DNA of 64,000 bases from Selaginella moellendorffii (taxonomy: Eukaryota; Plantae; Lycopodiophyta): assembly GCF_000143415.4 (NCBI RefSeq), contig NW_003314267.1, positions 2,269,730-2,333,729 on the forward strand, written 5' to 3'. The notes under the pieces are model-generated. The model did not search any database. It was not told where the DNA came from and was given only the letters and a program-made list of their open reading frames with translations. The position numbers and the translations under genes were made by a program. Numbering within the stretch: the stretch's first letter is position 1; each line of letters starts with the position of its first letter. Of this stretch, positions 1 to 64,000 are shown piece by piece.

Positions 1-679
<679 letters not shown>

Positions 680-798
680 AAGCAAAGTTTTGTGTCCACT
701 AACGTTATATTTCCCAAAGGTCTTTACTTAAAGGTGAAAGCCTAATGTATAAAGATCCTATTTAGGGCATATTCCAAGGTTTTAGGGTTCTTAGATTC

Positions 799-2673
799 AT
801 GAGCATTCTCACTCCGCCTTCTTCCCCCGCGCTCTCCTCCGCCTCGGACGATTTTGCTCTCCTCCTCGATTCCGAGCTCGCCGCTGAATCTGCCGACGAA
901 GGATCCGAGCCCGCGGCCAACAGGGAGGAAGCGGAAGATCTCGATGACGAGAATGAGGAGAGGTAACGATCATTCTCATCTCAATGTCGGTGCGATGGAT
1001 ATTTCTTGGCAGGAGGAAGAGATTACGGCTGGATTCCGCGAGCAATTGTGAGTGGAATCTTTGTTTCTTTGTTAGAATGCGGGCGCTTAGCAAAATTTCT
1101 GCGTGTGCTGTGTGTTTCAGCGAGCTGTCCTCCACATCCCGGATTTATGTGGGGCGTTTGTATACGTTGCGGTGTGCTCAAGCCAAATTCAGAGCCTGGA
1201 GGAAGCGCCAGCAACGTTGCCTTGAAATACATCCATGAGGTAAGAGATTTCGTTGCCAGATCGTTTTTTGGTTCATCCTTCTGGTTTTAGGAGTTTGAGC
1301 TTGCTGGAGATGTTCTAGCTCGTGTTCGTGAAGACGAGCTTCGGCAAGTGTTGGGCAAACGGAAGCTCTTCCTGGTTTTGGATTTGGATCATACTCTACT
1401 GAACTCTGCGCGCTGGATGGAAGTTTTTCCAGATGAGACGGCTTACCTTGAGCACACCTACATGAATGTTCCGGAAGACAAAATACCAGCATTATCCAAT
1501 GGTGCTCCAGGTATCTTACTCCATCTTTCTTTTTTTCTTGTTTCCAGCTTTTGTTCTTTGTATTTCAGCTGTTGCCGGTGTTATTCAACCTGGAGGGGGA
1601 GGACTGCACCGGATTCACGGCATGCAATTGTGGACAAAGCTGCGGCCTTTCGCTCATAAGTTTCTAGAAGAAGCAAGCAAACTGTTTGAGATGTATGTGT
1701 ACACAATGGGCGAGAGGATGTACGCTGTGACAATGGCTCATCTCCTTGATCCCACCGGAAAGTTTTTCAAAGGTAGAGTCATCTCGCAACGCGACAGCAC
1801 TTGTAGACAGACGAAGGACCTGGACATCGTTCTTGGAGCCGACTCGGCAGTGCTCATCCTTGACGATACAGAAGCGGTACTTATTTCTTAAGTTTCTATC
1901 TTTCGTTTTATTGGGAATGTCTGCTTCCAGGTCTGGCCGAAACATCGAGCCAATCTCATTGTCATGGAGCGATACCATTTCTTCCAGTCAAGCTGCCGGC
2001 AATTTGGTTTGGAAAACCCGTCTCTTACGAAGGCCGAGAGGGACGAAAGCAAAGACGAAGGCGCGCTAGCAAACGTGCTCAAAGTCTTGCAAAGGATCCA
2101 CAGCGACTTTTTCATGGTTTGTTTTAGCTTTTTCGAAAGAGTTTTTTTTTCTGGAAAGCTGCCACTTGCATCACTTTCCTTTCTCTACTGTCGCAGGAAA
2201 GCGATGATTCTCGTTACACTTGCGACGTCCGCGATGTAAGTCATTATCTCTTCGTTCTCTTCGCTGATTCCAACGCTATCCAGATCACCAGCGTCGTCCG
2301 GTCGGAAATACTCTCGGGGTGCAAGCTCGTGTTTAGCCGGATCTTCCCGACCGACTGCCTGGAACCCGAGCTCACTCCACTGTGGAGACTGTGCGTGGAT
2401 CTGGGGGCCGAGTGTGTTCTAGCGCACGACGACTCGGTCACTCACGTAGTAGCGCTGGATCGATTCACGGACAAGGCCAAGTGGGCGAAAGAGCACCGAA
2501 AGTTTTTGGTCCATCCGGCGTGGGTGGAAGCAGCGCACTCGCTGTGGAGAAGACCAAACGAGTTGGAATTCCCAGTGCGCGAAGGCCAAACGCGAGCTCC
2601 AGTGTTTACATTTGCAAAGACTGTAAATGTAGAAGTCGAAAGGAATCGGGAAGAGAAAGACCAAACAAACTAG
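799..2673 (+). CDS. CPL4: RNA polymerase II CTD phosphatase-like 4 (FCP1-type phosphatase + BRCT), multi-exon
   Basis: ATG 799 MSILTPPSSP...DDFALLLDSEL; CPPHPGF..GVCIRCG; LVLDLDHTLLNS catalytic motif; KLRPF; C-terminal BRCT (VTHVVA...VHPAWVEAA). Confidence 0.9.
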
Positions 2674-2793
2674 AACGATGAAATAGCTTGTGAGTGATAT
2701 AGAATATTCGAAGTATGACTGGAATATTCTTTTATTTTTTGTGTGTCTTTGTGTTAGATCTAGGGTTCATCAATCTGCGGTGCTGGGGGAGCT

Positions 2794-5765
2794 ATGCCCA
2801 TTCTCGCCACGTTCGAGGATCAGGAGCGCGAGAGCGAGTATGGATACATCCGCAAGGCAAGCGCGATCGCTCCATGGCTTTTCTTTGGATTTCCAGCTGC
2901 ATTTGGATTGAGTGATTGGAGGATTGGATGGATTGATTTGATCGCAATGCGATTTTGTTCCAGGTCTCCGGGCCTGTGGTCATTGCCGAGAATATGGCAG
3001 GCGCGGCGATGTATGAGCTGGTTCGCGTCGGGAATGACAAGCTCATGGGTGAGATTATTCGATTAGAAGGGGACTCGGCAACGATTCAGGGTATTGCTTT
3101 CTCGTTTCTTTTTTGTGATTGGAAGCTTTTCCTTAGCTGCAATTCTCGCGATTTTCTTGTAGTGTACGAGGAAACCGCTGGCTTGACCGTGAATGATCCA
3201 GTTCTTCGAACACACAACGTTTGTTTTCCTTTCTTTCTTTTTGATTTGTTTGTGAGTTTTTTTGACTTAAGCATTGAAACAGCCACTGTCAGTAGAGCTT
3301 GGACCTGGAATTTTGAGCAACATCTTCGATGGTATTCAGGTATCACGGCTATGCATGAAAACTTTGGTTTTGAGGTCTATTTTGTTTGATTTGCAGCGTC
3401 CTCTTAAATCCATTGCCATTAAGTCGGGCGATGTCTACATCCCGCGAGGAGTTGCTGTGCCAGCACTTGACAAGGATAAGCTGTGGGAATTCTCTCCAAA
3501 AAAGATTGGTACGCTAATTTGTTCACTCGTAGTTGCTAACGAGCCTTTTTTTTTTTGTTTTTTTTGTTTTTTGTATTTGCAGGTGTTGGATCCGCCATCA
3601 CTGGTGGAGACTTGTATGCAGTAAGTATGTGATAAGGATGAACAGCACAACAGGTTTCACCTATTTTTCTTTTGCAGATTGTCCATGAGAACTCGCTTAT
3701 GGAACATCATATTGCTCTCCCTGCGGATGCTATGGGGAAAATAACTTATATTGCACCGCATGGTCAGTATAGTCTCCAGGTTAGTGGTAAGTGGTCCGTG
3801 TGGTATCGTTTGGACTCACGTTTTGCTGCAGGACAAGGTTCTGGAGCTTGAATTTCAAGGTACAAAGAAGCAGTTCACTATGCTTCAGGTAATCAATCAA
3901 CTGTATGTTAACAGTTCTGAAGTTATGATGTTTTCTTTATCAGATGTGGCCTGTCCGAACGCCACGACCTGTAGCATCTAAGCTTCCTGCAGACACTCCT
4001 TTGCTTACTGGACAGGTATGTGAAATTTTATTGTCGAGCTAGAGCTGAACTGGCCTTTCCTTACAGCGCATTTTGGATGCTCTGTTTCCTTCCGTGCTAG
4101 GGGGAACCTGTGCTATTCCGGGAGCATTTGGCTGTGGAAAGACCGTTATTAGTCAGGCGCTTTCGAAGGTATTTGGAGTTCATTTGTAATGCGTGACTGA
4201 CTTTGTCATGAAACAGTTTTCGAACTCTGACGCTGTCATTTACGTGGGATGTGGCGAACGAGGAAACGAAATGGCTGAGGTCGGTTCTAGAATTTCCCAT
4301 TTTTCTTATCTTTGTTTCTACAAATCACCTCTTGCAGGTGTTGAAAGACTTTCCACAGCTTACTATAACACTTCCTGATGGACGCGAAGAGTCTGTCATG
4401 AAGCGTACAACTCTCGTCGCTAATACTTCAAATATGCCTGTGGCGGCACGAGAAGCTTCAATTTACACGGGTATGTCCTTCCAATTCAGGCTCAGCGCTG
4501 ATTTTATCGATGGTTTCAGGCATTACTCTGGCTGAGTATTTCCGTGACATGGGCTATAATGTCAGTATGATGGCTGACTCGACGTCGAGATGGGCCGAAG
4601 CCTTGCGTGAAATATCCGGTCGACTCGTAAGTCTCTGATTTTCTTTCTATTCCTAATTTACAAACGCCGCGCAGGCCGAAATGCCTGCCGACAGTGGTTA
4701 TCCAGCGTATTTGGGTGCACGTTTGGCTACGTTTTACGAGCGGGCTGGAAAGGTTAAATGCCTTGGTAGTCCCGACAGAACTGGAAGTGTTTCTATTGTC
4801 GGTGCCGTGTCTCCTCCTGGTGGCGATTTCTCAGACCCTGTTACGGCAGCGACTCTTAATATTGTCCAGGCAAGCGTCTTTGTGCCAGTTGTTTTTCAGT
4901 GTTGACTGGGACACTGTTGTTTGTTGCAGGTGTTTTGGGGACTTGACAAGAAGCTTGCGCAAAGAAAGCATTTCCCTGCTGTCAACTGGCTGATATCTTA
5001 TTCGAAGTATACCCAGGTGAGAGACATTTATATCTTGTCTCGTGGAAAACCATTGATTGTTTCTTTTGATGCAGGCATTGGAGGGATTCTATGAGCATTA
5101 TGATCCGAACTTTATTTCAATCCGAACAAAAGCACGTGAAGTGCTACAAAGAGAAGACGATCTAAACGAGATTGTTCAGGTACGTGAACTGGTGAGAGAT
5201 TCAAAGTCAGTACTTTCTTTTCACAGCTTGTCGGCAAAGATGCGCTGGCCGAGGGAGATAAGATTATTCTTGAGACGGCCAAGCTCTTGAGAGAGGATTA
5301 TTTGGCGCAAAACGCTTTCAGTGTGTACGTGTTCCGGGCTTGCTCTTGTTTATCGCTAACAATCTGCTCCAGATACGATAAGTTTTGTCCGTTCTACAAG
5401 TCCGTTTGGATGATGCGAAACATCGTTCATTTCTGCGACCTGTCCACTCAGGTATGCACTGCCATACCTCTTTCACGTCCTTGAAAATTTACTTTCTCTT
5501 GCAGGCTGTTGAGAAAGCTGCCGGATCCAAGGGTCAGAAAATAACTTTCAACATCATCAGGCAGCGCCTCGGAGACATCATATACCGTTTAGTGTAAGGA
5601 CTCTCGATTTTTTCTTGAAGCCACCATTGCACTTCCTTTTCCAGCTCCCAAAAATTCGAAGATCCGGCCGAGGGCGAGTCTGCGCTGTGCTCCACGTACC
5701 AGAAACTCTACGACGATTTGACAACCGCGTTCCACAACTTGGAAGACGAGTACCGCGCGGCATAA
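2794..5765 (+). CDS. VHA-A: V-type proton ATPase catalytic subunit A, many short introns
   Basis: [24 protein letters not shown] Walker [38 protein letters not shown]; stop TAA 5763-5765. Confidence 0.97.
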
Positions 5766-6030
5766 GATAGAACTGGTTTTCTCCACCCGTAAATAACGTC
5801 TCGTCGCGCTTGGTAAAAAACCATTCTTTTCTTTGCGTCCAAGCTCTCCATAGGTGGTTCTCTGCGCAATATTTATATACTACTCCTGGTATTTTTTTTG
5901 CTTTGAGCTAAGTTTGTTCCAGTGGCAGTGGCAGCAGCAAACTCTCACGATCTAGCTACTGTCACTCCAGGCTTTATCAGTTGCTTGGAATCTATACTCT
6001 CTTGGGACTCAAGTAAGCGATGCGCCAACC

Positions 6031-6270
6031 ATGACAGCATTCATGAATGGGGCCATCCATCCCCATCCATGCATGTGTCATAGCCATGGCATATGCGCCA
6101 TACGTTCAAGGTATATACCTATCGGAGCCAGCGCATGGCCATGGGTCCCATGCCCTCATGATAATGACCATGGCCATAAACGCGACACATGCCACAAAAC
6201 CAACGGTGTCGGTGGCGTGGCATATTCGCGTGGCATCTTTTTAGTGTACGGAATTCGCTGCCAGAGTGAG
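6031..6270. other. Cluster of consecutive imperfect inverted repeats (hairpins) in an intergenic region
   Basis: Stems at 6031-6081, 6135-6177 and 6181-6230 read directly from the sequence, plus a weak one at ~6252-6270. Confidence 0.6.
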
Positions 6271-6789
6271 TACGGATGGCCGAGGATCCAGCGTCTCTGT
6301 CCAAAGCACACGAGGAACATTAAGAAATTTTCACCTATGTGGCGAGGCTAGTGTTGTAAATGTAATTTACGCTATCACGCGGGCTTTACCATGGTCAAAG
6401 CAAATAAGAAAAAGAAGATAGCCCTTTACACGGGATATATTATTTTAATCTCGCGGTAACTACTGTTCTTGTGTGTGTGGTGGCTCTGTTCTTTCTTCCA
6501 GGCGCTAGGTCTAGCGCTTTGGAGGAGGAGTGTGATTCTCGCAAGACGATGCTGCCGCCGCCGGGATCTGCTGTGGATTGCTCCCGCGTCATGTCCACCT
6601 CCCGAAATCTGGGGCTTCGGCGCCGCTGCGCGACGCGCTCCTGATCTCGTGGAGCCGGGAATCCATCCGATCCGGCTGGGGCGCGCCGGGCATTCCGATC
6701 TGATGCGTGCCGCCAGGCGCTAGATAGATTCTCCTCATCGCGTCAAGAAGGGGGAGCGAAATTTCAGGATTGCGCGTGGATTAGCGGCA

Positions 6790-8578
6790 ATGTCGGACAG
6801 TAGCAGCGGCTCGGCGTCATGTAGCAGTGATTCTATCTCCGGCGGCAGCACGGATTCCATATGCCTCGACTTGGGCATGGTTCCATGGGGAGGACAGGTA
6901 ATATAACGGTTTCTTCGTAGAATGTAGGCTATGGCTTTCACGAATTGCTAGAATTTGAGGGAGCTAGCTCCTTGTTTTTCCCCTTGTGTGCTTTCTGGAC
7001 GATCCTTACAAATTTTCTTCTCTTTGTTTTTCTTTGGGCAGAGTCATCTAGTATCAACCTCTTACGGCCCAATTTCTGTGATAGTTTGTGGCGACCAGGA
7101 CAAACCTGGGCTTCTTACGTACCCAGACTTGGCTCTCGATAGTAAGTGTTTCTTTCTTTGTTCCTCTTTCACTAAAGCTGCTATATCCATCCTTTTTTTT
7201 TTCCTTTCTTTTGAGCAGCTGCTTCTTGTTTCGATGGATTTTTCTCATGCCCGGAAACGTCGTCTCTGGTGTTTCACAACTTTTGCATTTATCATATTGA
7301 GGCTCCGGGTCACGAGGTTCGTACTTTCGTGAAAGAAGGTGTGAGAGAAGTTAGAAATTTCTTTTAATTCTTCTTCTTTCGGTTGCAGGTCGGTGCTCCT
7401 GCGGTGCCATCCAACGCACGCCTTCTTTCGGTGGATGACTTGGCAGATCAAGTTGCCGAAGTCTGCGACTATTTTGCGTATGTACAGTTCTTCCTTGTGG
7501 ACTTTTATCTTATTCAGCTGTTCGTGTTGTTTATTTCAGGTTGCAAGAGGTGATATGCTTGGGCGTAGCGGCTGGTGCGTATATCCTCTCGTTGTTCGCG
7601 GTGAGCAGCTCTTCCTTGTCATCTGGACTTTGATTAATCTAGTTTTCGTGCACACAGATGAAGTACCGGGAGCGTGTGCTTGGCCTTGTTCTGGTCTCGC
7701 CAATCTGCCGAGCTCCAAGCTGGTCAGAGTGGCTATACGACAAGGTTGGTTGGATTTGAAATGTCATATCAGTATACTGAAAGATTCCTTGTACCAGGCG
7801 GTCATCAATTTGCTATATTTCATGGGAATGTGTTCATTCGTTCGGGACAGTCTTTTAGAAAGATATCTTAGTCCAGTAAGGAGATTGCTAGCTTTCCTGG
7901 TTCCGATTGGTTAGCTCATCACGTCATGATCTTGTGTAGGATACTTTAGCGTCCGGAGAGTCGGGAGCTCTTGCAAGATATCAAAAGGTACAGTGCAAAT
8001 TCTCCCTGTGCTCTAGACAAAGGTTGTCTTGCTCGCGCAGGTTTTAGATGACAGACAAAGCAGGAACGTCATGCATTTCTGGCAATCGCTCCACAGGTAA
8101 AACTGTTCAGCGCAAGATTTTATGTACAGCGCGCTCAAAGCTGTGTTTCACTCGGACAGGAGAAAGGACCTGACGGCGGGGCTGATGAATCTCAAGTGCC
8201 GGACGCTCGTGTTTGTGGGGGAGCACTCACCGTTTTACAACGAGGCGGTCTACGTGAACTCTCAAATGCCATCGACGTCCACGGCGCTAGTGGCGGTAAG
8301 CATTCAAAGTTCCAAACTTCTAAACGTGATTCCACCACCCGCAGGTCCAAGAGGCTGGCACGCTAGTGACGGAAGAACAGCCACTGTCGATGCTAGTCCC
8401 CATGGAGTACTTTCTGAAGAGCTTTGGGTTTGGCAAGCCGCCGTCGACGAGCCAGAACTCGTCTCCGCCGACGAGCCCGCTCAGCTTGCTGCCTTGCATT
8501 TCCCCGGAGCTGCTTTCTCCCGAGAGTCTTGGCCTCAAGCTCAAGCCCATCAAAACCAAAGCTCCAGTCGATGATTAG
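6790..8578 (+). CDS. NDL: N-MYC downregulated-like (NDL/Ndr family alpha/beta-hydrolase fold) protein
   Basis: [75 protein letters not shown]; GT-AG introns. Confidence 0.92.
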
Positions 8579-8693
8579 ATTCGTGGCTCCTCGCCATCGC
8601 CATTTATCCCGGTGTTCATCACTCCGGCCATTTCTTCCTCATTCCTCTTTTCTTTTCTTGTACAAGATTGTCTGTGCTCCCCTCCCATTCTTT

Positions 8694-8700
<7 letters not shown>

Positions 8701-8732
<32 letters not shown>
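8701..8732. repeat. (CT)n microsatellite in the NDL 3' region
   Basis: About 16 CT units. Confidence 0.95.
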
Positions 8733-8737
<5 letters not shown>

Positions 8738-9029
8738 CCTTGACGAGAGTTGTTTGTTATTACGCGGCGGCTTATTATTGTTCAGGAATAATTGTGGCAC
8801 AATTTTTTTGAGGAAGGATTCTTATGATTCCTGTAAAAAATAAAAAACAAAGCTTCAAAGTTGTACTGTGCGTACAACAGTAAACACGTTTTTACTTCTC
8901 TCAAAGTCTCCATGGATCTTTTACAAAACAGATGTGTGTAGTTCTTTCAAGGAAAAAAAACACAAGATCTTTGGCACAAATTTGTGTACCTACTGTAGAT
9001 TTGGCGTTATTTACTTCTTCCTTTCGATG

Positions 9030-11741
9030 CTATGGAGCAATAAGTTTGCGCCGCCACCTTTAGGTTCTTGCTCTAGCGCATTCGCGAGTGTGTGAGTGAA
9101 TTTCACCTCAGGGGTCGAACCAGCTCGGGTTGTAACACCAACAGCTCGGACAAAGAGTGGTGCTGTTGCTTTCCATCCGTGTCATCGCCACTGCAAAACA
9201 AACATGGTGCTCGCTGAGTGAGTGACTACGCTCGAAGATCAAAGAGCTCGATAACTTACCAGGTTCTAGTGTCGAGGTTGAGGAGCCTGTGATTGATCCT
9301 CAAGTCGTCCGTAACGTAGCTGGCAACGAGAGCTCCAGCGTCGGGGTGAGGCCAGCTGCGAGAGCTCGCGAAACGGAGTATAAAGCTGCCCGTCTTTGGG
9401 ATTCCGTCCACGCCGCGCAAGAGCTCCTCGGCCTCCTTGCGAGACACCATTCCTTCTATCCACTTGGGAGTGACGCTCTCCCACGTCTTGCGGACCTGTG
9501 GAGTCGCCACCGTCATCGCCACGGGATAAAGCCATTGCCACAACCTGTCGAACTGCTCACGCGTTGTCGTCGCGTTTCCAGTCCCGCAGTTCTGCTGGAT
9601 GAATTCGATGTCCTGAAAAAAAGGCCTTGTTTGTGATATAATCTTTTGAGATACAATCGTTACCTTAGAGGTGAAACGTCTTTTACTCTGGCCAGAGATG
9701 TTGTAGAAGCTCTCTTCCAGCTTGCTCATCAAACTTGGCCATGGAGCTGAGTAGCCATCGTGAGAAACCTGCCTCCAAATGTCTTCTCCTTCTCGTAGCA
9801 GCTTCTTTGCGATCAAAACTTGATACCTGAGAAGTTTATGAAACATTAGCAACCAGGAAGGAGATAAACGAGAATAGAAAACGAATCGCCATCATACCCG
9901 TTATGTTGGCACCCGGTATATTGAGAGACTCGGCCGGCGAATTCATGAAGCTCTTCTTCGGTTTTGCTCACAACGAGTGCTCTCAGAAATGCTGCTCGGC
10001 TGTGAATTGTTTCTAAGCAGTACTTGAATACCATGTAGTCCGAGAATGCCTTCTCCCCACAGCTGCTGTTCATGAAAGCCGGAAAGCTCTTGCGGCTTTC
10101 TGGACGTTGCTTCTTGTCCATTGCCTTGTATACACTAGCCGGAGCAGGCCGCGAGCACGTTGCAGGAGCTGGCGGAGGAGCCATTCTTTGGGATCCAACA
10201 AGACCGTCGGCACCTTTGGATATCACTGAGCCTTCTGGCGTTTTGTCTGCCGGCATCGGAAACCGTGAAGGTAACTTATCATCTCCAATGCGTGGCGCCT
10301 TGCTTGGTGCGAACTTCGGAGCGGCCATGCCGTTGGATTCATTCGCTCGTAATGTTTCAGGTCGATCCTCTGCCGCTGAAGGTAAGTTGGTGCCATCGAC
10401 CGGGTAAACGGCTGCGAAGGAACGCTTCCAGGGTGCTGAAGGCGTTCGACTATTTCTGTTTCGCGAAACGCAGCGGATCGGCCGCGAGAAAACTCTGAGA
10501 AATGGAAACTTTGGAATGTTTGGCGACTCGAAGCATACACGAAACAGTCGGTTGTCACATTTCGAGGAGAGCTGCATGCAAAAGACACAAGCTGAAAACT
10601 TTCAAAAATATCCAACCCTTGCAGCATACCTGCGAAATCTTTAGCTTAAAAGAAGCTCTACCGTGGACTAGTTTGATAGGCCTCTCAGTAGATGGGAATT
10701 CTACTCCATCGAATGTAGTTAAAAGCGGCGCTTCTGCGTCATCTTTTGGCTTTTCAACCAGATAGCCCGTATCCGCATAGACAAGGGACGCGACAAGCTG
10801 CAGAAAGTGAAAGAAGTAAGTGCCAATCTGATACTAGAAGAGCAAAGTCACCTCTATATCTTTGTGAATAGCTCGTCCCAAGGCATCCAACAAAACCACA
10901 TCAAGAGCAAAATTTCTGCGACATGATGCCTTGCCTCCAACGACGCTCCATACGCCATCTCCTCCTTCTTCAAGTTCATGGTCCTCGGATCCTCCAGTCG
11001 AGCCATCAAGCGACAGCTCCAGAGGTGGATTCTGTGACAAAAGTCGTCGTAAAGGAAAAACTAAAGCAAAATCAAAGGCAGTACCTTTACGTAGTGATTG
11101 GTCACGGATGGTTGCGGAAGGACACAAACATGATGTGCATATGCTTGCACAAAACCGCCACGATTTTGTCCGTCTCCACCACTAAGTTTAACAGGTTCTA
11201 CGGTCTCGTCACATGATGGAAAGCTTATTGCCTTCTCTCCAGTTACGACGCCATCAATGTGTAGACGTGCAATGTTGTGTCCAATCTACAAATCAAAACA
11301 TGACTTTTAGAAATCCTCCCATCTCATAAAAACTTCATCAGCAGCTACCTCACACCCAACGTGCACCCATTTCTCAACTGGACAACTTTGATCAGCAAGT
11401 ACATCGAGCTCGCTTGATTCGGTTTGAACCAAGGGATGAAGAACCAGCCGTAAATCGTTGTCGAGTGATAGAAATGGAAGCGATTGGATACTCGAAGTAG
11501 ACTGTATGCATAGAAACATAGCACAAACACTCTTTAGCTCATGAGAGGAAAACAAGAGGCTCACCTGTCGGATGATAACCCCGGGGTGTCTGTTGTTCTT
11601 CAAGAGATACATCCACAAACATAGCGTGTAAGTGCCATCCTCGCTGGTGTTCTCTCGAGTTAAAGTCACTTGCAAATCGTCTAGAGGTAAGTACTCATCG
11701 TTGTCAAACACGGCGAACGCTTTGGACAGTTTCACGGCCAT
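9030..11741 (-). CDS. Plant STAT-like SH2-domain protein (SHA/SHB type) with N-terminal LamG/ConA-like region
   Basis: C-terminal WIEGMVSRKEAEELL...GSFILRFASSRSWPHPDAGALVASYV is the plant SH2. Also KASCRRNFALDVVLLD and KISQLSSKCDNRLFR. Last exons are inferred, with stop at ~9030. Confidence 0.85.
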
Positions 11742-12371
11742 GAGAAGGCGCTACTCCCCGTCTCGCACGAACTGGCATTTCACAGAAGAGAGCACGAATC
11801 AATCAGTGGTCACAAAGCTAGACTAGACGCACAGAAGAGATGGCATCCAAAACCCCATTAGACCTCACACCGCATCCATTCCCAGCCGCAATTCGGCGCT
11901 GCCAATCTCCAAATGTAGATTGGAGCCTCCGCCGGCTCGATAGCGCGGCGCGCGCATCCAGCGAGCGTCCAGGCCATCGACCGCAGCGATATTTCGAGCT
12001 ACAACGGGAGAATCGAGCTTACCTAGTCATCCGGCGACGAAAATATCCAGGAAATCCAGATCCGACAGCGGGAATCTGTGCTCCATCCCAGCCGCATCGC
12101 GGATCCTATGCCGCCGCGCTTCAATCCCTAGCGCATCGTAGCGGAAGAACAAATCTTGAGTAAGACTGTGTGTGTGCGTTGCCAGCAGAGTTCATCCTTC
12201 ACAGGAAAAAGAGCTCAACCTTCCTCGCCGCCGTACCTATTCTGGTTTTATGACCGGTCACTGCCGCCATTCAGCCGGTTGTCAGTTTGCTTCATTTCGT
12301 ACGAAATAGGGCTCGTGGCCGGTTAGCCTGTCAAAGCACTTACCGGTCAATCCGTACGCCCACTTAAAATT

Positions 12372-12520
12372 ATCTGTCCACCTCGGTTGCCACGTCGACT
12401 AACACGTCACTACACTTGGAGACGTTAGAGAAGTGAAATTAGGGCAGCTAGAATGCTCATCAAGCGCAAGCTCAGAATAAGAGCATCGCGGTCGATCTAT
12501 TGCCCTGATCGTCGCCGACA
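12372..12520 (+). pseudogene. Degenerate copy of the GEN1 promoter and start of exon 1
   Basis: atctgtccacctcggttgccacgtcgactaacacgtcactacacttggagacgtt...tagggcagctagaa matches 15244-15333, followed by decayed similarity to the gctcatcaagc...ataagcgcctcgcaatcgatct of GEN1 exon 1. Confidence 0.75.
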
Positions 12521-12759
12521 TCGCAATCCTTCTGTAAATCACAACTTCTCACAGAGGAAGAGAGAAAATCCGAATGGAGGTTGGTATCTCTACATTTGAC
12601 ATGAAAGTATCTTTTCTTTGGACAATGTTGGAGAGGATCTAGAGCTAGAGGTGATTAATCCATTTCTCTAACACTCACTCATAGTGAATTGCTACAGGAC
12701 ATCCTGTCGCTGAAGAAAAAGCTTTAGATACGTGCTGCCGATGATAATCTTCCTGTGTC

Positions 12760-13080
12760 TCTCAGGAGTTTCCAATAGCTTAGCTCGAAGTATCCTTCAA
12801 TCCAGAGTGTTAGAACTTATGAATCATAGATACGGCTGTGAAGCAAACGATATTCATCCTGCCGATCTTAATGAAGCCGAAGGTACCAAGTTTCACCTTT
12901 CAAGTTCTCTTCATAAAACCAGCTTTCGTATTTGCAGGACGCAGTGGTCGAGCTGGTCGGCCAGCAAATGCTTTGACACTGTATGCCGGCCGAGGAAGAC
13001 TGCGGTCTATCGCCAACGTCATGAAAGCTTCTGGCTGTGATGGATGCTTTCCTTGCCCAAGGTTCACAAAAGGAACCAGA
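12760..13080 (+). pseudogene. Fragment of a DEAD-box RNA helicase (RH57/ROK1/DDX52-like) C-terminal domain
   Basis: GRSGRAGR (motif VI) followed by ALTLY...LRSIANVMKASGCD; the rest of the helicase is absent. Confidence 0.65.
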
Positions 13081-13132
13081 AGCGTATCAGGCGAGAGCTA
13101 GCGCGTGAATGACTTGCAAGTTTTCCCAGTCT

Positions 13133-15190
13133 TTAAGCTTCTGCAGAAACGTTCCAGGAGAAAGTTATAAGGGAGAACATTGACAAGTCACCTGGTTGTG
13201 AGTACCACTGACGCAATGTAGCCTGCAGACCAAACATTCTAAGTTAGTCTTTCATTGCAGCGTGTTAGCAAACGTACCGGACAAACTGGACTGGCCTCGA
13301 GGCCTTGCTCAAGCTCCTCAAAAGAGATGAGCATTTTCACAGGTCTTAAATGTGACAAGCTGCTCACAGCTTTTCCATCCGAGTACCCAATAAGCTCGCG
13401 CTCCAACAAGTGCTCAAAGGCCTACTCCATGTAAAACATTTGGTTAGGAGCTTTTCAGGAAATTGAAAACCTTGTAAGCAGCCTTTTTCGAATAGGAATC
13501 GGAACTCTTATAACCATCTTGATACTCTGCAAGAACAATTTGAGCGAGAATATGGTTTAAGTCAGTGGCTCTTACCTTTGAAAACAGAGTTGAAGGTATA
13601 GGTGTCACGCTCTTTGTTCTCCAGACGCTTCATTGATGTAAGCAGAAAAAGCTCGAGCACAGACAAATCTATATGAGTAAACCATTAGATGAAATATACG
13701 AGAGCCATTTCAGCAGCTACCAGCAAGTGCGCAAATTGTCGGTGGATGTTTTGGTGTTGTAGACTTGGTGTTTTTTAAGTAGTCCAACAGGTTCCGAAAG
13801 CTACATAGAAGTTGAAAATCAATGAACTGTAATGAATAGCTTACTCACACTGAGTCAATAATATTTCTTGGACTAGAATCAAGTGCTGCCAGCTTATTCA
13901 CGAGCTCTTTCGTGGTCTCCATTTGTAGCCAGGCCTAAGAAACAACGAGGACTTCTAATTTTCACAAGAAAGAGAGGCTACTACCGAGATTTTTGCGTTG
14001 AAAGCGTTGGCATGCTGAGCCAGGTTTGCAGATGAATCGACTGGAATAACTAGTACCGTTTCCAGAAACCTGACGACAGAGCAGAAATATGTACTAAAAT
14101 TTGATGAAATGAAAGCTTACCTGGTGATCTCTTCACTAGCAGGAGGAAGAAAAAGGATCTTGCGTTGTGAAAAACGAGATCTCACTCGTTTTTCTAAGAG
14201 TTGGTCGGCATCCTAGAGAGGAACAATAAGAGAAAGAGTTTCTAAGATATATATATACCAGTCTGCAGCTGATACCAATTACAGCTGCTTGGGAAGAGGG
14301 CGATTGCAACAGATCCAACAAGTTGTACAGAAGGGACTGCTTTGGTTTCTGCAAACAAGAGACAAGGTAGATGCAAGAACTAGTTTCAGCAAAAAAAACC
14401 TGCGCAAAAAGATCGAATTCGTCCAGAACAAGAACAAGGGCCTTGTGAGAGAAAGAAAACTGCCTGGGAGGACACTTAAGCACATAAAAATGGAACCTTG
14501 GTCACGTAAAAGAGGCACGTACTCCAGAATAACAGTCAGGAATCGCAAGTTCTCCTCAAAGGATGCCTGCGGGGAGAAAGAGCGTGAATAAACGAAAATA
14601 ATTCCAAAGAACTCACAGCTTTGGAAAACTCGAGCTCGTGTTCCACGCATAGTTGCTTTGCAATCTCCTGTCATCAACATCACTCAAAACGTTATTCGTG
14701 AAAAGCGAGAGACTTCATACATACCTTTAAAGCACTTCGATCATCGGCATGTAAAAGACCATTCAGCCTAACCTGAGAACGAAAACAACAGAACAAAAGT
14801 TTTAGAGGTGAGATAACAAACAAAAGATCTTCCCTACGATCGAAATTCGATCCGGAAAAGTCTCCTGGATTTCTCTCAAAACGTGCTCGAGCACCTACAT
14901 TGGGTGCTAATGTTAAAACCAGAAAGAAACCAATGTAGCTAGAACGGGTACCATGGATTTACCACAGCCTCGGGGCCCAAGAAGCAACGCTGAATTGTTG
15001 CACGCTTGACAAATCGTGTGCCTGAAAAGATCATACAGTTTCCTGGAGAGGAAAAAAGTTGCGCCGAGCGACCAAAACTCGAAAATTCGCCCCACCTTCG
15101 ATTCTCCTCGGCGCTTGCGAACACCGGAGACGCTCGCGGATCGTAGAGCCGGCAACGGAGAATCTGCATTGCCGCGTCCAGAAGAGCCAT
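13133..15190 (-). CDS. ORC4: Origin recognition complex subunit 4
   Basis: CNNSALLLGPRGCGKS Walker A, LNGLLHADD, LVLDEFDLFA..KQSLLYNLLD, LEKRVRSRFSQR, AFEHLLERELI; 3' end approximate. Confidence 0.92.
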
Positions 15191-15341
15191 CGTAAACCCA
15201 AGAACCCTAAAAATGAAAATGCTCTTAGCTACGTGGCAGGGGAATCTGTCCACCTCTGTTGCCACGTCGACTGACATGTCACAACACTTGGAGAGACGTT
15301 ATAGAGAAGGGGGAAAGTTTAGGGCAGCTAGAAAGGAATCC
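15191..15341. promoter_or_regulatory. Putative bidirectional promoter shared by ORC4 and GEN1
   Basis: Only 151 bp between divergent ATGs; contains telo-box-like AACCCTAA / TTTAGGG and ACGT-core motifs. Confidence 0.6.
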
Positions 15342-17490
15342 ATGGGCGTTGGGGGAGGATTTTGGGAGCTCATCAAGCCGCTGCGCCATAGCTCCGAAGA
15401 TCTGTCAACGCTTCAGGATAAGCGCCTCGCAATCGATCTGTCCCATTGGATCGTCCAGCAGGAGGCCGTGCTCAAAGACAGGGCGCGCAAGCCTCACTTG
15501 CGTCTTTTGTTCTTCCGCGTCGTCACGCTTGTTGCCAAGGCAAGATTGCCGGTTTTTCTGCTCGATTTCTCAAGAAATTTTCACTCCAGGTCGGTGCATT
15601 GCCTGTTTTCGTGGTGGATGGAGACGCGCCATTGCTGAAGCTGCCTGCGAGGATCGAGCGCTTCAGTCGCTTTTCCGGAATTCCCGCCGCTCAGCTGAAT
15701 GGAGGTGATAATCATCGGAATCGGGCTTTCCTCGAGAATGTAGAAGAGTGTGTGGTAAGTTTTCTTACGTCCATGAAGATTTTCTTCACGAAAGTTTCTC
15801 TCTATAGGAACTTCTGGGCTTGCTCAACGTACCGGTGTTACGTGCAACGAGCGAGGCGGAAGCCTTGTGTGCGGAGCTGGAGCGAAATGGCGTTGTAGAC
15901 GCTTGTGTGACACCCGACAGTGATGCATTTCTTCACGGTGCGAGGTGTGTGATTCAAACCTTGCAAGCGGACATCAAAGTAAGGTGGGGATTCTTCTCTA
16001 AAGCTGCTGTAATTGTGGGAAGTCTGACAGAAACCTCTTGTGGAGTCATATCTTGCTTCAGACATCAGACTTGCGTTGCAACTCGAACGAGAACATCTTA
16101 TTGCGTTAGCTCTCCTCGTAGGTTGCGACTACAATTTGCGTGGAATACCTGGTGTTGGCTACAGCAATGCAATGCGCCTGGTTCAGCATTTTTCTAAAGA
16201 CGAGATCCTTGACAAGTAAGCCGGTTTTTTATTTTTTATTTTTGTTGTCTTATTGCTATCGATCTTAATTTCCTTGCTAATGGATCAGTCTTCGAAAATG
16301 GGGAAGGCGTGAGTATCCATCACCAGAAGTTATAGGAAAACTAAGTGATTCGGCAAATGGATTCGACAGCAAAGAAGGAGATGATGCTGCATTGCATCTT
16401 GGACGAAGAAAAGATTCTCATTGTTCTATGTGTGGGCATCCCGGGAACAAGAAACTTCATACCAAGCTAGGCTGTGAAGATTGCGGGTCATTGAACACTG
16501 CCGGATGCTCTCAAAAAGCGAAGAACTTCAAGTGTGGCTGCGGGAGTTGCGCACAGGTATCATATGTAAGATGCCTTTTGCGCCAGGTTTCTAACACTGT
16601 TGTTTGCAGGATCGAAGAAGAAAGAAGCATGAGAAAGATGTGACATGGTGGTCAAATCTCCGTGCAAAAATTTCTGCGATTGAAGACTTCCCAAACGAAG
16701 AAATTATTGAGATTTTTCTGAATACTGGGGCCACTAGTTATCTTAGAGGTTCGTACAGACGCTTTACAAACATACGTGTGAGCATCAACTTTTATCATGT
16801 TTCAGAAGGGCAATCCTTGGATCTTCGCTGGGAAGCTCCTCAAATGGAACCTCTAGAACTATTTCTCGGTTCGCATTTACATTGGGATGTAAGTTATATT
16901 CGCAAGAAGGCACTTCCACTACTGTCGCACTATTGTCTGAAGTCCATCGCCGAAGGTCCTTCAATGGCCCTTCTCAACGGTCGATATACCCCTACCTCTA
17001 TACTGAAACTCAAAACGAACGTGGGAAAACCACTGTACGTAGTGAAGTGGAATGCGGTGGATAGCTTTGGCGGGCCCGGTGGAGAAACGAATGAGGATTC
17101 CATTACAACTGACGAACAGATTTCGTTAATCAAAAGAGCTTGTCCGGCTCTTGTTTCGAAGTTTGAAGATCAGCAGGTAAACTGTTTCTTACTCAGTTAT
17201 ACAATCTTTTCTTTCTTTCTTTCTTTCTTTTTTGTTTTTTTATGTTGTTTTAGAAGTTCAAGAGACCGACTAGACGGAAAAAGAAAGAACCCGATCCAGA
17301 TCAAAGGAGTATCATGTCCTTCTTCAAAGTAAAGTCCAAACAAGTTTCTTGGGAAGGAAGTGGCGTAGAGCTGTTGGCACCCACGGCTTTTCGTAAGGAA
17401 TCTAACTCCTTGTCAAGCAAGCAAATTATAGACCTGGACTCGTCGGATGAAGATGATGTTCGGGTATCTGTCAAGAGGCGGCTATTTTGA
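15342..17490 (+). CDS. GEN1: Flap endonuclease GEN-like 1 (Rad2/XPG-family Holliday junction resolvase)
   Basis: MGVGGGFWELIKP...AIDLSHWIVQ...KPHLRLLFFR, PVFVVDG, EAEALCAEL, DSDAFLHGA, LLVGCDY, Cys-rich insert, chromodomain-like region; ends VKRRLF*. Confidence 0.92.
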
Positions 17491-17638
17491 TAAGATCGGG
17501 TATGTGAACGTCGTTTTCTTCGTCTTCTTTGTTTCTGTTTTTCCTTTTTTTGTTTTAACAACTTCTTGTTCTGGTGGTCAGGCATCTAATTAAATAGGTG
17601 CCAGCACCGAAAGTACAAAATTATTAGAACGAGGCGTT

Positions 17639-18863
<1,225 letters not shown>

Positions 18864-20730
18864 TACCTCCTGTCTCACGAGAAGCAGAAACAGGAAACGA
18901 GGAGGTAAGGATCAATCAGCTTGATTCATTTGCAGATGTTTTCTTCTCTTGCAGTGTGAGCCTTTTATAGCTGCAAGTTTCCTCGGCTAACGTTCGCACA
19001 ATCATATTCATATGGAGGTGGACACGAAACTTGAGCCTTTAACAAGAGTTCGATCGTGGATGGCGTGCGACTCCCACGTTTCCTTGTTTGAATTCGAATT
19101 TTTAAATTGTGGCGCGAATTATTGTGAGGCCTCTAAGCGAACATCGAGTCATACAGGTATGCTGCCTACTTTTTCCACGATTAATGTTTCTTTTTGTTTT
19201 TCCGAGAGATCAGCAGCTGATTCAATGAAAACTTGCTTCATTTCCTATGATACTGCAGCTGAAACTAATGTACTCTACGCGGCTCAAGTTAAACGGAAGC
19301 TAAATGATTTATTGACGCTCTATTATTGTACACGCGATTTCAGTAACCTCATAGTGGTCAAAATTTTCTAATAGATTAGTCCCCTGCTAGATCTTATAGT
19401 TTTGTTTGCTGTTTCCAGCGAAGCGAAGACCGCACGCCCAGGTCGATCGGGTCTACCACGTCTCGTAAAGTAAAGGTACAGACGTGACTGTTGCGGTTAC
19501 TAAACAAAGTCTGCAAACACGCAGCGTCACGATGTCTGGGAGATGAGAAAGGTCTTGTTAGCTTTATATTTTTCTCGCTGATGCCTTTGTGAAGGTTTCA
19601 GAGAACGGGACTTCACCACCAAATAGGAATCCGCAGCGTTTTAGAGGAATGCGGACCTAAAGTCCGATTCAATGTTTAGTTGGGAAGGTACGACATAGTT
19701 TGGATACCTCTTTCCGACCCGGGTGTTAAACAGGCAAACAGAAGCTGGTTGTTGACGGAACAAGTCTTCAAGGCTGACGGTACACCAGACGTTCTTCTAC
19801 TTGCTCGAATGTCTGACGAGATGTTTACTGTAAACGCTGCAGAATAGCTGTGGAAAATGGAAGACTTGTACAGAACTTTGCCGGAAGCACAAAGGTGATT
19901 TTGTTCACGTTCTGTCATTATTTGACAGGAAAAGGTTCATTTCGAGGCAGCAGTCAACCGTGGTTGACGTGCCAGTGCAATCCAGTGCTCATTCATTGCG
20001 AGAGATCAAGTAGAAGGCAAGTATGTGCTGTTTAGATCCGGTTTACTTTTCTAATCGCAATTTCATTGGAAGACGAGCTCGAGCGCGTTGAGAGGCTCGA
20101 AAGCAAGCCCGAAGCCAACTTGCTCGACAGTGATGGCGAGAAACGAGAACTAAGAAACTTCGAGCTTACAGGGAGTACGAAGAATTACTTCTTTACTGGC
20201 GAAGGTCTATTCTGAAAAGCTTGTACGCTAAAAGTCGCCAGGAATCCTTTGCTGCTTTTGGAGGCGAATAGAAAAATGTGACGCGCTATGGGCGGCAGCA
20301 CGAGAAGAATCGGCTTCGGTGGGTTATTGAGCTTTCCAGCTGTCTGATTAAAATGTGTTTTCAACGTTGGTAACATGGCTTGCTCGCAGGCTATCACGTA
20401 CAAGCAAGCAGCGTCACGGGAAGCAATATAAACAAGTCTTCGTCAAGAACTAGCCAGGGATTGTGAAAGGCAAGAAATGGAAACTTGGGGGGCTTAATCG
20501 CGAGGAAATCTCCCGTTTGCTGGTAATTACCAGCATTCGTATCTGGAAAGATCCGGGTCAGCGACGAGAAAGAGAAAGCGTTACGCAAGCTTTGTCCGCG
20601 CAGTGCATGCACTGAAGTAACGGGGGTGGATCAAAGTTGGTTGAGCTGGAACTTGAATGCTCCGGTCACTCTTGGTGGGCGTTTGATGAAAAGGAAGGCG
20701 AGGATCTGTCATCGACGAAGAAGATGATCG

Positions 20731-22221
20731 ATGGTCGTCGCCAGGGATCAGGCTATGGTAGTACAGCGCAGGACGATGGCAATGCCGTTAACTCGACTCG
20801 TTCTCGCCACTTTGTTCGCCGTTTGGGTGGTATGGAACTTCGTACCTCTGGAGCAGCTCCAATCCTTCACTGCTCCACCAGCGGCAGAGATCAGATTTAG
20901 CCACAGCGTAGAGCAGCACTACAAGTTCTCGGGCCACAACGATGGTGGTTCCTTGTCCGAGGAGATGGAACTGGGCTGGAAGAAGAAGGAGATCATCGAC
21001 AGCTTGAGGGGTGGAAGTGATACATCGTCACGGGTGGTTTCATCGGGTTCCCCCTGTTCCGGCCGAGCTATCTACATTTACAAGCTCCCGGAGAGATTCA
21101 ATCGGGCTATACTCGAGCAATGCGGGACATTTCTCCCGTGGTTCAGCATGTGTGACTACTTCACAAACTCGGGTATGGGAGTCCCAGTGCAGAGCTCCAG
21201 TTCTTCGGTCCTAGCACCAGCAGGGAAGTGGTTCCAGACCAACCAGTACGCTCTCGACGTTCTCTTCCACCAGAGGCTACTCCACTATCCATGCCTCACG
21301 GACTCTCCAGAGGAAGCGTCGCTCTTCTACGTTCCATACTACGCCGGCCTTGACGTTCTCAGGTACCACTACACCAACGAGACGCTGGAGCAGAAGAACG
21401 AGCTCGGGCTGGAAGTGATGGATCTCCTCAAGCGGCAGCAGTGGTGGTGGCGGAGGAATGGCAGGGACCATCTCTTGGTGATGGGAAAGATCACCTGGGA
21501 CTTTCGCAGGAACAACGAGACAATGTGGGGGAACACGCTGCTCAAGATGGCCGAGTTCGAGAACATGACCAAGCTTCTCCTGGAGCGAGATCCCTTCGAG
21601 CCAAACGAGATCGCAGTGCCACACCCGACTTACTTCCACCCGAGCTCCGACTCCGACATAAGCACCTGGATCTCACGCATCGCTTCCTCCAGCAGGGACA
21701 ATCTCGTCAGCTTCGCCGGGATGCCGAGGGACCCCGAGCACCTCCGGACTCACCTCATCAACCAGTGCAAGGATCGCCCAGATCGCTGCAAGCTGCTGGC
21801 CTGCTCGGGGAATCTGTGCGACAGTCCGGAACCGACCATGGAGCTGTTCTTGAGCTCCCAGTTTTGCATGCAGCCGCCGGGGGACAGTGCCACCCGACGC
21901 TCGGTCTTCGATTCTCTCATCGCCGGGTGTATCCCAGTGTTGTTCGACGCCGACACCGCTTACTTCCAGTATGCGTGGCACCTTCCCGAGGACTCGTCCT
22001 CGTACTCGGTGTTCGTGTCGGCCAGCGATGTCAAGAGGCGGAGAGTGGACGTGGTGGACGTGGTGGAGCACGTCTCTCCCAGGCAGAGGCTGCTCATGAG
22101 GAGGAAGATTATCGAGGAGATTGTTCCGGGGTTGCTCTACGCGCAGCCGGGGACGAGGCTGCTCAAGTACCGGGATGCGTTTGACACCACCATCGCCAGG
22201 TTGTTGCAAAAAGGTAAATAA
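20731..22221 (+). CDS. GT47 exostosin-family xyloglucan galactosyltransferase-like protein (MUR3/KATAMARI clade), intronless
   Basis: Type II TM anchor, IYIYKLPERFN, TNQYALDVLFHQR, FYVPYYAGLD, GKITWDFRR, FCMQPPGDSATRRSVFDSLIAGCIPV. Confidence 0.92.
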   Translation: MVVARDQAMVVQRRTMAMPLTRLVLATLFAVWVVWNFVPLEQLQSFTAPPAAEIRFSHSVEQHYKFSGHNDGGSLSEEMELGWKKKEIIDSLRGGSDTSSRVVSSGSPCSGRAIYIYKLPERFNRAILEQCGTFLPWFSMCDYFTNSGMGVPVQSSSSSVLAPAGKWFQTNQYALDVLFHQRLLHYPCLTDSPEEASLFYVPYYAGLDVLRYHYTNETLEQKNELGLEVMDLLKRQQWWWRRNGRDHLLVMGKITWDFRRNNETMWGNTLLKMAEFENMTKLLLERDPFEPNEIAVPHPTYFHPSSDSDISTWISRIASSSRDNLVSFAGMPRDPEHLRTHLINQCKDRPDRCKLLACSGNLCDSPEPTMELFLSSQFCMQPPGDSATRRSVFDSLIAGCIPVLFDADTAYFQYAWHLPEDSSSYSVFVSASDVKRRRVDVVDVVEHVSPRQRLLMRRKIIEEIVPGLLYAQPGTRLLKYRDAFDTTIARLLQKGK

Positions 22222-22652
22222 CTACATGCATGTAAATTGGATCGGTCATAAGAAATCTAGAGCTGGATTAGATTTAGAGTTGGATTTCCTCTAAATCTAT
22301 AACCACAATTTTTCTTTAAAAATCCAGATAAAGGGATATCCTATGATACCAGGATATTCTTGGTACAGCCATTACACCGGATAGAAATATCTCCTCGGCG
22401 CAGTTAAACTTTCTCTAATTCTTTTGTAATCAGTGTTTGACCTTGCTGCTTACCAACTAGCTAAACATCAAACAAGCCCTGTGCTCACAGAAAAAAGAGA
22501 GTTACTTATCTATCAGTCAATCCCTCCTGGGGACAAGATAAATTGACCAGCACAAAACAAATCCCTTATTCATTTTGGCAACTTGTAGATATTGGGGGAG
22601 TACACCTCTGTACCTGGGGTAGGTGGCCTAGTAAAAATTGCATTATATTGCA

Positions 22653-22676
22653 ATATATATATATATATATATATAT
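22653..22676. repeat. (AT)n microsatellite
   Basis: 12 AT units. Confidence 0.95.
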
Positions 22677-23485
22677 CAATTTCATACACATGTGTGTTTG
22701 AATTGTTTAAACATGCATATGATTCATCTTTTATATATAAATTTTTAATCTATGTCAATTCATTTGCCACATCACCATCTTCTTTTTTGTAATTTAAATT
22801 TGGCAAGAATGGCAAGAATGAGTCGTGAGATGATTTAAACCTGGCATCCTAGATGGAGCTTGATGTTCAATGGCTACATGCAATGGGGTCCAATCTAGAG
22901 TCTAGCCCATCTTTACCTCAGAATAAGCAAGAATCGTGCCATATGCATTGCAATATAGCACTCAAACTCCTCACCAAAAGTTTTGATCCAAGGGACTAGA
23001 ATGTCATAGCATTCATAAGCGATTGGTAGAGATTGTGGCTGGCAAGTTGGATGAGCTAGAGTGTGTGATTCTGCTGTTGGGCAACACGTTCTAAGCATTT
23101 CCACCCAATTGTATCTGGCAATCTTAGACATGTTTATTTGTTATGGACAATCCTAGTTGACATGGGTTGGATTCATATCTGGCATTCTGCCAAATTATAT
23201 TACACACAATCACGTTTCAATTGTTATGCATTATAATACTCTGTGCAATTGAAAAAAAAAAATACACATGTGTAAATAAAAAATGCACTCATGTGCAATT
23301 ATATATTGATTGCCATATGATTGGGCATCAATATTATAGCATTCATTTTAAAAATGAGTAGCCTTTAAATAATAAATTTTTTTCTTAAAAATAAGAATTT
23401 TTTTAAAGGTTAGCAAAAAATTTCAAAAACACTTTTTGTTATCAAAACGAGGGTTTTAAACGAATTATGTTCGAACTGAAGCTTC

Positions 23486-25498
23486 ATGGCGGAGGGGAAA
23501 CGGGTCAAGGTAGGCGAAGTTCTTGTGGGTTTGGGTTCCGAAGAATGGAGCGTGCCAAGCGGCACGACAGTGAAAGAGGTGATCCAGATGATTCTCTCGT
23601 CACGGGGTTGTAGCAGCTCCAAAATAGTCCTCGAGGCGCATGTCGATCAGGATGGGAGCGTCATCCCTCTCCCCGACACTTTGAAGCTAACGGAGATCGA
23701 GGGCTGGAGATACAAAGCCAGAGCGGAGGTGGTGTTCAAACCTCGTCGGTTTGCAACTGGCGTCGCGATACAAGACCCCACTGAGTGCTTCTTTATCGAG
23801 CCCGAAGGCGCTCAAGCTCTGGCCGAGGACCTCGTCGCTGGCCGCTACTGTGTTGTGTGTGACCGAAGGCAGAGCGGGAAGACCACCCTGCTCTACGCGG
23901 TTGCGAAGAGATTGGAACAGTCGGGCTTGGTTCCGGTTTACATCGGGGGCTTGAGCAGCGCGGCCAAGGACTGGACTTCTTCAGATATGTGGAGAGACTT
24001 GTGCAGGAGGTTGCACCTTGCGTGCCCGGCTTTGTTTGCGGAACAGAAACACGAAGGGATGTGTGACGATATCGTCTTCATGAGCATGTTCCGCAAAACA
24101 GTGCGAGTCAGTTGCAAGGTGGTGGTCATTCTAGATGAAGCAGATACCCTGCTCAAGCTCGACCCTGGCTGCCTAGACGTCTTCTTCCATACAATCAAAG
24201 ACATGAAGTCACAGAGGGCCTCCTACAACCTGTGGGCATTTGCTCTGGCTGGTGTCGAGACGATCAAAGACCTGCTCGAGGCACAGTATGACAGAAGAAG
24301 GCATGCAGCAAACGAAGGGTACCTTGAAAGCGCTGCACCGAGCAGATTGTCCCCTTTTCCGCATGACTTGTCACAAGCTTTGCGTCCGTTCACCGTGGAA
24401 GAATTGATCAGTCTCATGGAGCAGGCCAACGAGGAGCACGGAGGGAAGATTCTGCAGGTGGTGGAGGTGGCAACACACATCTGGCAACAGACTTCGGGGC
24501 ACAAAGGATTGGTCGGGACTTGCCTGGCGTATATGATGCAGGAGGAAGCTTTTACGTTCAAGTCTTGGCTGGAACTGTCGGACTCGTTCAAGCTCGGCCG
24601 CCACCTCTTCGGACAGGCAACGTATGCCCGAATCATGTCCTTCTTCAGGACGACGTCCACCATCTCTCAAGCGCTGTACGATCTTCTGGTCAGCTTCCTC
24701 GGACAGGAGAAGCGCGAGCTACAGAGCGTGGTGCACCTCCGTGATTTGCTGGCTGAAGGCGTATTGACTGCCGTATCATCGGGAGACGATAAGTACCAAG
24801 TTAGCATATCGTCTCCGTTGCTTCGTACGGCCATACTTCGACGGTGTTCTATCTGCGGCCAGCAGGTCGACGATCCTCCATCACCTCGCCATCTTGTGAA
24901 CCGAACTTGGCTCGTCCAGCAGGCAATCAGGACGCTCGACTACGACTGCATTTTCAGGTGAGCTTTGCGGCTTTCTTGTGTGCTCGTTCACCTTTTGATG
25001 TTTCCATGCAGGCCCGAGTGCTCCGAGTACTCCCATCAGTTCATTTTCATGTGCAGGGTCAAGGCAGTGCTGCAATCGGCCTACCCCTTTGTTGGTGCGG
25101 TTGTCCTCCCTGAGGTGAAGGAGGTTCCGGTCGAAGGTGTCCGACGCAGCCAGTCACGCCTCCATACCTTAGTCCGCGACCATCAGCACTTTCCAAGGTT
25201 CGGGTTTGAATATGTTGTCGATGCAGACGTGAAGAACTTGAGAGCTCGCTACCAGATGTCCGTAGACTACAGTAAGCAGCACTCTGCACAGGTCTACTTG
25301 ATCAACTTTACTCTGCGCAAGGATCCTTTGGAGATTAAACCAGATGACGAGTCGATATATTTCTGGGGGGTGCGGTTTGATCCCGAGGACCAGACTGCAA
25401 CCGTGACTAGTTTGGATGCGAGAGGTGCACGGGAGGCAGCTGTTTTGAGTTTACGCAATTGGACTGGCAAGCTCAAGTTTGATGACTTGGTGGGATGA
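23486..25498 (+). CDS. Crinkler(CR)-like protein: Ubl-like N-terminus + AAA+ (AAA_35-like) P-loop NTPase + PD-(D/E)xK-like C-terminal domain; 2 exons, ~652 aa
   Basis: Exons 23486-24957 and 25012-25498 join in frame across a 54-bp GT-AG intron. Motifs: RRQSGKTT Walker A, VVVILDEAD Walker B, SPF, PFTVEE, TSGHKGLV. C-terminus reads EYSHQFIF..VLPEV..RLHTLV..FGFEYVV..VYLINFT. Confidence 0.7.
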
Positions 25499-25769
25499 AA
25501 TACTAAGTGCTTAAAGAATGGCATCCTAAAATCTTCATGATTAAACATTATATACATTATTGTAAAATAATGTTATCAAAGGGTTCAGTCCTTTTGCATG
25601 GCAATAAATTTCAGCGCTTTTGGATGAAAAGCCTGATTGAGAGGAGGCACACATAAGCAAATCCAACAGCAAAGTCGGGAACAGAAGAGAGTACGCTACA
25701 ATCATCAAGCTGCTCGGGGCAATCGTTAAGGAAAAACAAATTTATCACAATTTTAACATAGTTTGTAAC

Positions 25770-28716
25770 TTAGCTTCTTGATACTGGAGCTTCCATAAAT
25801 CTCCTGCGGCTTCTTGCTGGAGCTGCTGATCTCGACGACAATGGCTGGGACGAACAAACACTGTTTCGCTGTTGTGGAGTTGCCGGAGTCATCTTCACGG
25901 GCTCTACTCTATTGCTGACGGTAGTGCTGCTCGAGATCACGGAACTTTGCTCCACAGCTGCTAGAACAGGTGTAGATAGCACTGGCTGATAGTCTCCACC
26001 AAATGGATTAGTTCCACCACGTCCCAAGTTGCTCATTGTTCCATGGCTTTCACCGCCAGATCTTCCCAACGCCTTCGCTGCTGTGCTTGCCTTGGTGGTG
26101 GTGGTGGTGACAGGAGCTCGGGCCTCGTTTTGCCGCTGCTTCCACACGTTCACTGCGTCGTTGATCTTCTTCTTTCCCAGGTTTTTCCCAGCAGCCAGAC
26201 GCATGTCTTTCTCTCGTTCTTTTGCCTTCTTCATGGCAGCCTGTGCTGCAAGAGCAGCAGCAGCCACGGACTCCGCTAGACTCGGCTGCTTCTTTTCGTC
26301 ACCAGCGTCTTCTTTGTCCTCGTCTTTCAAAGTACTAGCGTTTTCTGGAGCAGTAGCAGTATCAGCACCAGCAGCAGTAGCTTGAGTGCTTTCGTTGGCG
26401 TTTTCGTCGACATACGGCTGGTACTCCTGGGTTTCATGGTCGTAACTGTACCACGCACCATCCTTTCCACTGTAGTAGAGCCCTGTGTTGATTCATTTTG
26501 TAAGTTCTAAGAAAATTCAAAAACACGTGAAGGCAATCACGAACCTCGAGTTGCATCGTAGTACATCCCTGATGCTGCATCGTGATAGTAACCTGACGCC
26601 TCGTCCCAAACGAAACCGGTCTCTGGTGTTGCAGCACTATCGCCAATCTGATCATCTTGCTGTTGCGGGTTATACTCTTTCGGAGCCCAAGCGTACTGTC
26701 ATTTATATCCGCGTGAGAACACATCTACGTAAAACATAACAATTGCTTACTTGTTGAGGGAATGCTGCGGCCTCAATTGCAGAGGCAGCTATGCCACTTG
26801 CCAGAGCAGAGTATCCATTTAAGCTTTTGGCATATGATACTCTTAGAATCTGGCTGTTTCTCTCCAAAACACATCCGTTTGTAGCGTTCATGGCCCTTGT
26901 AGAATCATCAATCTGAACACAGCATCCAGCTTATAAACAACACATAAACTTCAACATGAAAGAAATACTCACCGAGTGAAATGAAACAAAAGCGTATCCC
27001 CGAGAGAGCTGAGTATGCCTATCCCTGACTATCCGAACTTCCTGCTCGAAATAACAAGTAAATTTCTGCACTAACAAAAATGTAAATTCGATCATACTTT
27101 CAGTGACGCGTGCTTGGAAAACTCGTTGCTGAGTATTTCCTCGTCGATGCTATTGTCTAAGCCCCGGACAAGCAAGACTTGGCTCGGACCTGGAAAACTC
27201 CACGTTAGTTTATGCTACAGAGAGAAACCCAGAAACTAACCAGGATCTGAAAACTTCCTTCCGGCGCTGATCGGAACCTCCGCCAGTGGTGCATCCTCCG
27301 CACGCTTTTCGTTGCACTGTTAACACATCCGAAAACAACGGGGTAAAGAATCAGAAACGTATCATCTTACCTGAAAGCATAATACACGGCGTGCAAAATT
27401 TGCACATCCACACAAAGTACATATCCAGTCATTAACTTCTCGGCCCGGTTGTCTTGCGCCAGGAAGTCCCCCAGGTCCAGCAGTTGGCTTGCTACTGTCA
27501 CGATTTGCGGTGAAAAAGCTGCCATAAACATCCATGTGCAAAGTCATACCTGTATTCAAAGCAGAGCTTGCGGCCATCCAAAACCATGCCTTCATCCCAA
27601 GCCTCAGCCATCATCGTCTGTGCAGCTTCCTGCAATAACCTTACTCGCTCTCAGCATCGGAGATGAACATTTCTAATAGTTCCAAACAAAGTTCTTACCA
27701 CGGACGGAAAATCTACGAAGGCAAAACCACGAGAAACGCCAGAAATTCGCTCTTTGATCACTCGAACGTGCTTCAAGGGGCCCCAGATGGCCTACATTCA
27801 ACAGAATAAGCATACAAAGAAATTAAGAAACTTAAAAGTCGTCATTCTTACGAAGGCCTCGTAAAGATCGTGCTCCCCGGTTTTTTGTGAAAGTCCCTTG
27901 ACAACAATCGTAGCTGAAGGAGCCTGGCAACATTTACAAACAAGTTAAAAACAGGAAATCATGTCGAGTTCACTCACAACTGCAGGAAAATCGTATCGGC
28001 CTCTGTCGTTGAGCTGTTTCTTTGAATCGTACTGCAAGTTTCCGTGTTCCTCGTACGCTGTATCTCGTCCGTAGCCGTTCCAGGAAGAACTTGAGTTGCT
28101 CTTGTCGTCATAGCCAGAAAAAACCACGCGATCACGTCCTCGATCACGAGCTGGGCTTCGGTCCCTGTTCCTGCTTCGGCTCCTACTCCTACTCCTGCTT
28201 CTACTTCTCTCTCGGTCTCGATGCCAGTCTCTACCTCGACGATACCTCTCGCGCTCAAACTGACCGCCACCCCTTGGATGCTCTTCAGTTCCATGCGTCG
28301 AGTACTTGTCCTCGTAAGACGACCACTTCGAAGAGCCTCGTCTTCCATAGTCTTGGGCAGAGGCCCAAGAGCCCCCATACTCGTTTTGGTGGTAGAATGC
28401 CGCTCCTTCATAGCCGACATCATCATCCGCAGTATAACTCAATCTACGAACAAAACAAAGAGAAACACTTAAGAAACTGGAAGAAAAAAGAGGTAGAGAG
28501 CTCTCGATCGACTTACCGGTCACTTTGCTCGTAGCGAAGCCCATAGCCCTCCACAGCCTGTATAACGAAGAAGATTGAGTCAGGATCGCATTCGTTATGG
28601 AACTAGAGCATAAAGTCATGATTTTTAGTGTCGCGAGGCGGCGGCTGCCGGGCTATCACTGAGAGAAGAAGAATTTAACGGTGTCATACGCTGCTAGAGT
28701 AACGCCCAGTGTCCAT
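25770..28716 (-). CDS. SUA: SUPPRESSOR OF ABI3-5 / RBM5-RBM10-like splicing factor (RRM, RanBP2 ZnF, RRM, OCRE); no G-patch visible
   Basis: MDTGRYSSS|AVEGYG start, RS-rich tract, APSATIVVKGLSQKT, SRGFAF, DWICTLCGCANFARRVLCFQC, GFVWDEASGYYHDAASGMYYD (OCRE). Confidence 0.85.
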
Positions 28717-29229
28717 TCTCACTTGAGCTGCTGCATTGGCCAAATGATCCCCGGCAAGAAGAAGAAACAAGAAAGAATTTCGCAGCGCAGACACTAGCAG
28801 AAATCTATCTGCAAACGAGGCGACACAGCGCAGTGAGGATCCAAGCTAGAGGAAGAAGCCGCATGAGCCCTAGCTACTGACCTCGATCCCACACGCCCTA
28901 AAATCTCTGAGGTCACAGGGTCGATTCCAGCCCCTTGCAAATATCGATAGATTCCGGGTTCGATTCTCAGGGCCCGCGCCTTTTTACCCCTTTTTGTGTT
29001 AAGAGCCCTATTTCGTTTTGTCTGGAGCGGCAGCGATTTGCCCTGTTGCGGTCGATCGGCGCGGCGCGGATTGGTCGAAGATAGATCTCGCAGCAGCGAT
29101 CGCGCGCGCGCCCTGCTCTGGTCTGGAATCTGGATCGAAAATAGAATAGAATAGATTTCGATTTTAATAGGGGGTTGCCGGGTCGAGATCATCCAGGACA
29201 GGGAGTAAGCCAGCGCGGCTTGTCGCTGC

Positions 29230-29460
29230 TTGTTTGCCGTTTCTTCTTCGTGCCTGTGTGTCACCCTCCTCGCGCGAGAGAAGTCCCATCCTCCAGTCCA
29301 TCCGTCCGTCCATAGTCTTGTTTTTCTCGTGTTCTCTCCTTTTTGCGTTCTCCACCATCCATTTCTCACGAGATACGTGCCACACGCTAGGCTTCTGCTT
29401 CAAAATCCCCTTTCTTCCTCCCTGGAATCCACTCTTTCAACTCCTCAGTTGCCACTCTAG
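29230..29460 (+). promoter_or_regulatory. Candidate non-AUG upstream ORF in the polyamine oxidase 5' leader
   Basis: Open frame 29209-29460 with no ATG, ending ...RLLLQNPLSSSLESTLSTPQLPL*, just upstream of a probable 5'UTR intron and the PAO ATG. Confidence 0.45.
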
Positions 29461-29726
29461 ATCCTTGGGTTGAATTTTCTCTCGTTGTTCTTCTTTCCTT
29501 TTCTTTGCTTTGATCTTTGCTTTGTGTGTTCCTCCTCTAATAAGTGTGCATGTCTGGAGTTTGTGTATGCCTGAGGTTGCTTTCGCCTCATCTCGGTTAC
29601 TTCGTTTTTCTGTTCTTTATATTTCCCTTCAAGTATCTCTTTTGCTCCCTGGATCCATCCTCATTATCACAACCCAGTAGTAGTAAACACCATAAAAATT
29701 GAATTCTCGGCTTTCTTCTACACGCA

Positions 29727-31988
29727 ATGGCACCCACGATGTTATCATCCAGTAAGAATTACTTTGTTTCCACCTCTTTGTTGCTAATTCCTCTCTCTTT
29801 CCTCAGATGATTCATCGTCATCTTCTCCTACTGTTCTCGTTGTAGGGGCTGGGATCTCCGGCTTGGCAGCTGCAAGAATGCTTCACAAAGCAGCGTTCAA
29901 GGTGGGAATCCTTGTCTCTTTTGTTCTTCACTTATTCATTTTGTTCATTTGATTTTGTAGGTGACGGTACTCGAGTCAAGAGATCGAATTGGAGGTCGGA
30001 TCTATACAGACTTTTCTTTCGGATTTCCTGTTGATATGGGTGCCTCATGGTAGTTTATGAAAAGAGCAAATCTTTTAAGGAAAGAAACGAGACGATCTTG
30101 TCCTTCTGTGCAGGCTACATGGAGTTTGCCAAGACAACCCCTTGGCTTCCTTGATAGGACGTTTGAGGCTGCCTCTTTACCGAACAAGTGGGGACGACTC
30201 TGTCCTCTATGACCACGACCTTGAAAGGCAAGCAAATTTGTTTTTGATAGGCGTCATCTAGGTGGTAGGAACACTCGAAATCTAGGAGTGTGTGAGTGTG
30301 CACAAAGTAGCTACTTTTACTCTCTAGCTGCATGGGAAAGGACAGAGCATTCTGTTTTTTCTTATGTTGAGTTCTTGGGAGCTCTGGGTTAATATAGTTG
30401 CTCCAGGTTTCTATCAAGAATCAGGCTTGCAGGCTCTGGCATCAGCGACTATGACTGAGATTTATCTTCCAGAGGTGATGTGATTTCAGGGAAATTTCAT
30501 TCGTTAGCTCGAGTTCGTCTAGTTGCCGCAGATAGTTGTGGTTCTATGGTATTTCTAACTCGTTCCATGATGTTGCAGCTATGCTCTCTTCGACACGGCA
30601 GGGAACCAGATTCCACCGCAGCTGGTGACTAGAATGGGCGAAGTTTTCGAGGCCTTGCTTGAAGAAGTATCTTACTGTTTCTTAGAAAGCATAGCGTTAA
30701 ACTCCTTTGGTTCTTTTCGTGCAGACTAAGAAAGTTCGTGAGGAGTTTGCACAAGATATGTCGCTGAAGCAGGCCTTCTCGATCATACTTAAAAGACGTC
30801 CAGACCTGAGGTACGAGCTTTCCTACTCCGACTTAGCACTAAATATCCCTGTTTCAGACAAGAAGGCCTGGGACACCGAGTTTTACAGTGGTACTTATGT
30901 AGACTGGAAGGATGGTTTGCTGCTGACGCAGATAAAATCTCCCTCCAGAACTGGGATGAGGTGAGACATGACCAATTCTCTTCCCCGTGACTCAGATCCT
31001 TTCGTGTGCAGGAAGAATTACTTGAAGGTGGCCACGGCCTCATGGTCAAAGGTTATTGGCCTGTCGTTTTCTCTTTGGCCGAAGGACTCGATATAAAATT
31101 GAATCACAGGTAACACGCGCAAGAACGCGATAGTCCACGACTGATGAGTTTTTCTTTTTTTCTTTGCATTTTGTCTGTCCAGAGTAACAAAAATAAGTCG
31201 ACATCCGAAAGGTGTCCGCGTTGCTGTAGAAAATGGAAAGGTTTTCAACGCAGACGCGATCGTTGTTGCTGCTCCTCTCGGAGTGCTCCAAGCCAAGATC
31301 ATAAACTTTGAGCCTCAACTCCCGGACTGGAAAGTAAAAGCCATCAATGAACTGGGTGTCGGAAACGAGAACAAGATCGCCATGCTCTTCGACAACGTTT
31401 TCTGGCCCAACGTCGAGTTCCTGGGCGTGGTCGCTTCCACCACGTACGAGTGCAGCTACTTCCTCAACTTGCACAAAGCCACAGGACACCCGGTTCTCGT
31501 CTACATGCCCGCTGGAAATCTCGCCAACGATCTGGAGAAGCTGAGTGAATCAGCCGCCAAGAATTACGCGTTCTCGCAGCTCAAGAAGATCCTGCCAAAC
31601 GCTTCCTTGCCGGTAAGTTCTTCGTTGTTCTTGGTCTCTAGTTTGGAGCTAAAAAACTCTTTTCTTCTTCTTGCAGACCAAGTGCTTGGTGTCTCACTGG
31701 GGATCCGACGTAAACTCCCTCGGCTGCTACAGCTATGACGCCGTGGGTGTCTCTCACGGCGCCTACGATCGACTGCGCGCTCCAGTGGACAATCTCGTGT
31801 TCTTCGCTGGAGAGGCGACGAGCAGCAGCTTTCCAGGGACCGTCCACGGCGCGTTTGCCACTGGAGTTCTCGCCGCCGCCGAGTGCCGCAAGACCATCGA
31901 GGAGCGATGCAAAGATCTGGAGCTCTTCCAGCCGGCCATGGCGGAAGAAATCGAGCTCGCCATCCCGCTCCAAATCTCTCGCCTGTGA
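29727..31988 (+). CDS. PAO: Peroxisomal polyamine oxidase (PAO2/3/4 clade)
   Basis: [18 protein letters not shown] motif, [57 protein letters not shown]; C-terminal PTS1 SRL*. Confidence 0.94.
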
Positions 31989-32151
31989 AGTCATGGATTA
32001 AATGAATGCCCTAAAATTTAAATCTATACATTTTTTTCCAGTAGCTTGCTAGTGGAGTAGGGTTTCTAGGCGCGATCGATCGAGAGCGTGGAGGGTTTCT
32101 AAGCCGCGATCGATCAGAGCGTGGAGTGGCCGATCAATCGGAGCAGCAGCG

Positions 32152-33211
32152 ATGAATATCTTCCGGCTCTGCGGCGACATGACCCATCTCCTCAGCGTCG
32201 TGGTGCTGCTGCTCAAGATCCACACCATCAAGTCTTGCGCCGGTAAGGGAAGAGAGAAAATTTTCTTCGATTCTTTTGATTTCGTGCTGCTTAGAAATCT
32301 TTGCGCAGGGATTTCTCTCAAGACGCAGGAGCTCTATGCCCTCGTCTTTGCGACGCGCTACTTGGATATTTTCACGCACCATGTCTCGCTCTATAACACG
32401 GTGATGAAAATAATTTTTCTCGGAACCTCTTTCACGATCGTGTGGTACATGAGGCATCACAAGGTCGTGCGCCAGACTTACGACAAGGAGCAGGACACTT
32501 TCAAGCATTACATGCTGATCATTCCATGCTTTGCTCTCGCGCTCCTGATCAAGACCAAATTCACTCCACTGGAGGTAGGTTATACTTGGCACCGACCTCT
32601 TTTTCTTTGGTAGATGATCTTTCTTCTTTCCTTTTCCTTTTTCCTCTTTTTCTTATTCTTTCCTTTTGGTATGATATCATCTAAGTTTTTCGAATATGGC
32701 AGGTTTTGTGGACGTTTTCTATCTACCTGGAGGCTGTGGCGATCTTTCCTCAGTTGGTGTTGTTACAGCGAACCAAAAACATCGACAACCTCACCGGGAA
32801 CTATGTCTTTTTGCTTGGGTACGCTTCACAAACTTGCTTTCGTTTCATGCTTTTGATTTCATTTCAGGGCATATCGAGGGCTGTATCTGTTGAATTGGAT
32901 CGTTCGATATTTCACTGAAAAGGGCTACAGGCAATGGATAAGTATGACATTTTTGTTTATATCACAACTTACCAAGGATTTTAAATTCATTTCTTCTCCG
33001 TTTTTTCCCGTGTGCAGCATGGATATCTGGAATTGTACAGACCGCGCTGTATGCGGACTTCTTTTACTATTACATCAAGTGGTACGGAATCCCAATCCAA
33101 GTTTTTTTTTTCCAATCCTTTTTTTTTTTTTTTTTGAGTGTGTGTGCTGATCCTTATTCTGTTTTGCGTTGCAGCTGGAGGAACAACGAGAAGCTTCATC
33201 TTCCTTCTTGA
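32152..33211 (+). CDS. ERD2: ER lumen protein-retaining (HDEL/KDEL) receptor
   Basis: MNIFRLCGDMTH, GISLKTQELYALVFATRYLD, WTFSIYLEAVAI, LGAYRGLYLLNW, LYADFFYYY, KLHLPS*. Confidence 0.95.
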
Positions 33212-33599
33212 ACGTAGATTCTTGTATCTAAGCAGAGAGAGGAAGAGCGGCGAAGAACGCTCTACTGGAATGTGAGTCTTTGCTTGAGCAAATTTTCTTC
33301 TTTATCTCTTCACATTGGAGTTATATCACACATCTTACAAGTCGATCAAGCTTCTCCTTGCTTGGAACTTTCATCCCTCTGCAGCTCGAAGCTCCTCGTT
33401 CTCCAGCCCCAAGAGAGTGACTGTAAAAGCCGAGTTTGGCAGAGGGACAATTGGCGGCACCACTTGTCGAGTATCCTCGACCTCGATTCCGGCCTGCGAT
33501 TCTTATCATACACTGGAGATCCTACAAAAAGGAATACCGACCTTCTTGGCGAGCTTCTTGAGGAGCTCCCGCTCCTTTTTCTGCGTCAACAAGCACCAA

Positions 33600-33830
33600 A
33601 TGTAAGTAAATTTGCCTATCCAAGCCACTGAAATTCTCTCTTTTGCTCTCAGGAAGAAGAAACGAACCCAGAAGTACATGTTTTCCAGGGAGTGCTCGCG
33701 CTCCGACATATGATCCTTGGTCATGTCGAGAGCATACGGCGATGGAAGGTAGGCCATCTTCCTCGCGAGTAGCAAACGACACCACAGCGGCGGCAGGGTG
33801 GTAGCAGCACAACGCATCGCCATCGCCATT
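33600..33830 (-). pseudogene. Possible degenerate N-terminal fragment of a plastid Fe-superoxide dismutase
   Basis: Transit-like MAMAMRCAATT, then LPSPYALDMTKDHMSE (cf. FeSOD PPYALDALEPHMS); GKH and SGLDRQI lie in a shifted frame. Confidence 0.3.
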
Positions 33831-34147
33831 GGAAAAGAGCGGCGGCACAAGTAGCTGTGAGTTTCTTCTAGATGGTTTCTAGAAAAGTAAACAGTGTTTT
33901 TCTATATCTATCCAGTCGCTGTGGAAGAAGACGACTGCGCACCACGAGTCACGCCTGGATTAGCATAAAGCAGAACAAAATCAGTAGTAATGACTGTCAA
34001 ATCCCGCCAGGTTGTGTAAGATTTGCAGCTGCCATTTTACTGGAATGGTTATCTGATTAGCTAGCTTGTTTACAAGACTCCTCTTCAAATTTAGACTGGA
34101 AACTTTTTAATTGTTTTAGGGTTAGGCCTATTCGAGAAGGTGGCTAC

Positions 34148-34200
34148 GGAGGAGGAGGTGGCAGCAGTGGAGGAGGAGGTGGCAGCAGTGGAGAAGGAGG
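34148..34200. repeat. 21-bp tandem repeat (ggaggaggaggtggcagcagt) x2.5
   Basis: Read directly from the sequence. Confidence 0.85.
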
Positions 34201-34929
34201 AGTCTGTTTCTTGGCCTAGAGATTATGAGGTGTGTTAGCTCAGTTTCCACATTATCTCTACACACCAATTGACATTTGTTTTGCAATGTGTTACTTGCTT
34301 CACTTTGTGTTTCTTGTTCTGGTGTATTAGGATGTGGCATGCCAAGAAGTAAAGTTTAATGGTGGGAGAGCATCTGCTGCATCACTCTGGGCCTGTGCTA
34401 TAAGGGAACACTACCTCATCACTGCGCCAACCGGTGGTAGAAATTGGATACCGGAAAATGATTCTGATGGGTATTTGGTTCGGGACTTTTGCCAATACAT
34501 CCAAGGATTCAAAGGAGCATTGCAAGTGTCTTCTGTCGCTGGAATTCGCAAGAAACAGATGGAAAGGATCAAGGAGGCTGAGCGAAATATAATTGGCAAT
34601 CGAGGAGCGAATGAAAATGCAGCAGAAGAGCTTGTGGTGGCCGAAACAAGGTAATATTTTACTAAATTTTAATAGTAAAATTAAAATTTTATTTTTTCTC
34701 AGCAAAAAGAAAAGTAAAACCTTTAAGAAAAAGAAGAAATAAGATCAGAGAGTATTTGTTGGTAAGTCTATAACTGTATACTTGTTTTGCTAATATGTTG
34801 TTATGTAGTGAGACGCAAATTACAAGTTTCAGATTATATTAAAAATAAAATTTCGATTAATAAAAGTTAATGATATAATGTGTTTTTTGGGTGTTTTTTT
34901 TTCTCTGTTTTGATCAGTTTTTTGCTCAG

Positions 34930-35885
34930 GTGTTGGTTGCGGGTAAATTCAAATTTTGGCTCTTGAGCACAGGAAGGATCACGGACTTAAAAACCATGAA
35001 GTACAACTTTGATCAGGTTCAGAGTTCCCTATACGCTTTGAGCGAGTTCAAGTATTTTTATTTTACTGTTTTTGTTCTGCGGGCAATTTTCTGGTTTGAG
35101 AGGGGTCATGCAAGGGACGTGCTGTTCTTGGCCACAACCAAAGGTGACCGCAAGAAGCATGATGAGTTCGACATGGACGACGAGAAAGCATGGGGGCAAG
35201 TCCAAGTCATTTTCAAAGACGTTGGAATCGACACAGTCGTTTTGGTCATATCTCGCCTCTACCTGTTGCACAACACGGGCATAACCGAGAATGCGACTTC
35301 AACGCTTGTACCTCAGGGATACTACCATGTTATCGTCAAGTCTTTTGAATCACAGCTCGAAAACATTCACTGGTTATAGTTCAGTTTCTTGTCTTTTTTG
35401 CTGATATTTCCCTTGTGCCATTTGATGCCATGATCGATGAGGACAACAAATATTTGATCGAGAGGTATGCTGTAGCAACTATTTCCTCGTTAAGGCTCTT
35501 GAAGCATTGTGACAAACAAGTCCTGCAACAGCAGCAGCAACGGCAATCGCGTTCGCTCCACCAGAGATCTATACTATGCCAAGGGGTCGAATCCCTTCTA
35601 AAGAGTGCCAACGCACACAGCCTTGATCCGAGAGGGTGATGCAACAAAGGATTTTGTGCTCCCGAGAGTCCACTCAGGTGCGCATGGAGAAGATATACAG
35701 AAATCTGGTCCAAGGAATGGATATTGCGAGAGCTCTCAGGGAGACTGCTGTGGAGATGATCAAGGCCAATGATGGTAAGCCGGAAGCTTTACGACGTGAG
35801 CCACTGGGCAGCTTTCATGGTCTCTGGGAGTCCCTTCACGATACTGCCAGGACTTATAAGGTCGCCAGTAGTGTGTTCCAGGTGA
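34930..35885 (+). pseudogene. Decayed CHAT-domain (caspase HetF associated with TPRs; TTC28-like) gene
   Basis: VPFDAMIDEDNKYLIERYAVATISSLRLL and ESTQVRMEKIYRNLVQGMDIARALRETAVEMI, then frameshifted DVSHWAAFMVSG; internal stops; central catalytic His/Cys segment absent. Confidence 0.7.
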
Positions 35886-36343
35886 TTGGAGTGGCTCCAT
35901 ATGGCATACTCTTCACCATGGCATTGCAGATTAGCTGTGGTTTACTTTAAAAAAGTTTTTCCTGATTTTGGTTTACTGCAGGATTGAAATTCAAAGTTCA
36001 CAAATGGATTTTGAAAAAGTTTTGCAAAGGTTATATAAATGATTTCGAAACTCTCAAATGAATATCATCCTTAGATGGATGGGCAAACCAAACATGTAAA
36101 TCATAATTGATCATGCAGTGAATGGTAATGCTCTCAACCGATAAGAGAAAGCTAGAACTGAGAGAAACGTTATATCATCCTCTGTCTCCCATCAAGCTCA
36201 TCACGGTTGGAGTCTCCTTGTTGCAGCCAAGAGCACAGGAGATTCTTGGTGGCTATGGAGTCGAAAAAGTTGACAAAGCAGAGAGCTGCGAATGAAACAG
36301 AGCAAGCATAATAATATAGTACAAACATAATTAACATGGGAGA

Positions 36344-37029
36344 TTACTTTTCCATCACAATCTCCCAAGTGTTTCCAGACTTCCTCTTGATAACAGCCAC
36401 CTTTAACTCCTTCTGGCTATTATTATATGCTTCTATGATAAGAGCGTTGGCAGGTCGGGGGTTTTGGCCGAGCGGAGCAACCACACATGAAAAGACTGAC
36501 TTTTCCCACTGGATGGCAAAATTCTGGTACTTAGTGTTGGGATCTTCTTTAGGGAACTTCACAAAGGGCCCATTACTTTGACTGTCAAGCCTCCATCCAT
36601 CCTTGTAGAAGCCATCTTTCTTCTTGAACGGACCAAGTAGAGTTCTCTGATAGAATAACAATGGCAACAATGTAATATAGGAAATCCTTATATACCTGTG
36701 GAAGCCTGGTGTCATCTAGGATATCATCGTGCCAATACTCCAGCAAATGCTGGATGTCCTTCTTGTCCTTTGTAGTCCCTTCTGTAATAGACCCTCCTGC
36801 AATACAGAAACATATCTATGAATGAAAACAGTCCAAAAAATCTCATGGTGTTGTGAGATCATGTATAAATGAATGAACGAAACAGACCTTTTAGCCCCAC
36901 TGCTTGCACATATTGATCTAAACGCACAAACGAAATTATGAGCTTATTCAGCAAGTTCAAAAGCTATCACTCACCAGCGCCTTCATCTTGCAGCTTTGCA
37001 TTGTCAATAGAGACCGTAGACTGCGCCAT
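36344..37029 (-). CDS. Unrecognised 162-aa protein, 4 exons (37029-36975, 36917-36888, 36796-36696, 36646-36344)
   Basis: Three canonical GT-AG introns give an uninterrupted frame MAQSTVSIDNAK...HLLEYWHDDILDDTRLPQRTLLGPF...WEIVMEK*; TATATAA ~65 bp upstream. Confidence 0.65.
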
Positions 37030-38391
37030 AGTACCAGAACAGTAGAAGAAGAAGGAAGGGATGCACAACAACCATGAGACCTTTGAATACTTATATATGT
37101 GAAAAATGTTTTTTTTTTTCCTGTGTTGATGTTAACAAGTTGCAATTCCTACAGTGTATACTGTAGCAATTGGCGGTCCATGATGATGATAAGGACAACA
37201 CAACAAATGTTTAATGGTCAACATTGCAACTCGTGGAACAATGGAATTGGACCTATTCCTTACTCTCATTTAATGCTTGTGGGCCTAAACAAAATTCAAG
37301 GGTCTTTTTCGTCTCACAAGTGAGGTGCAATGAGTCTTATCCACTCACTTTAGCCCTTTCTCACTCCCCTTCAGCAATATAAATGTTTTCATTTGAAATA
37401 TGATCATGGACCTCATTTAAGCATATGCCCATTCTTTGGTGGAGATGGGAGTACCATTATGAATAAGCTGGGTCCATTAGTCATTCTAGATTGTTGTGGT
37501 GGCTGTTTGAGTGACTTGGAATGTCACATAATTTTCATTTGAAGCTGTGGTAGTTTCATGGGACAAGACTATGTGGTGTTGTTTTGTTTTAAGCTGTGGT
37601 AGCTTGATTCAATCAACCAAAGATGGAATGCTTGTTTGCTGTCTAAAGACTGGTTAATGTACAGTAGTTGGAGTTGTTAACACCCTATTGTTCTCACATT
37701 GAAATGCAGGCTTCTTAAGCAGTTTTATGGTGGCAAACAGTGGCAAAGAAAGGACCTCTACTCATGATCATGAGCAGGATCTGACTAACGATGTCTTGCA
37801 ACTTGAGGATGGTAAAGTTCTTGACATAGCCAAGAAGGTGATAGGATCAGGAAGAAGCTTCTAGATTTGATGTGTGATCCTCAATTTTCCAGGTGACTTA
37901 GTGAAGTGGCACATGCTGCTAGGCTGGGACACCCAAAGGGAAAGTATAAAATACCCCACCTACAAACTTGGGGAGGACTTTGACATTTACTTAGACCTTT
38001 TGAATGTGCTGCTTGGAACAAAAAGGTAAAGGGAGAGGAAATAATAAATGCATTGTAGATAGAGAAGCATAACATTAGTTTGTTTCCCAAAGGAGCAAGG
38101 ATTATATGAAAACTTGAAAAGAGGTAGTGACTTGGTGTAGGTAGTTATTGCAGCTTGGCAATCCCACCAACAAGTGCAGGAAGTACAAACTTAACAAACC
38201 TGTGCAAGTCTATCAGGCAAATCTATTGCATGTGACTCATATTCTAAACTAAGACCTAGATGAAGTTGATTCCATGGCATGACAATTTTTTTACAATGTA
38301 TTGCTACAGTGAAGGCATGGGTTGATAAATTATTACAAATGTTCTTTCAAGTGGCAAAAGAGGGGATTAGTGAAGCCAAGGCTATTTGAAA

Positions 38392-38730
38392 GTTATTCCA
38401 TGTGAGGCAATTAGTCATCTACCCATACCGCAATCCCACAGTGGATATAGCTATTCTATATGAGGCAACTAGTCATCCACCTGTACCGCAGTCTATTATA
38501 TAGACTAGTTATTCCATGTGAGGCAACTAATCATCCACCCATACCGCAGTCCCACAGTGGATATAGCTATTTTATGTGAGGCAACTAATTATCCACCCAT
38601 ACCGTAGTCCCACAATGGATACCTTCATCCATAGATACTCCACACGTACTACAGTCCATTGTATAGACTAGCTATTCCATGTGAGGCAACTAATCATCCA
38701 CCCATACCGCAATCCATAGATACTCCACAC
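38392..38730. repeat. ~58-bp tandem repeat, 5 imperfect copies, next to an LTR primer-binding site
   Basis: Unit gctattccatgtgaggcaactaatcatccacccataccgcagtcccacagtggatata. Confidence 0.9.
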
Positions 38731-38822
38731 AAGAGGAAGGACATACGCATGGATGCCCAATACGTAAGGTATATTATATTTTTAAGTAGCCACTAATCAA
38801 TGGAAATCAAACCCATGCCATT

Positions 38823-39000
38823 TGCTCTGATACCACATGCAGCACACTTTATCTCTCTCCCCTTAATCCAACTGAAAAAGGGGTAATTATTTAATGAGAG
38901 AGCCTTTAATAGCTATTTTATCCCTATTTATCCCCCCAAAGTTCCAAGGATCCACGGTGATAATATATCTAAATCTCATCCTATAATCACATGCGTTACA
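38823..39000 (-). mobile_element. LTR retrotransposon 5' end: tRNA-iMet PBS plus short putative LTR
   Basis: Minus-strand TGGTATCAGAGCA at 38835-38823, 2 nt after a CA terminus; the segment 39000-38838 reads TGTAACGC...GCTGCA. Confidence 0.65.
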
Positions 39001-41100
39001 CATATGCATCAAAATCAAATAAGAATGAAGAGTCCAGGTAATAAATGGTGAAAATCAAATGTGGCAAATTCTCTTCAAAAGGAAGTTCTTTCAAGAGTTA
39101 GGGGAAGAGAGTATTTTTTGGAGTGATGATGATGATGATATACTACAATTTATGGGAAGTGGCCATATTTGAAGAACTAGTGAGTATGATGACATGGGGA
39201 ATGTGTAGTTAAAAATAATGAACAATGAGTCTTACAAAGTTAAAGGATAATGAAGATCCAGTTGAGGGTTGGAGCAAAGGAGGGCTCAAATGAGTTGGTG
39301 GGGTGTAGTTTTGGTCTTTTCTTTAAGCATTGTAAGTGTTTTTACTTTATGGACCTCTTATGCCACTATATTAAAGTTATGTTTTGATATTTAGAGTATG
39401 ACATAGAGATGTATGGATATTTCTTAAAAGTTGTGGAAGGAATTTACACTGAAGGATAACAAGGATCTAGAGGAAATCAGCAAGAAAGTCAGCTATAAAA
39501 AAGAGGGCAACAATAAGGAAGGGTTAGGTTATGTCTCATAATGTAGTTGGGCTTGTCAATTAGGGATAGAATTGCCTTTGGAAAGTTGAGCTTGCATTAG
39601 ATGAGAGATCTAATTTCTGGATTAGAAGTTAAACCTCTATATACTTGCTTGTTGAGCTTGTAATGTGTCTATTAAGGTTGTGTCTTTAAGGTTAGAGCAA
39701 TTAACAGTGTTTAAAAGCATTTAAAGGAGTGAACTTTAAAGTGTTTTAAAGAGTTTTAATTATAGCCTATAAGCAATTTCATAAAGTAATCTTTATTTTC
39801 TTTTCTTTGAATCATATGCAATAGAATCTACATGGCAATCCTAATCTCAATTCTAGTAGAGACCCTACTTGCAAATCCAATTGAATTTTGTGAGCTAAGA
39901 ATATAATTCCATCTTTCCTTGGTTGGGGTAAGTTTTTAGTAAATAAAGTTTCTTAAATTTTTGTGTGAGGAAACTTTTGTCTAGGAGTTATGAACATTTG
40001 CAACATACTTAAAGAACTATATGGTGGTAGATTTAATAAGGTTTAGACTCTATTTATCTTGTTAGCAGCCTTGCTATCATCTACTTGCTACTGGGTATCT
40101 CTACTTGAAATTTTGAACATACATTTGAGATAGATATAATTTAAATTCAACTAGTTATGCTCTTGCTGTTCTCTTCTCTAATCTTATGAAATCACACACA
40201 TTCTTCCTCTCTCCTCAAGCAACTTAATACCCCATTGATAGAGTGACAACCTCTCTTTATCCTTTCCAGCAATATTTGAGCTCAAATGAATTCCTTAAAT
40301 TAGTAAGGAGTTCAATAGTTTTGAGGGTGAGTTTGAAGTTTTATATGATATAAAGTGTTCTTAAATCTATCATCTAATTCTCTTTCATCTGCTTTTTCCT
40401 CTTTCTAGAATATTTGTTTTGTCTTAGACTGAGCCACCTTCTTATCACATTATTTCTTCATAATTTCTAGTATTCTCTTTTACTAACACATTAATCAGTT
40501 CTGACTCTCATTCTTTATCTAGCTTTTGTTCCTCCTTTTCCAAGGTTTCTTTTATTCTTCCACATTGTTTCTTCCTTTATTTTCTTGATTTCTCCTTGTT
40601 ACTTCCTCACCCAATATCACCCAATACATATGTCCTCAACGATAAGTCCTCAATAACCTAGTATACATCCACTAACCTGTCTATTTTGGTGAATTTGTCA
40701 ATGAGCATTATGTAAGTTATCACCATTGGAGCACACCCACTTCCAAACCATATCTTCAAGTAGCCTCTCAGCCTCATCATGTTGGAAACCTTGCAAAACC
40801 TGTTATAGGTCACCACCACATCCAAAGAGAAAAAAGTACTTGGAAAGTCTGCTGGCAAATGCCCAACTTAGTGAAAGTGTCTTACAGGGAAATATATTTT
40901 TGGCATAAAAGATGATCTCACGAATCTTTTTTGTTCAAGAGAACATCTTTCCTTCCAAATCTGTGATTAACGGCAAAGCATCCACACTTCTTCTCTATCA
41001 TCTTCTCATAGCCTCTTTCATCTAAATTTGTGAGTCCAAGAAGTACAACAGTGTTTTAGCTAGAAGTGTTTATAATATCACGAATCATTAATGATAGAAA
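39001..41100. mobile_element. Highly degenerate, CpG-depleted transposon-like DNA
   Basis: AT-rich, almost no CG dinucleotides, no long ORFs, adjacent to the PBS/LTR; family not identifiable. Confidence 0.35.
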
Positions 41101-41192
41101 TCACAATGTACCCCAATTTTGATTTTGTAAGCATGCTTAGGTTTTAGACCAGAGGAGCCCTAAAATGTGGTAGGGCGCGGTGATTTGCGACG

Positions 41193-44417
<3,225 letters not shown>

Positions 44418-44636
44418 AATTCAATCTTACTGTTGAATTTCGATCGTCTGTTCTGCAGAATGATATATATATATTCTTTATAAGTTTTGCATCGCGAATA
44501 CTGTACATAGAGGTCATTGCCTATGTAAATTAAAGCGACGGGAGGTAACAGTTTTCTGGGAATCACTTGGTTTCTTCAGTAAGCTTTGTTTCATGGTGGC
44601 TTTTTTGTTTCTAATCCGGTGGCCAGAAAGTTCCAA

Positions 44637-47042
44637 ATGTGTTATTTACAGCAGCAGCATTCTAGCAGCATCTCGACGTTGCTAGCCGCACTGAAGCAAT
44701 CGACACAGGCCAGAGATCTTACTGCCGGGAAACTCATTCATGCGCTAGCCATCAACACCGGCCGGGACTCAAACATCTATGTCGCAAACTCGCTCGTCAA
44801 CATGTATGCCAAGTGTGCCTCATTGCTGGAAGCCCAAAGACTTTTTGAGAGGATGGCACAACGCAGCACAGCCTCGTGGAACACCATGCTACTGGCATTT
44901 GCCGACAACGGGCATTTTGATCGGGTTTTTGAGCTCTTCACACTGATGCAGCTCGAGGGCTGTGACGTAAACTCCCGGACTTTGGTGGCATGCCTCAAGG
45001 CCAAGTCGAGCTCGCGCTCTCGGGATTGTTTAGCATGGACAGGAATGGAAATTCACTCGAGAGCTTTGGAGCTGGGCCTGGAGCTCAACTTGTTCGTGGC
45101 GGCGGCATTGGTTGAGATGTATTCTAGATCTGGGAGCATGGACAGCGCATTCAGAGTTTTTGAGAACATCAAAAATCGCTGCGAAGTTGGCTCTTGGAAC
45201 GTTTTGATGCTCGGGTATGTCGAGAGTGGTGATGGAGAGTTTGCACTTGAACTTTTTCACTGGATGCTGCAGGTTGCGCGTGTTCCAAACGCACAAACTT
45301 TCATAGCAGCGCTCAAAGCCTGTGTGAGAGTCTCGGAGCAACAGGAAGATCATCTCGATCGTGGAAGAAAGTTTTTGCTCTTGGAGAAAGTTATGGCTCT
45401 TCACAGCGAGGCAGTGAAACTGGGACTCGATTCCAACGTTCTCCTGACCAACACCCTCGTGGATTCGTACGGGAAGAGTGGAAGTTTGGAGGATGCCAAT
45501 AAAGTTTTTCACGAGGCTCCCTGCGATCAGACTCTGGTGTCTTGGAACGCTTTGATACTGAGCTATGCGGACAATGGGAAAGGAAGAAGAGCTCTCGAGC
45601 TCTTCTCGAGCATGCCGTTCGAGCCGAGCACACGGACTTTCGTCGCAGCAGTGAGAGCTTGCACGACCATCGCGACCGAAAACTCCGACAAAGGCAACAT
45701 AGATTTCACGGCAACATCGAAAGTGTTGGAGCTCGGGATGGCTGTTCACTCTCGGGCTGTGATACTCGGCCTCGACTTGGACGTGTTCGTCGCAACCAGC
45801 TTCATCGACATGTACTCCAAGCTCGGAAGCATGGCAGACTCGCAGCGAGCTTTCGACCGGGCCAGCTCTCGCAGCCCCGTTTCTTGGAACGCGCTCATTC
45901 TCGGCTACGCGGAAAACGGCGATGCGGAGAAGAGTTTTGAGCTCTTCTCGGCGATGCAGCAGGATGGAGAGGTTTCACCCGATGCTCACACTTTAGTTGC
46001 CGTGCTGAAGGCTTGCTCCAAGCTCGCAGCAAAAGAGAAGCCCCGGCAAGTCGATGGAAAGGTGGTGAAGATGGTGAACTTGGAGAGATGCTTGGCGATC
46101 CACTCTCAAGCTGGGGAGCTTGCTCTTGGCCGATACGTGACGAACACACTGGTGGCCTGCTACGCCAAATGCGGAAGTATGGTCGACGCCGAGCGGGTTT
46201 TCTGGAAGAGAAAGGAGCACATTTCTCAGGTTTCCTGGACAGTGATGATGCTGGGATACGTCGAGAATCACGAAAGTGAGAAAGCATTGCTGCTGTTTGA
46301 GACGATCAAAGCCTTCGAGGATCTCCAGAGGCAGAGGATAACTTCTCTCCTCCTCGCGGCTCTCAAGGCCTGCTCGAGCTTGGCGGATCTGCGAGCCACC
46401 AAGTCGATCCAAGCTCAAGTTTTTAGACGCGCTACCATCGACGACGACGACGACGATCACGATCACGGCGACGCAGCAAGCAACACCGTCGTGAGCTCTC
46501 TCATCCACGCCTTTGGAGAGTGTAGCAGCATGATCGACGCCCAGCTCGTCTTTGATTCATTCCAGCCTCCGAAGCTCGACGTCGTCTCCTGGAACTCACT
46601 CATGGCTGGATTCTCTCGACAGGGAAACTCCAAGATGGTCTTCCAGATCTTCCGCGCTCTTCAGGACGAGCAGCGTTTCCATCCCGACGGTGCCACCTTT
46701 CTCAGCCTTCTCACGGCTTGCAACCACGCCGGTCTCGTCCTCCATTGCAAGAGATACTTCCATGCCATGGAGGAGTTTGGAGTGATCCCAGGGATCGAGC
46801 ACTACCACTGCGTGGTGGATCTTCTCGCGCGAGCAAACGAGATGGAGCAAGCGGTGGCGGTGCTGGAAAGCATGCCTATGAGAGCTACTGTGGTGACTTG
46901 GAGGAGTCTCCTCGCGGCTTGTCTCAAGTGGAAGAATGTGGCGGTCGGAGAGTTTGCGTTTCAATCGCTTATGGAAGCATCGCAAGGAAATGATCCGGCT
47001 GGCTATGCTTTCGTGACAAGCTTGTATAGAAGCTGTTCATAG
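44637..47042 (+). CDS. PLS-class pentatricopeptide repeat protein with truncated E domain, intronless
   Basis: Repeated VANSLVNMYAKC / SWNALILGYA / TFVAALKAC triplets; EHYHCVVDLLAR; WRSLLAAC; no DYW domain. Confidence 0.92.
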   Translation: MCYLQQQHSSSISTLLAALKQSTQARDLTAGKLIHALAINTGRDSNIYVANSLVNMYAKCASLLEAQRLFERMAQRSTASWNTMLLAFADNGHFDRVFELFTLMQLEGCDVNSRTLVACLKAKSSSRSRDCLAWTGMEIHSRALELGLELNLFVAAALVEMYSRSGSMDSAFRVFENIKNRCEVGSWNVLMLGYVESGDGEFALELFHWMLQVARVPNAQTFIAALKACVRVSEQQEDHLDRGRKFLLLEKVMALHSEAVKLGLDSNVLLTNTLVDSYGKSGSLEDANKVFHEAPCDQTLVSWNALILSYADNGKGRRALELFSSMPFEPSTRTFVAAVRACTTIATENSDKGNIDFTATSKVLELGMAVHSRAVILGLDLDVFVATSFIDMYSKLGSMADSQRAFDRASSRSPVSWNALILGYAENGDAEKSFELFSAMQQDGEVSPDAHTLVAVLKACSKLAAKEKPRQVDGKVVKMVNLERCLAIHSQAGELALGRYVTNTLVACYAKCGSMVDAERVFWKRKEHISQVSWTVMMLGYVENHESEKALLLFETIKAFEDLQRQRITSLLLAALKACSSLADLRATKSIQAQVFRRATIDDDDDDHDHGDAASNTVVSSLIHAFGECSSMIDAQLVFDSFQPPKLDVVSWNSLMAGFSRQGNSKMVFQIFRALQDEQRFHPDGATFLSLLTACNHAGLVLHCKRYFHAMEEFGVIPGIEHYHCVVDLLARANEMEQAVAVLESMPMRATVVTWRSLLAACLKWKNVAVGEFAFQSLMEASQGNDPAGYAFVTSLYRSCS

Positions 47043-48509
47043 CAAAAGAATTTATATCATTCTTATTATTTTGGCTTATTAACCACAGTTCTTCGGATTG
47101 CTTTTTTTGCATTGAGAGTGATACATAAAGTGCCAGGGGGATTAACTTTCCCCAATATCCCTTTTCCAGTCCCCACCAAGTCCCCTTTTGTCCATGGCCG
47201 TGTTCACCAACACTGCCATTGGATCAAGGCCTCCAAACCCGACCACTAAGTCCTTTGGTCCATTGGGGTTACTTCTTCACATGACTGTATCCTTGGTCTT
47301 TACATTAGAGGATGGCTTGTCCTCCTTTTCACAGTCTGGGATTTTGGGGCAACATTTCGGAACACCATGGTTTTACGCGAGCCTCATGGGTACGAGAATG
47401 GGTTCTTGCTGGGTGATTCTTTGCTGGCTAGGTTTCTTGAAGATTCTGGTATGGTAACTGGTTTTCTTGGTTTTTTTTTTAGTTTTTATTTAAAACAATA
47501 AATTAAAATTTTCGTATTCATAAAAAATACTGAAATGATATTCTAATGTGTTTGGATATTCTACTCTAAATACCAAGAATATTCCTCCCTTTTTATAAAA
47601 TAACTATTGAGCGTGACTGATTTATTACTATGATTATATGACACTAGTTTTTCAATAGTAATATTAACATTATACATCCCTTCCCAAAGCTCGTTAATGA
47701 TGCAAACATAAGAAGATAATTGCTGACCATTGGCCAAATGCCCACTATTAACGTACAGTGACCAGTGAATCACACAAGAGTTTAAAACACATATCAAATG
47801 TTAAGAATGCCCCTTTTGAGCACATCCGAGAGTGCCTTCACCTCCCATCACAACACTCCTAAACCAGGAGGTGGCAACCTGTGGTTTAGCAAACAATTCC
47901 TACCCATTAAAACGAATGATAATAAAATCTGGATCATTATAAAAGCAACAAAGCTGATTTACTTAACAGCAAACCAAAAGAGATTATAAATAAGCTTATA
48001 GCGACGCGCGACCTGTAAAACGCTCAATTCTACCCTCTAGAGCAAACACAAATCAAAAGCGAAACGGCAATCAGAACCGAGCTAAGATAGGAAATTTGAA
48101 GTGACAAACTGAGCTAACGAAGGAATGGATCGCCCAAGACACTCCCCAGGCAACGTTGAGGCTACCGGAAGAAGCCAAGCGTGCTCGACACCTTTTTCTT
48201 CGGCCTGCTTCTAGCAACAAAGAAACTGAAGGGAAAATGCTAGAGAAGGAAGACCATCTTTAATCTTCCATAAAGAGTTTTCAAAATGTGGTCCAGTCCG
48301 CAGTTGAAGGCCTCATGAATTCTGATTTTCGCTCCAGCAAAAGTCTGTCAAAGTGTTTATAAGATGGAGTGTTCACCCCCATGTCTCGTGGGGCGTTGTG
48401 AAATGCTATAAACCTTTGGTCTGTTGCCTATATGCTTCAACGAGTCTAAGAATGTCCCCTCATCCCCTGGACTTGCTGCAAATGCAAATGCCGCAAGTGT
48501 TCCAGATGG

Positions 48510-48585
48510 GGATGCAGGCCGCCGAATGTTTGGCAACATCGACTGGAGAACTTTGGGAGCCACCACACCTGTGAAAGATCGCAAA
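48510..48585 (+). pseudogene. Papain-like cysteine protease fragment (mature N-terminus)
   Basis: NIDWRTLGATTPVKD. Confidence 0.65.
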
Positions 48586-48692
48586 GTAAGTCTTGGACCT
48601 CAACTTCAATCTTGTTTTCTCACCTTATCTTTATGAATCTGGTAGCTGGGCTTTAGCACGCAAAGTTTGAAATCAACGAAATAAATCTGAAG

Positions 48693-48929
48693 CTAAATCC
48701 TCCTGGAGCACGGAACTGGGGCTGATGGCGGTGGTCGAGGAGAGGGTGGTGGCGGAGATGGCAGTCGCGGTAATGGAGATGGTGGTACCTTTTCTTTGAC
48801 AGGAAAGTAGACGAAGCCATTCAATCCACATCGACCCAGTGGGAGGTCATGGTTTCCATGCTGCAGCCTCATGTAGCCTTGCTCTCCCCAGCTTGTCTCC
48901 GCCGAGTTTTTGATAGTCCAATAGTCCAT
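48693..48929 (-). pseudogene. Papain-like cysteine protease fragment (C-terminus + Pro-rich linker, RD21-like)
   Basis: DYWTIKNS..TSWGEQGYMRL...GRCGL...FPVK followed by a PPSP-rich tract. Confidence 0.8.
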
Positions 48930-49703
48930 GGCCCTCCCAGGTCCAGGCCCATGGTTTATACATCGATTTTGAAGATTTTATTTCGTTCTCTTGTTATGTG
49001 AGTATTATGCATGGTAAACACTAAAAAAAAATGGAGATGGGGGGTATCGATCCTCTTACCTAATCGTCGTACCTACATCCCCTTGCTTTGACAAATAATA
49101 TTAGATTAGTGTAATCAAGGATAGTAGGAAACTTTTCTACGGCTGGTGGAACAAATGTATTGCTTCTGGACTTTAAACATGTCCATATTTTGATTTCGGT
49201 ATGGTCACTGGTAAGTATTGAGCCTTCCCTTCCACATTCTGGTCCCATGACTAAATTCCCAAACAGTTTAAAAGAAATGGATTATGATAACGATTCGAAT
49301 TGTATGGTTCACCTTGAGCCAAAAAGTCTCATTCTTTTAGCACTTGATCATTTAGTCTTGGTGCTCTAGTTGCAAAGAGGAAGTTCCATCAACTCCGGCT
49401 CCTAGGGTTGATTTTGTGTTTGCTGCTGGTGTGAAATTGGAATTGGAGGCAGTTGTATACATCATTTACCAATACCACCATGACTCAATTCTACATCTCC
49501 TCCCAGCTAGAAAGAATCCATCCTTTAGTCTTCTGCTTGCTGAGTGACCTTTAGAGTATGTTTATTTCATTAAAAACATTTTGTTAAAAAAAGAAAGGTT
49601 AAGATTATAAACATTCAAATGATACTTATAACATGTGTAAAAATATATTAACTGATAAACACGTCAAAATAACCAATAAAAACATTATTTTAGAGTCGTC
49701 TAC

Positions 49704-52192
49704 TTATCGTCCATTTGTCAGAGAACCAACGGTGTCTTCTGAGTAGTCCATAGAAGGATCTAAACCTATGGAGAAAGAAGAATTTGGAGATGATGGCTCA
49801 GGAAATTGTACAGTATCCTCCATCATTTGCACCACTTTCCCCATTGATGGCCTTGCATGTGCATCGTGCTGAATGCACCACAATGCAACTTTAAGCAGCC
49901 TCTTGAATTGCACGAAATCCACTTCCTCCCCAACAAGCTTCTTGTCAACAATGCTTTCCATATCTCCAGCCTGATACATGTTGTAAGCCCAGTCCGAGAG
50001 ACACCATCGGCTGTTTTCTGAGTTTATGGCAGATATCGTCATGATGTACTTCTCTCTGCCACTTATAATCTCGAGCAAAACCATTCCAAAACTGTAGACA
50101 TCCACTTTGGTTGTGATTGGAAGGTTGCTGATCCACTCAGGCGCAAGGTATCCTCTGGTTCCACGAACAGTTGTGACACTCAATGCCCTCTCCCGTTTCA
50201 TTAGCTTGGCCAAACCAAAATCCGCTACCTTTGGACAGAAGCTCTCGTCAAGCAGGATGTTTTGAGGCTTGATATCACAGTGGAGAATGCATTCCTGACA
50301 TTCATCATGAAGGTATGTTATCCCTCTTGCAATCCCCAAAGCAATGCTGAATCGGCTGGCCCAGCTGCAAAAGTGCTTTGCATCATCCAAAAAAAGTAAC
50401 TTCTCTAGTGAACCATTAGGCATGTACTCATAAACCAGGAGCTTTCGATTGTCCTCATAGCAATACCCCAACAGCCGGACGAGGTTGATGTGGTGAATCT
50501 TGCCGAGGGTCTCCACTTCAGTTTGGAATTGTTTATCAGCTTGCATGGCCATTTGCAGTTCCTTGACTGCAACAAGGGTGCCATTTAGAAGCCGCCCCTT
50601 GTAGACCGTCCCAAATCCTCCCGATCCAAGCTTGTCACAGAAGTTGTCTGTGAAAGTTTGCAGCTGCTGATACGTGAACCTTGCAGGCCCACTGCTGAAA
50701 TCGAGATCCATCATGTTGTTACGTGCTCTAGCGCTTATGGTCCAGCAGAGCCCCACAACCAAGAGGAACACCACCAACACAAGTGTTGTAATGAATAGAG
50801 CAACTCGAGGAGCGTCTCTGAAAAATGGCCGATGGATCACCAGCCACTGGAAACCAGGAACGACAGTGGCATTTGCATTTGTCACGTATATGTTTGCATC
50901 TGGACTTTGTCCTGGATCTTTGGCAGAAAGCTTCAAGAAGAAAACGTTGTCCACGTCCAGGGACTGCTTGCCATTGAATAAACCCGAGGGATCTAAACCC
51001 TTGAGCCAGCATATTCCAGCGCCAGCCATTTGGAAAGCAGCTCCGAGACACTCGCACTCCCTAAGGCATCTTTGGATACAATCCTCCTGGGATGACGGAG
51101 TTGGCAGCGGGTCACTATTGTAGTCATTGTATTTGAAGTCCGTGCGTACAAGTTGGATCAGTTTGAAGTTTCTTGGATCTGTTGAGTTTTGGCCTGTGGG
51201 ACACTTGGCCAATGGAGTGTTGTAAGCACAATCCTGTGATGAATCGGACGCATTTGTGGGGTGAAATCCCAGAGGACAGGTGCAAGTTGCAGTCGGCCGG
51301 TACGTGCAAATCCCGAATCGCCCACATTTCCCAAAGATGTTGCACTCGAGAAGAACAGCTTGCCAAGTTATGATCCATCTTTTGTTAATCTCATCAAGAG
51401 TGTAGATTCTCAAGTTGCCATCATCGTCCACGGTCAGCCTCCGGGTTAGACCAACTTTAGGATAATCAAGCGCATACCTCTGTGCTGTGTCATATACTTT
51501 GACAGGGTTTTTCCAGGAGCTGCCGCTCCCATCAAAGAAACTAGTGCTGAAGTTGAGACGAGGACTGACTACAGAATTGGCAGAATTGGATTGATTTTCA
51601 TTCTCAATCCTCCAGTATGGTTCAAGCCAATATCCCTGGTAATAGAATGCAACTTTACTCCCATCCATCTGAAGGAAATATTTTCGGTTATTGGAGACAA
51701 GCTGGGTGATTCCAATGAGCTGCTGATCAGGAAGAATGGTGTCCGTGGGGCGGTCAAATGACTGCCAAGCAGGCACTCCGTTGCTTGCTAGCAGCTCTAA
51801 GTTGCCATTCTCCTGAAGTAAAGCTTTTGTAACTGAGAGAGTTGTTGTAGAAGTTCCCCAGACAATTCCAGCAGCGTTGGAAGTGAGAATCAGCCGACCA
51901 TCGGTCTGGAAAGCGAGCTGGTCGCCTTTGATAAGCCCGATTGGAGAACCTCCAGTGTCATTGGACATTGCGCTCCAGATGACTGTGTTGGGCATTTTGG
52001 TGTACCATATTGAGAAACTATAGAGGGAACGAGATGCCTAAAGCCTGCACAAAAGGTGGCCTTGAGAGATGTAATCCATGGTTGGAGGTCTTCGCCTCTC
52101 ACAATTGTGGTTGTTCCAGGACTTCCACCATCAGCTGCCACGAGAGTTAAAATGAAAGAACACAACATGAGAATCCTAAAATAGAGAAACAT
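49704..52192 (-). pseudogene. G-type lectin S-domain receptor-like kinase (SD-2, non-RD), intronless, with one frameshift near the N-terminus
   Basis: Signal peptide frame from ATG 52192 shifts at ~52038 into a 763-codon ORF with B-lectin (WQSFDRPTDT), EGF, PAN, TM and kinase (GSGGFG, HCDIKPQN, DFG, GTRGYLAPE). Confidence 0.85.
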
Positions 52193-52699
52193 CAAGAGCA
52201 ATTGCTATTTACTAAATGAACTGGGAGACACCAAAGTGAAATGCCTGCATTGTTTTTATAGCTGAAAGTTTTCTTCCCTGAAAGCTAAAAGTCATTCATT
52301 AGCTGGTCTCACCCGGATTATTTTGAGTCAGTCGTAGCCACTTGTGTATCCAGAAGTCTTTCAGGGAAAGACTTGAAAAGTCGTAGTCTAGCATTAATGT
52401 TTGTAAAAGGACCCAGCATACATTAGTTTAGTCTAAAGCATCCTTTTATATTTAAAAGAGTAAGGGTGAGATTTTTTTCCTTTGTGTATGAAAGACACGT
52501 AAAAAATGGTTACAATGGTTAACAAAAAATAGTTAAGGAAGCGAGTGCATTGGTGCCCATTGGGAATTTGCTCTTTTGCTGGAAGCATTTATGGATTCTA
52601 TGTTAGAGATTGCTAGGTCTCATTGTTTTACCATCTTAATATATGAATTATTGCTCACTAGAATCAGTTTTATCATGTGCAATTGACTTGTAAGGTTAG

Positions 52700-53250
52700 A
52701 CTCTTCTATTTTTATTATTTTTCTCAAATAAGCATAGATGGCACAAGAAAGCAGTGATGGCAAATGGTGGGTGCAAGGGCTCTTAGAAGGTGAGTATACA
52801 GGTTTGAGCATCAAGGAGAGGTTATGTGGATTGGATGTTGTCAGATGAAACATTCACACATGTGAGAACTTGTTCCTTCTTTTTGTCTATTCTCACAATC
52901 TTTCCATTCCAGGAGCTAAGTATTACCTTCTCAAGCTGAGGATAAGACTGATAATTATGTGAAGATTAACCTGTGGGAATGCAAACCTCAAGTGGTAAGA
53001 AATTCATTCCGTGCTATTGTAGCTCTTAATGTTAATCTGCAGAACTGACATTTTCCAATGTTTGAGGAATACAATCACTTGCAATGTGAAAAGGAAGAAG
53101 AGAAGCGACGGATGTGGGTAAGCATTTGCTTTCCTATAGTTACACCTATGCGAAAAAAATCGTTTTCTGGCTGGCAAGATCACAAGCGCATCCAGGAGCA
53201 ACTAATCACTAAGCAAGAAGCTACATCCAAGTCCTATCAAGCCTAACAAC
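52700..53250 (+). pseudogene. Fragment of a homeobox-DDT RLT1/RLT2-like gene (WHIM1 region)
   Basis: ESSDGKWWVQGLLEGEYTGLSIKERL resembles RLT WVQGL.EG.Y..LSVEERL; downstream EEKRRMW..DHKRIQEQ. Confidence 0.55.
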
Positions 53251-54210
53251 AAAAAGACTGCGGGTCTAGGCACAAGGCAAACAGTGCCGCCAGCGGCAAC
53301 ATACCGGCCAACGGCCGTCTATCCATGGGAGGAGGAGAAAGAGCCGGACATGCAACACCAGCTCCAAAGCTCGAGGATAACAACACAGGGGGTCTGTCAG
53401 TGAGATCGCTTCTGCCACCCCCGATTATTGCCTACAGGTGCCTATCTTCTGAGCTTCCAGCCGACCAGAAGCCATTGACGCCATGTGTCACAGCAGCAGG
53501 CTTCCACGAGAATCATCAACTCCGCAGACAGCTTTGCCAGTCCAGTGAAGTCGACTTCTTTATCTCTAGATGTCAAGCACAACAACACTAGCATCGTGAA
53601 TAACAGTGCAAATAGTTACACTAGCAAGATAATAGCAGCACCACTTTATACAAAAACTGCGAGCTGCAAAAGAGGAGGTCACTCCAGTCGCCTATAAGCA
53701 GGCCGATCAAGGGAAGTTTTCCTTTTAAGTATTGTCAGTGCCTCTAGGTCTTTCATATGCATGGAAATTGGTGTGCTCTACACTCTTCCCTCGCAACAGT
53801 GACCCATAGAGATCTATACTTCCAAGAGCCTCTGTCAGCTTCCACTTGTTGCTAGACTTCAGTGCTAGCATACAATCCAGTCCTGTAGCCTGGTAGTGTA
53901 ATGTTACTGGTACTCTGTTGTATACATTGGAACCACATTCTAACTCTTATATATAATAACAGTAAATAGTATATATTAAGATAGTACTGATTTCATACAT
54001 TTACACAATACGATAAAATGAATTTTAATATTTATGCAAGAACCACGGCCTGCAGGTTCTGTAATATATGTGAGTGCACACCTTGGGGAAGAGTTTCAGG
54101 AGCTACATATTCATAGGTATTGGGCTCTTCTACACACATAGATGGAGACCCTCCAAGTCCAAGTCATACTGCAGCCTTTGGAGGTCTGAGATTGCTCTCT
54201 CTGCTCTACA

Positions 54211-54775
54211 GGTGACAAGCCAATTGCTGAGAAGCCTGCTGGACTTCATGCGTCACGTCGCGAGCTTCGGGCTGGGACTCGTGAGATTAGACATTTGCCA
54301 GGAGTCCGAGAGGCATACAGATGTTATGGACGCCATCATAAATCATCTCGGCCTGGGTAACTACAGAAGCTAGCGAGCAACGAAGAGGCAAGAATGGCTG
54401 CTGCTCACAGAGCTCCGCAGCAAGAGATCACTCTTTGGTGCTGATCTTCATATGACTGAAAAGGTCCAGGATGTGCTAGGCACATTCTACGTTATATCCG
54501 AGTTGCCACCCGACTGCTTTGGAGCCTACGTTATCTCCATGACTACAGCTTCGTCCAATGTTTTCACAGTTGAGCTTTTGCAACAAGAGTGCCGGGTGAG
54601 CAAGCCACTGCAGGTGTTGAGAAGCTCGCGGATTTAGAAGAAGCTCTAGCAGCCATGGATCGCCTCTTTTTTATCAACTGGTATCGTAGTCACAGCAATG
54701 GGAAGCAGGGGTTACTCCAACTCTGGGAAAGATACAGGGAGATTATGTGCTGCTTGGCAACAGTTCCAGACGCAG
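54211..54775 (+). pseudogene. Phosphoenolpyruvate carboxylase internal fragment
   Basis: [61 protein letters not shown]; contains stops and frameshifts. Confidence 0.88.
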
Positions 54776-54889
54776 GGGAAAAAAAAGAGAGAAGTTTTAT
54801 CAAGGCCTTTCCGATGTAATTGCCTTGGATGATTGGATGTGCCATCTTGCAAATCATGGATTGTTTTCTTCTCCTCAATCGCTTCTTCC

Positions 54890-56250
54890 CACAGGTGGAC
54901 AAGCTTATGGCGGCCGAGGGTAAAATGAGAACAAGCAATGTGTACTTACCCAGATTCTTGAGTGTAGTTAAGGTTACAGGGTGATGCTGCTGGCTACGAT
55001 CTTGTAGTGGTGGATGCCATGCACAAAGAAAAATTTGCAAGTTCTCATGCAAGGCAAATTGCGGGGCAGAGGAGAATCAGTTCGATGGGGTTTGCTAGGG
55101 TGACTGCTGTCAATGGCCAATACATCATTGGAGATGCTTTATGACCAATACAGAATTAATTTTCAATTATAATCCTGTGCAGGGAAGGAGGCGAAGTTTG
55201 CTCTTTTCCTCTTTATGATTGTGCAAGAATGACTCATTGTCTTGCAGAGAAAAGAGGAGTACAATAATTCATTTTGTTTATGTGGAAGCCAGTATTGTCA
55301 TGGGAGCTATCTTAATCTTGGAGTGGAGATTCACAAGATGTTATCAAGGAGTGGCATCATCCGGTATGTATTACTTCTGACAAAGTTGGAGCTTGAAGAG
55401 ATGAGACAGGGGGTGTTAGATCTTGCCTACTAAACGGTCAGTTGGAAATATGGCCTTGTTCTAAGGTTTAAACTTGGATCTTAACTCACATTTTTATAGG
55501 TGGAGTTTATGAATCTGGATACTGCCTCCAAGAAGAGGAGAAAGGATGCCAATTTCTCTTATGGAGTTGACACCGAGAACTAGGTTTGAAATTATATCAA
55601 AGGAGACTTTGAAAGTTTGTAACCCATACAGGTCGAGGGTGTCTATAATCAAACATTGTTATCATGCTTGACAAGGTAAATGTTCCTTTTTTTCTTTTTC
55701 TATTTTTAATTTTCTGTTGGTGATGGATTTTTTTTCTGCTAGTTTCAAGTGTGTCCTACAGCAATTGTTCATAGATTCTTGGGAGGCATCACCACTTTGA
55801 AAAAGTTTGACTAGAAGGGACTCATTTCACAGCTGTGGAGTGGAGAGAACTTAATTGTGAACAAGCTCCTTAGCTATATGATGACACACATCCTACTGGA
55901 TAGACTGGCTGAGCTGAAGCAGCAGGTTCAAGAGCATGTGCCAGATGAAAGGGACAATGGGGAAGTCTCCAGGAGTGGACCTGGTTCATATGTACACATA
56001 TACTTAGTGCTTTATGTGAATGGTATGTGTTGCTATGGTTAGTGTTCATCATTTCATCACACATATTTTGTCGGAGGAATAAGGCACCTTTGAGTCCTCC
56101 AATAGAAATAAGCTCCCTGGATCTTGGCAAGCATGTCATGCTACTTCTAGGAGCAACTTCCAAGTGCTTAATATAGCTTGGAGGCAGTGTTGATTGCAGT
56201 TTTGGAAGAAAATAGTTCTACAGAAACGCTACAAAGAATCAATTGTAGTT
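54890..56250 (+). pseudogene. Histone H3K4 methyltransferase SDG2/ATXR3 C-terminal fragment (SET/post-SET and downstream), with intron remnants
   Basis: VVDAMHK..FAS, VTAVNGQYIIG, KEEYNNSFCLCGSQYCHGSYLNL, IQVEGVYNQ, LWSGENLIVNKLL, SPPIEISSLDLG; many stops. Confidence 0.8.
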
Positions 56251-58453
56251 CTCAAATTCTACAGACTTCTAGATTTCCATCAAATATTGGTGAGAAAAGA
56301 GATTTACAATCTGCACTTCATGATGAGGTTCTCTAGACCTCCTTTCAAGGCATCTAGCAAGCTCGCTAGAAATCTGTGTTGGCACTGTAAAAAAGAGTCC
56401 TTTCACCTTTCAGACTATAAGGCACTTGAGGAAAACTTTCCCACTCTCAAAATGCAAATTCTTGCACTACAACGTAATTTCAAGTTGTAGTTTTAACTGG
56501 CTTTCAATATGCTTATGAATATAATGCTTTAACATTATAATGAGTTCTAATTATTGAGAATACATCCAAATGAAGTTGTTATGTTGTGGTTATCCAATAA
56601 GTTTTTGCAGTATGGGACTATATAGAAGTGTTGTTACTTGACAAAATATGGATACTATCCTTTCCAACTAGATGAAACTGGCTATCTAAGCAAGAACATG
56701 ATGGTTCAATTTGAGAAAGGTGAGCCTTCATGATTTTAGCTCATTTCATGCTCATCTTTCTCATGTTGTAGGGACAGATTCTCTGGAGCCTTCCACTTCT
56801 ATCACTTAGTTTAGAAGACATGTTTAAATAGTTCATAATAATGGAAAAAGGAGCTTTGTTGATCATCATCTTGATTTTAACCAATTTCAATGATGGTCTC
56901 CTCCTTATTTAAAGTTGCTATTTTTGGCATTGATGCATTATAATATCCAATTTTACATATAACAGGAAACATTGGCCCTCAGAGAGAAGCGGCCAAACGT
57001 TGCTCCAGGAAGAGGAATCGTGCTTATTTGGGACCTCTTTGTGAGATCCCATAGCTCGCAAGCTCGCCCATCAACCGTCACCGCCAGACAAGAGTTATCC
57101 GAGCTAACATTTTAGAAAACAGAGAAAACTTAATCGAAAGTTGATGATCAAACTGCTTGCCTGAAATCCTATTTCATGCCAAGAACGCCAGCTTTTAGAA
57201 CGAGCTAAGATTGTTCTTCTTTGAAGATCTATCTACTGTTTTTATTTCTTCATTCCCAATCTATTGTTGTGGAGATTGATTTGCTATAGTTTTATTGCTT
57301 TCAAAAGCTTTATTCAGTAGCAATATTACATATCTGAATGAAAAGAAGAAAGGAAAAACTGAAAGAAGATGAGTTACAGGTGAAGGATAAAAGAAGACAG
57401 CAGAGATCTGATGGCCCTTTGCGAGATCTGTCAGCTATTCACATTTTCAAGAAATTGGGGTGAAAATATTTTCATCCAGGAACAAACCTTGGAGATTTCT
57501 GATGGCCGAACAGTGTCCACACTCTCCTAGTGTAAATTGACTTATCACAAGGAGTGAATCCTGCTTTGAAGTCACTGCCTCTACTGGATGAAACTCAAAC
57601 ACGAGAAGACACTGAAAAGGTAGGCTTGCCAAGTACATTGTAGAGATTGTTTGTAAGTCCCAAATGTTTCTCATCATAGGTCTTTGGAGGACATGCATAA
57701 CTTTTTATGACCATGAACCAAACCATAGCTTTTTTACATGTAATAACTTTAAACCAAGCTTAAAATCTCTTTTATCCAAATTTATAAACTAGTTATATGT
57801 AATGTTTAGATGTAAATAATATATGAACATATCAAGTTTCAAACTTATGTCCTTGTATTCTTACAATTTATAGGCAATTGATAAATTGAAGGTAATGTAT
57901 AATAGATATTTTGTATAATTGTAGATGAAACCAAGTTCATCAATCTAACATCATAATCCATGATAATGTGTATCTTCTTTTGAAAATATATAACTCTTTT
58001 AAAATTTTAATCTATAATTAATTTCCCTCTTTCTGGAGTGAATAGTAGAAAATTGCCAACAAAGCTTTAAGTCTAATCTTTCCAGATATCTTTGGCATTA
58101 TGAATATCTTATAGACTTACGTGGCAGAAACTGTTAATTTTAAAAGACAAACAATAATTCAAGTGTTACTAGATTTCTATAACTGCACCACCCCGTGAAT
58201 AGAGCTTTAGAGTGTTGTCCAAATAAATAAAAAAATCCCAATAACTTATAATACTTTAGCTACTCCCAAACACCAATAGTAACAATACTTTATTCTTTAC
58301 TACATGTAAGGAAAGAAAACTTTTCATAAGCATATATTTTCCATGAGAAGTGGCCAAGCAACCATATTTGGTAAGACGAGTTTACTTTGCAGCCTTCAAT
58401 CTAAAGCACAATGGGTTATATTGCTAGTGGCAAACATAGAGTGTGTTGTCTAG

Positions 58454-58831
58454 TTGCATGCACGAATGCCTACCACCAAAAGCGTTGCATCACCCTTTGA
58501 GCATGAAAAACCTTCTAGAGAAGAACATATTGTCCTAGAGAAGAACACGGAGCTACACAATGGCAAGCTTTACTATCGATTCCATCACCTTGCCAATCTT
58601 GCAATTGTCTGCATTGATTTTCAGAAAGATGGAGAAAGCGGAGGAACCTGGGGTCTTGAAAATGTCATTCACAAGATCTATAGCAGTGCAGATTATATAA
58701 AATTTAAAGAAAAAGTACTTATAATGGCAGTCTCCAAAGACATACATAGTTGGCTGAGTTCTCACAATCTGGTGATGCTTGTAGGCTTCTCTAAACTCAA
58801 GATAAGGGAGATCATGACCCATGAGCAATAA
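58454..58831 (+). other. Unidentified 125-codon ORF in an AT-rich region
   Basis: Protein-like composition (LYYRFHHLANLAIVCIDF...KEKVLIMAVSKDI) but no recognised motif. Confidence 0.25.
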
Positions 58832-60432
58832 CACTAAAGGCTTACCTGATTGTTACTTGATGTAATCAGCATGAATCTCATGCCTTCTTGGAAATTTAGT
58901 AAATAATCATAGTTTCCAGCAAGCTCTTAATGCTTTGCATTGCTTTGCAAACAGAACTTATCTATAAAAAAAACGAAGAGGAACTGTTAACAACTTTATT
59001 GTCTTGTGCCAGAAGTGAGGCAAATTAAATGCTGGACTGTAACTCTTCTTGATAATGCTGATTATATAATTCTTGAATCTATTTAATAATAACTCTTGAA
59101 ATTGACTCCATATTTATTTTCATATTAGATTTAAATTCTAGAATTTAGATTAGCATTTCAAAGTTAGCAATTAGGAGCGAATGCTTCTCCCTAGCAGTGG
59201 TAGTGGGCTATAAGTCTCTCTTGTGAGTGATTTCTTCTCTACATGAACACTGTGTGTATGTTATTTTAACAATTATAATGTTGTGCAAGGACTACAAGAA
59301 AAAGGTAGAGCTGTAATTTAAGCTTTTTTTAACTAGGCTCTAAGTGATTTTTAAATCAAAGCATGTGATATTAAGCTATGCTCAGATGAGAGAAAAGTCA
59401 ATCCATGCTTTTTCATCAATTAATCAAAGAAGAATAAGCATTTAGCATGCTGGTGCAGAGTGAAGGCTATAGAGATAGCAAATATATGATGGTAAGCTTC
59501 TGGGGATTTCATCTCAATCGTTCATTAATGGAGAGTAAATCCTGTTTCCAGTCCTATGTAATAAATAATCTTTTAAAACTATCAATATTTCCTGGATATG
59601 GCACTTCTATGGTAGTTGAAGAAGCAACTTGGTTCTTATCTATTTTGGAGTGTTCTGAATAATTTCATTTGAAGTAAAGTTTTCTTATCTTCTTACATCT
59701 CCTGGACCAAAAGCCAGCACTTCCTGGCCATCACCACTATACACATGGATCAAGCAAGAATTTTTCCTCCTGCATCTACTGAGGGCATAATCAATCCACT
59801 GGCCAATATTCTCATTGCCTAAAGTACTGCAAATTTGGCTATTACAAAATTATAAAACAATTACAAGATTAAGAGTCACCGGTTTAGATTAAGAGACCCC
59901 AGCTCATTGTCTTTTATCTTGTGACCACAGCTCATCAAACTTTGATAGCAGGTTTATCTCTTAGCTGGGTCTGATTCTTAACCAATTCAAGAGGAAGCTT
60001 ATGATTTTTCCCTTTTTGATTTTACGTTTTGGGTCTCAAGCAAGTACCAAGTAATGTAGTTATTATTATTGTTGTGCACTTATCATTAGATATTTATCAA
60101 AGAAATCATTTTTATTTGAAATATGAAAAAGGAAATAGAAAAATAACCTTCCTGTAATGTCAAATCCAATAATAAATCCCAACTCTTTTCTTATTACACT
60201 GCTCTCCAAGTCCAACTTCCTCTCAGTCTTATGTCACTATTGCTGTTGGAATTGGTGACTTCTCAGATGATTTCTACCACAAATTTAAGTTCTTTACTAG
60301 ATATTAAGATAGAGTTAAGACACCATTAAGATTTGGTTTAAATAAGTATATTGGAACGAACTTATTATTTTAACTAAAATGTTCTGATATAGAATATTTC
60401 TTTTTAATTGTAATGCTTTCATTTTAGGGTTT

Positions 60433-63297
60433 ATGCGAGTATGTACGGCTATGGAGATCCGGGCGCCAGGCGCGGCTCAAGCGCTAGAAATCTACGTGGA
60501 GGCGCGAGCAGCTGGCAAAATGCCGACTGCCTCCCAGGTAATCGCGGCATTCAAGGCGTGCGGCAGCCTCAATCGGCTAGATACTGGCAGGGAAATCCAC
60601 GCGCAGCTCCTCCAAGAATCTGTGGTGATGGTCCATCGAAATACCTGCGTCGCCACGGCCCTGGTGGATATGTACGCCAAATGCGGCAGCCTTGGGGAGG
60701 CGATCCAGATCTTCCAGACGATGCAATGCCGCCGGAGCGTCGTGACTTGGAATTGTATCATCCTGGGCTGCGCTCACGCTGGCGATTTCCATCAGGCGCT
60801 AGAGCTTTACTCCAGGATGGATTGCCCGCCGAATCACGTAACGTTCTTGGCAGCGCTCAAGGCTTGCATTGGTGTGGCCGGAGAAGAAGAGAAAGTGAAA
60901 AAAGAAGAAGGCGGTGGTGGTGTGGAAAGAATCCAGTGCCTGGGGAAGATTAGAGTGCTACACAGGGAAGCTACACGGGAGATGGTCTCTGGAATTCACA
61001 TCTTCGTGGCCAACAGCTTGATCACGGCCTACTCGAAGTGTGGAAGTTTACGGGAGGCTTTGGATGTTTTCCAAGGAATGAAAGAGCACAGCGTGGTTTC
61101 ATGGACGGAGATCATCATGGCTTATGCTGGAAATGGAGGAGGAAAGATGGCTCTCCAACTTTACGATCAAATGCTGGAGCAGGGATTTTTTCCGAGCCGT
61201 GTAACTTTGCTGGCGGCTCTCAAGGCTTGCTGCTGCTCCAGTGTGACAGAGGAAGGGGCTGATAAGAGTTTTTATCTGGAAAGGGGAAAGGCAATTCACT
61301 CACGAGCTGCCAGAGATGGACACGACTCGCAAGTTCTCGTCGCGAGCAGCCTGGTGAACATGTATTTCAAGTGTAGGAGCTTGGTCGATGCTTTCACGGT
61401 TTTTGGGAGCATGGTGGATCCGACAGTGGTTTCCTGGAATTGTGTGATTATGGGGAACGTTCTCAATGGAGAGGCCGGCCTCGTTTTGGATCTGTATGGA
61501 CAGATGCAAGAGCAAGGCTTTAAACCCGACGCTGCCACCTTTGTAGCGGTTTTGAAGGCGTGTATCAGCTTAGCAGGGAGAGAACAAGGCAAGCTCGTGA
61601 AGACAAAGTGTTTGGCTTTGGGAAGAACAATCCACAGTCAAGCGGCTGCTGCTAGTTCTGACGGCGAGCTCCACGTTTTTGTGGCAAACGGGCTGATCGA
61701 CATGTATGCCAAGTGTGGGAGCATGACCGACGCTTGGAAAGTTTTCCAGAGCATGCCAGTGCGGAGTTTGGTGTCGTGGAACTGCGTCATTTTTGGATTT
61801 GCCGAGGCTGGTGATGGCAAGCGAGCGTTGGAGCTCTATCGCCAAATGCAAGACGAAGGCTGTTCTCCAAACCACGTCTCTTACATCGCTGCGCTCAAGG
61901 CTTGCGTGGCTCTGGTAGAGAGTTTGGATCTACAGCCAGCTGAAGACTCGAAGATGGTGAAGCTGGAGTGTCTGCAAAGAGTAAAGGCGATCCACGGTCA
62001 AGCAGGACGCGATGAGTTGCAGCGGCACAGATTTCTCGCAAATGCGATGGTTGCGGCGTATGCAAAGTGTGGCGGCTTTAAGAACGCTCGGGAGATTTTC
62101 GAAAGCTTGGGACGAGACAGGGATCTGGTCACTTGGAACTCGATGATTCTTGGTTATGCCGAGAACGGGGATGGAAAAGAAGCCCTGAAGCTCTACGAGC
62201 AAATGGAGGACGAAGGCTGTGCTCCAGACGATCTTACCTTCGTAGCTGCTTTGAAAGCTTGCAGCAGCTTGGTGGACGAAGAAAACCAAGATGCAAGCAA
62301 CGCAAATCTGCAAGAGAGAGTTGCAGCTATCCGGCGTCGAGCAGCAGCAGGAGGCCAGGGGCTCAGCGTCTTCGTAGCCAACACTCTGATCGATTTCTAC
62401 GCGAGATGCCGGCTCATAGCAGAGTCCCGCGAAGTTTTCGAGAGCATGCGTGTTCGAAGCGTGGTCTCGTGGAACTGCATCATCCTGGGGCTGGCAGAGA
62501 ATGGTTTGGGCAGGCAGGCGCTGAGTTTCTACGCAAGAATGCGCGACGAAAACTTTGCTCCCGATACTGTCACCTTCATCGCGGCACTCAAGGCCTGTGG
62601 TAGCCTCGGGGACATGCAAGCTGGCACTAAGATCCGGCTGGAGATCGTCAGCGCTGGGCTCGAGAAGGATGCCGCCACAGCAAACTCTCTGGTCGACTTC
62701 TACGGCAAGTGTGGAAGCATGGGCGAAGCTCTGGAGGTGTTTGAGTCGATGGAGAAGAAGAGCACAGTCTCGTGGAACGCTCTCATGGATGGCTACAGCC
62801 GCCAGGGTGACTACGAGCGCGTTTTCCAGCTCTTTGAGAGGATGCAAGAGCTGCGCTTCCGGCCAAACGAGGCGACGTTCCTCGTCCTTCTCAATGTGTG
62901 TTGTCACGCTGGACTGGTGGACACGGGGAAAGAGCTCTTTGAGGCTATGGCGAGCGGTCACGCCATCTCTCCCGGGTTGAAGCACTACAGCGCCATGGTT
63001 GACTTGTTCGGGAGAGCAAATCGCATGGACGAGGCAGTGAGGATGGTGAAGAGCATGAGAGTGGAGCCGAATGCCGTGATTTGGATGACGCTGTTGGCGG
63101 CTTGTTGCAAGTGGAAAGATGTTTGCGTTGGGGAGTTTGCCTTCACTTCTGCTATCAAAGTTTTGGTATCAGCAAGAGATGGAGAGATGTATGCTACAGC
63201 CTGTGTCATGATGTCAAACATTTATGCCAATGCTGGGCATTGCTTGCAGAAGAGAGTAACATTGCAGTGTATAGGTACAAAAACAGCATATGACTGA
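60433..63297 (+). CDS. PLS-class pentatricopeptide repeat protein with partial E domain, intronless, 954 aa
   Basis: Repeated ALVDMYAKCGS / VVSWNCII / TFLAALKAC; KHYSAMVDLFGR; WMTLLAAC; MMSNIYA; no DYW domain. Confidence 0.93.
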   Translation: MRVCTAMEIRAPGAAQALEIYVEARAAGKMPTASQVIAAFKACGSLNRLDTGREIHAQLLQESVVMVHRNTCVATALVDMYAKCGSLGEAIQIFQTMQCRRSVVTWNCIILGCAHAGDFHQALELYSRMDCPPNHVTFLAALKACIGVAGEEEKVKKEEGGGGVERIQCLGKIRVLHREATREMVSGIHIFVANSLITAYSKCGSLREALDVFQGMKEHSVVSWTEIIMAYAGNGGGKMALQLYDQMLEQGFFPSRVTLLAALKACCCSSVTEEGADKSFYLERGKAIHSRAARDGHDSQVLVASSLVNMYFKCRSLVDAFTVFGSMVDPTVVSWNCVIMGNVLNGEAGLVLDLYGQMQEQGFKPDAATFVAVLKACISLAGREQGKLVKTKCLALGRTIHSQAAAASSDGELHVFVANGLIDMYAKCGSMTDAWKVFQSMPVRSLVSWNCVIFGFAEAGDGKRALELYRQMQDEGCSPNHVSYIAALKACVALVESLDLQPAEDSKMVKLECLQRVKAIHGQAGRDELQRHRFLANAMVAAYAKCGGFKNAREIFESLGRDRDLVTWNSMILGYAENGDGKEALKLYEQMEDEGCAPDDLTFVAALKACSSLVDEENQDASNANLQERVAAIRRRAAAGGQGLSVFVANTLIDFYARCRLIAESREVFESMRVRSVVSWNCIILGLAENGLGRQALSFYARMRDENFAPDTVTFIAALKACGSLGDMQAGTKIRLEIVSAGLEKDAATANSLVDFYGKCGSMGEALEVFESMEKKSTVSWNALMDGYSRQGDYERVFQLFERMQELRFRPNEATFLVLLNVCCHAGLVDTGKELFEAMASGHAISPGLKHYSAMVDLFGRANRMDEAVRMVKSMRVEPNAVIWMTLLAACCKWKDVCVGEFAFTSAIKVLVSARDGEMYATACVMMSNIYANAGHCLQKRVTLQCIGTKTAYD

Positions 63298-63644
63298 ATG
63301 AATATGTTTGAGATTTTAAAGAGGCATCTTATCTGGCTGTCAATAGTCCCAATCCTATTCAAAGTGAGAAAAGATGAGAGATACTTACCTTTTATCCTAT
63401 CTAGATCAGCAACTGATTCTTCCTCAATTAAACTATAATGTATAACATTAAAAATTGAATTATATACTAAAAATTAAAAAAAATTTAATACTTTATTTGC
63501 AGATTGTATTGGTGTTTGGGATATAAGAATAGATATATTAATTGGGGTTTAGACCCTTACTTATATAAAAAAATGGATGGATCAGATTTAATCCTGAATA
63601 GATGTTCTATATATTATACTATTATAATTAGTATATTAGTATAA

Positions 63645-63681
63645 TTAATATAATTATATATATATAATTATATATATATGT

Positions 63682-63731
<50 letters not shown>

Positions 63732-63762
63732 ATATATATGTATATATATGTGTATATATATG

Positions 63763-63795
<33 letters not shown>

Positions 63796-63840
63796 GTATA
63801 TATATATATATATATGTGTATATATATTTATATATATATG

Positions 63841-63872
<32 letters not shown>

Positions 63873-64000
63873 TGTATGTATGTATGTATGTATATGTATA
63901 TATGTATACATATATATATATGTATGTACGTATGTATATGTATATATGTATATATGTATATCTGTATGTATGTGTATATATATATATATATATATGTATG
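63645..64000. repeat. Long compound (TA)n/(TATG)n microsatellite running off the window end
   Basis: Read directly from the sequence. Confidence 0.97.

Follow-up and report, generated by a model that had tools for sequence, protein, structure and literature searches.

A transcribed Crinkler-RHS-type NTPase–REase gene of Selaginella moellendorffii with substitutions at conserved active-site positions

The gene at positions 23486-25498 of the 64-kb stretch of Selaginella moellendorffii DNA that we analysed (the window) is intact, transcribed and spliced, and its product is supported as a CR (Crinkler-RHS-type) NTPase+HTH+REase protein. The explanation that we favour, and consider likely, is that it is a transcribed, intracellular CR-type protein composed of a head, an AAA+ ATPase, a lid with a winged helix and a PD-(D/E)xK domain, and that it represents a nuclease-impaired copy of an old lycophyte and fern family used in conflict or defence. 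Crinklers are known chiefly from oomycete pathogens of crops, where they serve as cell-death effectors. The question of why non-pathogenic eukaryotes keep them was raised again by a 2026 Nature Communications paper on Crinkler-like genes of fish. The locus described here is a clean plant case: it is expressed and spliced, it is constrained, and it keeps its syntenic place in both haplotypes. The gene is one of a Selaginella family of at least 11 loci, shared with ferns, that appears to carry a distinct ubiquitin-like head, and the catalytic residues differ naturally among paralogues and even between haplotypes. Selaginella is a tractable plant in which to ask whether plant CR proteins are nucleases, and whether they serve in defence, take part in self/non-self conflict or persist as selfish remnants.

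Gene structure, transcript and locus

The two exons lie on the forward strand and encode a product of 652 aa (Table 1). The open reading frames listed for the locus (23486..24961 and 24965..25498) flank or overlap a 54-nt intron that begins with GT at 24958-24959 and ends with AG at 25010-25011, and the reading frame is continuous across this intron because a single codon is split between the exons (AG|G). The ATG at 23486 is the earliest possible start, since an in-frame stop is present at 23477. Stranded RNA-seq coverage was limited to about 23470-25480, matching the gene span, and the 54-nt skip was seen both in RNA reads and in a 1955-nt transcript contig. Read alignment placed the splice joint at 24952/25007, which is the same event as the GT..AG junction 24957|25012; the former placement scores as well because the reads contain the G of the other allele at 24954. 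The letters of the other allele were also found in RNA reads at 25248 and 25257. Expression was low, with a depth of 1-5 compared to 50-70 for a neighbouring gene in three RNA runs.

As the reading frames, the GT..AG intron, the continuity of the frame and the spliced RNA agree, the intact two-exon ORF of ~652 aa described in an earlier note on this DNA holds, and every motif quoted there (WSVPSGTTVKEVIQMI, RRQSGKTT, ILDEAD, LAGV, SPF, PFTVEE, TSGHKGL, PEV, RLHTLV and INF) was located in the translation. The AT-rich flanks mentioned in the same note are evident upstream (GC 0.32-0.35 at 22500-23499 versus 0.52-0.57 in the gene) and weaker downstream (0.43). Inspection of the N-terminus by eye revealed no obvious hydrophobic signal-peptide-like stretch. 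From these data we conclude that 23486-25498 is an intact, transcribed and spliced nuclear Selaginella gene.

The other haplotype contains an allele, SELMODRAFT_409157 (P0001), with 97% protein identity to the window gene, and the 22-kb locus is collinear with GL377575.1 at ~97% nucleotide identity. The two alleles differ by 44 substitutions and no indel, with a dN/dS of 0.28 (0.32 in the C-terminal part); this shows purifying selection between alleles, which marks constraint and not which activity is constrained. The neighbours are ordinary plant genes, in keeping with the housekeeping surroundings reported earlier: a GT47 exostosin gene lies upstream, and the allelic locus holds genes for ORC4, XPG/FEN, a peroxidase, an amine oxidase and a KDEL receptor. 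Both haplotypes carry the gene on megabase scaffolds between plant genes, at the same syntenic place. In a TIR/LTR search around the gene, the only results were brief pairings attributable to chance and a (TA)n tract; neither terminal inverted repeats nor long direct repeats flank it. No second copy within the 64-kb window was detected by tblastn, and no conserved partner gene or transposase was found near three paralogue loci, the neighbours of which are also ordinary. Taking the repeat search, the allelic locus and the three paralogue loci together, we saw no mobile-element signature around the gene.

Table 1. Positions of transcript, domain and active-site features in the window
Feature	Position	Strand	Basis or remark
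Minimal 5' UTR	23469..23485	+	Transcript contig of run X1 starts at 23469; RNA depth from the 23370-23483 bin; in-frame stop at 23477
Exon 1, codons 1-490 and first two bases of codon 491	23486..24957	+	ORF, GT donor at 24958, RNA coverage
Predicted ubiquitin-like (beta-grasp-type) head, aa 8-85	23507..23740	+	AF2 model of allele P0001
Conserved linker strand into the NTPase, RRFA..G....P	23744..23785	+	P86, R87, F89 and P98 kept in 75-100% of the family
AAA+ P-loop NTPase core, aa 100-266	23783..24283	+	Pfam AAA_22, E 1e-6 at aa 123-263
Walker A, DRRQSGKTT	23861..23887	+	Lys and Thr kept; first Gly replaced by Asp
Walker B, VVVILDEA	24119..24142	+	D217 (100% of the family) and E218 (92%) both kept
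Predicted helical lid, aa 300-406	24383..24703	+	Model helices 304-406; TSGHKGL at 24491-24511
Predicted winged helix-turn-helix, aa 407-457	24704..24856	+	Model E410-412, H416-424, E427-432, E436-441, H444-453
Intron, 54 nt, GT..AG	24958..25011	+	In-frame TGA at 24959-24961; spliced reads X10 and X12, spliced contig X1
Exon 2, last base of codon 491 and codons 492-652	25012..25498	+	Stop TGA at 25496-25498; encodes the predicted PD-(D/E)xK (REase-fold) domain
E496, helix alpha1, SEYxxQ motif	25025..25027	+	E in 91% of the family
H542, strand beta2	25163..25165	+	D in 88% of the family; H solely in both alleles of the window gene
E557, strand beta3, GFE motif	25208..25210	+	No Lys at +2 in any family member
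R570 and M573, helix alpha2	25247..25258	+	Substitutions specific to the window haplotype

Head, NTPase and winged helix

Whole-protein modelling was carried out with the full-length allele P0001, standing in for the window protein, and the resulting model had a pLDDT of 85.6. In this AF2 model, aa 11-81 of the head adopt the order ββαββ..β found in ubiquitin (E11-16, E19-24, H29-40, E46-53, E59-61 and E74-81; pLDDT about 75-92), and residues V14, W21, G26, E31, E50, L68 and Y76 are kept in plant paralogues. The head is a predicted beta-grasp fold on the strength of its secondary-structure order. The Pfam Crinkler family (PF20147) did not match the head of the window protein or those of its plant paralogues even at E<=10, comparison of plant and fungal Crinkler heads with hhalign revealed no profile similarity (E 0.34 over 13 columns), and the plant head is devoid of an LxLFLAK-type motif. 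A head alignment profile found nothing significant among PDB sequences, and a language-model search with aa 1-95 alone returned no usable match. The strand order of the model is that expected of the beta-grasp-like N-terminus suggested previously, with no similarity in sequence to the Crinkler head.

The models and profile matches indicate that the NTPase is an AAA+ protein of the ORC/Cdc6/STAND/AAA_35 branch, in which a lid and a winged helix follow the core. Pfam matches among family members include AAA_22, AAA_35, AAA_16, ATPase_2, nSTAND3 and TniB, and the top Foldseek matches of the whole-protein model were SSO1545 (2fna, E 1.9e-9), ORC/Cdc6, NLRC4 and TnsC. Walker A, Walker B and a lid with a sensor region are all present, the exception being the first Gly of Walker A (position 126), which is occupied by G in 91% of the family and by D in both alleles of the window gene; T336, G338, H339 and G341 of the lid are nearly invariant. 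SSO1545 and PABY2304 (2fna, 2qen), together with ORC/Cdc6, are the best solved matches for the ATPase, lid and winged helix (E 1.9e-9 to 1e-6). The alignments to ORC/Cdc6 and SSO1545 extend over ~400 columns, a figure that is given without per-residue ranges and is consistent with coverage of their winged-helix domains. These proteins contain neither a nuclease domain nor a head, and they are only 13-16% identical to the window protein. No match to NB-ARC (PF00931) or LRR was obtained at E<=1 in the window exons, and wheat Sr35 was only a distant structural match. The proposal that the ATPase is related to AAA_35 and STAND proteins rather than to plant NB-ARC proteins is supported by these results.

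The occurrence of ORC and Cdc6 among the best solved matches, and the UniProt name of one paralogue ('ORC1/DEAH AAA+ ATPase domain-containing protein'), could be taken to indicate an ordinary housekeeping AAA+ ATPase, namely a replication factor akin to ORC/Cdc6 whose C-terminal extension is unrelated. The Orc1/Cdc6 model TIGR02928 scored only 12 bits, below its cutoff of 181, no seed-plant protein was found among the homologues whose source was looked up, and the REase domain is conserved along with the ATPase throughout the family. Taxonomic distribution and domain content together rule this possibility out, and the gene is not the orthologue of a conserved housekeeping ATPase that had been raised as the contrary case.

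The REase-fold domain and its active site

Foldseek results with the whole-protein model were dominated by the ATPase and uninformative on the head and tail, so the REase tail was modelled separately. The model of 25013-25495 (pLDDT 88.7, pTM 0.83) has the order alpha-beta-beta-beta-alpha-beta plus three strands. The VIA-wide comparison of this exon 2 model gave VC1899 (Z 8.4), Can2 (8.2), PaqCI (7.7), McrC (7.4) and NucC (7.2), whereas Foldseek returned Bax1, SfsA, McrC, Cas4 and Hjc, and the Atlas comparison gave a TM of 0.73 to a Mucoromycota AAA_35/Crinkler cluster. Each of these fold matches is moderate (Z 7-8, Foldseek E about 1e-3), and they persuade by their consistency rather than by any single score. 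At the sequence level, AAA_22 was the only family to pass in Pfam, NCBIfam and PADLOC searches with the two window exons, none being found for the C-terminal domain; a Pfam-type scan of all 27 aligned C-terminal domains gave scattered chance matches only, and a REase alignment profile found nothing significant among PDB sequences. As the top structural matches are almost all nucleases, we conclude from the model that aa 492-652 are a PD-(D/E)xK fold, in agreement with the REase fold predicted in the earlier note.

The active site was surveyed by aligning 27 sequences of the C-terminal domain. The canonical (D/E)xK Lys is missing from the whole family, and catalytic residues could therefore be assigned by position only. 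The window protein retains E496, E525, E557 and Y577, and differs from the family by G126D, D542H, H570R and R573M. Replacement of the expected catalytic Asp by His had been pointed out from the sequence (RLHTLV), and the survey bears this out, with Asp at this beta2 position in most of the aligned sequences; paralogues P0003 and P0009 have N and E, respectively. Positions 570 and 573 are H (82%) and R (76%) in the family, and H and K in allele P0001. Active PD-(D/E)xK enzymes are expected to have an acidic residue on beta2 and (D/E)xK on beta3; the window protein has H542 at the former, and at the latter E557 is followed by Val at +2. On the basis of D542H, G126D and the H570R/R573M changes in helix alpha2, the window copy is probably a nuclease-impaired member of its family.

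A different interpretation is that the protein retains full activity as an NTP-dependent nuclease and is a functional effector, with His542 serving as a metal ligand or another residue compensating for it. A His at this position could bind metal, E496, E525, E557 and Y577 are kept, purifying selection extends to the C-terminal part, and the chemistry of a family that has no Lys at +2 is atypical in any case. Against this stand the prevalence of Asp across the family and the restriction of His to the window gene, the two further changes at conserved helix positions in the window haplotype, and the loss of the Walker A Gly. We consider full activity unlikely.

If the window copy is nuclease-impaired, as we favour, it may have retained a binding or regulatory role as a sensor, a regulator or a partner of active paralogues. 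By analogy with what has been proposed for CR NTPase+HTH+REase proteins, its ATPase would switch state or oligomerise in a nucleotide-dependent manner, and the winged helix would position the protein on nucleic acid. Cleavage of DNA by the REase domain would be expected of those members of the family that possess the E/D/E acidic set, and the family would comprise old lycophyte and fern genes used in genetic conflict or defence.

Family distribution and relation to known systems

A phmmer search with P0001 yielded 477 homologues at E<=1e-3. The identified taxa were Selaginella, Adiantum, Paraglomus, Rhizophagus, Modicella, Mortierella, Haplosporangium, Jimgerdemannia, Dentiscutata, Enallax and Soliformovum. 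They comprise, besides Selaginella, ferns (Adiantum), fungi of the Mucoromycota, one green alga and one amoebozoan. A tree of the family contained a plant clade (SH-aLRT 98), in which Selaginella and fern sequences were interleaved, and a fungal clade (100). Three Mucoromycota homologues of the NTPase-REase module bear significant PF20147 heads, with E values of 4.7e-13 (P0065), 4.3e-17 (P0043) and 8.5e-9 (P0036), and the corresponding phmmer E values against P0001 were 1.1e-8, 2.8e-12 and 1.3e-13. These Crinkler-headed proteins lie inside the fungal clade, beside the separate plant clade. In addition, Crinkler is present in 38-54% of the members of those ESM-Atlas clusters that lie closest in shape and in language-model features. 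The presence of a Crinkler head on the same module in three fungal homologues, together with the NTPase, winged helix and REase domains described above, sustains the CR architecture that had been proposed.

The nearest non-plant relatives belong to Glomeromycotina, Mortierellomycotina and Endogonales, all of them plant-associated, which could suggest recent horizontal acquisition from a Mucoromycota fungus or contamination of the assembly by one. However, the gene is flanked by plant genes on megabase scaffolds of both haplotypes, its GC content is host-like, its short spliceosomal intron is validated, the plant sequences form their own clade with interleaved ferns and are not nested among the fungal ones, and identity to fungal homologues is just 24-31%. 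The chance of a recent fungal origin is very slight. An ancient horizontal transfer, in either direction, may have occurred.

The CR proteins of Zhang, Burroughs, Vidal, Iyer and Aravind (Nucleic Acids Res 2016), as summarised in PMC5289972, have the same order of head, P-loop NTPase, HTH and REase; NTPase+HTH+REase is given in that summary as the commonest published CRN C-terminus, and the 2016 study is cited there for the occurrence of CR proteins in land plants. PMC12957317 likewise covers the architecture and distribution of CR proteins. The patchy distribution reported in these sources agrees with the fungi, green alga, amoebozoan and land plants identified here. The window protein differs from the described CR proteins in its head, which has no LxLFLAK-type motif, Pfam Crinkler match or profile similarity, and in the beta2 Asp to His and Walker A Gly to Asp replacements. 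Since the plant that encodes it is not a pathogen, delivery of the protein into a host is presumably not involved. A literature search combining Selaginella and Crinkler found no paper treating these genes. The earlier note had put the gene forward as a candidate for an undescribed system; this claims too much, as the gene adds to an already described protein class. Because the architecture was published in 2016, its value is that of an example and a family map and not of a new kind of system.

Counting of paralogues, also proposed earlier, revealed at least 11 dispersed Selaginella loci. Intron positions vary among these paralogues, which are <50% identical, indicating that the duplications are old. 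Dispersed copies with differing introns would fit a gene of selfish or mobile-element origin that is still spreading in a transposon and does not serve its host, for which the Crinkler-like AACRNL genes of fish are a precedent. According to a proposal in PMC5289972, CR NTPase+REase modules arose from transposon ATPase/endonuclease pairs, the Tn7-like TnsC/TniB and TnsA pair being the proposed source. Like the window protein, this pair combines an AAA+ ATPase with a REase-fold nuclease; TnsC is among the Foldseek matches, and weak TniB Pfam matches occur in family members. In Tn7-like elements, however, the two are separate proteins within a transposon, whereas the window gene has no transposase, repeat ends or signs of mobility. 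Its shared syntenic place on both haplotypes, the ordinary neighbours of the three paralogue loci, the age of the duplications and the dN/dS of 0.28 also argue against a gene that is still mobile, and we regard this explanation as improbable.

Among defence nucleases, Can2/Card1/VC1899, NucC, McrC and the Avs3 nuclease share the PD-(D/E)xK core and extra strands with the exon 2 model (Z 8.4-5.2). These effectors are likewise under the control of a regulatory module, which binds nucleotides or is an ATPase. They differ from the window protein in that identity is only 5-12%, their sensors are CARF/SAVED, McrB or STAND with TPR, and the canonical Lys is missing from the window protein. PADLOC gave nothing significant (best E 0.005, to one unrelated family), and NCBIfam anti-phage models scored 14-16 bits against cutoffs of 370-790. 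A bolder version of our preferred explanation, which we offer as speculation and think doubtful, is that lycophytes and ferns have kept an old Crinkler-type ATPase-nuclease family, lost from seed plants, as an innate defence or genome-conflict system independent of NLRs. An ORC/STAND-like switch would license the REase effector as in bacterial ATPase-nuclease defences, and the window gene, nuclease-dead and variable between alleles, would work with catalytically intact paralogues as a sensor, regulator or decoy.

Bacterial proteins that combine AAA_35 or AAA-ATPase_like (PF14516, PF09820) with a PD-(D/E)xK domain (DUF8371, PF28130; PDDEXK_3, PF13366) share the two-part ATPase and REase-fold module, in about 500-530 aa. 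They lack the N-terminal head, and the C-terminal domain of the window protein has no sequence-level Pfam match. Clusters of these bacterial proteins gave TM values of 0.52-0.58 to the window REase model and were next-best by language-model features (0.95).

Gene model and transcription

The earlier note had read the Crinkler-type gene as a two-exon ORF of ~652 amino acids (aa) flanked by AT-rich DNA. The ATG at 23486 is the earliest possible start because of an in-frame stop at 23477. Split codon AG/G preserves the reading frame across a 54-nt GT..AG intron such that the spliced product is 652 aa. GC content is 0.32-0.35 immediately upstream of the gene, in agreement with the note, but the downstream value is only 0.43, compared to 0.52-0.57 within the gene.

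Transcription was examined using three stranded RNA-seq runs carrying the same species label. Reads were confined to about 23470 to 25480 and were oriented opposite to those of the neighboring minus-strand gene; the depth was 1-5 versus 50-70 for this neighbor. Reads from two runs, as well as a 1955-nt contig, skipped 54 nt. Read mapping set the splice joint at 24952/25007 (ends TT..CA). As the reads contain the other allele's G at 24954 (F490 in the window, C490 in the allele), the last five exon letters are identical to the last five intron letters; this joint and the GT..AG junction at 24957/25012 are one and the same splicing event. From these data we conclude that RNA confirms the gene model. 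The intron opens with an in-frame TGA (24959-24961), so intron retention would yield a 491-aa protein with the head, ATPase and winged helix and without the restriction-endonuclease-fold (REase) domain.

Coordinates of the gene, its protein parts and compared loci (nt, window positions unless a locus is named; aa, protein positions)
Feature	Position	Strand	Details
ORF 1	23486..24961	+	
ORF 2	24965..25498	+	adjacent to ORF 1
Intron, 54 nt	24958-25011	+	GT at 24958-24959, AG at 25010-25011
Stop codon	25496-25498	+	TGA
Head	aa 11-81		strands 11-16, 19-24; helix 29-40; strands 46-53, 59-61, 74-81 (P0001 model)
P-loop alpha/beta core	aa about 100-266		P0001 model
Helical lid	aa 300-406		P0001 model
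Winged helix	aa 407-457		P0001 model
Alpha-beta-beta-beta-alpha-beta, then three further strands	aa 496-591 for first part		P0001 model
GT47 exostosin-family glycosyltransferase	20731-22221		496-aa intact single-exon ORF; Pfam E 1.3e-73
Paralog locus L004	8001-10035		compared for introns
Paralog locus L003	8001-10454		compared for introns
Paralog locus L005	8001-9779		compared for introns

Domain architecture and relationship to Crinkler-type proteins

All of the motifs quoted in the earlier note are present in the translation. The database allele SELMODRAFT_409157 (P0001) was used as a stand-in for whole-protein modeling, and the C-terminal domain was modeled from the window's own exon 2. An AlphaFold2 model of P0001 built from a 30-sequence alignment had a pLDDT of 85.6 and a pTM of 0.79. 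The order of head elements is that of a ubiquitin-like beta-grasp, an assignment taken only from the secondary-structure order in the model. The sole Pfam match was AAA_22 (E 1e-6, aa 123-263). Foldseek searches with the whole model identified the archaeal AAA+ ATPases SSO1545 (2fna, E 1.9e-9) and PABY2304, as well as ORC/Cdc6, NLRC4, the wheat NLR Sr35 and TnsC, with alignments spanning about 400 columns, enough length for the lid and winged helix. The modeled fold thus places the NTPase in the ORC/Cdc6-STAND branch, consistent with the AAA+/STAND-related kind proposed earlier. That the gene encodes a housekeeping ORC-like ATPase, as the ORC/Cdc6 matches might by themselves suggest, is scarcely credible, as the nuclease-fold tail accompanies the ATPase across the family and seed plants are absent from the named homologs.

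The REase model (window 25013-25495, 27-sequence alignment) had a pLDDT of 88.7 and a pTM of 0.83. High-probability Foldseek matches were Bax1, SfsA, BstEII, McrC, Cas4 SSO0001, Hjc, HsdR and R2 endonuclease (E 1e-3 to 2e-2). In a VIA-wide scan, which is independent of Foldseek, the best matches were VC1899 (Z 8.4, 112 residues, 3.1 Å) and Can2 (Z 8.2), followed by PaqCI, Cdn1, McrC, NucC, NgoMIV, SfsA and others. Individual scores were moderate; as PD-(D/E)xK nucleases fill nearly all rows, we consider the predicted fold to be secure.

An exhaustive phmmer search with P0001 against 1.84 billion representatives yielded 477 matches at E<=1e-3, 15 of them at E<=1e-30. Names were obtained for 30 of the 477. 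These include the Selaginella paralogs 447043, 418911, 427665, 402142, 410363/411476, 427301, LOC112343062, 428541, 428986/445613 and 417218, the last with three 90%-cluster mates. Other named homologs were from the ferns Adiantum nelumboides and A. capillus-veneris, from Mucoromycota (Paraglomus, Rhizophagus, Dentiscutata, Modicella, Mortierella, Haplosporangium and Jimgerdemannia), and from the green alga Enallax and the amoebozoan Soliformovum; seed plants were not represented in these 30. More distant were large cyanobacterial 'AAA-like domain' proteins, with similarity confined to the ATPase.

Three Mucoromycota homologs contain a significant Pfam Crinkler N-terminal domain ahead of the same module (P0065, 4.7e-13; P0043, 4.3e-17; P0036, 8.5e-9), in keeping with the head-NTPase-REase architecture recognized earlier, and two further fungal homologs had Crinkler matches below threshold. 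The REase model matched an ESM-Atlas Mucoromycota cluster (TM 0.73; 67% of members with AAA_35, 38% with Crinkler) and bacterial AAA_35 plus DUF8371/PDDEXK_3 clusters (TM 0.52-0.58). By language-model features the three closest named clusters were all Crinkler-bearing (0.99, 0.97 and 0.96), and the same bacterial AAA_35 plus PD-(D/E)xK clusters came next. The NTPase-REase module is common to the plant and Crinkler-headed fungal proteins, whereas the head sequence differs. The head is conserved across plant paralogs; it had no Pfam Crinkler match even at E<=10, no similarity to fungal heads in profile comparison (hhalign E 0.34) and no lead from PDB or Atlas searches.

Crinkler-RHS-type (CR) proteins were defined by Zhang et al. 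2016 as a head plus toxin domains, according to a review (PMC5289972), and another paper (PMC12957317) restates their distribution as including chlorophytes, land plants, amoebozoans and animals. The gene fits this class by architecture and homology, an identification that we regard as close to certain. The suggestion of an undescribed system does not hold, as the class was already published; this gene adds a new and well-documented plant example to it. What the note had observed is otherwise confirmed and its interpretation supported, with two reservations on the head, its dissimilarity to Crinkler heads in sequence and a fold read from the model. Interest would rise only should the family turn out to work in plants as a defense or conflict system.

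Several database entries deserve comment. Paralog SELMODRAFT_427665 (P0005) is annotated as 988 aa with a DEAD-box helicase ahead of the CR-like module (DEAD 2.4e-33, alignment scan); two genes have probably been merged in this model. NCBI gives the Mortierella and Haplosporangium homologs (P0065, P0023) the name 'ATP-dependent RNA helicase'; since Pfam shows no helicase domain in them, these names look like annotation carry-over. The closest full-length relative outside Selaginella (P0002, locus L002, Logan run SRR6920682; 671 aa, 41% identical, Asp kept) is encoded on a 2342-nt contig that lacks introns and resembles a transcript, and lies beside Adiantum in the tree. For its head, the PADRE domain of plants gave a weak, sub-threshold match (E 0.009).

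Allelic variation and putative active-site residues

Exon 1 matches the Selaginella moellendorffii protein P0001 (652 aa) at 97% identity. As window 13429-35437 is collinear with its locus on GL377575.1 (L001) at 94-98% identity, including intergenic DNA, the window is this same locus in the other haplotype or in a different accession. The alleles differ by 44 substitutions and no indels across the 2013-nt gene. Whole-gene dN/dS was 0.28 (Nei-Gojobori, per exon and then summed), with 0.23 for the ATPase plus winged helix, 0.32 for the C-terminal part and 0.60 for the head, the last resting on only three changes. Judged from this comparison, purifying selection acts on the protein.

The survey of paralogs and catalytic residues suggested earlier identified at least 11 Selaginella loci in addition to this gene, and the audit covered about 68 positions at which >=75% of 41 family members agree. 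The window departs from the family at ten. Four changes are conservative (F168M, L214V, R238K and L311M) and five affect putative active-site or motif positions (G126D, D542H, L558Y, H570R and R573M), with catalytic roles assigned by position. G126D, at the first Walker A Gly, occurs in both alleles and is unique within the plant clade. Also shared by the two alleles is D542H, on strand beta2 of the REase domain; the family has Asp in 88%, bearing out the Asp to His change noticed earlier. H570R and R573M, on helix alpha2, are found in the window haplotype only; P0001 has H and K. The Walker A Lys/Thr, Walker B Asp-Glu, TSGHKGL, E496, E525, E557 and Y577 are retained. As a Lys two residues past E557 is absent from every family member, the whole family is a Lys-less variant of the PD-(D/E)xK motif.

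The published CR model and structural neighbors suggest that the AAA+ module would be a nucleotide-dependent switch or assembly device, that the winged helix would bind nucleic acid, and that the REase domain would be the effector. In this copy, the missing beta2 Asp, together with a changed P-loop and the haplotype-specific REase-helix substitutions, suggests that cleavage would be reduced or lost with binding kept. Alternatively, the protein could be an active nuclease with His serving as a ligand; the retained E496, E525, E557 and Y577 are compatible with this reading, and the Asp found in most of the family and the additional helix changes stand against it. We consider it rather unlikely. 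A nuclease-impaired regulator within a conflict or defense family is the reading that we favor, by a modest degree of belief. Taken as a whole, identity, architecture and impaired regulator together, the explanation is probable; the gene's parts, transcription and constraint are demonstrated.

At listed SNPs in the gene (23513-25445), the RNA base calls that are informative agree with the other haplotype in about 95% of cases. In the minus-strand neighbor (25872-26073) two alleles accounted for about 35-40% and 60-65% of reads. The skew, from small read numbers, could reflect expression biased against the window allele, the one with H570R and K573M, or sequenced plants that differ in genotype. 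At 22635-22690, ~800 nt ahead of the ATG, is a palindromic tract rich in (TA)n; it coincides with the one place near the gene where the haplotypes lose collinearity (62 nt in the window versus 23 nt in L001).

Evolution and genomic setting

A quick, unrooted maximum likelihood tree of 52 proteins (LG+C20) recovered a 12-row plant clade (SH-aLRT 98), in which Selaginella and Adiantum interleave in three subclades, and a Mucoromycota clade of 20 rows (support 100). Two other Selaginella lineages (LOC112343062/428541 and 428986/417218) fell in an unresolved group with the alga, and the amoebozoan pair lay outside this group. The interleaving suggests that the family predates the lycophyte-fern split and was duplicated afterwards. 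Being unrooted, the tree gives no direction for any ancient transfer. Recent fungal transfer or contamination, which the Mucoromycota homologs might suggest, is very improbable given the separate plant clade and a locus set among ordinary plant genes on both haplotypes. The GT47 exostosin gene is syntenic on both haplotypes.

A still-selfish element could be imagined from the number of Selaginella loci. No inverted or long direct repeats were found flanking the gene, and no second copy within the 64-kb window. Three paralog loci sit on other scaffolds amid PPR, selenium-binding, PRONE, GULLO and dehydrogenase genes, and none of the three has a transposase. We regard this alternative as improbable, if slightly less so than recent transfer.

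Intron sites are not common to the paralogs. The intron follows codon 490 in the gene studied and lies near codon 550 in SELMODRAFT_410363; SELMODRAFT_447043 has an additional 153 nt near codons 43-74, and LOC112343062 is intronless. An ancestor that lacked introns and gained them later could account for these differences, as could frameshifts patched over in the annotation.

For the downstream minus-strand neighbor (25730-26200 and beyond), the allelic locus codes for a product of 718 aa that contains Ala/Ser/Thr-rich low-complexity sequence and no Pfam domain. This neighbor is strongly expressed, and its RNA reads contain in-frame length polymorphisms of 3 nt (26093) and 6 nt (25875).
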